Source: Rhynchobatus australiae
Taxonomy: Eukaryota
DNA length: 61,512 nucleotides
NCBI GenBank assembly: GCA_034780895.1
Contig: JAUZTB010000066.1
Location: 5,280,375 to 5,341,886 of the forward strand
Direction of reading: 5' to 3'
This document shows positions 1-61,512 of the stretch, in pieces (positions within the stretch are counted from its first letter, which is position 1; each line of letters begins with the position of its first letter). The notes beneath the pieces are model-generated. The model was not told the DNA's origin. It made no database searches and saw nothing but the letters and a program-made list of their open reading frames with translations. A program made the translations under genes and the position numbers.

Positions 1-97
1 CTACGGGTAAGCCTAGTAATTTCTAAGTAGGGACATGTTTGGCACAACTTTGTGAGCTGAAGGGCTTGAATTATGCTGTAAGTTTTCTATGTTTCTA
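1..97 (+). mobile_element. 3' tail of a CR1-like LINE/SINE
   Basis: 'gctgaagggc...ttctatgtttcta' matches the 3' end of the CR1 copy at ~32575-32625 in this window. Confidence 0.6.
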
Positions 98-498
98 TAA
101 TCTTATTTAATGGCAGAGAAAGCATTAGGACCCTTTCTTATGTTCTTATATTCTATTCCTCATTCATGAGCTTTGAGTTCAAAATGAGTGGGTTGTTACT
201 GCAGATAAATGCTGATCCAAAACTCAATGAAAAACACAGACTTCGTTGTTTTCATTGAGATGAAGACACTCTGAACAGTTTTTTTGGATTATTTTTGATC
301 AGATAATCTGATAAATTTGGAGAATTACTGGTACGTCTTATACATTCTCACGACTATAAATACCGCTTGTCATGTTAGGATGGGGCATTTACAATTCTGA
401 GCAATTTCTCTTAGGCTTCATTATCTCTTCAGGCTTTTCCTTCCCTTCTGCAATGACTCAACCCAAACCAAGATGAAAGCCGCTAATGAATGGCTCAC

Positions 499-2011
499 CT
501 AGTTTAGGTAACAGATGGAATTTATGAACACAATGTTGATCCGTTAAGCTTCTCTCTTCACATAACTGGTGTCCGTTACTCCAAAACTTGTAACAATCTT
601 CATGCAGCTGCATGGCATACTTCTGGAAGGCTGGTCCACGGGCGTGCTGACTATAAACACGTAGGGCCTGTGCCAACTGGTTCTTGTGGACAGTTGTTGT
701 GTAATGGTGAGGCAGGTTAGACTGGTAGGCACTGTGAGCTAGAGGCAGGGCCTTTTGACAGCGGTTTTCAGAAAACTTATTATCTGCATCCAAAAATCCT
801 TCAAGTCCTTTCAACTGTATCTGTATCTTGGAGGAAAGATCTCCAGAGAGAAAGCCCAGCTCATCGTCCCTCCAGTTTATCATCACATCATAAAGTTTTG
901 AGGCCACAGCCAGCCAGTTTTTATAGGCAGGAAGCTCAAAATGTGATGGCTGTGGATTCCTCCCGACGCTGTCCTCGAAACCCTTTTTAGTCAGGACCAG
1001 CTCCACGTGTTGCCACAGAAACTCCTTCAACGTGCAGTCCACTAGCTGTCCACTGGAGCTGTTGAGGCTGCTTTCCAGTATGAAAGATGGCTGGTGGACA
1101 TGCCTCATCATCTGATAACGCCGCGAGCCAGAAACCGGGAGGGATTCATGCTCCCTGATGGCACAGTTACTTTTCAGTTGCCCGATCAGCATGCTGATGG
1201 GATCATCCCCCTGCCCAGCCACCACATAAACAAATGCTTGGTTGGCAGGAACAGTAAACAGACAGTTAATGCTCTGGTTGGTCAGCACTCTGCTCTTTCT
1301 GAAAATCCTATAAATCTGATCCTCCAGGGCATGCTGGAGTCTCCTTTTAGGAGAGTGTTTTTTGGGTTTATCTAAATTGGAGGGGTCTAAACACTTAGGC
1401 TCCACCTTCAAAGCTCCATTCAGCTGGAAAATAAAGAGGAGTCTTGGAGGGCAGGGTCTACAATTCAATCGCCATTCCTTCCCTACCGGACAATCCTTAA
1501 TGGTGCTCTTTAGGTAGGGAAGAACCTTCTGCCTGAGACTGTCCAGGGCTCGGAAGAGACGGTCGTAAGTGATGTCGAAGGAGCAGGTGGGGTGGACGAG
1601 GAGGAGGATGTGGGAGACGGAGAAGAGGTAGAGGAGGTGGATGCAGTGGAGCTTCTCCTCTCCTTTCCAGAACTCGTGGGCTTCGGCGTGGGAGACATCA
1701 TCCGCCAAGGCCCGACAGGCCTGCAGCAGCTGGTGGTTGTCGCAGACGGCGGTGAGAAGCAGGTAGAGGACCTTACTGTCCTGGTTGTAGTAGCACTGCA
1801 GCAGGTTGTTGCCCTGGTGATAGTCGTTCACCAGGGACGGGTACAGGGGGAAGACCGGCTTGTCGCACAGGGTGTTGACGATGGCGTACTTCTCCGCGCT
1901 CAGCTCCGACGTCTTGCCGAAGATGCCCACCACGCACATCTCCTCGTCCTTCCAGGCCACCTCCTCGCCGTCCGAGGCCAACGCAGCCCTCAGAGGCCGC
2001 GCCGCCGCCAT
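499..2011 (-). CDS. SMG8: SMG8 (nonsense-mediated decay SMG1 complex subunit), coding exon 1; gene continues beyond the left edge
   Basis: ORF 458..2065 contains typical SMG8 sequence (CVVGIFGKT, CRPCPPRLLFIFQLNGAL, HSPKRRLQHALEDQIYRIFRKSR, FSENRCQKALP, CEERSLTDQHCVH). The track's start at 2065 is GTG. In-frame ATGs lie at 2035 and 2011; the latter (gagATGG, MAAARPLR) best matches the vertebrate N-terminus as I recall it. The donor CTAG|GTGAGC (intron begins 498, phase 1) ends the exon after HKFHLLPKL. Confidence 0.95.
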
Positions 2012-5000
2012 CTCACTCGCCGTCCCGCCCTCCATCCCGTCCGGTGGAAGAACCACTGCGCCCACAATTGTTCCCGGCAGCGTGTCCCGCCGTTCATCTC
2101 ATCCGGCCGGAAACAAACAAACAAAAAAAATGCTTGAATTAAATCACTGACCTTCCCATCCGCTTCAGAAATGGGTGAATGCAGATAGGAGACCCCCTCC
2201 CCTCCCCGCGCCCCAAACCCACCATTTTATTTCGGTAATAATCGTGGTTCTAGGTCTCTCACGGTTCAGCACCAAACCACAAAATGCTTTCACCATCTGA
2301 AGCATGTTTAACGTGAAGAGATATGACAGGAGACAGACCTGCCAATATCAATCATTAGGTGTGAAAATTACTCATAATAATGAGTTTAAAACGTCACTAG
2401 CATGACTACAGACTTTACTCTCATAATTTCTCCAATGCTAACAGCTCTGTTAAAGGACAAATGTCAACATTTATGGAGATAAGATTTCCTTGTGCATCTG
2501 AAGAGGATATCGTCTCTCAGCCAAAGGCATGCAGTATCACCCAACGTGATATTTGCTTCGTACCGTTCTAATAATCCATTTTAATTGATACATTTTAATC
2601 ATTGGATTTTGCTCTCATCAATTTTCTATAGAAACAATATTCTAATCTTCCCTTTGTATTTCACCAGCAATCTCAAAGCAAGATCCTTACCACCTCCATA
2701 AATCAATAGCAATAATTTCTACTTTTTACCAAAACCCCTCATGATTTTAAACGCCTGTTATATCCTTGTTGATGTAATAAAAAGGGCACCAGTCTTACTG
2801 GCAGCTTGCAGTTAACTAAATCCTCTCAACATCTTCTACATTCTCGCCAGGTCCTGGACTATATTCCGAAGGAAAACCCACTCAGATAGAATTTAATATT
2901 CCAATTACACACTGGCCGTAACGTCAGATTAAGCATGAGAAGACCTGCGCGTAACAAATGTAAAATGAGTTTGTGCCACTTTAAGAATCGAAACATGTGA
3001 CCAGTTGTCCTCTGCCATGGTGTTCTAGTGTGGAAGCAGCCAGGGGAAATCAGACGAAGTAATGCTGCACTGTATAGTGCAAGTTCTTTTTATTACATCA
3101 ATAAAGCACCTTTGTTTATTAGTCTAAATTATTGAATGGATGAAGGAAAGATGCCTACATACTGCAAACCAAAATTGCTGTGGTCAATCACAGGTCACAT
3201 CACCAGAGCGTATAATTTGTCTGCCGCATCATGGCACAATGATGGTGTGACGCCCAAATATTGTAATTTAAGCGGGATAAACAAAAACAAAATAAATCTT
3301 ATTTTCAACACTGGAATTTTAGTGTAATATTCAGGTTAGAAATTTCTGGACAGTTGCTAAAAAAACTTGCCCAGTCTACAGACTGACAACGGTAGCTTTA
3401 TTCTTGTTTAGCACCTTATTGATGGAAAGGCAACTTAATCTAAAATATACCCGTAATTATTGAACTTCCTCTAAGAGAAACAGATCCTTCCTACTACTCC
3501 CCTCAGTCTTCAATATTACAATATAAACACACTCCGGCTTTCTTTATAACTAAAGTTCTCCTGGCAACATCCTCAAATTTTCTCCACCCTCTCTAGGGCT
3601 GTCAGTATCCTTCCAGTGGTGTGGTGATCAGAACTGTACACAGTATTCTGTGGTTATCTAGTGTTTCATTCTACATTAGTTGCCTTGTCAGAGATTGTCT
3701 NNNNNNNNNNNNNTGTCTAATGATATTTTATTTTACTATGTGCATTTGCATCCACTTTGGACCCATCCCTTCATAATTTCAAATTTGGTTTTGCATGATC
3801 TGGACTAACTGATTCTTGTTTAGGATCAGGATTTTGGATACTTTTAAACTTACAAGGAATAAACTAGCAACGGATAGAAATTGTTTGTGTTCTGCTTTAC
3901 ATCAAGCATTAAGAATATTTTGGCACACATGTCAATAGCTACTGGTTGGGAAGAGGTTAAAAATTAGTGAGAAAATAGGGCAGTTGGAATGTCATGTGGT
4001 TTCTGAATGATGGTTCCAGGACTTGCAGATTACCATATTTATAATAGACCTCCTGATCATGAATTATTCATTTGCAAAGAGTTTATACATAGTACTGTGG
4101 TTCCACTTAATTAGCATTGTGTAATTCTGTATCAGTTATTTAAATACATCTTTAATGCATCTTTTACAATATTCTACAGAAAATTACTGATTATGAGCCC
4201 CCTTTCCAGACAAGAAAAAGGAGGTTAGTTTGCAAGGTCAGTTTGTTTTTGCTTCTTCCCTCTCAGTAGCATCTGTTCTGCAGGAACCGAACCCTCTCCG
4301 CCATTTCATTCACAGTTATTTCTGTGCATGAGTGCAGACCAGAGTGTTTCTTTAAACTGGCAAGGGGCAGCCCCAAGCTGTTAGATTACAACTTATTCAT
4401 AGCCTGTTTATCTGCACATTGTAAGCATAATAATAATGCATTAATATACAGCATATTTGTCCAGTTACTGCAGGGTGATCATTTAACATCTTGAATCAAA
4501 AGCCGACAAAACAGTAGCGAACACCCAGCCAATTACAGCTCTTCTGAATCTTTTCAGCAGATCCCACTTGGTCAAGTCAGGGAGTTGTAGGTAGAGCTTT
4601 AGGATGACACACCAGGACTGTGCTGTTTGAGTGTTGCACTTTGGAGGTGCCTTTATGTTCAGATGGTAAACCAAGGTTTGCATACACACAGGTAGTTATA
4701 AACAACCTAGTGAAACAATTTCAAACAGTTATTGCAGGATCCTGGTCAAAAGTTATGCCTTCATCATACCCATTGCAGACTGTGGGATCTTGGCTCACGT
4801 AAACTAGCTGCCACTTTCCTTACAATGGTGTCCATGCTTAAAGCATTTAATTGGCCAATAGTATTTTGAAAATTCTTGAGACATGCGAAAGGTACTAAAA
4901 TCCAAGTCTTTCCATTTGGCCTAATTTCCCTGGTCTTTCCCCATTCACCTTTTAACTACTTTCTAATTTCCTTTTGAAAGTTACGAGTTAAGTTGCTTAT

Positions 5001-6084
5001 TGCCCCAGTGTTTTTTTCTTTTCATCCTGTAAGAGGTCCATTCAATCCAGGCATCTCAACACACTTTACAGCTAATCAAATAATTTTGAAGTGCAGTAAC
5101 TATTTTAATATGGTGAAACAAACTTTTATAGACTAAAACATATCTGATTCAGTATTTAGGTTGCAGCTTGGTTCACCTCCTGCTCTTGAAAAAGGGCAAG
5201 TGTTAATAAAAAAAGGCATAGACTGCCTTTTCCTGGAATCATTGTGGCACAGGATGGACTATTTAGCCCTTAAAGTGCTTTATAGAGCAATTCATTCCCC
5301 TGCAGCTATGCAGTTTCTTCCCCCTCAATTGCCTGTACAAATCCCTTTTGGAGGTTCTGATTAATTTTTTCCACTACCACTTTAGGCATTAAGTGGCAAA
5401 TCACCACCCTGTTCAGTGTAAAATGAAAATTCCCTCCCCCCCCCTCCTCTTCACANNNNNNNNNNNNNNNNNNNNNNNNNNNNNNNNNNNNNNNNNNNNN
5501 NNNNNNNNNNNNNNNNNNNNNNNNNNNNNNNNNNNNNNNNNNNNNNNNNNNNNNNCCCAGCACTTTGAACTAGTGACTCCAGTCCTTGAATCACCCATAA
5601 TACAGAGCAGCTTCTTACTTACCCTGAGTAAACCCATCGTGATCTTGCACACAAGATCATGTCCTCCTTGCTTCTCTGCAGCAAGGAGGAAACCCCAGTT
5701 CTCCAGTCTTATCTTGTATCAAAAAAAATCACTTATTCCTGGAATCATTCTGGTAAAGCAGTGTCTGTTAGGTATAAGCTTTGGTTAGGGCTTAGGGCAG
5801 GACAAGGATGGCCATGTTATGGTAAATCCAATGAACCTACTTCAGAATATTACATACTCACAAAATCAACTTCTTTGATTCAGTAACAGCTAACTATCTT
5901 GAAAGAATCAGTTTCTTCAGTTAGATTACCCATAGAAAAGCAACAGGGCTTGTACATTTGTGCTTCTGTCTGCAGAAGTTTGTCAGAAGATCAACAGAAA
6001 TAGTCAACCGGCATCTGTTATTGCATTTTTCTATGGTCAGGACATCAGCAATTTCTGACTGAGAAAGGAATGACAGTGAACATT

Positions 6085-6102
6085 TTATTAAAAATATTTA
6101 TT
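6085..6102 (-). terminator. Tandem AATAAA polyadenylation signals, probable PRR11 3' end (3' UTR ~6065-8217)
   Basis: Two TTTATT hexamers on + (6085-6090, 6097-6102) at the end of a ~2.1 kb AT-rich stretch, with no repeats that I recognise, downstream of the PRR11 stop. Inference; no transcript data. Confidence 0.5.
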
Positions 6103-8217
6103 AAATAAACAGTTTTAAAAAAAGCACTTACAATGCACTGGAATATAGGCCAAAGCCCAAATTGCATTACATAGACAAATGATAAAAAAAGGCAGTCAAT
6201 ACAAAGATCCTTTAAAAAAATTAACCTAACAGTTTGAGAAATATTTTAACATTACAACCATCGGGAATAGTGCAACCTTCAGTTATGGCTTGATTGTTTG
6301 GGTTATTTTTTTTTTGTACAAGCACCACTATGTGATGCGACATAAAAATGTGCAAATTTTAATTGAAGAAAATTTACAACACTTTTGTAACAGGCATTCA
6401 AGACAAATCAATGTTTAAAACATCCCATTATATAATTAAAAATTCAAAAGCATTCTGATCCAATTTGGAATCAAATTGATTTCTAGATGGGTTGTATATT
6501 ATAACTCCTATTATTTCCAGTTACACTTCTCCAAGTTGCACAGGGCTGCTCTCAGCCATTGGCAGAATGGTGCAGTGCAACTAGCAGAAAACTGGCATTA
6601 AAAAAAAACAATTTTCTATTGCAAATAGAGTATTTTGAACAAAGCTTGCCAGTTCATTTCCTTCATTGCAGTTAAATCTCAATGATGAGCTAGAAATCAG
6701 AATTACATATTCTCCATCATCAACAACAGCAGTTGAGATAATTCCTGCAGTCCTCCAAAACAGGAATGGCAATGGATAAATAGCAAAACATTGCTAAATT
6801 TATTGGTTCTCTCAGTCTCAGTCAAAATGCACACAACACTGGGATATAACTGGAACATTCAGGTGTTGTTATAGTCCCATACCTGTCCTTAAGTTTAGTT
6901 CAGTGAAAACCTCATTTAAAAACATACTCATCTCCAAGTAAGTAATAAATGTAGTTTTGGAAGCTCTATTCTGAAGCTTGTGAATAATGATTACTGTGGA
7001 ATAGCCCAAATCATCTCACTTCCTCACAGCCACAAAGAATTACCTAAAAGCAGGAGCAACCTGATAGGGAAAGAGCTCGTCAATGCAGTGACAGAAAAAT
7101 CCTTACACTCTTAATACTGAGAGTTTTGCAATAGTTCCTGATACTGAATACTTAGAGTACGTTTGCTTTCCATTGCCTGGAGTAAATCTGAATATTGAGA
7201 TTTCTGCACTGCATTTCCATGCAAAGGCTGGCGAGCATACAAATGCACTATGGACATCTGGAGATTTGTTAAATTGTGAAGTGTAATATAGGTGATATTA
7301 GTGACAACACATTTCCAGAAGAAAAAAAATAAAATCACAATCTTGTTTGTATATGACAGAAAATTTAACACTCAAGTATATTACCATTAGCACAAATCTA
7401 ATTATTGAAAATTCATGATCCAGATTACTTCAACCCCACTAATTACCAAGAGGTGTTAATTTTAACACTCCTCCAGTGTAAGTGTGCAGAAATTGTAACG
7501 ATGTTAAGCTCTGTTGCTCAAAGGTTTTACTTATGATTGGTTCACTTATAATTGCGATCAACTGTGAACCAGACAGGTTCTGTGACCAAGGATCACTAAT
7601 TTCAAAAAGCCTCAATAAGTAGGATACATCAGATTTCAAGGAAACAGGCTATGGATGAAAAGTTGTTCCCAGAAATCATGTTTCTTCCGCCCTCCCCCCA
7701 AATGATCAGATGATTTCTCAGGAATCCAATATTTTAAGATGCAGGGGAATTAGAATTAAAACTAACAGTGAATAATCAAACACTAAGAATTAAGCATATT
7801 TAAAGTCTTAAATCCAAATTAAAAAGTAAATGCCGAACTGTAAAGGTGGCATTGACCATGTAATTTATGGTTACTGTAGCTTCAATCCAAAAAGAGCTAT
7901 TTCCCCAAAAAAGAAACAATTAAATCATTCCACTGTTTATGGAATAAACAGTCATTTTCTCTTTCCCAGCTTGCAGATTCACTCTATGGAGTAGTGCACA
8001 CCATGCAAATCAGTTAACAGTTGGAATCCCACAATACGTCACCGCTACACCAGGTGACCATAAATTATTACCAAATAAAATTGAAAGTACAGTATTTCCA
8101 CCAGCTAGAATCCATTTGTCTGAACATTGTAAAATCCACATTTTAATATGTATACACAGAAAGCAAAACATTTGTGCTTTGTAATATGATAAGTAAAAAT
8201 TTCTTGCACAAGCAAAA

Positions 8218-8292
8218 TTAGCAAGCATTTTGCTCATCAAAGCTGGTGTTTGAAGAGGAGCAGCCACCAGGAGGACTTTTGGGATGAGCCAT
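8218..8292 (-). CDS. PRR11: PRR11 terminal coding exon (MAHPKSPPGGCSSSNTSFDEQNAC*)
   Basis: Acceptor tttcag|ATG, phase 0, stop TAA at 8218-8220. Resembles the mammalian PRR11 C-terminus (LAHPRSP...SSFDEQN). Confidence 0.9.
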   Translation of the reverse strand: MAHPKSPPGGCSSSNTSFDEQNAC

Positions 8293-9039
8293 CTGAAATA
8301 GAGCCCAAAGTTTGTTAAATTCAAACAATATCCTGACTTCAAAGTGTCAATTCTACAAAACTGAGTTTCAACAATTAATGGTATTAGTATTGTTTTATTA
8401 TTTTCCTACTACCAAGATACAGTGAAAAACTTAATTTTCCAAGGCATGGTACAATGAAAATTTTGTTTTGCATGCCATCCATACAGATAATTTCAAAACA
8501 GTTACTTTGCAAGGGGTACAATGAGGTAGATTGCGAGGTTAAGAGTTCACTTTTAATGTGCAAGAGGTCCATTCACAAACACATACAGGTTTCTGTTAGT
8601 CCAGGTCAGAGTTTCAATATCAACCCTCCACATCTCATACGTACCTCAGTATTTTCACATTAATGTCAAGGGAGGCAGGTAATTAAGTACTGTACTAATG
8701 TCACTTCACAGTTTAAATATGCTCTCTTACAGTTTTAGTTTTAAGCACAAACTCTTCTTTAACATTAAGACTCTTTTGACCAGGCAATGCCTTGGAGAAA
8801 AATGCCTCGGAGAAAAATGCCTCCTCAAAACTTACTGGTGGAAGCAGCACATATTTAAGGCCAATCAGGAGGAATTTCCACTGTGTCACAAGGCAGGGCA
8901 AGTAACCAACTAGATTATAAAATTGTATGGTTTTCCTCTTCAGTTGGGAAGGCAATCCAGAAGCAGGATCATAATCCTCTTGATGTGGTGGCAGCGCGAA
9001 GGTTTACACTAATCTTTTGGTTATCTTTGGAGAAGCCAA

Positions 9040-9325
9040 AAGGTATGATATCTTCACATGTACATTGAAACACACAGTGAAATGCATATTTTGCGTAGTG
9101 TTCTGGGGGCAGCCTGCAAGTGTCACCATACTTCCAGCGCCAATATAGCATGCCCACAACTTCCTAACTTGTACGTTTTTGGAATGTGGGAGGAAACTGG
9201 AGCACCCAGATGAAACCCACACAGACAGGGGGAGAATGTACAAACTCCTTACAGACAGTGGGTGGAATTGAATCCAGGTCTCTGGTGCTGTAAAGCGTTA
9301 CGCTAACTGCTACACTACCATGCCT
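9040..9325 (-). mobile_element. SINE (HE1-like)
   Basis: 'ttttggaatgtgggaggaaactggagcacc...acagggggagaatgtacaaactcc...acagacag' recurs in diverged form at ~18225-18310 and ~24480-24560. Family name is from recall. Confidence 0.6.
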
Positions 9326-9471
9326 CAGGACCTTGATACTGCTGCTGTATTATTAATACATTTCTCAATACANNNNNNNNNNNNNNNNNNNNNNNNNNNN
9401 NNNNNNNNNNNNNNNNNNNNNNNNNNNNNNNNNNNNNNNNNNNNNNNNNNNNNNNNNNNNNNNNNNNNNNN

Positions 9472-9591
9472 NTGGTTGTTTCAACAACAATGTCATGATG
9501 TTCTTTATCTTCTGTTGACGTAAGCACGCCACACACACACACACACACTATCATAAAGGGACCTTCACTAATTGTAACCTAGTTCGTAACA
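9472..9591 (-). mobile_element. Partial LTR of the same family as 34071-34602; the remainder is in the adjacent gap
   Basis: The reverse complement starts TGTTAC and matches 34071-34168 (gcttacgtcaacagaagataaagaacatcatgac, TG repeat). Confidence 0.75.
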
Positions 9592-10229
9592 CTAAGAGAT
9601 AACATATCTTTTGAGGCTGGACATTTTTTCTTAAATGGAATTAAAAACAAAAAGGCTATTCATCTACTCTCTCATCAGAATGATCAGGGGCTCATGAGCA
9701 CGTGTGTCTGGATCAACAATCAAAGGATTCTTTACTGTGCTCAGAATTTGGCAAAGAAGCAGGAATTGGGAGGAGTGCATTGGTTGGTAGATTAATCGGT
9801 CACTAAGTTACCCCTGGCGTAGGTGGAGAATCAGAGGTGGGTTATGGGGAAAAAAAAATGGGACTGATGGGTTAGCCACAAGAACCAACATGGAGTTGAT
9901 AGGTTGAGTGGCCTCTTTTAAATGAGAAATATTTTACCATTCCTTTCTTTACTCCAATGTATACCCGGGGTTCATAGACATTTCCAAAAGAGACTTATGA
10001 AACAGATGCAGATCAACTGGATAACAACAGGTTTCCATTTCTGCAAGCTGAAACCATTGAAAATTTCTGCAAGCCATGCAGGAGTTTGCATAGAACTGAG
10101 TCAAGAGCCTGCCCAAGAGTGGTGCGGGAAATGTTAACAGTACCATTGACACAGGACATACTTCCTGTGGGCATTACTCATTAAGGAGATACAATTTGCT
10201 CAAACTAAAAATGTGTTGCACAAGAAAAA

Positions 10230-10304
10230 TTAGCATATATTTTGCTCATCAGAGCTTGTGTTTGAAGAAAAGCAACTAGGAGCAGCAAGCCTGGGACAAG
10301 CACA
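10230..10304 (-). pseudogene. Diverged duplicate of the PRR11 terminal exon (pseudo-exon or alternative last exon)
   Basis: Colinear with 8218-8292: CACPRLAAPSCFSSNTSSDEQNIC* versus MAHPKSPPGGCSSSNTSFDEQNAC*. The stop is kept, but the original acceptor AG is lost. Confidence 0.8.
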
Positions 10305-10634
10305 GATGATACACACACCAGGTCTGAACACAGACTGCCGAGTTAGTCTTTAACCCTTTGACGGGACAAATTATAGAAACTGGTTATTAACCAAAGGGAC
10401 ATAGAACGGATGTCGATACTTTGATAGGGATATCCTGGCAGGTAGAGACTGTTAATGATCATTATCCAGAAGGCAACTATTGAACTACACTCCTGCAAGG
10501 AGTCAATGCTTTCAAGATAAAGTCAGAACAGAAAGAGGAAACAGTTTAAATATTTTGGGAAAAACATTTATTAAATGCCACATAATGTTGCCAAAATGAT
10601 GGAAGAAGAACATTAAAGCAATCAGCTAATTTAC

Positions 10635-10728
10635 CTCAAATTTCCGTCTCAGTGCTTGGGTCATAACTGGTGTCAATCCTGTCGCAGTATCTTTGTTTTC
10701 CTTGTGGAGGGGTGTTCCACCAGGGCTC
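10635..10728 (-). CDS. PRR11: PRR11 exon ([32 protein letters not shown]), contains a KEN box
   Basis: ttttag|G...GAG|gtaaat; 94 nt, phase 2 to 0; very close to the PRR11 motif SPGGTPL.KEN...[15 protein letters not shown]. Confidence 0.95.
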
Positions 10729-11094
10729 CTAAAACCAAATACCTTTTAGGGTAAGCAATCATAGCATTCAACATCTCAAAATACACAAGCATCTATTATT
10801 CAACAGCAAGGTATATCATTTACACAACAAGGTTTCAAGTAATCTATGGTCCTGAACAGCAGTTTTAATAAAGTGCTTTGTAAAACAGTGAATCTTGTTC
10901 ACAAGTTTTGTTCCTCTGGACCTGGTTTATCCACTGGAAAATGTGTGGCTGTAGATTATTTAAATCACATTCAAGCTCAGTAATTTGCACCTGCTGACAA
11001 ACTGGATTTGCACTTCACCGATGTTTGGGTGGGGGAAGAACAGCAAGCAGCACCACATTGCTTCGGAGAATGAAATTTAAAAGATGCTGAAACT

Positions 11095-11430
11095 CCTTCA
11101 AACATACAAGACCTTAAGGGGGCTTGACAGGTTGATGTTGGGATGTTTTCACAAGTGGGAGAGTCTCAAACAAGGGGACATTACTACAAAGAGCCAGTCA
11201 TTTAAAACTGAGGCATGTAAAAATTTCTCCTGAGAAGGTAGAGAATCTCTGGAATTCTGTATGGGGGAAAACTGGATTATTAGAAGTGGAGGTGGACAAA
11301 TCTTTGATAAATCTATGATTAGTAGGGTATGGAGAAATGGTACAGAAGATTTGAGGCCAGCATCGATTGGCCATAATCATATTAGATGGCAGAGCGGTCT
11401 TGGACCCTTTCCCTGCTCCTATTTTCTCAT
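11095..11430 (+). mobile_element. Degenerate CR1-like LINE 3' fragment
   Basis: 'aatctctggaattct', 'attagatggcagagcggtcttg...cctgctcctatttt' resemble the other CR1 3' ends in the window. Boundaries approximate. Confidence 0.5.
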
Positions 11431-12911
11431 GTCCAGGTGGGAACAATGCATAGGGATCCCAAAGTCTCCTTTGTTTGATTCAAGGCTAAATGGCAAGTGG
11501 ACTATAGATAGTTTGGTGGAAGAATGGGAAAAATTAAGTTTCTCTCAAATAACTAATCAATGACATNNNNNNNNNNNNNNNNNNNNNNNNNNNNNNNNNN
11601 NNNNNNNNNNNNNNNNNNNNNNNNNNNNNNNNNNNNNNNNNNNNNNNNNNNNNNNNNNNNNNNNNNAACTAATCAATGACATACTTGCCAGCCCCCACCC
11701 CACCGTTGGAAAATATTTGTGGAATTTGGGAAGAAAAGCAGGACTGAATTTGGTTCTGACGTTTACCAGTGGTCTTGCAGGTTGACTATGTGTGCTGCCA
11801 AGGATGACTGGAAGTATCACAGGTAGTCCTGGACACCAATTGAATTGTATCTAAAAAGGAGGCACTTCTCAGAGTGCAATATCCTGAAGATATTAAAAAG
11901 AGAAACAAATCTTTGAAATATGAAGCAACTGCCCATTATTAACTAGAACCCACAGTTGCAACAGAACATTGGATCACATTATTTCCTCACCTTCAAAATT
12001 TAACTTTTATTTATATACGTAATAATCATGGAATGTGGCCTTCATTGGGCAGGCTGCTATTTATTGTCAATGAGAAGCTGGTGGCAAATTGCCTTCTTGA
12101 GCCTTTCTATTCCATAGAATGAAAGTACTCCTGCAGTCTTTTTACAAAGAGTTTTGGGTACACAACTCAATGATAATGAAGGAATAGTCATATTCCTTAC
12201 CCCCCACCCCAAGTCAAATGGTGTACAACTTGAATGGGAACCTTCAGGTGATGAGGTGAGGACCCTTGATGGTAAAGGTTGCAAGTTCAAGGTGTTCTTT
12301 CGAAGAATTATCAATGAGTGGTTCAGTGTGTTGTGTAGATGGTTCAAAATGCAGCCAGCCAGTGCACCAAGGGTGAAAGGAGTGAATATTTAGGGGTGAA
12401 GCATGGGATGCACATCAAGCAGGCTATTTTGTCCTGGATGTAATGATCTTCAAAAACCATTGAAGATTCATAGTAGCGAGTGGTGAATTCTCTTTCATAT
12501 TCTTAACTTCTGCACCCGTAGGTGGTGGAAATATTTNNNNNNNNNNTATTTGAGGCGGGGGGGGTAAAGAGAGTTGTGAGAGAAATTACTTGCCATCAAA
12601 TACATATCCTCTAACTTGCATTTGTAGTTAGATGGCTGAAAATCTTGCATTTCTGGTGAAAGTCAAGTCCCAGACTATCAATGGTTCCAAACTCAGTAGT
12701 AGCAATGATAGCAAATGCCAGGTGGAAATGTTTAGACTCCATCTTTTTGTTAGATACGGTCACTGCATTCACTTATCAACCAAGTCTGAACATGTATTCT
12801 TGCCACAGGTGCAGATGATCAATATCATTCAATAATATTATCAATGGTACTATTGCAATTAATACAAGGATTAATGTTTAAACATGAATAAAGACACATA
12901 CTAGCTATTAC

Positions 12912-12974
12912 CTTTCTATATTTACTTTCTTTAAACGCTGCCGAAGATCCAATACAGGTCGATGTGGAGTGATC
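12912..12974 (-). CDS. PRR11: PRR11 exon (M-ITPHRPVLDLRQRLKKVNIE)
   Basis: ttttattaag|G...AAAG|gtaata; 63 nt, phase 2 to 2; resembles TPGKSQMDLRKLLRKVDVER. Confidence 0.9.
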
Positions 12975-13076
12975 CTTAATAAAAAAAACTATAATTAGTT
13001 TAAGTGCTGCTTATTTACTTTTAACGTGGAAATATGTTTTAATTAAGACTGTTGTCCGAAAGGATTTCCAACTTAC

Positions 13077-13183
13077 ATCATTTTTGGTGATTTCTGCAGT
13101 TGATTAGCTTTTTTCTGCAAATTAAAGCTTTGTAGATCAGAGATTTTGACTAAAGGAGACCTTTTCCTTCCTGGTGTATCCAT
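13077..13183 (-). CDS. PRR11: PRR11 exon (MDTPGRKRSPLVKISDLQSFNLQKKANQLQKSPKM)
   Basis: tttgtag|ATG...GAT|gtaagt; 107 nt, phase 0 to 2; resembles SPKARNPLVTVSDLQ. Confidence 0.88.
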
Positions 13184-13630
13184 CTACAAACAAAGTACGA
13201 TTCATAACATTTCAGACAAAAAAAAAGTTTAAAATGACAAATCTTCACACAACATAGTCTTCAGGCATATTCACAGTTAGTTAAACTATGCCCATTTCAT
13301 GTAAGCATTTTAAAGAATATCCAGCACAATTCCAGTTAGAAACAAATACAGAAGCAAGACATTTGGCCCAAATAGTCAATGCCAGTGTGCATGTCCCACT
13401 TGAGCCTCTTCTTGGCATAAATCTATCAGCGTAACCCTGTATTTGTTTCTCCTGCTGCCCCTTAGTCACTTCAAATACTTCATATGCCATGAGTTCCACA
13501 TTCTCACTACGTTTTGGGGAAGTGTTCCCTATTGGATTTCTTGGTGACAATATTATATTAACAATCTTACCAAATTAAATAACACTATTTTGAAAACAGG
13601 ACTACCAGAGGCAAGTCCAACCAGTACTTG

Positions 13631-14333
13631 AGAAACGACTGCAGATGCTGGAATCTAGATGAAAAACATTATGATGCTGGAGGAATTCCAGAGGCCAGGC
13701 AGTATCCATGGAAAAAAGCAAGTGGAGGAGAGACCAAAAGCAGATTCTGTGATTGTTTCACAGAATACCTGTACTCTGTCCGTAACCGTGATCTGCATTT
13801 CCCCCATCGCCAGTCACTTCAAATCCCCTCCCACTCTATCACAGATGAGTCAGACCTCTGCCTCCTCCACTGCCAGGAGAATTCCAAGCACAAACTGGAG
13901 GAATAGCACCTCATTTTCCATCTTGGAACCTTGCAGCCTAATGACATGAACATTGAATTCTCTCCCCTCCTCCCCCACACCTGCCTATCACAATCTCTTA
14001 CCTGCATCTACTTATCACCACCTTGTGCCCATCTCACCTCCCCTCTTTTGTCCACCTATCACTGCTCTGCTTTTCCCTCCTATATATTGGGCTTCCCTTT
14101 TTCCTATCTTCANNNNNNNNNNNNNNNNNNNNNNNNNNNNNNNNNNNNNNNNNNNNNNNNNNNNNNNNNNNNNNNNNNNNNNNNNNNNNNNNNNNNNNNN
14201 NNNNNNNNNNNNGCTTCCCTTTTTCCTATCTTCAGTCCTGAAGAAGGGTCCTGACCTGAAATGTTGACCACCTGCTTTTCTCCACGGATACTGCTGTCCT
14301 GCTGAGTCTCCCCAGCATCATTGTGTTGTTTCA
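13631..14333 (+). mobile_element. Penelope-like element fragment (GIY-YIG C-terminus and 3' repeat) with an inverted 5' segment and flanking direct repeat
   Basis: ORF 13628 has GGETKSRFCDCFTEYLYSVR, a degenerate GIY-YIG 'GET.R.L..R..EH' motif. The segment ~13655-13725 is an inverted copy of ~14268-14333. Flanks are tccaaccagtacttg (13616-13630) and tccaaccagcacttg (14334-14348). Confidence 0.75.
14234..14269 (+). ncRNA. Minimal type-I hammerhead ribozyme-like motif inside the Penelope-like element
   Basis: gtc-CTGAAGA-(agggtcctgacct)-GAAA-tg-tt-gac: CUGANGA and GAAA core boxes, short stem II, stem I gtc/gac. Confidence 0.55.
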
Positions 14334-14506
14334 TCCAACCAGCACTTGTTCATGTGGTTTTAAAATCATTAAAGCTCAAAAGTAAATTTGTGTGTGCACT
14401 GGTTTGATACGAGTAGTACAGCAACAGGAATAATTATACACTGTAACTAACCTGTTAATTTGGGTGTTAGAGAACTTTAAGCAAATCCTACTGGAATTAT
14501 ACTCAC

Positions 14507-14605
14507 CTTTGGTTTTTCTATTTTGTTCTGGGTCTTTCTTAGCTTCACATGAAGCAAATCCTTTACTGTAACAATCGGTGGTCCACCTCTCTTCTCAGGA
14601 TCAGT
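14507..14605 (-). CDS. PRR11: PRR11 99-nt exon, second tandem copy (TDPEKRGGPPIVTVKDLLHVKLRKTQNKIEKPK)
   Basis: tttttctag|ACT...AAG|gtgagt; phase 0 to 0; open frame. Confidence 0.9.
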
Positions 14606-14684
14606 CTAGAAAAACCCCAAAAGAACAATCCTACATCAAAGTATGTATTAATAAAACAAATAGCTTGACTTGACCAACACTGAC

Positions 14685-14783
14685 CTTTGTTACTTCAAAT
14701 CTGTCTACTGTCCTCTTCAGTTTTACTTGCAGCAAATCTTTCATAGTTATCGATGGTAGCTGACAGTTTTCCTCACAGACTGT
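14685..14783 (-). CDS. PRR11: PRR11 99-nt exon, first tandem copy (TVCEENCQLPSITMKDLLQVKLKRTVDRFEVTK)
   Basis: ttcacag|ACA...AAG|gtcagt; phase 0 to 0; resembles the ITVKDLLTVKLKKT motif. Confidence 0.85.
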
Positions 14784-15659
14784 CTGTGAATGAAGTAACA
14801 GCCATTAGAATTGTGAATGCACTAACAATGTTTAGAAATTATTTTTGTGAAGTGTACTCTGAAGAAATACCTCTGTTAATGAAGCTTCCAGAAATTAGAC
14901 ATTAGTTTGACAGGAGGTTTTGGACAGCATGCTAGCATAAACTTAAGATTTGTTGATAGTCAGGGAGCACAAATTGGGTCCATGGTGGAATACGTCCAAC
15001 AAGATGAAATGGAAGGAAAAAAGAAAGTGAAGCCTACCTTTAGAAGCCACCTACTTTAGTTGCTGTAGCTGCAGGAAAAGATCAACTATGGTTCCCCAAA
15101 GTTTTCAGTTGGTTTCACACTATATTCCAAATGCTGGCTTCTCGCTACTGCTTCATTTATTAATGAAACTCCGCTGCACAGCCAATCTGTCTCATTTTTC
15201 CTGTTCCCATTTCCCTGTTGATGGGGAACATTGGGGCCTCATGACCATATCATCTAATTCGATCCAACTTTGACTGAGAACAGAATAGACTTGATGCTGG
15301 ATGAATGCTGCCTTCTAATACATGTTCTTCTAATTATTGCATGGGGTAGTTTATAGATAGATTGGAACTCATCCCAACTTCTCATCCAAAAGACAGCATT
15401 TCAATAGAGCCTTACTTCTTCACTTATGAAACTGAAAAACTTTCAAGGAGATCAGATCCAGAGCTGGACACTGGGATGTCAATCATACCAACTTGACGCA
15501 CTGCAGGCAAGGATTTTATTTCATCTGCTTCCTCATCCTGCATGTGTGGTTTCAGTAAAGATCCCAACAAATAGATACATGCCCATCATGTTCCCAAAAT
15601 TTAGCATTTCACTTGGACTCAACAAACTGGAGTTTTCAAATACTAATTTTACCAATACT

Positions 15660-18020
15660 GTGGAATTAGAACACAAAAACAGTACAGCACATCACAGGCC
15701 GTTTAGCCCATGATGTCGTGCCAACCTATACAAACACCTACTTCATGATCAATCTAACCCTTCCCTCCTACACAGCCCTTAACCCTCCATTTTTCTTNNN
15801 NNNNNNNNNNNNNNNNNNNNNNNNNNNNNNNNNNNNNNNNNNNNNNNNNNNNNNNNNNNNNNNNNNNNNNNNNNNNNNNNNNNNNNNNNNNNNNNNNNNN
15901 NNNNNNNNNNNNNNNNNNNNNNNNNNNNNNNNNNNNNNNNNNNNNNNNNNNNNNNNNNNNNNNNNNNNNNNNNNNNNNNNNNNNNNNNNNNNNNNNNNNN
16001 NNNNNNNNNNNNNNNNNNNNNNNNNNNNNNNNNNNNNNNNNNNNNNNNNNNNNNNNNNNNNNNNNNNNNNNNNNNNNNNNNNNNNNNNNNNNNNNNNNNN
16101 NNNNNNNNNNNNNNNNNNNNNNNNNNNNNNNNNNNNNNNNNNNNNNNNNNNNNNNNNNNNNNNNNNNNNNNNNNNNNNNNNNNNNNNNNNNNNNNNNNNN
16201 NNNNNNNNNNNNNNNNNNNNNNNNNNNNNNNNNNNNNNNNNNNNNNNNNNNNNNNNNNNNNNNNNNNNNNNNNNNNNNNNNNNNNNNNNNNNNNNNNNNN
16301 NNNNNNNNNNNNNNNNNNNNNNNNNNNNNNNNNNNNNNNNNNNNNNNNNNNNNNNNNNNNNNNNNNNNNNNNNNNNNNNNNNNNNNNNNNNNNNNNNNNN
16401 NNNNNNNNNNNNNNNNNNNNNNNNNNNNNNNNNNNNNNNNNNNNNNNNNNNNNNNNNNNNNNNNAACTCCATCTGCCACTTCTCCACCCAACTCTGCATC
16501 CTGTCTATATCCCATTGTAACCTACAACAACCTTCTACACTGTCCACAACACCTCCAACCTTCATGTCATCCGAAAAACTAACCTATTCCTCCACTTCGT
16601 CATCCAAGTAATTTATAAAAATCACAAACAGTACAGGTCCCAGAACAGATCCCTGTGGAACACCACTAGTCACCGACCTCCAGGGAGAATACTCTCCATC
16701 TACTACCACCCTCTGCCTTCTATGGGCAAGTCAATTCCAAATCCACACAGCCAAGTCTCCATGGATCCCATGTCTGACTTTCTGGATGAGCCTACCTTGG
16801 GGGAACCTTGTCAAGCACCTTACTAAAATCCACATCCACCGCTCTATCTTCATCAATTTGTATTGTCACTTCCTTGAAACACTCAATTAAGTTCGTGAGG
16901 CATGACCTGCCCCTCAAAGCCAATGCTGACTATCCCCAATAAGACCATGCTTTTCTAAATACTCAAATCTGTCCTAAAAATCCTCTCCAATAGCTTGCTC
17001 ACCACTAACATGAGACTCATTGGTCTGCAATTCCTGGGATTATCCCCATTACCTTTCTTGAACACGGGAACAACATTTGCAATCCTCCAATCCGCTAGTA
17101 CCAGTCCGGTAGGACACAAAGATCATCATCAACACCCCAGCAACCTCTTCCCTCACTTCCTGTGGTTTACTGGGGTATATCCTATCTGGCCCTAGGGACT
17201 TGCCCATCTTAATATTTTTCAGAAGCTCCAACACTACCTCTTTCTTAACCTTGAGATGCTCCAGCACATTAGCCTGTTCTACGCTGATCTCACATTCAAA
17301 GTCCCACTTCCCAGTGAACACTGAAGCAAAGTATTCATTGAGGACCTCCCCTATCTCCTCCACCTTCAGGCACATATTTCCCCCTTTACCCCTGAGCGGT
17401 CCTACCCTCACTCTAGTCATCCTCCTGTTCTTCGCATACATGTATAATGCCTTGGGGTTTTCCCTTAATCTATCTCGCCAAGGCCTTCTCATGTCCCCTC
17501 CGAGCTCTCCCAAGTCCCTTCTTAAGCTCCTTCCTGGCTACCTTATAATTCTCAAGAGCCCTGACTGATTTTTGCTTCCTGAACCTTGAGTTCTTCCTCT
17601 TGAAGAAAAGTTCCACCTCTTGTCAACCGTGGTTCCTTTACCCTGCCATCCTTTCCTTGTATCAGTTGGACAAGCCTATCCAGAACCCCATGCAAGTGTT
17701 CCCTATATAGCCTCCACATTTCTGCTGTGCATTCCCCTGATAGCTTCTGTTCCCAATTTATATTCCCAAGTTCCTGCCTAATACTGTCGTAATTAGCCCT
17801 CCCCCAATTAAAATCTTTCCCATATGGTCTGCTCCTATTCTTATCCATGGCTATGCTAAAGGGTCAGTAAGTAGTGGTCACTATCTTGGAAATGCTCAGC
17901 CACTGAGAGATCTGTCACCTGACCAGGTTCATTGCCTAGTACTAGATCCAGTATGAGCTCTCCTCTGGTTGGCCTGTCAACATACTGTGTCAGGAATCCT
18001 TCCTGGACACACCTAACAAA
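15660..18020 (-). mobile_element. CR1-like LINE, decayed ORF2 (endonuclease end, linker, RT) and 3' tail; spans a gap
   Basis: Track ORFs QYVDRPTRGELILDLVLGNEPG (17856), NWGRANYDSIRQEL (17552), LNEYFASVFT...SLGPDRIYP (17049) and KVGGVVDS...LQWDIDRM...WQME (15768) are typical of CR1 ORF2 and are broken by frameshifts. Confidence 0.9.
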
Positions 18021-18039
18021 TTGTTTGAAAACATTAGGA

Positions 18040-18330
18040 ATAGAGTCATAGAGTATGGAAGCAGGCCCTTTGACCAATGAGTCCATGCTGACAATCATGC
18101 AGTCATTTACACTCATCCCATTTTCAAAAATTCTCCTGATATTACCATCAACTCTCCCCAGATTCTACCATTCACCACACACTAGTGGCAACTTTCAGTG
18201 GCCAATTTACCCATCAACTTGCTTGTCTTTGGGAAGTGGGAGGAAACCAGAGAACTTGGAAGCCCATGCAGTCACAGGGAGAAGATGTAAACTCCACACA
18301 GACAGCAGCAGAAAATTCACCCAGGCAACA
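18040..18330 (-). mobile_element. SINE (HE1-like) with CR1-type tail
   Basis: Shares the 'tgggaggaaaccagag...cacagggagaagatgtaaactccacacagacag' core with 9180-9260. Confidence 0.55.
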
Positions 18331-18472
18331 GCTCCACTCGTGGAGCCACTGCTAACAAGAAACATTCAGATGCTACGTTAATAATAAAAATGCTTCCCTT
18401 TCAAGAAGTCAAAAATAGTTTAATTACTTTTAAAACTGAGTAGAATACTTTCACAGTGCAGTACACACTTAC

Positions 18473-18842
18473 CTGCAAAGGTTTTTCAGCTCTGGTTCTC
18501 CGCTGAATCTGCAGAGGCCTCTCTGTAAGCAGGGAAGCAGGAGGTAGAGGAGGTGGGGGAGGTNNNNNNNNNNNNNNNNNNNNNNNNNNNNNNNNNNNNN
18601 NNNNNNNNNNNNNNNNNNNNNNNNNNNNNNNNNNNNNNNNNNNNNNNNNNNNNNNNNNNNNNNGGAGGTGGGGGAGGTGGTGGAGGTGGTGGTGGAGGAA
18701 GAAGAGCCTCATCTGGCGACTTCAGTGGAGCACGACTGATGATTGGCTGCACTGCCCATATTGGAATTTTATTGGGACCTGGTAGGGAATCAATATACTT
18801 TCGACAGCAACATACTTCAGCAGCTTTTGCAGTATTGGGCTC
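18473..18842 (-). CDS. PRR11: PRR11 polyproline exon (EPNTAK...LLPPPPPP[gap]PPPPLPPASLLTERPLQIQRRTRAEKPLQ)
   Basis: tttgcag|GAG acceptor (phase 0) and CAG|gtaagt donor. The poly-Pro tract is interrupted by a 100-N gap, which explains the apparent frame change between ORFs 18486 and 18401. Confidence 0.9.
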
Positions 18843-21284
18843 CTGCAAATGACAACAGAATTCAGAAACAGCAGGCAACATTTGAAACTACCAATTCATG
18901 ATCTCATTAACCCACAAGTACAAAAGGACACGCTGTATCACGTTATTTAACAAACTCACTCATTACATTTACGTGTTAGGCTATAGTTTGCATATTCCTA
19001 AACTCAACCATCATGTACAATGACAAGAGGTGGCGGTGCATGGAACTGCCAATATGGTCAACATGTTCTTTTGATGTCAGTGGATCAAAATCCTGAACTC
19101 CCTACTNNNNNNNNNNCTCCCTACTTAACAGGACTGTGGGAGTATCTTCATCACAAGAAATGTAGCAGTTCAAGCCACCAACACCTTTTCCAATGATAGA
19201 GGGATAAATGTTTGCTTTGTCTGTGACACCCACGCAAATGAACAGAGATTGATCAGTTCAAATACAAGGTTGATCTAAATAAACTAAGAAATTAATATCA
19301 ACTGAAACAGGCACAGTTGTCTATGAAATGGGGTAGATCTCAATTTGGAGAGTTCTGAAATGTTCTTGCAAAGCCAAGCTATAGCTCCACTGGTTCACTG
19401 ATGTGCACTTGTAGAGCTACGTTAGATTCAATGTTAATTCAAGTTTATAATTCTGCATGGTGAACATACAGGTGGCACAAACTCTTCCCAAATAGCAAAC
19501 ACTTAAGAAACAGAGGAATGGTCCTATGACTAGATCATCTAACATAGGATTATTTTTAAATGAGAGAAACACTTAATCTAACATCTGCTTAAGTCTTTGC
19601 ATTACAAGTTGACAGATAGTTCTCTTGATCTATATCGAGGTTGTGAAGAGGATTGCCTACAGCACAAGTAGAGTCCTTGTTAGATTCACTAGTAACAGGA
19701 TCCCACACAAAATCATAGATATTATTAACAAAGTCACTGAACACAGGATTGCAATCAATTCCTCATCCATCATAAGACCTGCCCACCGATCCCACAAGTC
19801 CCAGTTTTCCTGAAAAATTTCGGCAAGATGCTGGGCCAAAAGCATTTGTGACAATCATCAGAAATTCAACTAGGCTGATGAGATACAACTTTTATCTATG
19901 TATAGCTATGGTGAATATATCCCAAAACTCCTTACGTCTGGTATCATTGAAGATCCTTTCCAATAACAGAAGTTACAATACTGACCATGTTATTTCCATG
20001 TTTTGAAATATTACACTTAAATAATTGTACCCAAGTCTTCTGCCTGACCCTGTGAACAATCTCAGATCCTCTATTAAACGTAGAAGGGGCTTGCAAAGAA
20101 AGCTCTCACTTCTTTGGAGGTACCTTGAGTAAATTCAGCCTTGGCCAACACCTCTGTCCAATTTGAGGACTCCTTCCTCCACAGGCAATTTAATTTTCAC
20201 CTTCAAATTTTCAGGTTCAATCACACACGAAAACTCACCAGTTACTAATAGCATCCTTCTACAGTTTCCTGAGAGCCTAGCTGATGTTGCCCTGGCATTC
20301 AAAACCCTCATGCAATCTCATGAAGAGTTCAGAGCATTATCTTACGTTTATGAACCAATAAAACAGATCATTTACTTCAAGGCCAAGGATTCATCATGTG
20401 CTGTATATCACTGGATAAATTATACAAGCTCATGTACAGTTTCAACTCAGCAGAACCTGCATTTATTCCACTAGGTGGCAGGCCATTCCACAAACCACTG
20501 GTAAGAGAAGGTGGTCTTCTGGATCACGTACTGTACATCAGATGAAGTATTTTTTTTACCTTATCCAGATTCCCAAATCATGGATCACATTCTCTCAAAG
20601 GTGTTTGCCTTCAAATTCCAATGGATTCAACTCATCCTCTCCTCTTTGACCTTTGAGGTGCCATTTTCCGGATTCCCCACCCCCCTCACGTCTCTACATC
20701 CTTTTATGTACAGATGTCATAACTAAACAAACTGAGTGATGTCACCAAATACAGTTTGAAGTGTCCATACTTCAGATTTGTAATCCAACAGAATCATCTG
20801 AGTTATCCTTTAACTGGTAATTAAATTCTCCCACTGCAATAAGAACATTGTTTTCTCCATAACATCCATTAAGCAATATCTTCCGTTGTTCATGTGCCTA
20901 ATTAAAGTTACCACCATTGGCTGGCTCTTATTATTTGCTACTAATTAGCCAATTAGATTCCTAGCAGTGGTTTGAACCTATTTTCAAGACATTAAAAGTT
21001 GATTTGGCTTAATTCCCATTTTTCTGACGAAAGGCACAAAATGTTGTTTCCACTTCAGAATGAAGCATTAACAAACTAAGTTCCCAGAACACTTCTGGAA
21101 AGTGTTCAAAAAACGTTCACATCACTGTCTAACCAAGTCAAATTGTGCACCTAATGAGCCACGAAATTTTAATGACAATTACCTTTACTTCCTTAAATAA
21201 ACACTCACCTATTTTGAGATAAAAGTATATTTATTCAATTAGCCACAAAAATTTCATTTTTCTTTTTGAACTGACTGACTTCCC

Positions 21285-22230
21285 CTCTATCATAGTGGAC
21301 AGAGCCCTTGACCTCTATCTTCTGCAACTCCACTGTCAGCTAATCTCCTCCCAGAAGGAGCGAAGATTTCCCTGGTCCTCAATTTCTATCCCACAAACAT
21401 CCACATTCAACAGATCATCCATCACAATTTCTACCACCTTCAATAGGATTCCACCACCAGATCCATCTTTCACTCCCCTCCCATTTCAGTATTCCAGAAG
21501 GGACCATTCCCTTTGAGACTCCCTAATCTACTTTTCTTTCTCCACCAACCACTCTCCTTCTCACAGCATTTTCCCATGCAACTTCAGGACAGGCCAAACT
21601 TTCCCTTTTTACTTCTCTTCCCACCATACGGGGATCCAAATAATCCTTCCAGACGAAGTAGCAATTCACTTGCACTTCTTCCAGTCTGCAATTTCTGCTC
21701 ATAATGCATTCTCAGCTAAATCAGAGAAACTAAACACAGACCAGGTGACCACTTTGTGAAGTGCCTGTGTTCAGTCCACAAGGCCAATCCCAAGTTTCCG
21801 GTTGCCCGTCGCTTCCATTCCCCATCCAACTCCCAATCTGGCCTGTCTGTGGCCTTTTTGCATTGTTATAAAAAAAGCTTAACACAAGCTTGAGAAACTG
21901 TACTTTCTCTTCCATCCTTCAGGTTTAAATTTCAACAACTTTCAAGTAACTTGCTTCCTCTTTTTGCATCAGAACTGGCTGGTTCAGCTGCAAGTCACCC
22001 CTCTGCAATATTGACTCAGTTTCTTCCCGACATATCAGCCAAATGGCTTTGTCAACAACTCATCACCTTGGCAACCCTTCCCACAAAGCTGCAAGAAAGA
22101 CTTCCTTTGGCCTATCCATCCTTCCCTCCACCTGTTCTGCAAATTAAAATCACCTTTAAATCTCTTTCCTTGTTCTGATGAAGAGCCTTCAACCTGAAAT
22201 GTTAACTCTTTCCACAGACCCAGCAACTAG
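21285..22230 (+). mobile_element. Degenerate Penelope-like element fragment with a hammerhead-like motif near its 3' end
   Basis: 'tcagagaaactaaacacagaccaggtgaccactttgtgaa' is a decayed GIY-YIG GETK..GD.F.E motif and is similar to 13725-13930. gtt-CTGATGA...GAAA-tgtt-aac lies at 22172-22206. Confidence 0.65.
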
Positions 22231-22246
22231 AAGTCATTCAGTTTAA

Positions 22247-23554
22247 CCTTGCAGTGGAGAAACAATCAGGAATGTTAACCAGAGGCAGATTAAGCACAGA
22301 TTGTAAATTGATGTGGGAAAAACTAGTATGGATTTGTTAAAGGCCAATTATTCTGAAAATTTTTTGATAAGGAAACAGTGGATCAGTGGAGAAAAATGCA
22401 ATGTGGCTTCAAAAAGATATTCATAAAGCACTGCATAATAAGCTGTCATCAAGATAGTGGAATAAAAGGGGCAGTGGCAGCACATATAGAAAATTTGTTA
22501 AGTAAAAGACAGCCATAGTCAACAGCTTCTTTTTGGACTAGAGGGAAGTATACAGTAATGGTCCCCAGTGGGCTTGTACCAGAATCACAGCCTTTGCCAA
22601 TTTATATTCATAGTTGGGCGTATAGGATACAGTAACCAAATTTGTAGACATTACAAAACTTAGAAGCTTAATGAACTGCAAGGATGATGGTAATAGAATT
22701 CAGAAGGAAATGGATAGGCTTGTGGAAAGAGCAAATGAAATTTAATACACAAACATGAAGATTTACATAGGAAGAATAAACAAGCTGAATTCTGGAAGTG
22801 ATACTGGGGTAGAGAGCTTTGGAGGTCCACGTACATTAATCATTGAAGCAGCAAGGCAAACTGAGGTGGTGTATAGGATTCTTTGGTTTTAGGGAAATCA
22901 TAAATGAACAAAATATTGCTTCAGCCAGATCTTTTGCATTGTGTCAAGTTCTGATTGACAGTCTTAAGATGGTTATGAAGACTAAAAAAAATGCAAGTAA
23001 TTGGCCAAAGAACCAGAAATAGCATGGGGAAAGATCTCTTTCTTTAAAAAAATACAGGAGTGGTTAGAATTTGAACCGCAGTATGTGTTGGGATGGGGTG
23101 GGCAAGAGGAGGCAGATTCAATTATAGCACTAAAAAGACAAGTAGATAGGTACTTGAAGGAATTGAGGCCTTTGAAGAGCAGGACTTGCTCAAATGCTCT
23201 TGCCGACAAGCAGAATGAACCCAATGGGTCAAATAATGACCTCCTGCACTGTAATACATGATCTTCATATTCACAGGTTAATAAATAAATTATGCAGCAA
23301 ATGGTGTTGAAATAGCATTGGATGGAGTTGAAGATAATGCAGAGCAGTGAACAAAACCAACAAAAAATGTTGAACTATATAGCAAAAAAACAATTATGGC
23401 AAAAGTCCACTGATCCACTGTTTCCTCATCAAAAATTCTTCAGATAAGTTAAATTAGCCTTAAACAAATCCATGCTAGTTTTTCCCACATCAATTTACAA
23501 TGTGTGCTCAATCTGCCTCTGGTTAACATTCCTGAACGTTTCTCCACTGGAAGG
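22247..23554. repeat. Inverted repeat: ~145-bp arms (22247-22390 and 23406-23554) around a ~1 kb decayed CR1 fragment
   Basis: Direct comparison: cagtggagaaacaatcaggaatgttaaccagaggcagatt...ggaaacagtggatcagtgga matches the reverse complement of 23406-23554 with few mismatches and one small indel. Confidence 0.9.
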
Positions 23555-25436
23555 CAAAGTAAGTCCTCTGGGTGGATAAATTAAGGCCAAATCATACACC
23601 TCCCTCCATAATTGCGATCAATTCCCACTGGACATCTTAATATTATATTACAAGGTATAATGCCACTTTGCCAGATTAAATAATTGACTCAATAAATTTG
23701 ACAAATTGTGGACATTGAGAAATACCCAGAAAGCTTTTGGATTTACCATACAAGCAAAAATATTCACCAATGTGCTTCAGGCAAGAATGTTAACTTATCT
23801 GGTCAATGTACAATTTATTCCAGTCCCACACTATGAATTTGAAATTTAAGTGGAACAGCAAGCCACTCAGTATTTTTAATTATACAAGAGAAAGGATGGT
23901 CAAATGCAATCCAAGGACTCTATTGAAACAAAATCTGAGCAATCTCAGCCCAGTGAACCATGCAAACTTCTCATTAACAACTAGGAATTCATGTCCAATT
24001 TAAAACGGCTCCACAGACTAATCAACTTATGACTTGTATAAGAATGGTGCCATGGTTGAGGAATTTCAGATACATAGACAGGAGAAGCTGAGGATGTAAA
24101 GACTGAAGTGAAAAAGTTTTACTGGAATGGTTATAGTGATGGAGGATTCAGTAATAAAAGAGCAACAAGTCACTTGGCTCTTTGAACCTGCTCTATATTC
24201 ATCAAGATCATGGCTGATCATCCAACTCAGCATCATTTCCAAGTACAATCCCCACCTTCCTCCAATCACTTAATAGCCAGAAATGTATCTTGTAAAGACA
24301 CAGGAGGCTGTGGTTCAGCCCATCAGGTCTGCACCTGCTCCCTTTAGTCCAGTCTCCTCTCCTTATTTCCCATACCCCTGCAACTTGTTCTCTCACACAA
24401 GCCTAATAACTCCCCCTTATTTTTTTTTGCTATTAATATACATTAGGAGTTACTTTACTGTAGCCAATTAACATCAGCATATCTTTGGGATGTGGGAATG
24501 AGGCAGCCAGAAGAAACCCAAGCAATCATGAAGAAAATGTGCAAACTCTGCAGACAGCCCCCAAGGTCAGGATCAATAATCCTGTTTCGAATAAGCACAA
24601 CTAATGACTCCTCATCTAGAAGAATCATTTTCTCTGCATCGAGCCTATCAAGCCCTTTGAACCAATCTTTTAAAATTATGTTATCTCTCATTCTTCTCAA
24701 GTCTAAGGAATATTGTTCCAACTTGCTCATTCACTCCTTGTATGGCAACTCTCCATAAAACCAGTCTAGCAAATCCTTACTGCATGCCCACTACATACAT
24801 CCTTTCTTAGCTCAGGTGATCGAAAGTCCTTTTGAATACCAACGCCTTTTAATTGCTTGCTATTTGAAGAAAACACAACCTTACTTTACTTCTACCAAAG
24901 TGAACATCACTCTTTCTCCCTGCATAATTTTCCACACCCTCATTCATTCACTTAACCTACATCATCTCTACATTACATGCCATTTCCCACTCTTCCCCCC
25001 CTCCCTCCCTTGGAGCCCCAATGCATCCTTCTTACAGCCCACTGTACCACCCAGCTTTCCTTTCNNNNNNNNNNNNNNNNNNNNNNNNNNNNNNNNNNNN
25101 NNNNNNNNNNNNNNNNNNNNNNNNNNNNNNNNNNNNNNNNNNNNNNNNNNNNNNNNNNNNNNNNTATTAAATTGATGTTCTCTTCCTTTACTTTACCAGA
25201 AAGGAGGGGCAACCAGCTCAAGGCAAAAGCTAATCTCTGGCTTCTCACAACTTGCAATATTTATAATAAGGTGACAATTTAGCACAGAAATACTTTATTA
25301 AAGCTGTGGAAATTTTAATGGCACTTTCCAAATTTTCTGTGAGATTCTGCCTTTCAGAGGAATCCTGTTATCTAGCAAATGGAAATATGTTTATTGAATT
25401 TAAGTGTGAATATAATACTGGCAAGAGAAAGATAAC

Positions 25437-25571
25437 CTGGTGGTGTTCACTGAAGATTTCTTGCATGTGTGTTAGTTTGATCTCAAGTGATTCAATATGT
25501 TGCCGAAGTGCATTCAACTCCCTCAGGTAAACACGGGAAGGATATAGAGTATCCTGGATTATTTCCAAACC
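25437..25571 (-). CDS. PRR11: PRR11 exon (GLEIIQDTLYPSRVYLRELNALRQHIESLEIKLTHMQEIFSEHHQ)
   Basis: tttacag|GGT...CAG|gttatc; 135 nt, phase 0 to 0; resembles SLEVLKDTIFPSR..REL. The donor is weaker, so that boundary is less certain. Confidence 0.85.
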
Positions 25572-26169
25572 CTGTAAATGTAAAGCAAATGAATCAAAAT
25601 AAAGATCTGATTGTTATTTTTCTAATTCCTTCCCTCCCACTTCATTTGACAAAGCTCACATGTAGCTGAGCCTGGACCAAAACAGTTCTAGCTCAGTTGG
25701 TACTGACTGGAAAGTAATAGTTGGATAATAAGATTACATGAAAGTTAAAAGACAAGATTTTTTCTGCTTTTGATTGACTTTAGCAAGACTGTCCCTCGTG
25801 GCACAGCAAGAAAGTAAAAACCTTGGAATTAAAAAGTGGAAAATTTGCTTCTAAACAGACTTAGTGGCAGGTATATCTTCTAGCAACCCCTCAATTTTAA
25901 AATTTGGAAATTGGAGACTACAGTTGTGAGACCTGTTTTACTAGGTCATTTTTCAGATTTAACACAAGTCTTGACAAATGTTCTGCATCCCAGAAAGTAT
26001 TTGCAAAGTAAAAAAAACTTTACATAAATGTTGACAATTTTTATGTGGTTAGATGTCTGCAGTTAAAAATNNNNNNNNNNNNNNNNNNNNNNNNNNNNNN
26101 NNNNNNNNNNNNNNNNNNNNNNNNNNNNNNNNNNNNNNNNNNNNNNNNNNNNNNNNNNNNNNNNNNNNN

Positions 26170-26570
26170 NTGCAGTTAAAAATTCTGGTGTTATTAGCCA
26201 GGGCATTGAACACAAGACCAGGAAGGGGATGCCAGAACTGTGTACAACACTATGTGGATGCCATTTTGAATCCATAAAATCGTTCTGGTCACCACATTAC
26301 AGAAAAAAAGTTAATTGCATCAGAGAGGGTGCAGAGCAGATTTACGAAGGTGCTGCCAGAATTGTAATATTTTAGCTATGAGGAAGGATTAAACAAGCTA
26401 AGCACATTTCCTTTGGAATCAGAAGGGAGATTTAATTGGAGGTTTATAAAAGGCCTGGATCAAATCAGTGGGAAGAACCAGTTCCCTTTGCAGAAGGGTC
26501 AAAAGCCAGGGTGCGGGGCTTTAAAGTAATTTACAAAAGGATTGGAGGAGAGACAAAGAAATGTTTTCAG
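26170..26570 (+). mobile_element. Degenerate CR1-like LINE 3' ORF2 fragment
   Basis: 'ttctggtcaccacattacag...gagagggtgcagagcagatttacgaaggtgctgccag' parallels 32110-32200 and 61375-61450. Confidence 0.7.
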
Positions 26571-27965
26571 TCAGTTTCGGTCCTCAACAAATGTTTGCAA
26601 GTGTGAACCAGGAGAAATATTTGTTAACAGATTTTAGACTGTTGATAAACTCAAACTTTTCCCTCATCTAGGCATCTTAATAGTTGGACATCAGACAAAT
26701 TGGATGAAAGATGGTACAAACAGAAGGGAAGATTGCATCAATCAAATTGTCACTGGCATGTTTTTTTTGATTTGGAAGTTAAGAGAGCTCAGAGAGAGAG
26801 AGGCCACAGCTCAGAGAGAGGGGCCACAGCTCAGTCATGGGCAGAGCATCCCGAGTGGTTCTCATGGTGAGTTCTGTCCAAAATCATCTAGAGTTAAATG
26901 ATGTTATGTTTAGAGTCACTTGCAAGGGAACTGAAGACAGCATCGTCCACTTGCATCGAGGGCAAGAGTGTTACTATTAAGGATTGAAACAGTGCAAGGT
27001 ACAGAATACAGATGTCATATTAGGGTGCTTGTATTTTTTTTTGATGTTCAGGCAGGTTTTAATTAACTCTTTTTAAATAAGAGTTACAATGAGCCTAAAG
27101 TGATTTTCCCATCCAGGTAGGTCCAAGCAGAATTCAGAATAACTGTAGATTAAACTACCTATAGGGCAAGAGGCAGAAACCATCATTTATTGCCATGACC
27201 TGCAGAGCTATGGATTTAGTGGTAGAAGGTGGGATTGGACTGGGTAGCTCTCTTTTGACTGTCACAGTCAATGGGCTGAATGGCCTCCAATTTTGTAGAT
27301 TTCTATGACTCCACTTGATCAGGATCCAAGAATCCCTGCCAGAAAGTATGCACTTATGCGAAATGACAACAGGATTAGGTTTGCCTGCAATGGCTCGGTT
27401 ACCTGCTTGGAGGTGGGGGCAGGGAAAAATCGGAGAGGAAACTCTGAAGTACTGGCTATTAGGATCTGAGTGCAAGAGGGGCCATAAGAGAGGTGGGTGA
27501 GGAATATTTAGGGCTAGGATAAAGCCTTGGAGGGACTTTTACCCTGGATCAATTTTGTTCACATACACTGGACTGACTTATAGACCAGCTGCTAGAAGGC
27601 AAGGGCAATAGAAGCCAGAAGTTGTGGGCAAGCAAGTAAGTCAAAGGACTGATTAGCATTCGAGTCCAGAGTCAACACTCTCAAACCTGTATAAGGAATA
27701 TTATTGTGATGCTGTGGGTTTTAATGCTTCCACTCCCTCCTCAAACAACGTACTGTTCGGTTTGCATTAGCCACATCAAAAAGTACTAGGGCACTTAAAA
27801 CAAATTTTCAATTTATAGGTTATTTACTAAAATACAATGAAGTAATAAATAAGTCTCAAGATGGAGAATTAATGAACACATTTAATTTGTAGGATATTCA
27901 GCTTATTATCAAAGTTCAGATACATCTACAGTTTGAATTAGAGAATATTTGATTTGAATTTATAC

Positions 27966-28119
27966 CTGCCTAATGTTCCTTAGCCACCATGAATACATGG
28001 AGTAAACCACAGTCTTAAGAGGATTCAACAAATTCTTCACATTCACTAAAGAAATGAGCCTGACAGGAACTGATTCATGCAGGAAGGAATTGCTGTTAGA
28101 TGTGACCATGTCCTCCGTC
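27966..28119 (-). CDS. PRR11: PRR11 exon (Q-TEDMVTSNS...VYSMYSWWLRNIRQ)
   Basis: aatccag|G...CAG|gtataa; 154 nt, phase 2 to 0; resembles VWSIYSWCQNCITQ. Confidence 0.85.
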
Positions 28120-28429
28120 CTGGATTTAAAATAAAAATAAATGTAAGCAAACCACATGGAACATGACAGTCAGTCATAGAGTGGAACAAACACAGATGTT
28201 AAGTAACTTATTTACATCAAATGGTAGAAGGCGATTCATGCAAAATCCTGTATGGTCCAAATAATTCAGTTAAGTTAGGACAAATGAATAATGTAGTGCC
28301 TTTCACAACTTTGGGATGCCTACAACACTTAAACAATGAAGCAATGTAACATAAAAAATGCAACATTCATTTGCAACAAGATGCCAGAAACAGAACAGAA
28401 TGGTAACCTTTCACCCCTTTGCTTCTCAA

Positions 28430-30560
28430 GTATCCCTCCAACACTGCCTTAAATATTTAAAGCTCTGCTTCTAGTGTTCTTTGGAGGAAAGATTCATGAA
28501 CTTCCATGAGAAAAAATTCACCTCATGCATCATGAGTCACCTCATGATTCCTTATTTTTGAACAGTGGCCTTCACTTCTAGATTCTCCCAGGAGGAAACA
28601 TCCTCCCCACATCCACCATATCAAGACTCCTCAGGATCTTACAAGCTTCAATCAAGTCACATCTTACTTCAGCATTTATAAGAAATCCACCCATTCCAGG
28701 TATTAGTCTAATAAGCCTTCTCTGAACTGCTTCCAATGCATTAACATCCTTCTTCAAATAAGGAGAATACCGTACACAGTCCTCCAGATATGATCTAACA
28801 AATGCCCCATGTAACTGAAACAGAAGCTCCCTTGTTTTGTATTCAATACCCCATCAATAAATGATAACCAAGTGTTAGCTTTCCTAATTACTTGCAGTGG
28901 ACTGGTATCTAGTGTGGCACTAGCTTGCAGATTCATTATAGTGCTTTCAGTGCTCCAGTCTGAACACACACAGATGTACTTTTAAAAAAGATGTTAGTTT
29001 CAATCGTTGTGCGGGGAACCTAGCCTAAATGCCTCTGCTTTACGCTGGGAATCCAGGTGACAAGAGCCCAATGCAAATTCCTTCTGTCCACTGCTGTTCC
29101 CACAGCAATAAAGCACCTCAAGGTTTAGTATGGAGAGGCTGCCTTTGAAGGCTGTTGTTGGGCAGGCTCAGGTGAGCAGTGTGGTTGCTTGGCACTGGAC
29201 GTGGGCGCTCAGGCACATACAGGCTTTTGTTTGGGACCAGCAGTGGCTGCACCATGTGTTGACGAATTGTCTGGATGCCAATGCCTCCCTTCCTGTTAGA
29301 TATGATGGAAACTGCTCTTTTCCCATCTTTGTTTGGCTGCACAACATCCCCAAGGCAAGAGATTTCACTATAAAAATAAGATCAATTGCTAGTGACCACC
29401 ATTGAGCTTGTTACCAGAGAGGGCAGGAGGGTGCAGGAGCTCATGTCAGGTTATTGGGCACAGCAACATTGTCAGTAAAGCATCTGTGAACATAGTGCTA
29501 TAATGACCCTTTTTGGCACTCATTCCATAATGATGCTATTCCTGAGAATGCATCTCAAGTATTAATATCTAACATATACCTGCATGTTGGCCTATCATGT
29601 ATCATGCACAACACATAGATTATTGTAAATAATACGATATTTTTCCTGCCCAAGTAGACAACTTCACATTTTACTCCATTTGTTAGATCTTTGCCCACTC
29701 AACTTATTTGTAATGGTCCCATGTTGTCTTCACAACTTGCTTTCCTACCCATTTTTGTGTCACACCTTTGGTACCATCAGCCAAGCCATTTATATAAGTG
29801 TTAAAAGTTGAGCTCCAGTACTGACCCCAAGGGCGGCACACCACTCATTACATCTTGTCAATCAGAAAATTATTAATTACACCCATTTTCTTTCCTGTTA
29901 TCCGGTCAACCTTCTATCCACACCAATACGTTACCTCTCACAACGCAAGGTTTTATTTTCTATAAGGTTTGATGCGGCATCTCAGCACGTGTTTCTGGAA
30001 ATTTAAGGATAGTACATACACTTGTTCCTCTTTATCCACAAATAACTTGAATAAATTTCCTTTTTACAAAAAATTATTGACTTTGCCTGAATCTTTAATT
30101 TTTTCCAAGTGCGCTAATATAAAGTCTTTAATACTAGCTTCTAACATTTTCTTAGTGGAAGATATCTGCAGCTTACTGCTTTCTGTCTCCATCTCTTTTT
30201 GGATTAATGAGTTGTTTGCTATCTAATGCCACGTTCCCCAAATTTAGGAAATATTGTAAAATTAAACTAGTGCATCAACCATCTTACCAGCAACTTCTAC
30301 GTTAGGGAAAAACGCCATTAGGACCCAGAGACACATCAACCCACAGCTCTATCAATAGGCTCAATCGTGCAACCACGGTGCTTGTAGCTTTCCTGACTCC
30401 TTTCCCCCCCCCTCCCCCCACTAATTCCTGGTTTACAGATATTTCTGTGATGTTACTTGTATCCTCTATAATGAACTTGAGAAAAATCTGTTTAATTCCA
30501 CTGCCATCTCTGTTTTCCATTATTAATACCCCAGATCCATTTTCTACATAGGTGGACGAC
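28430..30560 (-). mobile_element. Fragmented CR1-like LINE (pieces ~28430-28890 and ~29640-30560, with unrelated sequence between)
   Basis: The reverse strand shows decayed CR1 hallmarks (LLDHIWRTVY in ORF 28754; SLGPNGVFP in ORF 30302). Boundaries approximate. Confidence 0.55.
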
Positions 30561-30790
30561 AAAGACCAGCAAAGCTATTTAAAGAGCTGTTTGTCATAAA
30601 AAGACATCTGANNNNNNAATTCAAATGTTTTGGTGAGTATGCATCTTGCTTTCAAACAATATTTGTTACTGGGTGTGCCGGAAGCAATGGAAAAAAATAA
30701 GTGTGTTCATTTATAGTAATACTTTCATGTAATCCAGGCTCAGTTTTAAAAGATAAGCCTTCTTCAATGGCCAGCCGATGAGTTACTTAC

Positions 30791-30942
30791 TGTGTTGTTT
30801 CGCAGGTGGTTGGTTTTGGCTTGCGGGCACGTCCCTTGTATTTTGCTAGCAGGTGTCGTTTATTCTTACTTCGTGCCTTTTCTATTGCTTGCCATTTTCT
30901 CATGATCTTCCACTTTCTGTGACGCTGATTCAGCTTGGACAT
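30791..30942 (-). CDS. PRR11: PRR11 first coding exon (MSKLNQRHRKWKIMRKWQAIEKARSKNKRHLLAKYKGRARKPKPTTCETT)
   Basis: Acceptor tctcttctgcag|CT-ATG (exon starts 30944) and donor CA|gtaagt; 152 coding nt, phase 2, compatible with the next exon. The basic N-terminus is like MPKFKQRRRK. Confidence 0.85.
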
Positions 30943-31998
30943 AGCTGCAGAAGAGAAATTATGAAAAGGTCAATAGATTCTGCATTTAGACCAAATGCAA
31001 AATACCATCCTAAACTCTCATGGCTCTAAAAATCAGCTGAGCAAGAAGTGTCGTTGATCAAGAATGTGGCATAGAATTTACTATTTTAAAGTCACTTTCC
31101 TAATGGGTCATTGTTTCAACTGGACTTAGAATTCTGTCACAACACTGCACCAATCCACTCCGTCTCTTCAAGGTGATGATCTGAAATAGACCACCAGCTG
31201 TATGCAGGAGCAACCTGCCACCTGTTAGATTTCATGCCCCGTAACATACCTCCTTAAAAGGCATCCTAGCCAATACACACCTCTCAAAATCTACAACCAG
31301 ATTCACAATTAATCTTCGTGGAATTTTACTGTGCACAAATAAGCAACAGATTCCCAAAACACAGTATTAACCATAACGAGGTTATTTCTTATATTTCTTA
31401 TATTAAAATAACTTACATTTTTGTGTGGCCACAAGACTGTTAGCAACCAAAATTTGACCCCAACCAAACACATGGAGATACGAGGAGAGCTAGCTAAAAG
31501 CTTTTTCAAAAGGGCAGGTTTTAAAGCCTTGAAGGAGAATAGTGGTAGGGAAATGGAGAGATTTAGGGAGGGAACTCTAAGCTGTGATAGACTGGGCTAC
31601 AAGCTATGGCTATCAATAGGGCAGTGGGGAAAATAGGGATATGAAGGTGCTAGAATTGGAAAGTAGTGATCAGAGGACTCCAGGATGGAATCAGGTACCA
31701 AAACAGATCAGCCAACATGGAGGTGATGGGTGAACAAGAATTGTTGCAAGTTGGAATACAGGCAGTAGCATTTTAGATAATCTCAAGTTTATAGTGAAAG
31801 ATGTACTGATAGTCAGGAGCAGTCCTCTCCAGTGGTAGCAAAGTCATGGAACAGGATTTTAAAAGACGAGCTGAGGCAAAGGCAAATCTAGGCAATGTTG
31901 TATTGGTGAAAGACTGCAATATTCTTCTTCACTAAATAACTCATAGAATCATGTAACACACAGTCCATTCATCCCACTGAACCCAAGTGATCCAATTA

Positions 31999-32625
31999 GA
32001 AAGCTTATGGGGTGTTAGCTTTCATAAATCGAGGGATCAAGTTTAAGAGCCGTGAGGTAATGATGAAGCTCTATAAAACTTTGGTTAGACCACATTTAGA
32101 GTACTGTGTCCAATTCTGGTTGCCTCATTATACTGCAGGAAGGATGTGGAAACTTTGGAAAGGGTGCAGAGGACATTTACCAGGATGCTGCCTGGTTTAG
32201 AGAGTATGCATTATGAGGAGAGACTAAGGGAGCTAGGGCTTTACTCTTTGGNNNNNNNNNNNNNNNNNNNNNNNNNNNNNNNNNNNNNNNNNNNNNNNNN
32301 NNNNNNNNNNNNNNNNNNNNNNNNNNNNNNNNNNNNNNNNNNNNNNNNNNNNNNNNNNNNNNNNNNNNNNNNNNNNNNNNNNNNNNNNNNNNNNNNNNNN
32401 NNNNNNNNNNNNNNNNNNNNNNNNNNNNNNNNNNNGCTGCCTGGGGCGGTGGTGGAGGCAGGTACATTGGTCAAATTCAAGAGATTGCTAGATAAACATA
32501 TGGAGGAATTTAAAATAGGGGGATATGCGGGAGAAAGGGGTTAGATAGTCTTAGGTGAGGTTTAAAGGTCGGCATAACATTGTGGGCTGAAGGGCCTGTA
32601 TTGTGCTGTCTGTTCTATGTTCTAT
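31999..32625 (+). mobile_element. CR1-like LINE 3' end (spans a gap)
   Basis: ORFs LAFINRGIKFKSREVMMKLYKTLVRPHLEYCVQFW and LERVQRTFTRMLPGL; tail ttctatgttcta. Confidence 0.92.
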
Positions 32626-33324
32626 GGTCCCAATCCTTGTTCTTTTCCAGTGTCCTGCAAATTCCACCCTCTTTTACACTTGGGTCATTTCCCAATTCAT
32701 TTAAAGATTGAAACTGAATTTTGTCCAAAAGAAGTGTGATGTACAAATCTCCAAAGGGAGAAACAAAAATGTACCCAATATTGCCCTCATCCTCATGGCT
32801 ACCTTTAGCAGTAACTGCACCAAGCTGTGCATAGATCATGGACATGCAAAATCATCCTGTGATGAGGTGATGTGAAGGAAATGTCCAGATGAGCACGTAA
32901 ATTGCTTGAGCATGAAAGGCTACAGGCCAAGTGCTTGAAAATGGGATTCCCACAGATGGGTATCCACTGGTTGATGTGGTCATGTGGGTTTAATGACTCA
33001 TTTCCTGCTGTACAACTCTAAAGAAGCCACCTGGTTCCTCAAGTCTGCCCCACCATTCAATGTGATTGTGGCTGATCTCAACTCTTTTTCTGTGCCAATT
33101 CCACACAACTCTTAATTTACAATCTTTTTTAAAAATACCCAAATCCACTTTAAATTTCTCAGTTTCACCAGCCTCCACAACCCTCTGGAGTGCAGAATTG
33201 CAGAGATTCACTGCACTCTGAGATGTTGTTCCTGCACATTTCAGTTTCAAATGACCACTCCCTTACCTTGCAACTATGTTCCTTCAAATGAGAGTCTTCC
33301 AATAGTGGAAACATCTCAATCCTG

Positions 33325-33472
33325 TGATCAACAGTCTGCTGGAAGAACTCCTGATGCAGAGTTTTGACCCAAAACACCAACAATTCCTTTCCTCCCACAG
33401 ATGCTGCTCGACCCGCTGAGCTCTTCCAGCAGATTGTGTGTTGCTCCAGATTCCAGCATCTGCAGCCTCATG
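33325..33472 (+). mobile_element. Short Penelope-like 3' fragment inserted into an older CR1 remnant
   Basis: Flanked by the 11-bp direct repeat tctcaatcctg (33314-33324, 33473-33483). Has an internal inversion (tctgctggaagaactc / gagctcttccagcaga). The tail 'agattccagcatctgcag' is the reverse complement of sequence at ~13640-13657. Confidence 0.65.
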
Positions 33473-34070
33473 TCTCAATCCTGGGATGCCTCCTTCGGAT
33501 CACATGTTTCAATAAAGTCACCCTTCATTCTTCCAAACTCAAAAGAATACAGATCTAATATTTTTAGCTTTTTATATTGACAACTCTCTCATCTCAGGAA
33601 CCAGCAAGATTCATCCTGAACCACTGCATGACAAAGACTGTGCTCCACAGGCTGTTCCCAGGAATGCATTCAGAGACTAACACCTACTGTTGCTGGAAGT
33701 TTATCTGTCTGGTGAAAGATGCCCTAACCAAATGTTGCAACTGGGACAGTCCAAGGCCCAGGATTCCAAACTTAAGAACACATAGAAGGATTGCTGCAGC
33801 CATTGCAAAAGATCAATGATGAATATCCTTTATTTAAGGCCTTGGCATCATTGCACAGAGAGACTGGAACCTGCAATTTAAAAACTCTTGGACTGTTTTA
33901 TCAAGGAATTTATGTAAAGAAAACTGATGTCATAATGCAGCAGTGTAAATGGAATGAAGAGGCTTATACTGAGAATAGTGATATATGAATGTACTATATT
34001 ATAGTTTGCAAATTTTATCTATAAATTTTGAATTAATAAAACATCTCTTTTGAAAGTTAGCATTTAATCT

Positions 34071-34602
34071 TGTTACAGACTAGGACTATTAGTGAGTGTC
34101 CCTTTTAGATAGTGTGTGTGTGTGTGGTGTGCTTACGTCAACAGAAGATAAAGAACATCATGACGCTGNNNNNNNNNNNNNNNNNNNNNNNNNNNNNNNN
34201 NNNNNNNNNNNNNNNNNNNNNNNNNNNNNNNNNNNNNNNNNNNNNNNNNNNNNNNNNNNNNNNNNNNNACAGGTAGTTGGTGTGGACAGCCACGATACTC
34301 TCTATTATCTCTCTGCATCTACGTTTTATCTCCAGACAATGGTGGCTGTTGAAGAAGCCTTTACTCATGTTTCACCTTATGGCTTGCTGAACTGGGCTTT
34401 AAGAACCATTCCTGGACGTGGGGTTTGGGAATTTGCCACACACACACGTTTAGTTAGTTTTTGGGGGTTAATGTTCAAGGTTTAACATTTTTACTTCTAA
34501 CATTTTTACTTTTATTTTACTTCTTATAAGTAGTTATTAATAAAGTAGATTTTAACACTTATACATGTCTCGGTGTGTTTCTTTTGTTGCTAGTACGTAA
34601 CA
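34071..34602 (+). mobile_element. LTR element, apparently a solo LTR (internal gap), with 4-bp TSD ATCT
   Basis: Starts TGTTAC and ends GTAACA; ATCT at 34067-34070 and 34603-34606; AATAAA at 34539-34544; second copy at 9472-9591. Confidence 0.85.
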
Positions 34603-34899
34603 ATCTGCTTTCATTCTTTCCTGTCTGACAGATTGCTTCAAATTGAAACGACACATTGCTCAAGTTTGTCTCCCCTGTCACCATTGTTTCCTTTACCAAT
34701 TACCTTAAACAAGCATCTTCTTAATAAAAACACTGCAAATGGGAACAGGTTTTCCTTATTTTTCTCTAATAAAACCTCACGATTATGAACTCTTGTACAA
34801 TATCTTCTCTAAAAGAACAATGCACAGGTTCTCATTCCTCTTGACAGTATTAATCTCTTAACTTTGGTACAATTTGAATAAATTGCTATATACACAACA

Positions 34900-37360
34900 A
34901 TATAATTAGCAGGAGTAAGCTATTTGGCCCTTTGAGCCTGCTCCTCCATTCATCAAGATTACGACTGATGTTCTACCTCAGTGCCATTTTCCTATACAGG
35001 CTGAAAATCTCTAGTCCAGAATTCTGTGGTCCAGCAACTCCCAAAGTCTGGCATGTTTTGCATTAGTACAGATCTATATTAATTAACTAATTCTAACTAG
35101 GATCTGCACTAACCTGCAGCTAAATAACCCACCAGTGCAATTTTTGCAGTCTTAGCTGACAGTGTTTCTGACTTGCTGTGTTACGGACAGTTCTTGGAAC
35201 TCTCACATGACCTGGAGAGAGATTATACTTAAAAATAGTTCTCCTGCTCAGATGATGATGATTAGGGGAAATATCTGTGGTCTGGAACCAGTCAAGTCTC
35301 AAAGATGCTGAACTAGTAAGTTTCAAATTGTACGATCCTCGACATTCAAGAATTCCGAAGATTTATTCTCTGATGAACAAAATTTCTCTTGTATCCCAAG
35401 TGACCAAACCTTTATTCTGACTCTCTCTTGGCTCCTCAGCCAGGGGAAACAACTTTGCATCCAGCCTGTTAAGAATTTTGCAAGTTTCAATTAAATCACA
35501 TCATTCATCTAAACAGGAAAATACATGCTGAGTTTACTCCATCTCTTCTCACACACCATCACAGGAACCAGTCTTCACTGCACTACTTTGTTTAGTTAAG
35601 CTACTCACTATCCCATCTTGTTTTTATAAGATCAGGAAGTTTGGTCCCCTCACCCAAATCACTGATTTCAATTGTGAATAGCACCAATCCTTGAAAAAGA
35701 ACTTTTGTTCTCTTCCATTCCCCACCCCAACAAATTCTTGGCTTTGTTTCTGATCAACTCTCAATCCACACCAGTTTAATGCCTGTAAGTGAAAGCCTTC
35801 TAAAAATCTAAATACACCATTTCCACTGGTTTCTTCCTTACCTATTCTACTAGTTACAGCCTCAAAGAACACCATTAGAGCAACCATGCATGATTTTTCT
35901 TTCATAAAACAATGTCAACTTTGTTTAAACATATTATTATTTCAAAGTGTTCTGTTATAACATTCTTGATCTTCCATACGATCAATGTTAGGCTAATAGA
36001 TTGGTGGTTCCCCATTGTCTTTCTCCCTCCTTTCTTAAATAGTGGGGTCATTTTTTGCTGCCCTCCAGTCTGCAGAAACCATTCCAGACTATACAGAATT
36101 TTCAAAAGACGATAATAATTCATCANNNNNNNNNNNNNNNNNNNNNNNCCAGCTCTTTCAAAGCCAGGTCCTTGGAACTTATTCACTTTCAGTATCACCA
36201 AATTTCTCTTTTTTAATAAAAACACTAATATTTATTTCTTTCAGTCCTCCAATCTCATTATACCCCTGGTTCTCCAATATTTCTGACAGGTCTTGTGTGT
36301 CTTCTTCCTTGAAGTTTGCTGTTCTAGCAACCTTATCAGCCTCTTTTGATTTGGCACTGTCTTCAATTCCTCCTGTCAGCCCCAGATGGGCACTTTTCTT
36401 GTTGGGTTTTTGTGTTTTAAACAAATAACGTAATTCTTTAAATGCTAGCCACTTCCCATCCCTTTAAATTTAGGTTTCCAATCAGCCACAACCAACTCAA
36501 CCCTTGCAACTTCAGTTTCTTTTGTTTATAAGATTCTAGTTTTGGCTCAAACTCAATGTAAAATTCTATTATATTACGGTAAATTTTCCCAATAAGATTA
36601 TTAACCCTTGCCCACTGCACAATACAAGATCTAAAATAGCCTTCCCACCTACCCCCCCCCCCCCCAAGTTGGTTCCTCANNNNNNNNNNNNNNNNNNNNN
36701 NNNNNNNNNNNNNNNNNNNNNNNNNNNNNNNNNNNNNNNNNNNNNNNNNNNNNNNNNNNNNNNNNNNNNNNNNNNNNNNGATCTAGAAACAACCTTGTAT
36801 ACATTCCATGAATTCTCCCTAATTTAACTTTACAGTTAACATGTTGATTAAAGTCCCCCATGATTACCATATTACCTCTGTTACACACACCTCTAGTTTT
36901 CTCATTTAAGTCAGGCTCAATATAATAATCACTGTTTGGAGGCACAGGTAACTGCTACCAATGTTTTCTGCCCTTTATTATTTCTTAGCTCCAAACCATT
37001 TCTAATACTACATAATGATCTGCTAAGGCAAACTCATTCCTCACCACTGCAATGATCTCATTTCTTATTAATAGTACTACCCCACCCCCTTCAAATTTGT
37101 TTGTCCTTTTAGATGTGGTCACATGCAGTCATGTTCCCATAATGACAATTAAAACATATCTATTTATTTCTACTTGTGCTATCAATTCATCTACCTTGTC
37201 AGTGCTCTGTATGTTTAGATATACTTTTGATTGTTTTTCCAAGCATTTTTCCATGTTTTAACTTCTTGCCTTTGTTTCCTTTGTCTATTTTGCCAACTTT
37301 ACTTCCTGCTTTGTTTCTCTCCTTCCTGAATTCCCACCAAGGTTTCATCTCCCTGCTAAG
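34900..37360 (-). mobile_element. Highly decayed CR1-like LINE
   Basis: ORF remnants VIMGDFN (36649, endonuclease), TPLFKKGGR...ISLT (35902) and FFEAVTSRI (35624). Confidence 0.8.
34997..35330. mobile_element. Old Tc1/mariner-pogo-type MITE, nested in a CR1 tail
   Basis: TA on both sides; imperfect TIRs caggctgaaaatctctagtccag versus revcomp caatttgaaacttactagttcag. Confidence 0.45.
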
Positions 37361-37889
37361 TTAGTTTAAATATTTGTTTCATCCTCCTATTTCTGTATTT
37401 GTAGGCATGTGGCACTACGAGAAATTCTGAGATGATTACCTTTGTGATCCTGCTTTTTCATGCTTTTCCTAGCTCTCCAAAAAATCTCTTTCTGCTTATG
37501 TCAATTGATAACACTGCAGACAAGAGCATGTGTCTGTTCACCTTACCCATTCAGGATGCCCTGCAGCTATTCAGTTACTTGCTATCCCTGACCAGAGCAA
37601 CTGAGAGACAACATACCATCCTAGTGAAACATCTAGAGTCCCAGAAAAATTAAGGAAATTATTGAATTTCCTGCCACCATTAGCTCTCTTACTCTGCTCC
37701 CTTTCTGAGCAGCCACTCATGGCACCACACTCCCTGCTCTGGCTACAAAACCACCTCCACCCCCCAGACGACCATCACCCTCATTACTGTCCAGAAGAGA
37801 AAATCTGTTTCTGATTGAGAGTCACTCAGGGGATTTCTGCACAACATATAAACCCCTCCAAGCTGTTCCCCACCCCCGACAAATCTTCA

Positions 37890-38390
37890 ACATCATAGAG
37901 TCAGTTATACAGCACAAAAGCAGGACCTTCAGTCCAGCTCGTATGTGCCAACCAAGTTGCCTATTTGAGCTAGTCCCATTTGCCTGCATTTGTCCCATAT
38001 TCTTCTAAACCTTTCCAATCAATGTACTTGTCCAAATGACTTTTAAACATCATAATTATACCTACCACTTCCTCTGGCAGCTCATTCCGTATACGCACTA
38101 CCCTCTGTGTGGAAAAAGTTGCTCCACAGGCCCCCTTTAAATCTTTCCCCTCTCACCTTAAACGAGGTTCTTTAGTTTTAAACTCCCCTACTCTGGGGAG
38201 AAGGCTAACCTTATCTATGTCCCTCATGATGTCATAGGTCAACTCTAAACCTTGCTCACTTCAAAGAACACCCCCCCCCCACACACCAACCTATCCAGTC
38301 TTACTTATAACTCAAGCATCCAGTCCCAGTGACATCCTTGTGAATCATTTCTGCACCCTTTTCAACTTGATGACATCCTTCCTATAGCTA
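37890..38390 (-). mobile_element. CR1-like LINE 3' end
   Basis: 'ctaccacttcctctggcagctcattcc...accctctgtgtggaaaaagtt...aaatctttcccctctcacc' is a reverse CR1 WN.LP region plus tail. Confidence 0.75.
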
Positions 38391-38966
38391 AACAGTGTCT
38401 TAAGAATTGGTGCTAAGAATTAGTCACAGTAATCAAGCTGAGCTCTAATTAGTTTTATAAAAGTCAAGTTAATTAATTTGTTTTTGTGGTCCATTAAGTA
38501 TACTATAAATGAGTATATCTTGCCAGATATAAAAACTAGGGTGGACTTTTAAATAAGCAAAGTTTGTCAGTCGAGAACACTTATATCCCCCCCCCCCCAT
38601 GCAAATGCTCTTTATAGGAAATAATAAGTTCCAGGCAGCTAACAACAAAAGAAAGTGAGGGGTGTTGGCAAAATTTGAAGGGCACAGAAATCTCAGTGGT
38701 TTTGTAGGGACAGAGAAGGTTACAAAATAGTGAGGGGCGAGGCCATGGAAGGATACGGACACTTCACCATTCAGAAACATTAACGTAGTACCATTACTAC
38801 AATCCGTGTTTCTTATACTGAAGAACAACAGCCTTGACTGTGAATATCTCCAGATCTGACAACACACAATGGTATCAATCATTAACCGTAACGTAGCTTT
38901 TAAACTTAGAGCTGATACGCAAAGAACACATAAAGCGACAACCCTAACATCTTCTACCATACTTAC

Positions 38967-39030
38967 CTCAGACAAACCGAATTCACCAACATGACACGAA
39001 TAACAGCGGCGACAGTTTAAAATTAAAAAC
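38967..39030 (-). other. PRR11: Probable non-coding exon 1 of PRR11 (upper boundary/TSS approximate)
   Basis: Consensus donor GAG|GTAAGT (intron starts 38966) next to the CCAAT cluster. The first coding exon has an acceptor 2 nt before its ATG, so an upstream exon is required. Confidence 0.65.
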
Positions 39031-39440
39031 GCCCATACATCACCCAATAGGAGCATGCCTTTCATGAGCCACACGCAGGAACGACTCTCGACCAACCGCT
39101 TCGGGTTTCTTATCGTCGTCGACTTGATTCAGCAAATAGGGGAACAACAAGGTCCTGAGCCGGCTGCTCGTCGAGCCAATGCATAACAGCCTTTCTGGTC
39201 CAATAGTATGCGGTGCATGTTATGATTGTCCAATCAGGTGGCGGTATGCATGATTCTGTCATCCTATCGGTGAGTCTATTGCATATCACAGAAACCAAAA
39301 GGTAATCCAATCAGAAACAGAGTTTCTACCCTGTCCAATGAGAATACCGATCTTGTGCAGCAACTGTCCAATCAAAAGCCACGTTACATCTCACTTAAAA
39401 GGCCTTTATCGGTTCGCCTTCGGAATGTAAACTATTCAAT
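39010..39440. promoter_or_regulatory. PRR11/SKA2 bidirectional promoter with an NF-Y CCAAT array and a CDE/CHR-like element
   Basis: CCAAT at 39044, 39176, 39200, 39230, 39307, 39335 and 39368, all in the same orientation. The minus strand has GGGCG...TTTAAA at ~39016-39034. It lies between the divergent first exons. Confidence 0.85.
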
Positions 39441-39473
39441 ATGGAGACCGCGGTCAACAAGCTGGCAGCGATG
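39441..39473 (+). CDS. SKA2: SKA2 exon 1 (METAVNKLAAM)
   Basis: ATG at 39441 and donor ATG|gtaaga at 39474; resembles mammalian MEAEVDKLELM; in phase with exon 2. Confidence 0.9.
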
Positions 39474-39559
39474 GTAAGAGGGATTTTTTTAATTTCAAAA
39501 AAAAATTTGTTTAAATTTGGAGACCGGTTTCAATGGGAAGAAACACATTGCAATGGGGA

Positions 39560-40330
39560 GAGGAAGACCTCGCGGTCGCGGGGAAAAAACTTTAAAAAAT
39601 TTCTGCGCGCGCGCCACGGGTGTATTTTTTCGGCGAAAAGTTTAATTTGTTTGAAAGCTCGGTCCTGATTTGCATCCGGGTAATTGGCTGCGAAAATGGC
39701 GGGATTGCGATTCCTTACTTGTGGTCGCGGCAAATCCGACTTCTTTCCCCACCCGGGATCTCGAGGGTCGAGTTTTGCCGGGGGGGGGGGAGAGTTTATA
39801 AAATAAGAGCGATTCTGTGGTTAAACGCGTGGGAGGGCCGAGGCATTCCGGTGTCGTCGCGCCTGTTTTCATTCGTCTTGGGTGCCCCTCCCCTTTCTTT
39901 CCCTCTTCTATCCCCCCCTCCCCCCACGCGCGCGCACGGGAGGGCCGCCACCGCTCGAGCCCGCCGATTGACAGTTAGGACGACGTCGTGGCGCGCGCCT
40001 GCGCGCTCCGTCGCGCGGCGTTTAACCGCCACCCGGCGCTGCTGCTGCTGCTCGGCTGACAGCCGGCTGCCAGGTTGCGCGCGCAAACGCCATCCAGGTT
40101 GTTTAAAATTGATGATTCGGTCGACCTGTTCTCTCTCTTTTTTTCGTGGTGCGGTTTCTCCTCTTCGTTTTGTCAAGAAACTCCGCGTTGGTAATTTTGT
40201 GCACGAGTGACAAAACAAAAAATACAAAGGCGGCAATGAGCAACGGTATCTCTCATCAAATTGTTCCCGGCGGCAATTCTCTGCACCCCTCCCAATAGTA
40301 CGGGAAGCTTGTGTGCGCGCCCCCGATGGG
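39560..40330. promoter_or_regulatory. CpG island in SKA2 intron 1 with E2F-like sites
   Basis: Dense CpG in otherwise CpG-poor DNA; tcgcggggaaaa (~39576), gcgcgcgcgcca (~39605), ttttcggcgaaaa palindrome (~39628), TTTGAA (~39650), ATTGG (39683). Confidence 0.7.
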
Positions 40331-43300
40331 ATGGGACATTGTAGTGGTTGCATGGTTTAACCGCTTGTTTGCAGCATGTTTCAGTGGAAAAAGCCTCTTG
40401 CGAATTGTGCCCAGTGCTTCGCCGTTTTAAAATACTCATTTAGCAAGGTGCCGGGTTATGTGAGGTATTTGAGCTCCAGTCTTGTCTAGCTCAGTTTTGG
40501 ACAAATTAAATATTTTCTTGGCTTATTGTGCTCTTCAATTTAAGGAAACAAGATAATCTTCAAGTCTTTGGATGGACTGTTCCTGCCATGTAAGGGAGCG
40601 GCTTGAGTTTTTCATAATCTGTTTTAGATGTGTCATTAATATTTGCCTGAGTTATTTGAAATCCTTTATCCAGATAAAAATGTATTGCTGTGTTGCATGT
40701 CAAAAACACTCTCACTTTTGAGTTGGTCTTATCTTTGTATGCAGGAGCATTTCGTATGGACTGTTCAATAGCAGAGTAGGGTAGAGTTGAATCTGGAGTT
40801 TTAGGGGTTAATTTGGCAATCATTAATGAAATTAAGACCTTGGCTTTCAAGAGTTTAGTTTTTTTAAAAAATAACTGTCATCCTAGCATCTCTTACAAGA
40901 TCTAATGCAAATATTCTCTTTAGATGTACCGTGTGAAAGAGAGAGATCAATTCCCTGAAAAATTGTTTCTCTGAAGTTAGAGGGTATTTTGTTAACTTTT
41001 GTGTATTTTGATGTTTTTATTCATAATCTGTAACTTAATATGCTAAATACTCCTTTTTAAAAAAGTTTTTAAAAATCTTGCTGGCAGTAAGTGTATAGAA
41101 CAGTCTTGGCTGGCTGTGTTCAGCTGGGTTTTTTAAGGTGTGGGAGGAGTACTGCACGTGGGTGTGGATGTGTATTTTTTTGAATCCTCAGACGCTCTTG
41201 AACTCTAAGATTAACTCTACCATGTTCTTGTTGGATGAATTGATAAGTTTTTGTTCTTTTGCTTGAAGTAATATAAAACAAATAACCTGTCAACAAAGTT
41301 GGTATTTTTTAACCTATTTATTTGTAAACAAACCATTTCTGGAAGTATAGATCTTAATGTTGAAGTGCCACGTTCCTGTACATTATTTTTGGAGGATGAA
41401 TTTCAGAGGAAAATCTTTGATTGCATGTGATTGAGACATAACAGTGTTGATGTTGAAGTGATTTTGTCTTAACATTTTAAAAATCTGCATTCTTATTTAA
41501 TGAATTAAATAGATAGGAATAGTTGGGAGAACTAGCAATGATAATGGTTTGCTGTTACCATGGCAACCACATGAAAACCCACTTGCTTTATTTTAAACAT
41601 TGGAGAAAATCCTGTTTGAAAATGTCAGTGCCTAAAAGCAGGTTTTCCAATTTTATTTATTGACACATTGTAGTTTGATAGTGATATTCAGTGCCTTTTT
41701 AGGTAAAATCTACTGGTTAATTGATGTGTAGGGAGAGGCCTGGGATGTATTCATGCACAGCATGAATGAGCAGTTGATAGTCTGCGTCGCAGCTGCAGTT
41801 ACTTGAGGGGAGATTGCTTATTTCATGAAGTAAAAAGCAGATCAGACTGGGAAAATGTTGAAATAGTCTAAGAATCATTTTGAAGTTGGACTTGTTTATT
41901 GTTTAGAAATCTGNNNNNNNNNNNNNNNNNNNNNNNNNNNNNNNNNNNNNNNNNNNNNNNNNNNNNNNNNNNNNNNNNNNNNNNNNNNNNNNNNNNNNNN
42001 NNNNNNNNNNNNNAAATCTGCTTTGAGTTATTTCCCTAGATTTTAGATACTCTTTGCCAGTTTGTGTTAGTGAAAAGTTAACAATAAAACATTGATGTCT
42101 TTGGAAACAAATATAAATGGTCCTCCTGTATTGAAGTTTGTTTTCATTGCATTTGACTTTTGGTTTGATAAAAGGCATGAATAAGACATTAACATAGGAA
42201 TGAAGAATAGAACCTCTTTCCAATGTAGTTCAGTGACCCTTTTCATTCTATAGAACTCTGAAGACATTGGCTAAGATAGTGCCATGATTTGGCATGTTGT
42301 TGATTTTATTTCTCACATGAAACTGAGGAATATAAGTTCCAATCATTATGTTTGGTGGTAATTAAATTTTGCCATTGTGCATATGGAAGCCACCTTGTAC
42401 TCTGAATACAGATGTGCATATGCTTGCTGTCTTAAAGTACTACAATGTCTCTGTCAAGTTTGTTACCAAACAAAACTTTTCACCAAACTACGTGAAAGAG
42501 TTGTAAGGTTCTTTTTTTGGGGTGGGGGGTGGTGGTGGTGTGAAGCTGGCAGAGGGATTTGAAGGAATTTTAAAGTTTAGGGCTTTAGTAGCATAAGTCA
42601 TGGGAGTCAGAATGGAAGGATTTAAAATCTTAATGTTTACTAGGCCAGGATTGGAGTATATTACCTTAGTTATGGGGCTGGAAGATGACATTTGAAATAG
42701 GGAAGTANNNNNNTGTAGACAAATTAGGCAAAGATGAAACCTGTAAAATGAGGCTCTGCTGCACCAGATGATATTATGGGCCAGTAGATATGGGGCTGAT
42801 TGAAATTTGAGTATTTGATCAAGCTTTGGATGACCAGGTTACATTGTGGAAGACAGGAGGATGATTGAGTGTGTTGAAATGTTCCATTAGTAAAAGTTTC
42901 AGTAGCATATGTGTTGGGGTAGGGGCAGAGTCAGGTTATATTGTGGTGAGAATAAGATGCGTTTGTTTAAAGTTGGTATTCAAGAACTAAGTTGTCTTTC
43001 AGAATATCTTTCAAAGTATCCTGAGTTAAAAACAGAATGGAATAAATCCACAAATCATAAGAATCCAAAAAAACATATTTCTGGATGAAATTTCCTCTGC
43101 TCTCCAAATCATTCTATTAAACAATATGACACAAGAGTTTATGTGAGTGACATGAGTGTTTCATTCCAAAATCTTCATTTGACAGATCAATTTTAATCCA
43201 CAATCAGAATACACAGATGCTTGTGTTTTACTTTACATCAAAGCTCCATATTCAATATTTCTGACTAGGTGCCTACATATTTGTTCTAATCATGCTGGCA

Positions 43301-44384
43301 TGATTAATGGGTAAAACTGTTCAGGAATGAACTGAGCCATTGGTTGGATCTTCATGGAGTCATAGAATGGAAACAGGCCCTTTGGCCCACCCTTTCCATG
43401 TGATCATTGTGCCCACCAAGCTAGTCCCATTTGCCTGTGTTTGGCCCATATAATAAGATGAAAGGATCAGAGAAGCATAAATTGAGTATGATTGGGTAGG
43501 TTGATAATGTTTCTTTTAAACAAAGCACATGGGATCTTTTGTGAGAAGAGGTATAAATACTGTTTCCATTAGTTTGAGAATCGGGACAGATTTTAAAGCA
43601 ATTGACAAACAACCAAAAGTGAAAGGAAGAAAAACTTCAGGTGAGGGTAGCTATGATCTGAAATTCAGCACCTAAAATTATGGTGAGAGCAGTAGGTGGA
43701 GGAAAAGTGAAGCAGTGGGGCTAACTGCTTGTTTCTCTTTTTGTTTAAAATACCCTGGCATGGGCAGTCTGGGTTAAAAGACCCCTTTCTTTTGAAAATT
43801 TTCTCTTTGATATTTTTTTTTCAAACATTCATCTAGCTCTTGCTGTTGAGACTTGTGAATAATAACCTTGCATGAGAGACCCAATCCATGCAATGTCTAT
43901 GAAACCATACATCTGTTAGAAGTTGGTTCCTTTGGAAGGGAAATGTTTCCAATGACTGTATTTAAATAAGTGGGGGAGGGGAGGGAATCTTTTTGGTGTA
44001 CGTCTTGAAAGCAGTAGTAGTATTTTTGGTCTGCAGTGAACTTGGTGGCTTCAGTTGTCAATTTCTCTTCTGGGCAGTTTCTTTAGAGATTTAAAAAAAT
44101 CAAACCAATTTTCTCTGAATATTTTAAGTTTTCTCTTCTAACACGTGTAAGCTGTTAAACTGTTATTTCTGTTCTAGTGAACGCACCAATATGGTGAGTG
44201 TGAAGAGGATTACATTTGTTCTATTCTCTGGTGTCTTACTGGTGCCAGATAATAGCTTAATAGGTTTAATCTTTTTCTTAACCCACAGAGTGAAGATCAT
44301 ACCAAATTAAACTTCATTGATTTTCCAGTTTTCTTTGATGTCTGAGAATTTGCATCAATCATCGAACTCCATGCCCTTTGTCCG

Positions 44385-44467
44385 TTCGTCCAGTGCCCTT
44401 TTTATGTTGTACTACTAGTGATAACAGAAAGAAAGCAGTGCAATATTAAAAGGGCATTGGCCGGCGA
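44385..44467 (+). ncRNA. MIR130: miR-130 family pre-miRNA (miR-130c-like)
   Basis: 5p GCCCTTTTTATGTTGTACTACT (44395-44416) pairs with 3p CAGTGCAATATTAAAAGGGCAT (44436-44457); seed AGUGCAA. The paralogue suffix is uncertain. Confidence 0.93.
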
Positions 44468-46465
44468 CCAGATCAATGTGGCAATTAGGAACTGTAGATC
44501 TTTGCATCTTATTTTCTTCAATCTTTCCTTGGCTCCTACCACAAAAACTTTGGGAGTGGGTTTTTGTAAGTGAAAATCTATTTTTGGTAAGTTGGAGGTA
44601 ATATTTTAGGGAGGGGGGATATTGAGGGTCTAGTGCTAAAATGCAAAAGTATTGTTGCATTTTTGATATTTTAGCTTCAGACATGTATTTAAAGAAATTT
44701 GTTTGATTGAAGCTCTGGATTCAATGGACTTGTTCCCTGCAAGGATTTCCAATTTCTATCTGGATAATGAAGTGAAATTTTTGATATGATTTTAAAATTA
44801 CAAGATTTGGGACATAACTCTTTAATGAGAGTATTGCACTGGCTTGGGAGTATATTTCATGTGCACAGTATTCATAATTGTACATAAAGTGTCAAATTTA
44901 AAATTAAAAGCTGTTCTGATAAGCATATGACTCTTAGATTTGCACTTGTGTAATCAATATGAAATCACAAATGTACCCCAGGGGTTTGCTGTATAACCTT
45001 GATCTAAATTTGTGTGATCTTGATGCATGTAGAATGTACAATGGGACAGTCTGATTTAATTTTAGTTAAATTGCAATCATTGAATAAAGGGGCATACATG
45101 ATTGAACTTTAATGTTGGATCATGGAAAACCATGAGAAAATGTGGGAGTTTGAGGGGGCGGGGGGTAACACGAAATGAAGCTTGCAAGGGAGAATACTTA
45201 ACACCACCCCATTTTACATCTTTTGCTACAGCCATTTGACTGAAATCAATGCTCATTTTGCANNNNNNNNNNNNNNNNNNNNNNNATGTAGTATTATTCA
45301 TTTTCTACCCTTCCTATTAAAATTCCTTTTATGGACTCCAGTGTCCTTAATGTTAAGCTAAATGGCCATTGTTTACACATGCCCCATGTCAGCCATTGTT
45401 AGCTTGTTCACCCCAGGGAGGCTTGGCAATTAAGAATTGTCTTTTCCCAACAAATGTTCATGGATGCAAGGTTGCTCAGTGAGGGTCAGTGGTTCCAACC
45501 CAAGCCAAAATTTGAAATCATGGCTATGTACTGAGATTGGGGTAGTTACCTTGGGGTAAATTAGAAATCCAATCTGGAAGTGTTGCTTTGCACTGCATAA
45601 ATGCCACTGTACTATTTGAGGGAAGTAAGTAGCATTTCTTTAAACAATGTGCAATCCCCTGCTAAATTGGTTGCCCAATATTGGCAGTGTCAGTCCTTTT
45701 CATGATGTATCTATCATCTTTGGTAGTTGGAACATGTTTGTAACATTTGGCTGTTTTCTGGACATGAGATTATCAGCCAGAAGCTATATGTTCTCTATTA
45801 ACTTACTAGTGAAGTAGGCATGGACTTTTGCTTCATGTACCACACTTAATGAGCTGCTATAAGTAGCTGTTTTTAAGAATTCAGTTTTTCATGTAAATTC
45901 AGTTCATTAACTGTAGGGCAATAGGTTGTAAAGCCAATTTCTTCTTGAAGAAATAAAACTCAACTGTTTGAAATAAAGTATATAGTGCAAAAGGAATTGG
46001 GGTGCACTCTATTTTTAACACCAATAGGATGGCAAGTAGGTAGGAAATTTCTGCCAAACCCTTTTACAGTCAAGTTGGCAATTGCCATTGACAAACCCTG
46101 AGAAAAGTGTTCCAGTCTCATCTTTGTTTACCACCTGAGGGACAAATTTGTTGCATGGGAGAGTGGTACAGAATGTGGAAGCAGGTTTGAGAATTATTTA
46201 AATAGTTGGAAAGGGAGAATTCTAGCTGAGTGTAACTGTTAGTGCACTCATGATCAATGTTTTTAAACTAGTCAGTTTATTTTTAAACTTTGATCTGAGT
46301 GTGATTTTAAATAAAGTTTGTATTCTATATGCTTTAGAAGTGATTTAACCAATTATTGAAGGTTGTCCCTATATTTAAGAATTGGTTTAGTATTTCAAGT
46401 TTATTGAATGTTAATTCATTGGGTTTGGGGTTAATGAGAAGTTCTACAGAATGTTTCTGGATTTG

Positions 46466-46548
46466 CTGCTGACAGATGCTCTGACTTTATTGCACTACTG
46501 TGTTTCACAGCTAGCAGTGCAATAGTATTGTCAAAGCATCTGAAGGTA
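46466..46548 (+). ncRNA. MIR301A: pre-miR-301a
   Basis: 5p GCTCTGACTTTATTGCACTACT (46478-46499) and 3p CAGTGCAATAGTATTGTCAAAGC (46515-46537) match miR-301a as recalled; SKA2 intron 1 is the known host. Confidence 0.96.
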
Positions 46549-49500
46549 GATCAGATCATCACTGGCAGAATGGGAAATGATCAACTGACCAACAAGAGTA
46601 ACGATTTGCTAGTAGACATTGTTTATATTTATGTATTGTCTGAACAATAATATTTCAATATTAACTTTGGTAGACTGATGAATATTGTTATTAGCTTTTT
46701 ACTAATTTGTAATTCTAGGTACATCTGTTTTTCAAAGTCTGGTTATAGATTTTAGTCTCGCAGTGTTTCTGTTGAGTACGTGGAGCTCTGCATTGCTGTG
46801 TGGGGGTGGGGGAGAATAATTAGGGGAAATGTTTAGAATTACATGATGAATGAGTTTAAAAATGCAGTGCAAATCTCTTAAAGCTTGTTGGCTTTAGTAT
46901 GTGTTTATTCCTTTAGTGTTTTGATATGAATGGTGCAAGTTAGTGGCATATATGCTGACTAAGTCATTGAAAATATTATGCTGTGCTGAATAATCATGGA
47001 ATAATTATGTTAATGCTTCAATCTTGTTCTTTTTTCTTTTACATCCTTTGTGTTTCCACTCTTTTTGGTGGAAATGTATCAATCTGCCAATGCATTTAAT
47101 CAAGTTTTGAAAATCCTTATGGATGTTTGATTCCATTAATCTAATAAACTACCTGTATCTATTGTCTGGTCCCTACCTGGATGTCCTTTTAAGGTGTTTT
47201 TATTGAAGTGTTGCTTTCTTTGTCTCATGGCAACAGTGACAAAAATTGGAGCTTGGAGAATTTGCAGAACTAAAATACATCAAGCTGCAGTTGGTGTGGT
47301 GTTGGGCAATTTCAGAAGACAATCTGAGCTTAGATGTCATGGCTTGTTTTCTGTACAACGTCTGTTGTTCCTAGATTCACTAGTGCTGCAATTTTGATAG
47401 CTTTGGACATTAATGCATTTGGTCACTTCTGCTAAAGAACAGTATGGTTTATAAATGCATATTTAGTACAATATAACATTCCAACAAATTCTGCTCGAGT
47501 ATACACAAGCAAATTTTTGTTCAATGGCTGTTATTTGCAGCTGCAGATCTTAATGCTGTGCCTGCTCACAATTGGAAACTTAGTGCAATGAATTTTACTT
47601 TTGGTATGAGTTCAACACATTTGCTCAGCTCTAAAATTATGGCAAAAGTCCATGGTTGTGCTTTGACTCCTGCTGTGTTGATGAGGATGTTCAGTTGTAA
47701 TTCCTTTTATCAGAATAGTGTAGCCTATCTGACCCATGATGCTTCCTGCAGTTTATTTGTAGGCATTTCATCTGCATGATTTCTGTTTTTATAAGTGGAT
47801 CTAAGAGGAAATCCGTCAATTAGTAGTCCTTTTTAATTATTACCATTTGTGTTGCACAAATTGTCCATGCTTTTTCCAGCAACTAAACAATAGCAATGAA
47901 ATTGTCTATCTGCAAAATAATTAGCATCAAGTTCCAGACTTGCATGTTATATTTAAACACCAATATAGGAATTGAATTGGTGCTGACATATTTTAAAAAA
48001 AACTTTCAACCACTTCCTCAGTTTGGTCACTTACTTTAGTATGGTATTTTATTGAGGGGGGGTGGTGTGCAGAGCACAACTGCTGCATAGAGCCTGAGAC
48101 TAATTATGACTGTCTAGTTTAAATCACTCCTAAATTGAAGTGTAGTTTTTGTGGGAAGCTATATTTTTAATATATGGCTCAAGGAGTTTGCTGTTGTTTT
48201 CCTGATGCNNNNNNNNNNNNNNNNNNNNNNNNNNNNNNNNNNNNNNNNNNNNNNNNNNNNNNNNNNNNNNNNNNNNNNNNNNNNNNNNNNNNNNNNNNNN
48301 NNNNNNNNNNNNNNNNNNNNNNNNNNNNNNNNNNNNNNNNNNNNNNNNNNNNNNNNNNNNNNNNNNNNNNNNNNNNNNNNNNNNNNNNNNNNNNNNNNNN
48401 NNNNNNNNNNNNNNNNNNNNNNNNNNNNNNNNNNNNNNNNNNNNNNNNNNNNNNNNNNNNNNNNNNNNNNNNNNNNNNNNNNNNNNNNNNNNNNNNNNNN
48501 NNNNNNNNNNNNNNNNNNNNNNNNNNNNNNNNNNNNNNNNNNNNNNNNNNNNNNNNNNNNNNNNNNNNNNNNNNNNNNNNNNNNNNNNNNNNNNNNNNNN
48601 NNNNNNNNNNNNNNNNNNNNNNNNNNNNNNNNNNNNNNNNNNNNNNNNNNNNNNNNNNNNNNNNNNNNNNNNNNNNNNNNNNNNNNNNNNNNNNNNNNNN
48701 NNNNNNNNNNNNNNNNNNNNNNNNNNNNNNNNNNNNNNNNNNNNNNNNNNNNNNNNNNNNNNNNNNNNNNNNNNNNNNNNNNNNNNNNNNNNNNNNNNNN
48801 NNNNNNNNNNNNNNNNNNNNNNNNNNNNNNNNNNNNNNNNNNNNNNNNNNNNNNNNNNNNNAAGGGGAAAAAAAGTGTAGAAGCTGTTGAAATGCTGCAG
48901 TGCCAGAAGTGCCTATTAAATATCTTCAAGTGAAGGTTAAAGATCCCATGGAACTATTTTAAAGAGCAAGGGAATTGTCCTGATGTGTTAGTAAATATTT
49001 TGCATTCAACTAACACTTAAAACAGACTAGCTGGTCATTCATTTTATTGCTGTTGAGATCTTCTTTGCAAGATGCTGTATTTTTTTGGATGCCATGACAG
49101 TGACAGCCTTGTAGAGGCATTTGGTTGTAAAACATTCTGAGATCCTTGAGTCAAAGGTGCTAAATACAAAATCTTTTGGCTGTGATATTCTGGACTTTGG
49201 GATATGTAATAGGACTGCTTTTTGTTCTTCTGGATATTGTATGATCTCCATTGTAATGGTCAAATATCATTTGTATATAATCATAAGTGTAAAAAGTTGT
49301 TTGTACCCATTGCTCTAGATTATAAGGTCTAGGCATTAACATTTTTCATTGTTTCCCTTTTTAGTGAGTTGATGCTAATATAAACCATATTTTTGGAAGT
49401 GAGCTTGGGTCATTTTTGGTTTTGATTTTGCTCAGACAAGTACATTTGTTCAGAGTTAATTTTCTAGGTGGTAGGAGTGGCTGTGAAAATGGGAGAGAAC

Positions 49501-50099
49501 CGGGTAGAGTTAAGTCAAAGACAATCTAACAAGATTCCATAATAAAGTCAAGCACTAGGCAGACTGTCTTAGTCATTCAAAATACTGAATATAACATGTT
49601 TTGAAATCACTGACTTCCCAAATTAAACATTTTCAAATGTACATAATTGACTTTGAAGTGCTTTGGGACATCCATCCTGAGATTGCTATGTGACCTTTCT
49701 TTTGTGTTTTGTTTTAGGCTGTCTGTTTGGCAGTTCCTGGGTAGTTTCCAGATAATCCTGCTGCAGCTTGACATTCTCTCCATCCTTCAGTAAGAATCAT
49801 GACCTCAACATACTTTATCATAAACCTAGCTATGAAGTGCCCTTTTAACAATTTCAACTGTTTTCCCCATTTTTGTACTTTGTCAAGATGAGGGATGTTA
49901 ATATTGGGAATTGAAGTACTTGATCACCTTGGCAGCCATTATTCATATTGAGCATGCCCATTTCAGGTGTAGCATGAGGCTTAGGAGAGCTTTGATCTAT
50001 CACCAAGTTTCATCCATTTTATTATTACCTACCTGAGAGGAATTGATGCAAGCCTGATCCCTTATTTTTAAATGTTGTATGTGTCTTGTCACACTAAAA

Positions 50100-50620
50100 G
50101 TATAATTCAGTAAGTTTGCAGATGATGCAAAGGTTGGCATTGTTGTGCAGAGTGAAGAAGATTGTCTGAAGCTACAGTAGGATATAGATCATATGGAATG
50201 TTGAACAGCTAGATGGAATTTCCTCTTGACAAGTCTGAGGTGATGCATTTTGGGAAGACAAAAGGGTTGTAAGAATACGGTAAATGATAGGGCACTAAGT
50301 GCTGACGAACTGAAATCTTTGGGTTCAAGTCCATAGCTCCCTAAAGGTGGCAAGATGGGTAGATTGGGTGGCGAAGAAGACATTATGGCATGTTTGCCTT
50401 TATAGGTCAGGACAGCAGATATAAAAGTTGTGTTGCAAGTTTACAATACACTGGTTATGCTGCATTTGGAGTATTGGGTGTAGTTCTGATTAGATGTTTT
50501 TGCTGAAGAGAGTATGGAGATGATTCATCAGGATGTTGCTTGGATGGGAGGATTTTAGTTATAAGGAGAGATCAGAAAGGCTGGGCTTGTTTTCCCTGGA
50601 GTAAAGGAAGCAAAGAGTTC
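50100..50620 (+). mobile_element. Decayed CR1-like LINE RT fragment
   Basis: agtaagtttgcagatgatgcaaaggttggc encodes SKFADDAKVG, the RT catalytic motif; colinear with ~60985-61500. Confidence 0.85.
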
Positions 50621-51199
50621 CCCTCTGAATAAATGTGCTTATAATTTTGTTAATTTGATACCTTTTCATTTTTCTCCAAACATAACATTAGAATATGGGT
50701 GCATTCATTCTGGGGATTTTTGGCATGACCTTTTGTATAAATGTACTGTTGGTATTCCTTCACTCACCTGGACTGTGTACTTGGAAAATGTTTCTATTAT
50801 CTTAAGGAAAAGATGGGAATATGTATTTTGGTGCAGTTCTATGGGTGGAGGATTGCACACTGGTAGTGAAAAATAGATTCATAAATCAAGGATACGTACT
50901 CTTAAAGTTGCTGGTGTTATAAATTGAAATCTAAATAATAAACGAGTTAGCAAAATCTATTTACATACAATAAGTATCAAAACAAAAATATTTCCTTCAT
51001 TGTCTATAGGACAGAATTTAACTTACTGTAAATAAAAATGTACAGGTGGGTCATTGCTTTTCTATCAGATTGGATTGCAATCTAAACTTAAAGCATGAAT
51101 GGTTCTCTTGACAGTTATCTTCATTTTGCAAGTGATTTTTTTTTGTTTTTGGAACTTGCAATCAGGGTGCATTTTTAGGAAGTGATGGTAATTTTGATG

Positions 51200-51288
51200 C
51201 TCAGGTACTGGAACCCTATCGATATTGCCTCTGCTTTGTAGATAGCTGTGAGTAGTGCAATATTGCTTATAGGGTTTCAGTGTTTGGG
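51200..51288 (+). ncRNA. MIR454: pre-miR-454
   Basis: 5p ACCCTATCGATATTGCCTCTGC (51213-51234) and 3p TAGTGCAATATTGCTTATAGGGT (51253-51275) form a hairpin; known SKA2-intronic miRNA. Confidence 0.96.
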
Positions 51289-54200
51289 AATTGCAGCAAA
51301 ATGGTTTACACAACATCGGTGAGTAGAAACTNNNNNNNNNNTGAGTATTTACATCAGTGCAGTTTTGCAAGCACAGATTGAAGGAGAATTCAGGGAAATG
51401 TGTGCCACTAAGCTGTGCAGTCATTTTGTAACTCATTTGCTTACTGCAGTCAGTAGCTCCAATCTTTGCACTTGCTGCAACCTTACCAAATGGTTTGTCA
51501 TTAAATATGAATGACCTGTTACTCTGCTATATTGTTTGTCATCAAGATGTCAAATTTTGATTCATCTGCCTTGCTGTGAATGATCAAAGCACCAAAATGG
51601 TGCTGCCATTTGGTGACAGTACTGTAAAGGAGAAAATTGTACCCATGTATCCATGACAAAAAAGATTTGGTCTGTGGAAAATGTGGTTGAGATCTGATGT
51701 ACTTGTGGTGGGATGATGATCCTATGCTACATTTCCATTTGGTAGAAATAGGAAGTGCTGATTACTTGCTCAAATGATTTCAAGTGAACTTCTGCAGGTG
51801 GTGTTTGTAACTTCCAATCTTTAGGACCCACATCCACTTGAAAGGATGGTTCAAATTAGCTGCCACAGTGCATGTTTCTAATTGAATTTGAGAGTTCAGT
51901 GGTGATAAAATATCTATTCCTTTACTGGTGACAACATTATTTGCATTTGAATACGTGTGGATCTGTGTGTTACATTTTGCAAACTGATGTTGCGAGCATT
52001 TTTTTGTACTGGCAGTGAATGCTAGTGAACTGTTGCCATTAATATAGTGTTTAATAGCCAGGTGTCCTTATTGGTCCCACAAATAGCAATAATGACCAGA
52101 GCCTCTGATCTGGTGATGGTGAATTGAACACCATTTCAAAGAGTGTCAGAGATCCTTTTTGTGCATTTAGAGGCACATGGAGCATTTTTGCTTAACATCT
52201 TCTCTGAAAGGCAGCACCTTACAAATATGCAGCATTCTTTCAGTACTACTGCTCAATATAATTAGATTGTGCTTATTAAATCACTGAAAAGCAGATTAAG
52301 CTTATAGCTTTTCTCTTTTGGAATGAGAGCAAATACTGATCTGAGGTTCATGATTTGGTCTTTAGAGAAGTAGTAGGAATGCTTGTATTATTTCCCAAGA
52401 ATGTGCAGTGATATTTTGAAGCCCCATGTTTAATGGTTTGTTTAGCTGAAAATGTTAAGTGGCACAGCATGAGTTTTGGTAGTGTGGCATTCAATGCTAC
52501 ACTGCCTATTCTTTAATGGAAGTTGATCTCAAAATCCAGGCCCTGGTATTGTGCATGTTATCTGTTTCCAAAAAGTCTCTCCACTTGGCTCTTTTGGAGA
52601 GAAGAGCATAGGATCACCTTGTTATTAGATTCCTCTGAAGAGGACATTCCAGAAGCAGAAGCTGACCTGTCACAGCATGTTTCATCTTATTTTGGTTATT
52701 TGTCACTTCTATATTGAAGAACAAACCTGCTCAACTGGTTCGGAGGTTGCATTAAATCCAGAAGGGATGAGTATTTTCTGTTGTAATCTGAGTGGAGCAG
52801 ATTAAGTTTGCTCTTGGTGAACTCTTGTGCGAGATCTTGTGTCGGGGTAAACAACACTAATGTAAAAATAGAACAATGCAAGTGTTTTTGGGAAGCACGG
52901 CAAGGAATCTTCCAAATTAATTGAAGCCTTAAATTGGGAAAACATTGGATTGTCGAGACTGCTCTTGCTTTGTGGTTTTATCCATTTGAACAGCAAAACT
53001 TCGGTAACATTATTCCCCCTTGCATCGTTTGAAGAGATCTGGTTTTCAATTTCAAACAATAATTGGATCAGCCCTGAACATTTGGTCTTCTAAAAGCACT
53101 AACTTTTTTTTTTGAATAATTGAACATTACTGAATAATTTATACTGTGCATTTTGCAGATCCCAAGAAGAGCAACATAAATGGTTTTGTGTGATTAAAGA
53201 ATGAGATTTCCTGTTCATGAATATCACAATGTAATAAAGTTGATCTGTGTTAACTATTTCTACAGCTTCTATAAAACTTGGTTAAAATCAGTAATTATTA
53301 AGAGCCTTGGTTTGTTTAAGAGTTTACAGGTGCTGTATCAATAGAAGTTGTTTTGCTTATGCAGTAATGAGTACGTCATTGAACTAATTTAAATGCATGA
53401 GTTAAAATTTCTTTGGTATTGATTAGTTTTAATTAGCATCCTGTGTGGCAATAGATGACCTATTCAGAGTTATTAGGCTGTCCTTCAGCAAGAAAGACCT
53501 GGAGATAGTGGTTTTGTTAACTGGTAGGTCAACAAACTAATTGAACGTGCAACAATGTTTCCTAAGTTACTGCTTCACTTTCTAAATGTGTAATTATGGT
53601 GCAGTGTTCAAATCAGTCTTGTCATAACTAATCCCACGCTTGTGGTTCAGTTACCATGCTGCTTGTTTGAGGAGTTTGTAAAGTGGATCTGTTTTGCATC
53701 TTTCTGATGCTCAAGCCAATGCATCAAGAAAACTACTTTCCTAGCATTAGTCTATATCTATTTTTTCATCATGCCATTCATCACAACTGAATAGTCTCAC
53801 CTTGCCCTTTAGGGCTATTTACTCGAGTCATAAGATTTGAGTTTCAAGCCCACTGTAGGATCTGAGCATGTGATTTGGACAGGAGTTGTTAAATGGGGAA
53901 TGGATGTTGGCCTTTAGGTGCATCCTCTGGAGTAGTTATTTAAATAGTATCATGGGATCTATTGTAGCCATCTGAGTGGTCACACCAGACCTTTGTTTCT
54001 TTTCTCTCTGTTATCCAAAGAGATGCCACCTTTGACAGTGCTGCACTAAAGTGTCTGGCTGAGTTGTGTGCTTCTGTCCCAGAATCTTGTTTCCACCATT
54101 GGTTTCATGTTGACAATGCAATAATTGGCTAAGGCTGATGATTAAGTTCAAGGAATCCTGGGGCAGGGTGGGGTTCTCAATGGCTGGATGGGCAGAGTGC

Positions 54201-57179
54201 ACGTTGCTGACATTTTGGAGCGTGTTTTTCAAATGGATGGGNNNNNNNNNNNNNNNNNNNNNNNNNNNNNNNNNNNNNNNNNNNNNNNNNNNNNNNNNNN
54301 NNNNNNNNNNNNNNNNNNNNNNNNNNNNNNNNNNNNNNNNNGACATGTGAAACTCTGTCTGAGGTTTACCTACATTAGCCCAAAAATATTTTTATGGAAA
54401 ATAATGAAAATAGATTTTGGCCTCAATGGTTTCCTGTTTTTCTGGAAGAGGAAATCTCAGCTCAAAGCAATGAATGGTTTTAATTTCATTCTTGGACTCT
54501 TTTATTTGGAATGGACCAAGCAATGTACATTTTGCTTGAATACCCATCTTGATCCTTCTGCTGCCCAGGACTCTGGATCTGGGATTTTGAAGAACATTCA
54601 GACAAAATGATGGCTAACATTGACCCTCAGGTTTATAAACATTTCCATCATATTAATGACGACAAATGTCTGGAAATTCATCACCAAACCCAAGTGTCAG
54701 CTTAGGCCAATTATTGTATTTTCAAATGAAGCAGATTGAAGTAGCATGGTTCATTTGAGGACAGGATCATGGTTTTTATTTCAATTGACTACTTAACATC
54801 GCTCCCTTTTGTGTTTAAAATGCTGCTTTTCAGAAATTGAAATCTCAAAGAATATTGTGGAAATCTTTGCAACTTTAATGATAGGATGTAAATATGGAAA
54901 TCTGTCCAATTGCATGGGCTTGCAGTCCTGAAGGGATCAAATGTGTTAATACTGCATCTTGGTTATACTTCGTAAATTGGTAGTGTTTCTGACCCCAGTG
55001 ATATCCTTTGATCATCTTTCATGCTTAATATTAATATTTCTTAATTCTGCATCTTCTGCAAGAAGATTAAGCTATTGAAGAATCTGTGCATGAGAGATTC
55101 TGAAAGAACTCTTGAAGTTTGTACAGTCAAAAAAGAAATGCTACTGATGTTGTGTTTCTGTAGTTCTTGTCTATCAAAAACCAAGAGTTATCCTTCACCT
55201 TGATCTTTCTTGCTACAAATTTGTGTACTGTGTGTACTTTCATTCAAAAGTTCTCAGAATGACATCATTCTTCACCTCTCTAGATCTCCTGTGGGATAAT
55301 ATTGTGAAGTCCTCTTGACTTTGCTTCGGGATAATACCAAAAGCAGATTCTAGAAGTAGAGAACATGAACAATTCTTTTCTTTCCTCTTATTCCCTGACT
55401 GAAAATTCTTTGCAAGCACAAAATATGAGATAACAGGTGCATGATGAACATGGTGCCACCAATTTCAAAAATCTGTTCTGGGTCTTGATGTGCAGTGACA
55501 TCAAATGGTCTGCTTCTGTATTAGTTACGAGGACTAGCCTTGCATGACTTGCGAATGTGGTAGGGGTTTTAGGAGTTTTAAATTTTGGTGGATAGCAGAA
55601 TGTCTTGCACGGGCATCGTACGTGTCAAAACATGGCTGTCAATGAACCTTGCACAAACCCTTTTTCTCTCTCGCCCTTCCTCCCTCCACTCACATTCTTC
55701 TCTCCCACTACCCCCATAATCTCTGCTTAAGATTTACTAAGTTTAAAGGACTGACACCTTGTTGGGTGTAGTTCTTCAGATGCCACTAACTCTCTCTTCA
55801 CCAAATTTGGCTCTCAAGTTCATGTACTCTCAAGAGTAAGTTAATGACAGTCAGCCCCATGCTAGTGTTGGCTGTATCCCAGTTTGTAGTCAGAAGTTGT
55901 TCACATCCCACACCCAAGGCTTGAGCACAAAGTTAAGCTGCATTTCAGTGTTTTAATATCACAGATTACTCTCTCCTTGGATTAAACGTTTAAACTCCCA
56001 TCTCAAGTAAATATAAAAAAAATTGCTTTCAAAGAGGAAACATGGGGATGCTCATTACTGATTTTAGCTAGTCCATATTTATGGAAGAAGTTATTGTGCA
56101 GCATGCAGTCCTTGGCAGAAGACTAATCTGAATTCAGTGATAAGGGTATACCTTTGATAATTCGTAACTTCATCATCCACTTCAAGCTTCATCCACCATC
56201 ATAGACATTGAAAACTGAAGTGCCTTCATCTCCCTGCTTTGCCGTAGAGGTCTTTTGAATTGGATTGCGTTTTGTCTGGAGGGGNNNNNNNNNNNNNNNN
56301 NNNNNNNNNNNNNNNNNNNNNNNNNNNNNNNNNNNNNNNNNNNNNNNNNNNNNNNNNNNNNNNNNNNNNNNNNNNNNNNNNNNNNNNNNNNNNNNNNNNN
56401 NNNNNNNNNNNNNNNNNNNNNNNNNNNNNNNNNNNNNNNNNNNNNNNNNNNNNNNNNNNNNNNNNNNNNNNNNNNNNNNNNNNNNNNNNNNNNNNNNNNN
56501 NNNNNNNNNNNNNNNNNNNNNNNNNNNNNNNNNNNNNTTCCTGGAGTACTATATCAACGCAAGCCTTTCTTGCACATTGTGCTCGCTTGCATGGTAACTA
56601 AATAGTACTTGAATTATACTCCTGCCCCAACAGAAACCAGTTTTAGACAACAGATTGAAATGCTGCAGCTTGGGTACTTCAAACTTACTGGTCCACTGGG
56701 GAGGAATTCTCCAGAATTCCCATAGAGTACTTTGCATATCAAGGGAATGTATTTTGAAGGAAAAATAGAATTTATTCACTTGGGAAAGTGTACAATTCAC
56801 AGCCTAAGTTATAGTTCTGCATATGGGAGTGAGGCACTTGGGCAGTTATTTTTTTTAAAAAAACAGGTGTTTTGAGCACAATGTTGTGACCCATAGAGGT
56901 CCATATGTTATGACAAAAGTTGTTCCTTAGGGTTTTCGGTAGTTTAAGTGCTGGCAGATGAACCACTTGTCTGGTTCCATGAATACAATTGAAGGCATTG
57001 GGCATCAACAGAAAAATGTGACTGGCAGGCACTGATGTTTTACTGACTCCCAATAAACTCATCTTGACCAATAATACCAGGAGATTCCATAACTTATTTG
57101 AGCCAGCTTAAGTTTAATAATTGTAATTTTAGATCATTGACAATGTGGTGGATATTTTAAGAACACTTTGACATTATCA

Positions 57180-58300
57180 TTTTTATTCACATCTGGGAGG
57201 AGTGTTATTCACAAAGCTAGAATTTACTGTTTCTAATTGCCTTTTGCTAAAGATGATCATGAGCTGCTATCCTGAATGTTTCTCTCCAGGTATTTTAACT
57301 ATATTGTTTGTGAGGAGACCCTGGATTTAGATTTGGCAAGGGTGAAAGAAGAGTGATACATTTCTAAGGATGTGATTTGACTGTGTATGACCTTGCCAAT
57401 GGTGGCGTCCCCATTCTACTCCTGCCCCTTGTTCTCCTTGCTTGTAGAAATAGCAATTGAGATGCGCTGTTGAAGTAGCCTTGGTGATTTACAGTGATGC
57501 ATTTTGTAAATCGGACGCATGATAGCCATGGTATTTTGGTTTTTGGGATTCAATTTTTTGGATGAATCTGATGCCAATCATGCAAGCTGATTCATGGAAA
57601 GTGTTGAGCTGCACTCATTTAGATAAGTAGAAAGTATTCTCTCATGCTAATGATCCTTGTTGAAAGTTCTGGGAATTGGGGTGAATTACACCATAGGAGG
57701 CTGAACTCCTAATCTTTTATCCATAATATTTGTGGNNNNNNNNNNNNNNNNNNNNNNNNNNNNNNNNNNNNNNNNNNNNNNNNNACAATAAGGGCAGGTG
57801 GGTAGACTCTTGGTGATGGTTGCCCATTACTTAGTGCTTGGATGGTACTTGGATAACTTTTGAGTTAACTCTATGTGCATTGGTGGTGTTGCATGCACCA
57901 ATTTCAGGTAATTTGTTTGAAAGGAGGCAATCAATGAAGGATCTTGGACACTGCAGTTGATGTACTGGAGCAGAGATGATTGACCTCCAACACTTAAAAT
58001 TACCTTTTTAATGCCAGATGTGACCAGCCAGTGGAGAGTTTTTCCTTCCTTTTCCCATTTTTGATTCCAGTTTTATCCAGGCTGTCTGATACAAAATTTG
58101 ACATTAAAGCTGCATTTAAGGGCAGTAACTTTCTCCCTATGTCTAGAATTTAGCTTTAGTCCATGTTTAGATCCAATAGTCCTGGCAAAACCCAAATTTG
58201 AGTATTGTAACCAAGTCCTGTTTGATACCTCCATTGACAGCACCTTCTGTTGCCTTGCTGCTGAGCTGATAAATGTGTTGAAACTACTCAAAAGAAACAC
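57180..58300 (-). mobile_element. Very old non-LTR retroelement remnant (family uncertain); similar to ~12030-12800
   Basis: Weak shared blocks with 12050-12600, and with the opposite-strand fragment at ~19070-19220. By-eye similarity only. Confidence 0.35.
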
Positions 58301-58991
58301 CCCCAAAAATATTGGATCCAGTCACAGCTTCTTTTCTAGTAAGTTCTTCAATGCTATAACCAGGATTTTGTCTGTGTGTGCAGTCTTTTTGGTTCTTCCA
58401 GTGCTTTCAATAAATTTTTTTAGGTGAATCAAATTGGCTTACATGATGGCAAGGAAGTGTGATGGATCATTATTGTGGCACATTTGACTATATAATTTCA
58501 ACCTCTTGTGTCACTATTTCATGGGCTGAAGTCCAGTCCCAGGTATTATGCCTGAAAATCCAGTGCACTATTAAAGGAAATCTACAAGTTTATATTAGAC
58601 CTACTATTGAATGAGGCATATAGCTGTTTTAATTGGTGTTTTGATTTCAGCTAAAGATTTGATTTGAACTATTTTTCCAGTTGCTAAATCTGTCTTGCAA
58701 ACATTGGGTTGTAATGCAACATGGTTTTAAAACTCTTTATTTTTTAAATGGCATTCCTCTCCTAAAATGCTCATGGATTTCAAGTCCTGGGATCTACTGA
58801 TGTCAACTTGAAAAGAAGTGGGTAAGTTTGAATTCTTGCTGGTCCAGTGTTTAAAACCTCTGGAGAATTGTTGGTACAAGCAGCAAGAAATTATGTGAAA
58901 CTGTAGGTAAAGATGGTGGATTGAAGGGATAGTAATGGCAGAGAAGAGGAAGCCTATTTGATATTTTTAAATGTGATTTTTTTCTTCTTTT

Positions 58992-59032
<41 letters not shown>

Positions 59033-59198
59033 NNNNNNNNNNNNNNNNNNNNNNNNNNNNNNNNNNNNNNNNNNNNNNNNNNNNNNNNNNNNNNNNNNNN
59101 NNNNNNNNNNNNNNNNNNNNNNNNNNNNNNNNTTTTTTATTTTTAAATGTTTTTTTTTTCTTCTTTTTTCCCCCCCCCCCCCCCCCCCCTCCAATTAG

Positions 59199-59288
59199 TT
59201 TGAGAAGGCAGAGTCTGATCTGGATTATATTGAACACAAACTAAAGTTTGAAATAATGAAGGAACTTCCACAGAACACTGCACAACAG
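59199..59288 (+). CDS. SKA2: SKA2 exon 2 (FEKAESDLDYIEHKLKFEIMKELPQNTAQQ)
   Basis: Polypyrimidine tract then attag|TTT...CAG|gtactg; 90 nt, phase 0 to 0; matches the F.KAESDLDYI SKA2 signature. Confidence 0.95.
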
Positions 59289-59952
59289 GTACTGAAATCG
59301 TCTTATCCAAACATCCTGGGGGAATCGTTTTTTATTTTGCTGATTTTTCTAGAGATCACTTATTTTCATTTAGCTTTATTTTGTAAATATTTTGCCTTTT
59401 CAACTGAAAAGAATTGTTCTTGTCAAATGACAATTCATTGTAAGCCTGAATCCAACAAAGTATGTCAGTTGTTTAATATGCTTTGCCGTGTTGACATGGG
59501 AGCTCTTTGGTATTTCAAAAATGGCATATTTTCATGGGCTCATGTTCTGACAAGAAACTATACTTTTTAATTGTAAAATGTCCTGAAGCAATAGCTTTAG
59601 CTGTATTATTTAATGTTATTTACATTTTTAAGTATGTATAATTGATGTGTTTGTCATCAAATTGAATGGGCAAGTTTTGTCTTTTATTAATTTGCTGCCT
59701 TTCTGTAGCCATGTGAAATCCAAAGAATTTTGAGGCAGGGAAAGTCAGCATAACTGGGGTTCCTGGTTTGGTAACGACCCAAAAGCATCAGCTCTTTATC
59801 AGACTTGATATTTTAGTTTTCCTCTCTGTATCATCTTGGGCATTCATTGTAATTTTACAATTTTGTTTGATCTTTTCATATAATTAAGGAGTGGGTAACT
59901 TTGCTTGCACTGTCTTCATAATCTTTCACAACGTTTTGAACCCATGTTTTAG

Positions 59953-60129
59953 GCAAATCCAATAAGATTGTTGGAGCAACTAAGGGTAATAAAATCACGA
60001 TATCGTGAGTTGTGCACAGAAGCGGATCTGATTGCTATAGAGCGTAAAGAATCAGTGGACCTCATACGTAAACAGCTTGCCACTACGTTGCAGTTAGTAC
60101 AAAAGCTGCAGGACCAAAGTGACCTGAAG
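59953..60129 (+). CDS. SKA2: SKA2 exon 3 (ANPIRLLEQLRVIKSRYRELC...LVQKLQDQSDLK); last exon lies beyond the window
   Basis: gttttag|GCA...AAG|gtaagt; 177 nt, phase 0 to 0; NP..LL..L..IKSRY motif. Confidence 0.95.
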
Positions 60130-60344
60130 GTAAGTTTTTGTAATCTTTTCATAAGATTTTCCTTATTCTTGGAGGAAGAAATTTTTTTGAAAAGTTGAAC
60201 TTGAGTAGGATTGTTGTCCTTGCAAAGGAGATTGAAATGACATGCAGTGATGCACAAATTTTGTGGATTTTGTATAACTTCTCAGCAGTGTGTGCACACT
60301 AAACCCATCACTGTGCTTGAAAGTAATAATCTGTTTATATAGGG

Positions 60345-61512
60345 AAAATTTCTGCCTACCTAGAATAGACTTCAATTTGTTGCTGTGCAGCACTGCCATT
60401 TTGGAGGCTGATTTGCAAGATTGACCAGTATCTTTGTCCTCTTTGAGCATGGGTGAGGTCCCAGATGACTGGCAAGTGGCTAATGTTCTTCCTCTATTTA
60501 AGAAAGGAACAAGGGAAAATCTGGGAAACTATAGATTGGTGAGTCTCACGTCAGTTGCAGGGAAATTGCTGGAGAAAATTCTTTGACATTGGATTCCAGA
60601 CGCTTGTATATCCTATCCCTTGATTAGGGAAACCCAGCATGGCTTTATGAGGGGCAAGTCATGTCTTACTAACTTGGTTGAGTTTTTTTTAATGTGACGA
60701 GAAAGATGGAAGGAAGAGCTGTGGATGTCATCTATATGGACTTCAGTAAGGTATTTCACAAGGTCCCACATAATTGGTTAATCAAAGTTCAGATGCATGG
60801 GGTCAGTGGAGAATTGGCTGTGTGGATCCAGAACTGGATTGCCTGTAGAAGACAAAGGGTGGTTGTTGAAGGGACTAATTTGGGCTGGAGCCTTGTGAGT
60901 AGCGGTGTTCTGCAGGGAATCTGTGCTGGGACCTCTGCTGTTTGTGATGGACATAAATGACCTGGATGAGTATGTTGATGGATGGGTAAGTTTGCAGACA
61001 ATACCAAGATTGGAGTTGTGAACAGTGTAAAGACTGGCAAAGGATACAGCATGATATAGATCAGTTGCTGATGTGGACAGAGAAATGGCAGATGGAGTTT
61101 AACCTGGATAAGTGTGAGGTGTTGCACCTTGGTATGACTGATGTCATGAGGCAGTACAGTCTTAAGGGCAAGACCTTTAACAGTGTTGAAGAGCAGAGAC
61201 CTTGGGGCGCAAGTCCATGATTCATTGAAAGTGGCTACACAGGTCAACAGGGTGGTTAAGAAGGCTTATGGAATGCTTCCATTTATTAATTGGGGTATTA
61301 AGTATAGAAGTGAAGAAGTTGTGATGCATCTCTACAGAACTCTGATTTGGCTGATTTAGAGTATTGCAGACGATTCTGGTCACCTCACTGTAGGAAAGAT
61401 GTCGAGGCTTTAGAGCAGGTGCAGAGGTGGTTTAGCAGGATGCTGCCTGGATTAGAGGGCATGTGCTATCAGGAGAGGCTGGACAAACTTGGGCTCTTTT
61501 CTCTGGAGTGGC
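60345..61512 (+). mobile_element. CR1-like LINE ORF2 reverse transcriptase region, frameshifted; runs off the right edge
   Basis: PDDWQVANVLPLFKKG, QHGF, AVDVIYMDFSKVFHKVPH, WIQNW, KFADNTK and EKWQMEFNLDKCEVLHLG motifs. Confidence 0.93.

What the first reader, a model, noticed from the sequence alone, without database searches (positions are those of the whole stretch)
14507..14783. PRR11 has two tandem 99-nt phase-0 exons: an extra WH2-like 'T.KDLL.VKL(K/R).T' repeat
Seen: exons 14685-14783 (SITMKDLLQVKLKRT) and 14507-14605 (IVTVKDLLHVKLRKT) have identical length and phase, canonical splice sites and a 79-nt intron between them. The following exons carry weaker echoes (LVKISDLQSFNLQKK, LDLRQRLKKV). 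From recall, human PRR11 has a single such 99-nt exon. Established: a polyproline tract followed by helix-plus-LKKT motifs is the layout of WH2 actin-monomer-binding modules (WASP/WIP, and tandem-WH2 nucleators such as Spire and Cobl). Inference: this PRR11 has an expanded tandem WH2-like array from exon duplication, or mammals lost one copy. Either exon could be skipped in frame.
Basis: partly seen in the sequence, partly recalled or inferred. Interest (0 to 1): 0.7.

Follow-up and report, generated by a model that had tools for sequence, protein, structure and literature searches.

The report
Shark and ray PRR11 duplicated exon
Sharks and rays carry a second copy of one small exon in the cell-cycle gene PRR11 and splice it into the message, adding a third copy of a short repeat that likely grips actin in a way not yet described for this cancer-linked protein.

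Summary
The gene is PRR11 (between SKA2 and SMG8) of a ray-like fish. Two 99-nt phase-0 exons (R1, R2) are 56/99 nt identical in register. Spliced contigs join both in 2 of 4 runs laid, so they are not mutually exclusive. R2 is absent from 4 of 18 shark/ray protein models; R1 skipping is inferred from one run. Polarity favours gain, not mammalian loss: 16 of 17 elasmobranch species have both; 0 of 102 bony-vertebrate proteins have two; lamprey, tunicate, echinoderm and cnidarian proteins have one such repeat plus the older second repeat. R1 is the new copy. The older repeat has lost its basic tail in elasmobranchs (0/18 against 66/97). The repeats are not canonical WH2: no Pfam hit, and 0/311 match the published WASP pattern. 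They have the LKKT-type tail and the helix spacing of beta-thymosin and MTFR1/2. Human PRR11 is reported to drive F-actin assembly, so a short WH2-like motif is likely (about 55%) but untested. Ordinary genomic event, useful functional lead.

The parts
14685..14783 (-). PRR11 exon R1, 99 nt, phase 0: the elasmobranch-specific duplicate repeat
   Evidence: joints in X1, X3; all 11 R1 sequences split from all other repeats at 99.9/90
14606..14684 (-). 79-nt GT-AG intron between R1 and R2
   Evidence: spliced out in X1 and X3
14507..14605 (-). PRR11 exon R2, 99 nt, phase 0: orthologue of the single A-type repeat of bony vertebrates and lamprey
   Evidence: closer to the bony/lamprey repeat in 91 of 95
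13077..13183 (-). PRR11 exon R3: the family's ancient second (B) repeat, basic tail decayed in elasmobranchs
12912..12974 (-). PRR11 exon R4, 63 nt: conserved L-R/Q-x-x-L-K/R-K-V segment before SPGGTP, a possible fourth degenerate repeat
18473..18842 (-). PRR11 polyproline exon (assembly gap of Ns at 18564-18663) directly upstream of the repeats
   Evidence: joint at 18473; acceptor
25437..25571 (-). PRR11 coiled-coil-like exon used to retrieve homologues
   Evidence: helix 113-145 in the model of a relative
10635..10728 (-). PRR11 exon with the conserved SPGGTP and TP.MT.AL..KF motifs
8218..8292 (-). PRR11 last coding exon to the stop codon
   Evidence: matches the C-termini of shark/ray proteins

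Best explanation
This is an old tandem duplication of one in-frame PRR11 exon, shared across the sharks and rays sampled and spliced into the mRNA, that adds a third copy of a short repeat which likely binds actin as a short-linker WH2/beta-thymosin-like motif. Shown: two homologous exons, joint inclusion, a single A-type repeat in bony vertebrates, lamprey and most invertebrates sampled, 31-33-residue spacing kept by the duplication, and a decayed R3 tail in elasmobranchs. Inferred mechanism: PRR11 is a mostly disordered scaffold (N-terminal helices, polyproline, repeats, SPGGTP tail). Each repeat would lay a short helix (T-hydrophobic-x-D-hydrophobic) in actin's barbed-end cleft and its L[KR][KR]T along the acidic surface. 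The polyproline would deliver profilin-actin or SH3 partners, which fits the reported PRR11-Arp2/3 F-actin assembly in human cells. The new exon would restore two full-tailed repeats where R3 has decayed, and skipping R1 or R2 would give a one-repeat form.
For: Duplication and use. Conservation: R1 core 77% and R2 core 90% mean pairwise identity over 14 elasmobranch proteins; 3 of the 4 R1 differences listed for organism A are silent (one search showed only part of its difference table). Motif: in 30 repeats taken by alignment column, positions -10, -5, -2 and 0 are hydrophobic in 30/30 and +1 is K/R in 30/30. Beta-thymosins and MTFR1/2-like exons of this genome have hydrophobic residues at the same -8/-5 positions. 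A profile of these 30 repeats beats all 50 shuffles for 9 of 14 genuine WH2 motifs of this genome, 1 of 3 thymosins and 2 of 3 MTFR motifs. The monomer model has short helices exactly at the three repeats within low-confidence, disorder-like sequence. Human PRR11 recruits Arp2/3 and promotes actin filament assembly even without proline-rich region 2 (PMC8720695, sections read). The hallmark of actin-binding motifs is helix + LKK(T/V) (PMC7407642, passages).
Against: No Pfam WH2 or Thymosin match for either exon or for 5 full proteins; none among the families displayed for 84 and 30 aligned proteins (which show 25 of 57 and 25 of 34 families). 0 of 311 family repeats match the published WASP-family pattern (linker relaxed to 2-10), which matched 7 of 14 control WH2s. 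The first of the two large hydrophobic helix residues is replaced by T/S, and a proline often sits two or three residues upstream, so the helix is shorter than the 9-10 residues described. No hit among solved structures for either exon at E<=10. Profile scores against WH2s are low (max 9.9 bits) and may come mostly from the shared tail; the best scores are to MTFR (14.8, 12.5), for which no WH2 link was found in print. No chimaera was sampled, so the date of the gain is bracketed only. RNA support comes from one organism and one study. The compensation idea is a correlation in a single lineage.
Confidence: 0.55

Rival explanations
1. The repeats are a PRR11/MTFR docking motif for something other than G-actin, for example the cleft of Arp2 or Arp3 (like the C region of VCA) or a partner shared with the mitochondrial fission regulators; the duplication adds one more docking site.
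For: The closest match of the motif is MTFR, not WH2. Pfam Mito_fiss_reg hits 18 of 84 PRR11 proteins at E<=1, best 1.4e-5. Language-model features of a crinoid PRR11 give an MTFR cluster at 0.91. The reported partner of PRR11 is Arp2/3 (PMC8720695).
Against: The V-K-L-[KR]-[KR]-[TV] tail after a polyproline tract is kept from cnidarians to mammals and is the described hallmark of actin-binding motifs; no acidic tryptophan-bearing A region follows it in the aligned C-termini.
Confidence: 0.27
2. The duplicate is tolerated but adds nothing: an in-frame 33-residue insertion in a disordered region, often skipped.
For: Repeat number varies in the family (one-repeat isoform models in 4 of 18 elasmobranch proteins; three repeats in starfish). 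Tandem exon duplications are described as abundant (PMC9013439, abstract). The R1 core is less conserved than R2 and degenerate in stingray/manta proteins.
Against: R1 is kept open, at 99 nt and with its core, in 17 of 17 elasmobranch species sampled while the flanking introns retain no similarity. A second duplicate in the same gene (last exon) has lost its acceptor, which shows what an unselected copy looks like.
Confidence: 0.1
3. Two A-type exons were ancestral for jawed vertebrates and bony vertebrates lost R1.
For: The data cannot exclude it: lamprey brackets the gain only to after the jawless/jawed split, and the R1 branch is long.
Against: It needs two events instead of one; 0 of 102 bony-vertebrate proteins, including bichir, gar, bowfin and paddlefish, have a second A-type repeat. 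R1 nests among R2 sequences in the tree, although with weak support.
Confidence: 0.08

Closest known systems
WH2 motif (Pfam PF02205; WASP, WAVE, WIP; tandem arrays in Spire and Cobl)
   Same: Polyproline, then short helix + L[KR][KR][TV]; hydrophobic residue two before the leucine; tandem copies about 30 residues apart in disordered sequence.
   Different: Helix hydrophobics at -8/-5 (and -10) instead of -10/-9/-6; no glycine in the linker; fails Pfam and the published pattern.
Beta-thymosin repeat (Pfam PF01290)
   Same: Same -8/-5 spacing before the LKK tail in this genome's thymosin exons.
   Different: No FDK-type linker conservation, no Pfam match; only 1 of 3 thymosins scored above all shuffles; the C-terminal second helix was not tested.
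MTFR1/MTFR2/MTFR1L (Pfam PF05308 Mito_fiss_reg)
   Same: Coiled coil - polyproline - hydrophobic-K-D-hydrophobic-x-x-V-K-L-R motif in identical register.
   Different: Scores stay under the curated cut-off (21.5-21.7 bits against 26.3); one motif per protein seen in MTFR, two or three in PRR11; part of the score is polyproline composition.
Human PRR11 (360 aa, ten exons; PMC9775115, passages) and Pfam 38.1 PRR11_1st/PRR11_2nd
   Same: Orthologue by sequence and SKA2 neighbourhood; R2, R3, R4 and the tail are shared.
   Different: One A-type repeat instead of two. The review lists an NLS, two proline-rich regions and a zinc finger, and no repeat or WH2 in the passages seen. The texts of the two new Pfam families could not be read and may already mention the motif.
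Tandem duplicated exons with mutually exclusive splicing (PMC9013439 abstract; PMC8373072 and PMC9741552 search listing)
   Same: Adjacent homologous exons of equal length and phase.
   Different: Here both exons are included together; skipping gives deletion isoforms, not only substitution.

Membership tests
WH2 (PF02205) | L[KR][KR][TV] tail | tested here: met
   R1 and R2 of the window have it; 182 of 311 family repeats
WH2 (PF02205) | Helix with two large hydrophobics, two small/polar residues, then I/L (published WASP-family pattern, PMC3298513) | tested here: not met
   0 of 311 repeats against 7 of 14 control WH2s; first hydrophobic replaced by T/S in 30 of 30
WH2 (PF02205) | Match to the Pfam profile | tested here: not met
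   none; none among displayed families; a genome search with PF02205 listed 14 places, none in the window
WH2 (PF02205) | Binds G-actin in the subdomain 1/3 cleft | not testable with these tools
   needs a binding assay or a solved structure
Beta-thymosin (PF01290) | Helix-to-LKKT spacing | tested here: met
   hydrophobics at -8 and -5 in both
Beta-thymosin (PF01290) | Conserved linker and Pfam match | tested here: not met
   (4 places listed, none in the window)
Beta-thymosin (PF01290) | Second helix after the tail capping the pointed face | tested here: inconclusive
   no helix there in the unbound low-confidence model
Tandem-WH2 nucleators (Spire, Cobl; features recalled) | Three or more functional WH2s that nucleate filaments | not testable with these tools
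   only two full-tailed repeats in elasmobranchs; needs pyrene/TIRF assays
MTFR family (PF05308) | Score above curated cut-off | tested here: not met
   21.5-21.7 bits against 26.3
Mutually exclusive duplicated exons | Only one exon of the pair in any transcript | tested here: not met
   both joined in X1 and X3 and in 14 of 18 protein models
PRR11 orthologues | Sequence match and SKA2 head-to-head neighbourhood | tested here: met

The most novel reading that the evidence does not exclude
PRR11 and MTFR1/2 share an unrecognised short-linker class of actin-monomer-binding motif that WH2 profiles miss. PRR11 is an ancient tandem-repeat actin regulator (cnidarians to mammals, with weaker look-alikes in a choanoflagellate and amoebozoans), and sharks and rays rebuilt its two-site array by exon duplication as the old second site decayed, then made the number of sites switchable by splicing.
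Probability: 0.35. Interest if true: 0.72.

Novelty: new variant of a known kind. Interest (0 to 1): 0.42.

Why it matters
The duplication itself is a common kind of event and is already implicit in public shark and ray gene models. Its value is that it marks the exon-sized functional unit of PRR11, a much-studied oncogene candidate whose actin activity has no mapped direct actin-binding element in the papers seen. If the repeat binds actin, human PRR11 gains a concrete mechanism that a few point mutations can test, the mitochondrial fission regulators MTFR1/2 gain a candidate actin link, and WH2 searches need a wider pattern. Shark isoforms with one or two full repeats would be a natural series for testing how the number of sites changes sequestering against nucleation.

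Tried and rejected
Complex prediction of R1 (33 aa) with a fish cytoplasmic actin (P0305, residues 120-494): no verdict. Scores were 0.62/0.58/0.59, but one unrelated control peptide scored 0.81 (the other controls 0.01 and 0.02), the alignments were not used, and the tool is untested for peptides; it counts neither for nor against. Run search: no holder on record as RNA; the four 'RNA?' runs were laid anyway, and X4 gave only one unspliced 151-nt piece over R2. The joint that would show R1 skipping directly (R2 to the polyproline exon) is not among the 15 joints displayed of 94, so R1 skipping in X2 rests on depth arithmetic only (observed 0.32 and 1.78 = expected for R2 plus the polyproline exon without R1). 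PDB sequence searches with A1, R1 and R2 gave nothing relevant. The monomer model (pTM 0.24) was too poor for a fold search, so none was run. Atlas search with the repeat region gave only leads under 0.8. No chimaera, coelacanth or lungfish PRR11 turned up among the listed hits (one search lists 120 of 153; of the 143 hits, 24 distant ones were looked up by name). The ELM WH2 regular expression was not in the passages read, so it was not tested. The 2020 J Biol Chem paper on PRR11 and Arp2/3 is not held; its deletion mapping and supplements may bear on the novelty claim. No supplements were read. Rejected: assembly artefact (copies only 57% alike, spliced contigs, many species); mutually exclusive splicing; a second genomic copy of R1 (one match only). 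Earlier scan notes: none near this place, none on PRR11.

Full report
1. The observation. On the minus strand, 14783-14685 (R1) and 14605-14507 (R2) are both 99 nt, open in phase 0, bounded by AG and GT, with a 79-nt intron. They are 56/99 nt identical without gaps, against 19-33 at 24 other shifts, and their protein score was reached by 0 of 20,000 shuffles. The introns around them share nothing. The gene is PRR11: an upstream exon retrieves 15 named shark/ray PRR11 proteins among 16 hits, the best identities being to rays (87-89%), and SKA2 and SMG8 flank it. R1 has a single match in this genome.

2. Splicing. No run was on record as RNA, but of four guessed-RNA runs laid, X1 and X3 have a contig with joints polyproline exon-R1-R2-R3-R4-C1 at the predicted boundaries, all with intron ends CT..AC on the plus strand. 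X2 shows the joints from R2 onwards and covers the polyproline exon at the same depth (5.24) but has no cover on R1. The bin depths equal those expected for a transcript without R1; the joint itself is not displayed, so this is an inference. X4 has only an unspliced piece. X1-X3 are one organism and one study, a relative or another individual with a few differences from the window. In public models R2 is missing, exactly 33 residues, in 4 of 18 full elasmobranch proteins (Mobula hypostoma X3, Stegostoma, Chiloscyllium punctatum X3, Scyliorhinus canicula X2); three of these species also have a both-in model. These are annotation models, not counted junctions. So both exons are used together and each seems skippable; they are not mutually exclusive.

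3. History. Both repeats occur in 16 of 17 elasmobranch species seen (Stegostoma has only the R2-less model). Among 102 bony-vertebrate proteins (mostly amniotes, plus amphibians, bichir, gar, bowfin, paddlefish, trout; one search listed 120 of 153 hits), 100 have one A-type repeat, 2 have none and none has two. Lamprey, a tunicate, an acorn worm, sea urchin, crinoid, priapulid, water flea, limpet and Nematostella proteins have one A repeat and one B repeat. The bony/lamprey A repeat is closer to R2 than to R1 in 91 of 95 scored (8 of 103 dropped for lacking two detectable repeats). In a tree of 68 repeat windows (one protein skipped), all 11 R1 are split from everything else at 99.9/90; the rest of this 33-residue tree is weak. 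The simplest reading is one gain of R1 before sharks and rays split (recalled: some 250-300 million years ago). No chimaera was sampled, so gain in early jawed vertebrates with loss in bony vertebrates remains possible.

4. The repeat. Taken by alignment column from 30 proteins spanning cnidarians to mammals, the A repeat is [IV]-[TS]-x-x-(D)-[LI]-x-x-[VI]-x-L-[KR]-(K/R)-(T/V), with the hydrophobic positions fixed in 30/30. Spacing from A to B is 29-35 residues in most proteins printed, and the duplication keeps it (33 and 33). Its tail matches L[KR][KRP] in 0 of 18 elasmobranchs, 66 of 97 bony vertebrates and 12 of 14 invertebrates plus lamprey. Elasmobranchs therefore have two full-tailed repeats, like invertebrates; whether the duplication compensated for the decay or allowed it cannot be told.

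5. Is it WH2? By membership, no. Pfam gives no WH2 or Thymosin hit, and 0 of 311 regex-collected repeats match the WASP-family pattern printed in PMC3298513 (passages), against 7 of 14 genuine WH2s from this genome. Genuine WH2s have hydrophobics at -10, -9, -6 from the tail leucine; PRR11 has -10, -8, -5. By likeness, yes in part: the tail and the -2 hydrophobic are shared, beta-thymosins of this genome have the -8/-5 spacing, and a profile of the 30 repeats beats all 50 shuffles for 9 of 14 WH2s, though at under 10 bits. The closest match is the motif of the MTFR1/2-like exons (14.8 and 12.5 bits; the third, 1.2), and PRR11 shares the coiled coil-polyproline-motif layout with that family. 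A monomer model of a ray protein is mostly low-confidence with short helices at the three repeats.

6. Mechanism. Human PRR11 associates with Arp2/3, promotes filopodia and, without proline-rich region 2, still stimulates actin filament assembly (PMC8720695; passages, section 17 part 1 and Discussion read). That leaves a role for the region behind the polyproline. With the helix + LKK(T/V) hallmark of actin-binding motifs (PMC7407642, passages), I judge a short-linker WH2/thymosin-like actin-binding repeat the likeliest reading (0.55). Binding, delivery of profilin-actin and any effect of repeat number are inferred, not shown. The main rival is a docking motif for Arp2/3 itself or for a partner shared with MTFR (0.27).

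7. Novelty. Searches of the held library found 0 papers with PRR11+WH2 and 0 with MTFR1+WH2; PRR11+AlphaFold (7 papers) and PRR11+actin-binding (11 papers) showed nothing on this motif in their listings. A review lists no such domain in the passages read (PMC9775115). The library lacks most subscription papers and the 2020 J Biol Chem study, and the new Pfam PRR11 families could not be read, so absence is provisional. Tandem exon duplication is common (PMC9013439, abstract). Verdict: real, lineage-wide, a new variant of a known kind; interest 0.42, carried mostly by the testable actin-motif lead.

Noticed in passing
window 10320-10193 (-), in the last PRR11 intron: Decayed copy of the last coding exon and start of the 3' UTR (8307-8183): local score 111 against a maximum of 39 in 300 shuffles; the acceptor AG is lost. 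A second duplication in the same gene, apparently unselected.
   Followed up: partly
L027, L031, L032 (own genome): MTFR1/MTFR2-like exons end in a motif with the same register as the PRR11 repeat, after polyproline; the third family member has a degenerate tail.
   Followed up: partly
P0143, P0136 (starfish): Three repeats plus the R4-like segment, an apparently independent expansion of the same array.
   Followed up: no
P0217, P0218, P0211: PRR11-like proteins in a choanoflagellate, Ceratiomyxa and Dictyostelium (E about 2e-6 to 4e-6, partly polyproline); the first two keep SPGGTP, suggesting the family predates animals.
   Followed up: no
window 12974-12912 (-): The 63-nt R4 exon is missing from one Amblyraja isoform model (P0001) and present in another (P0386), so a third repeat-bearing exon may be skippable.
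   Followed up: no
window 14779 (-): A second AG four bases inside R1 would shift the frame if used; not among the joints displayed.
   Followed up: partly
window 39040-39480: At least six CCAAT boxes just before a short coding exon starting at 39441 (+), likely SKA2 exon 1 (identity recalled); fits the NF-Y bidirectional PRR11-SKA2 promoter described for human.
   Followed up: no
P0110, P0127: Paddlefish and a similar unnamed protein have about 27 extra residues between repeats A and B that are not a repeat copy.
   Followed up: no
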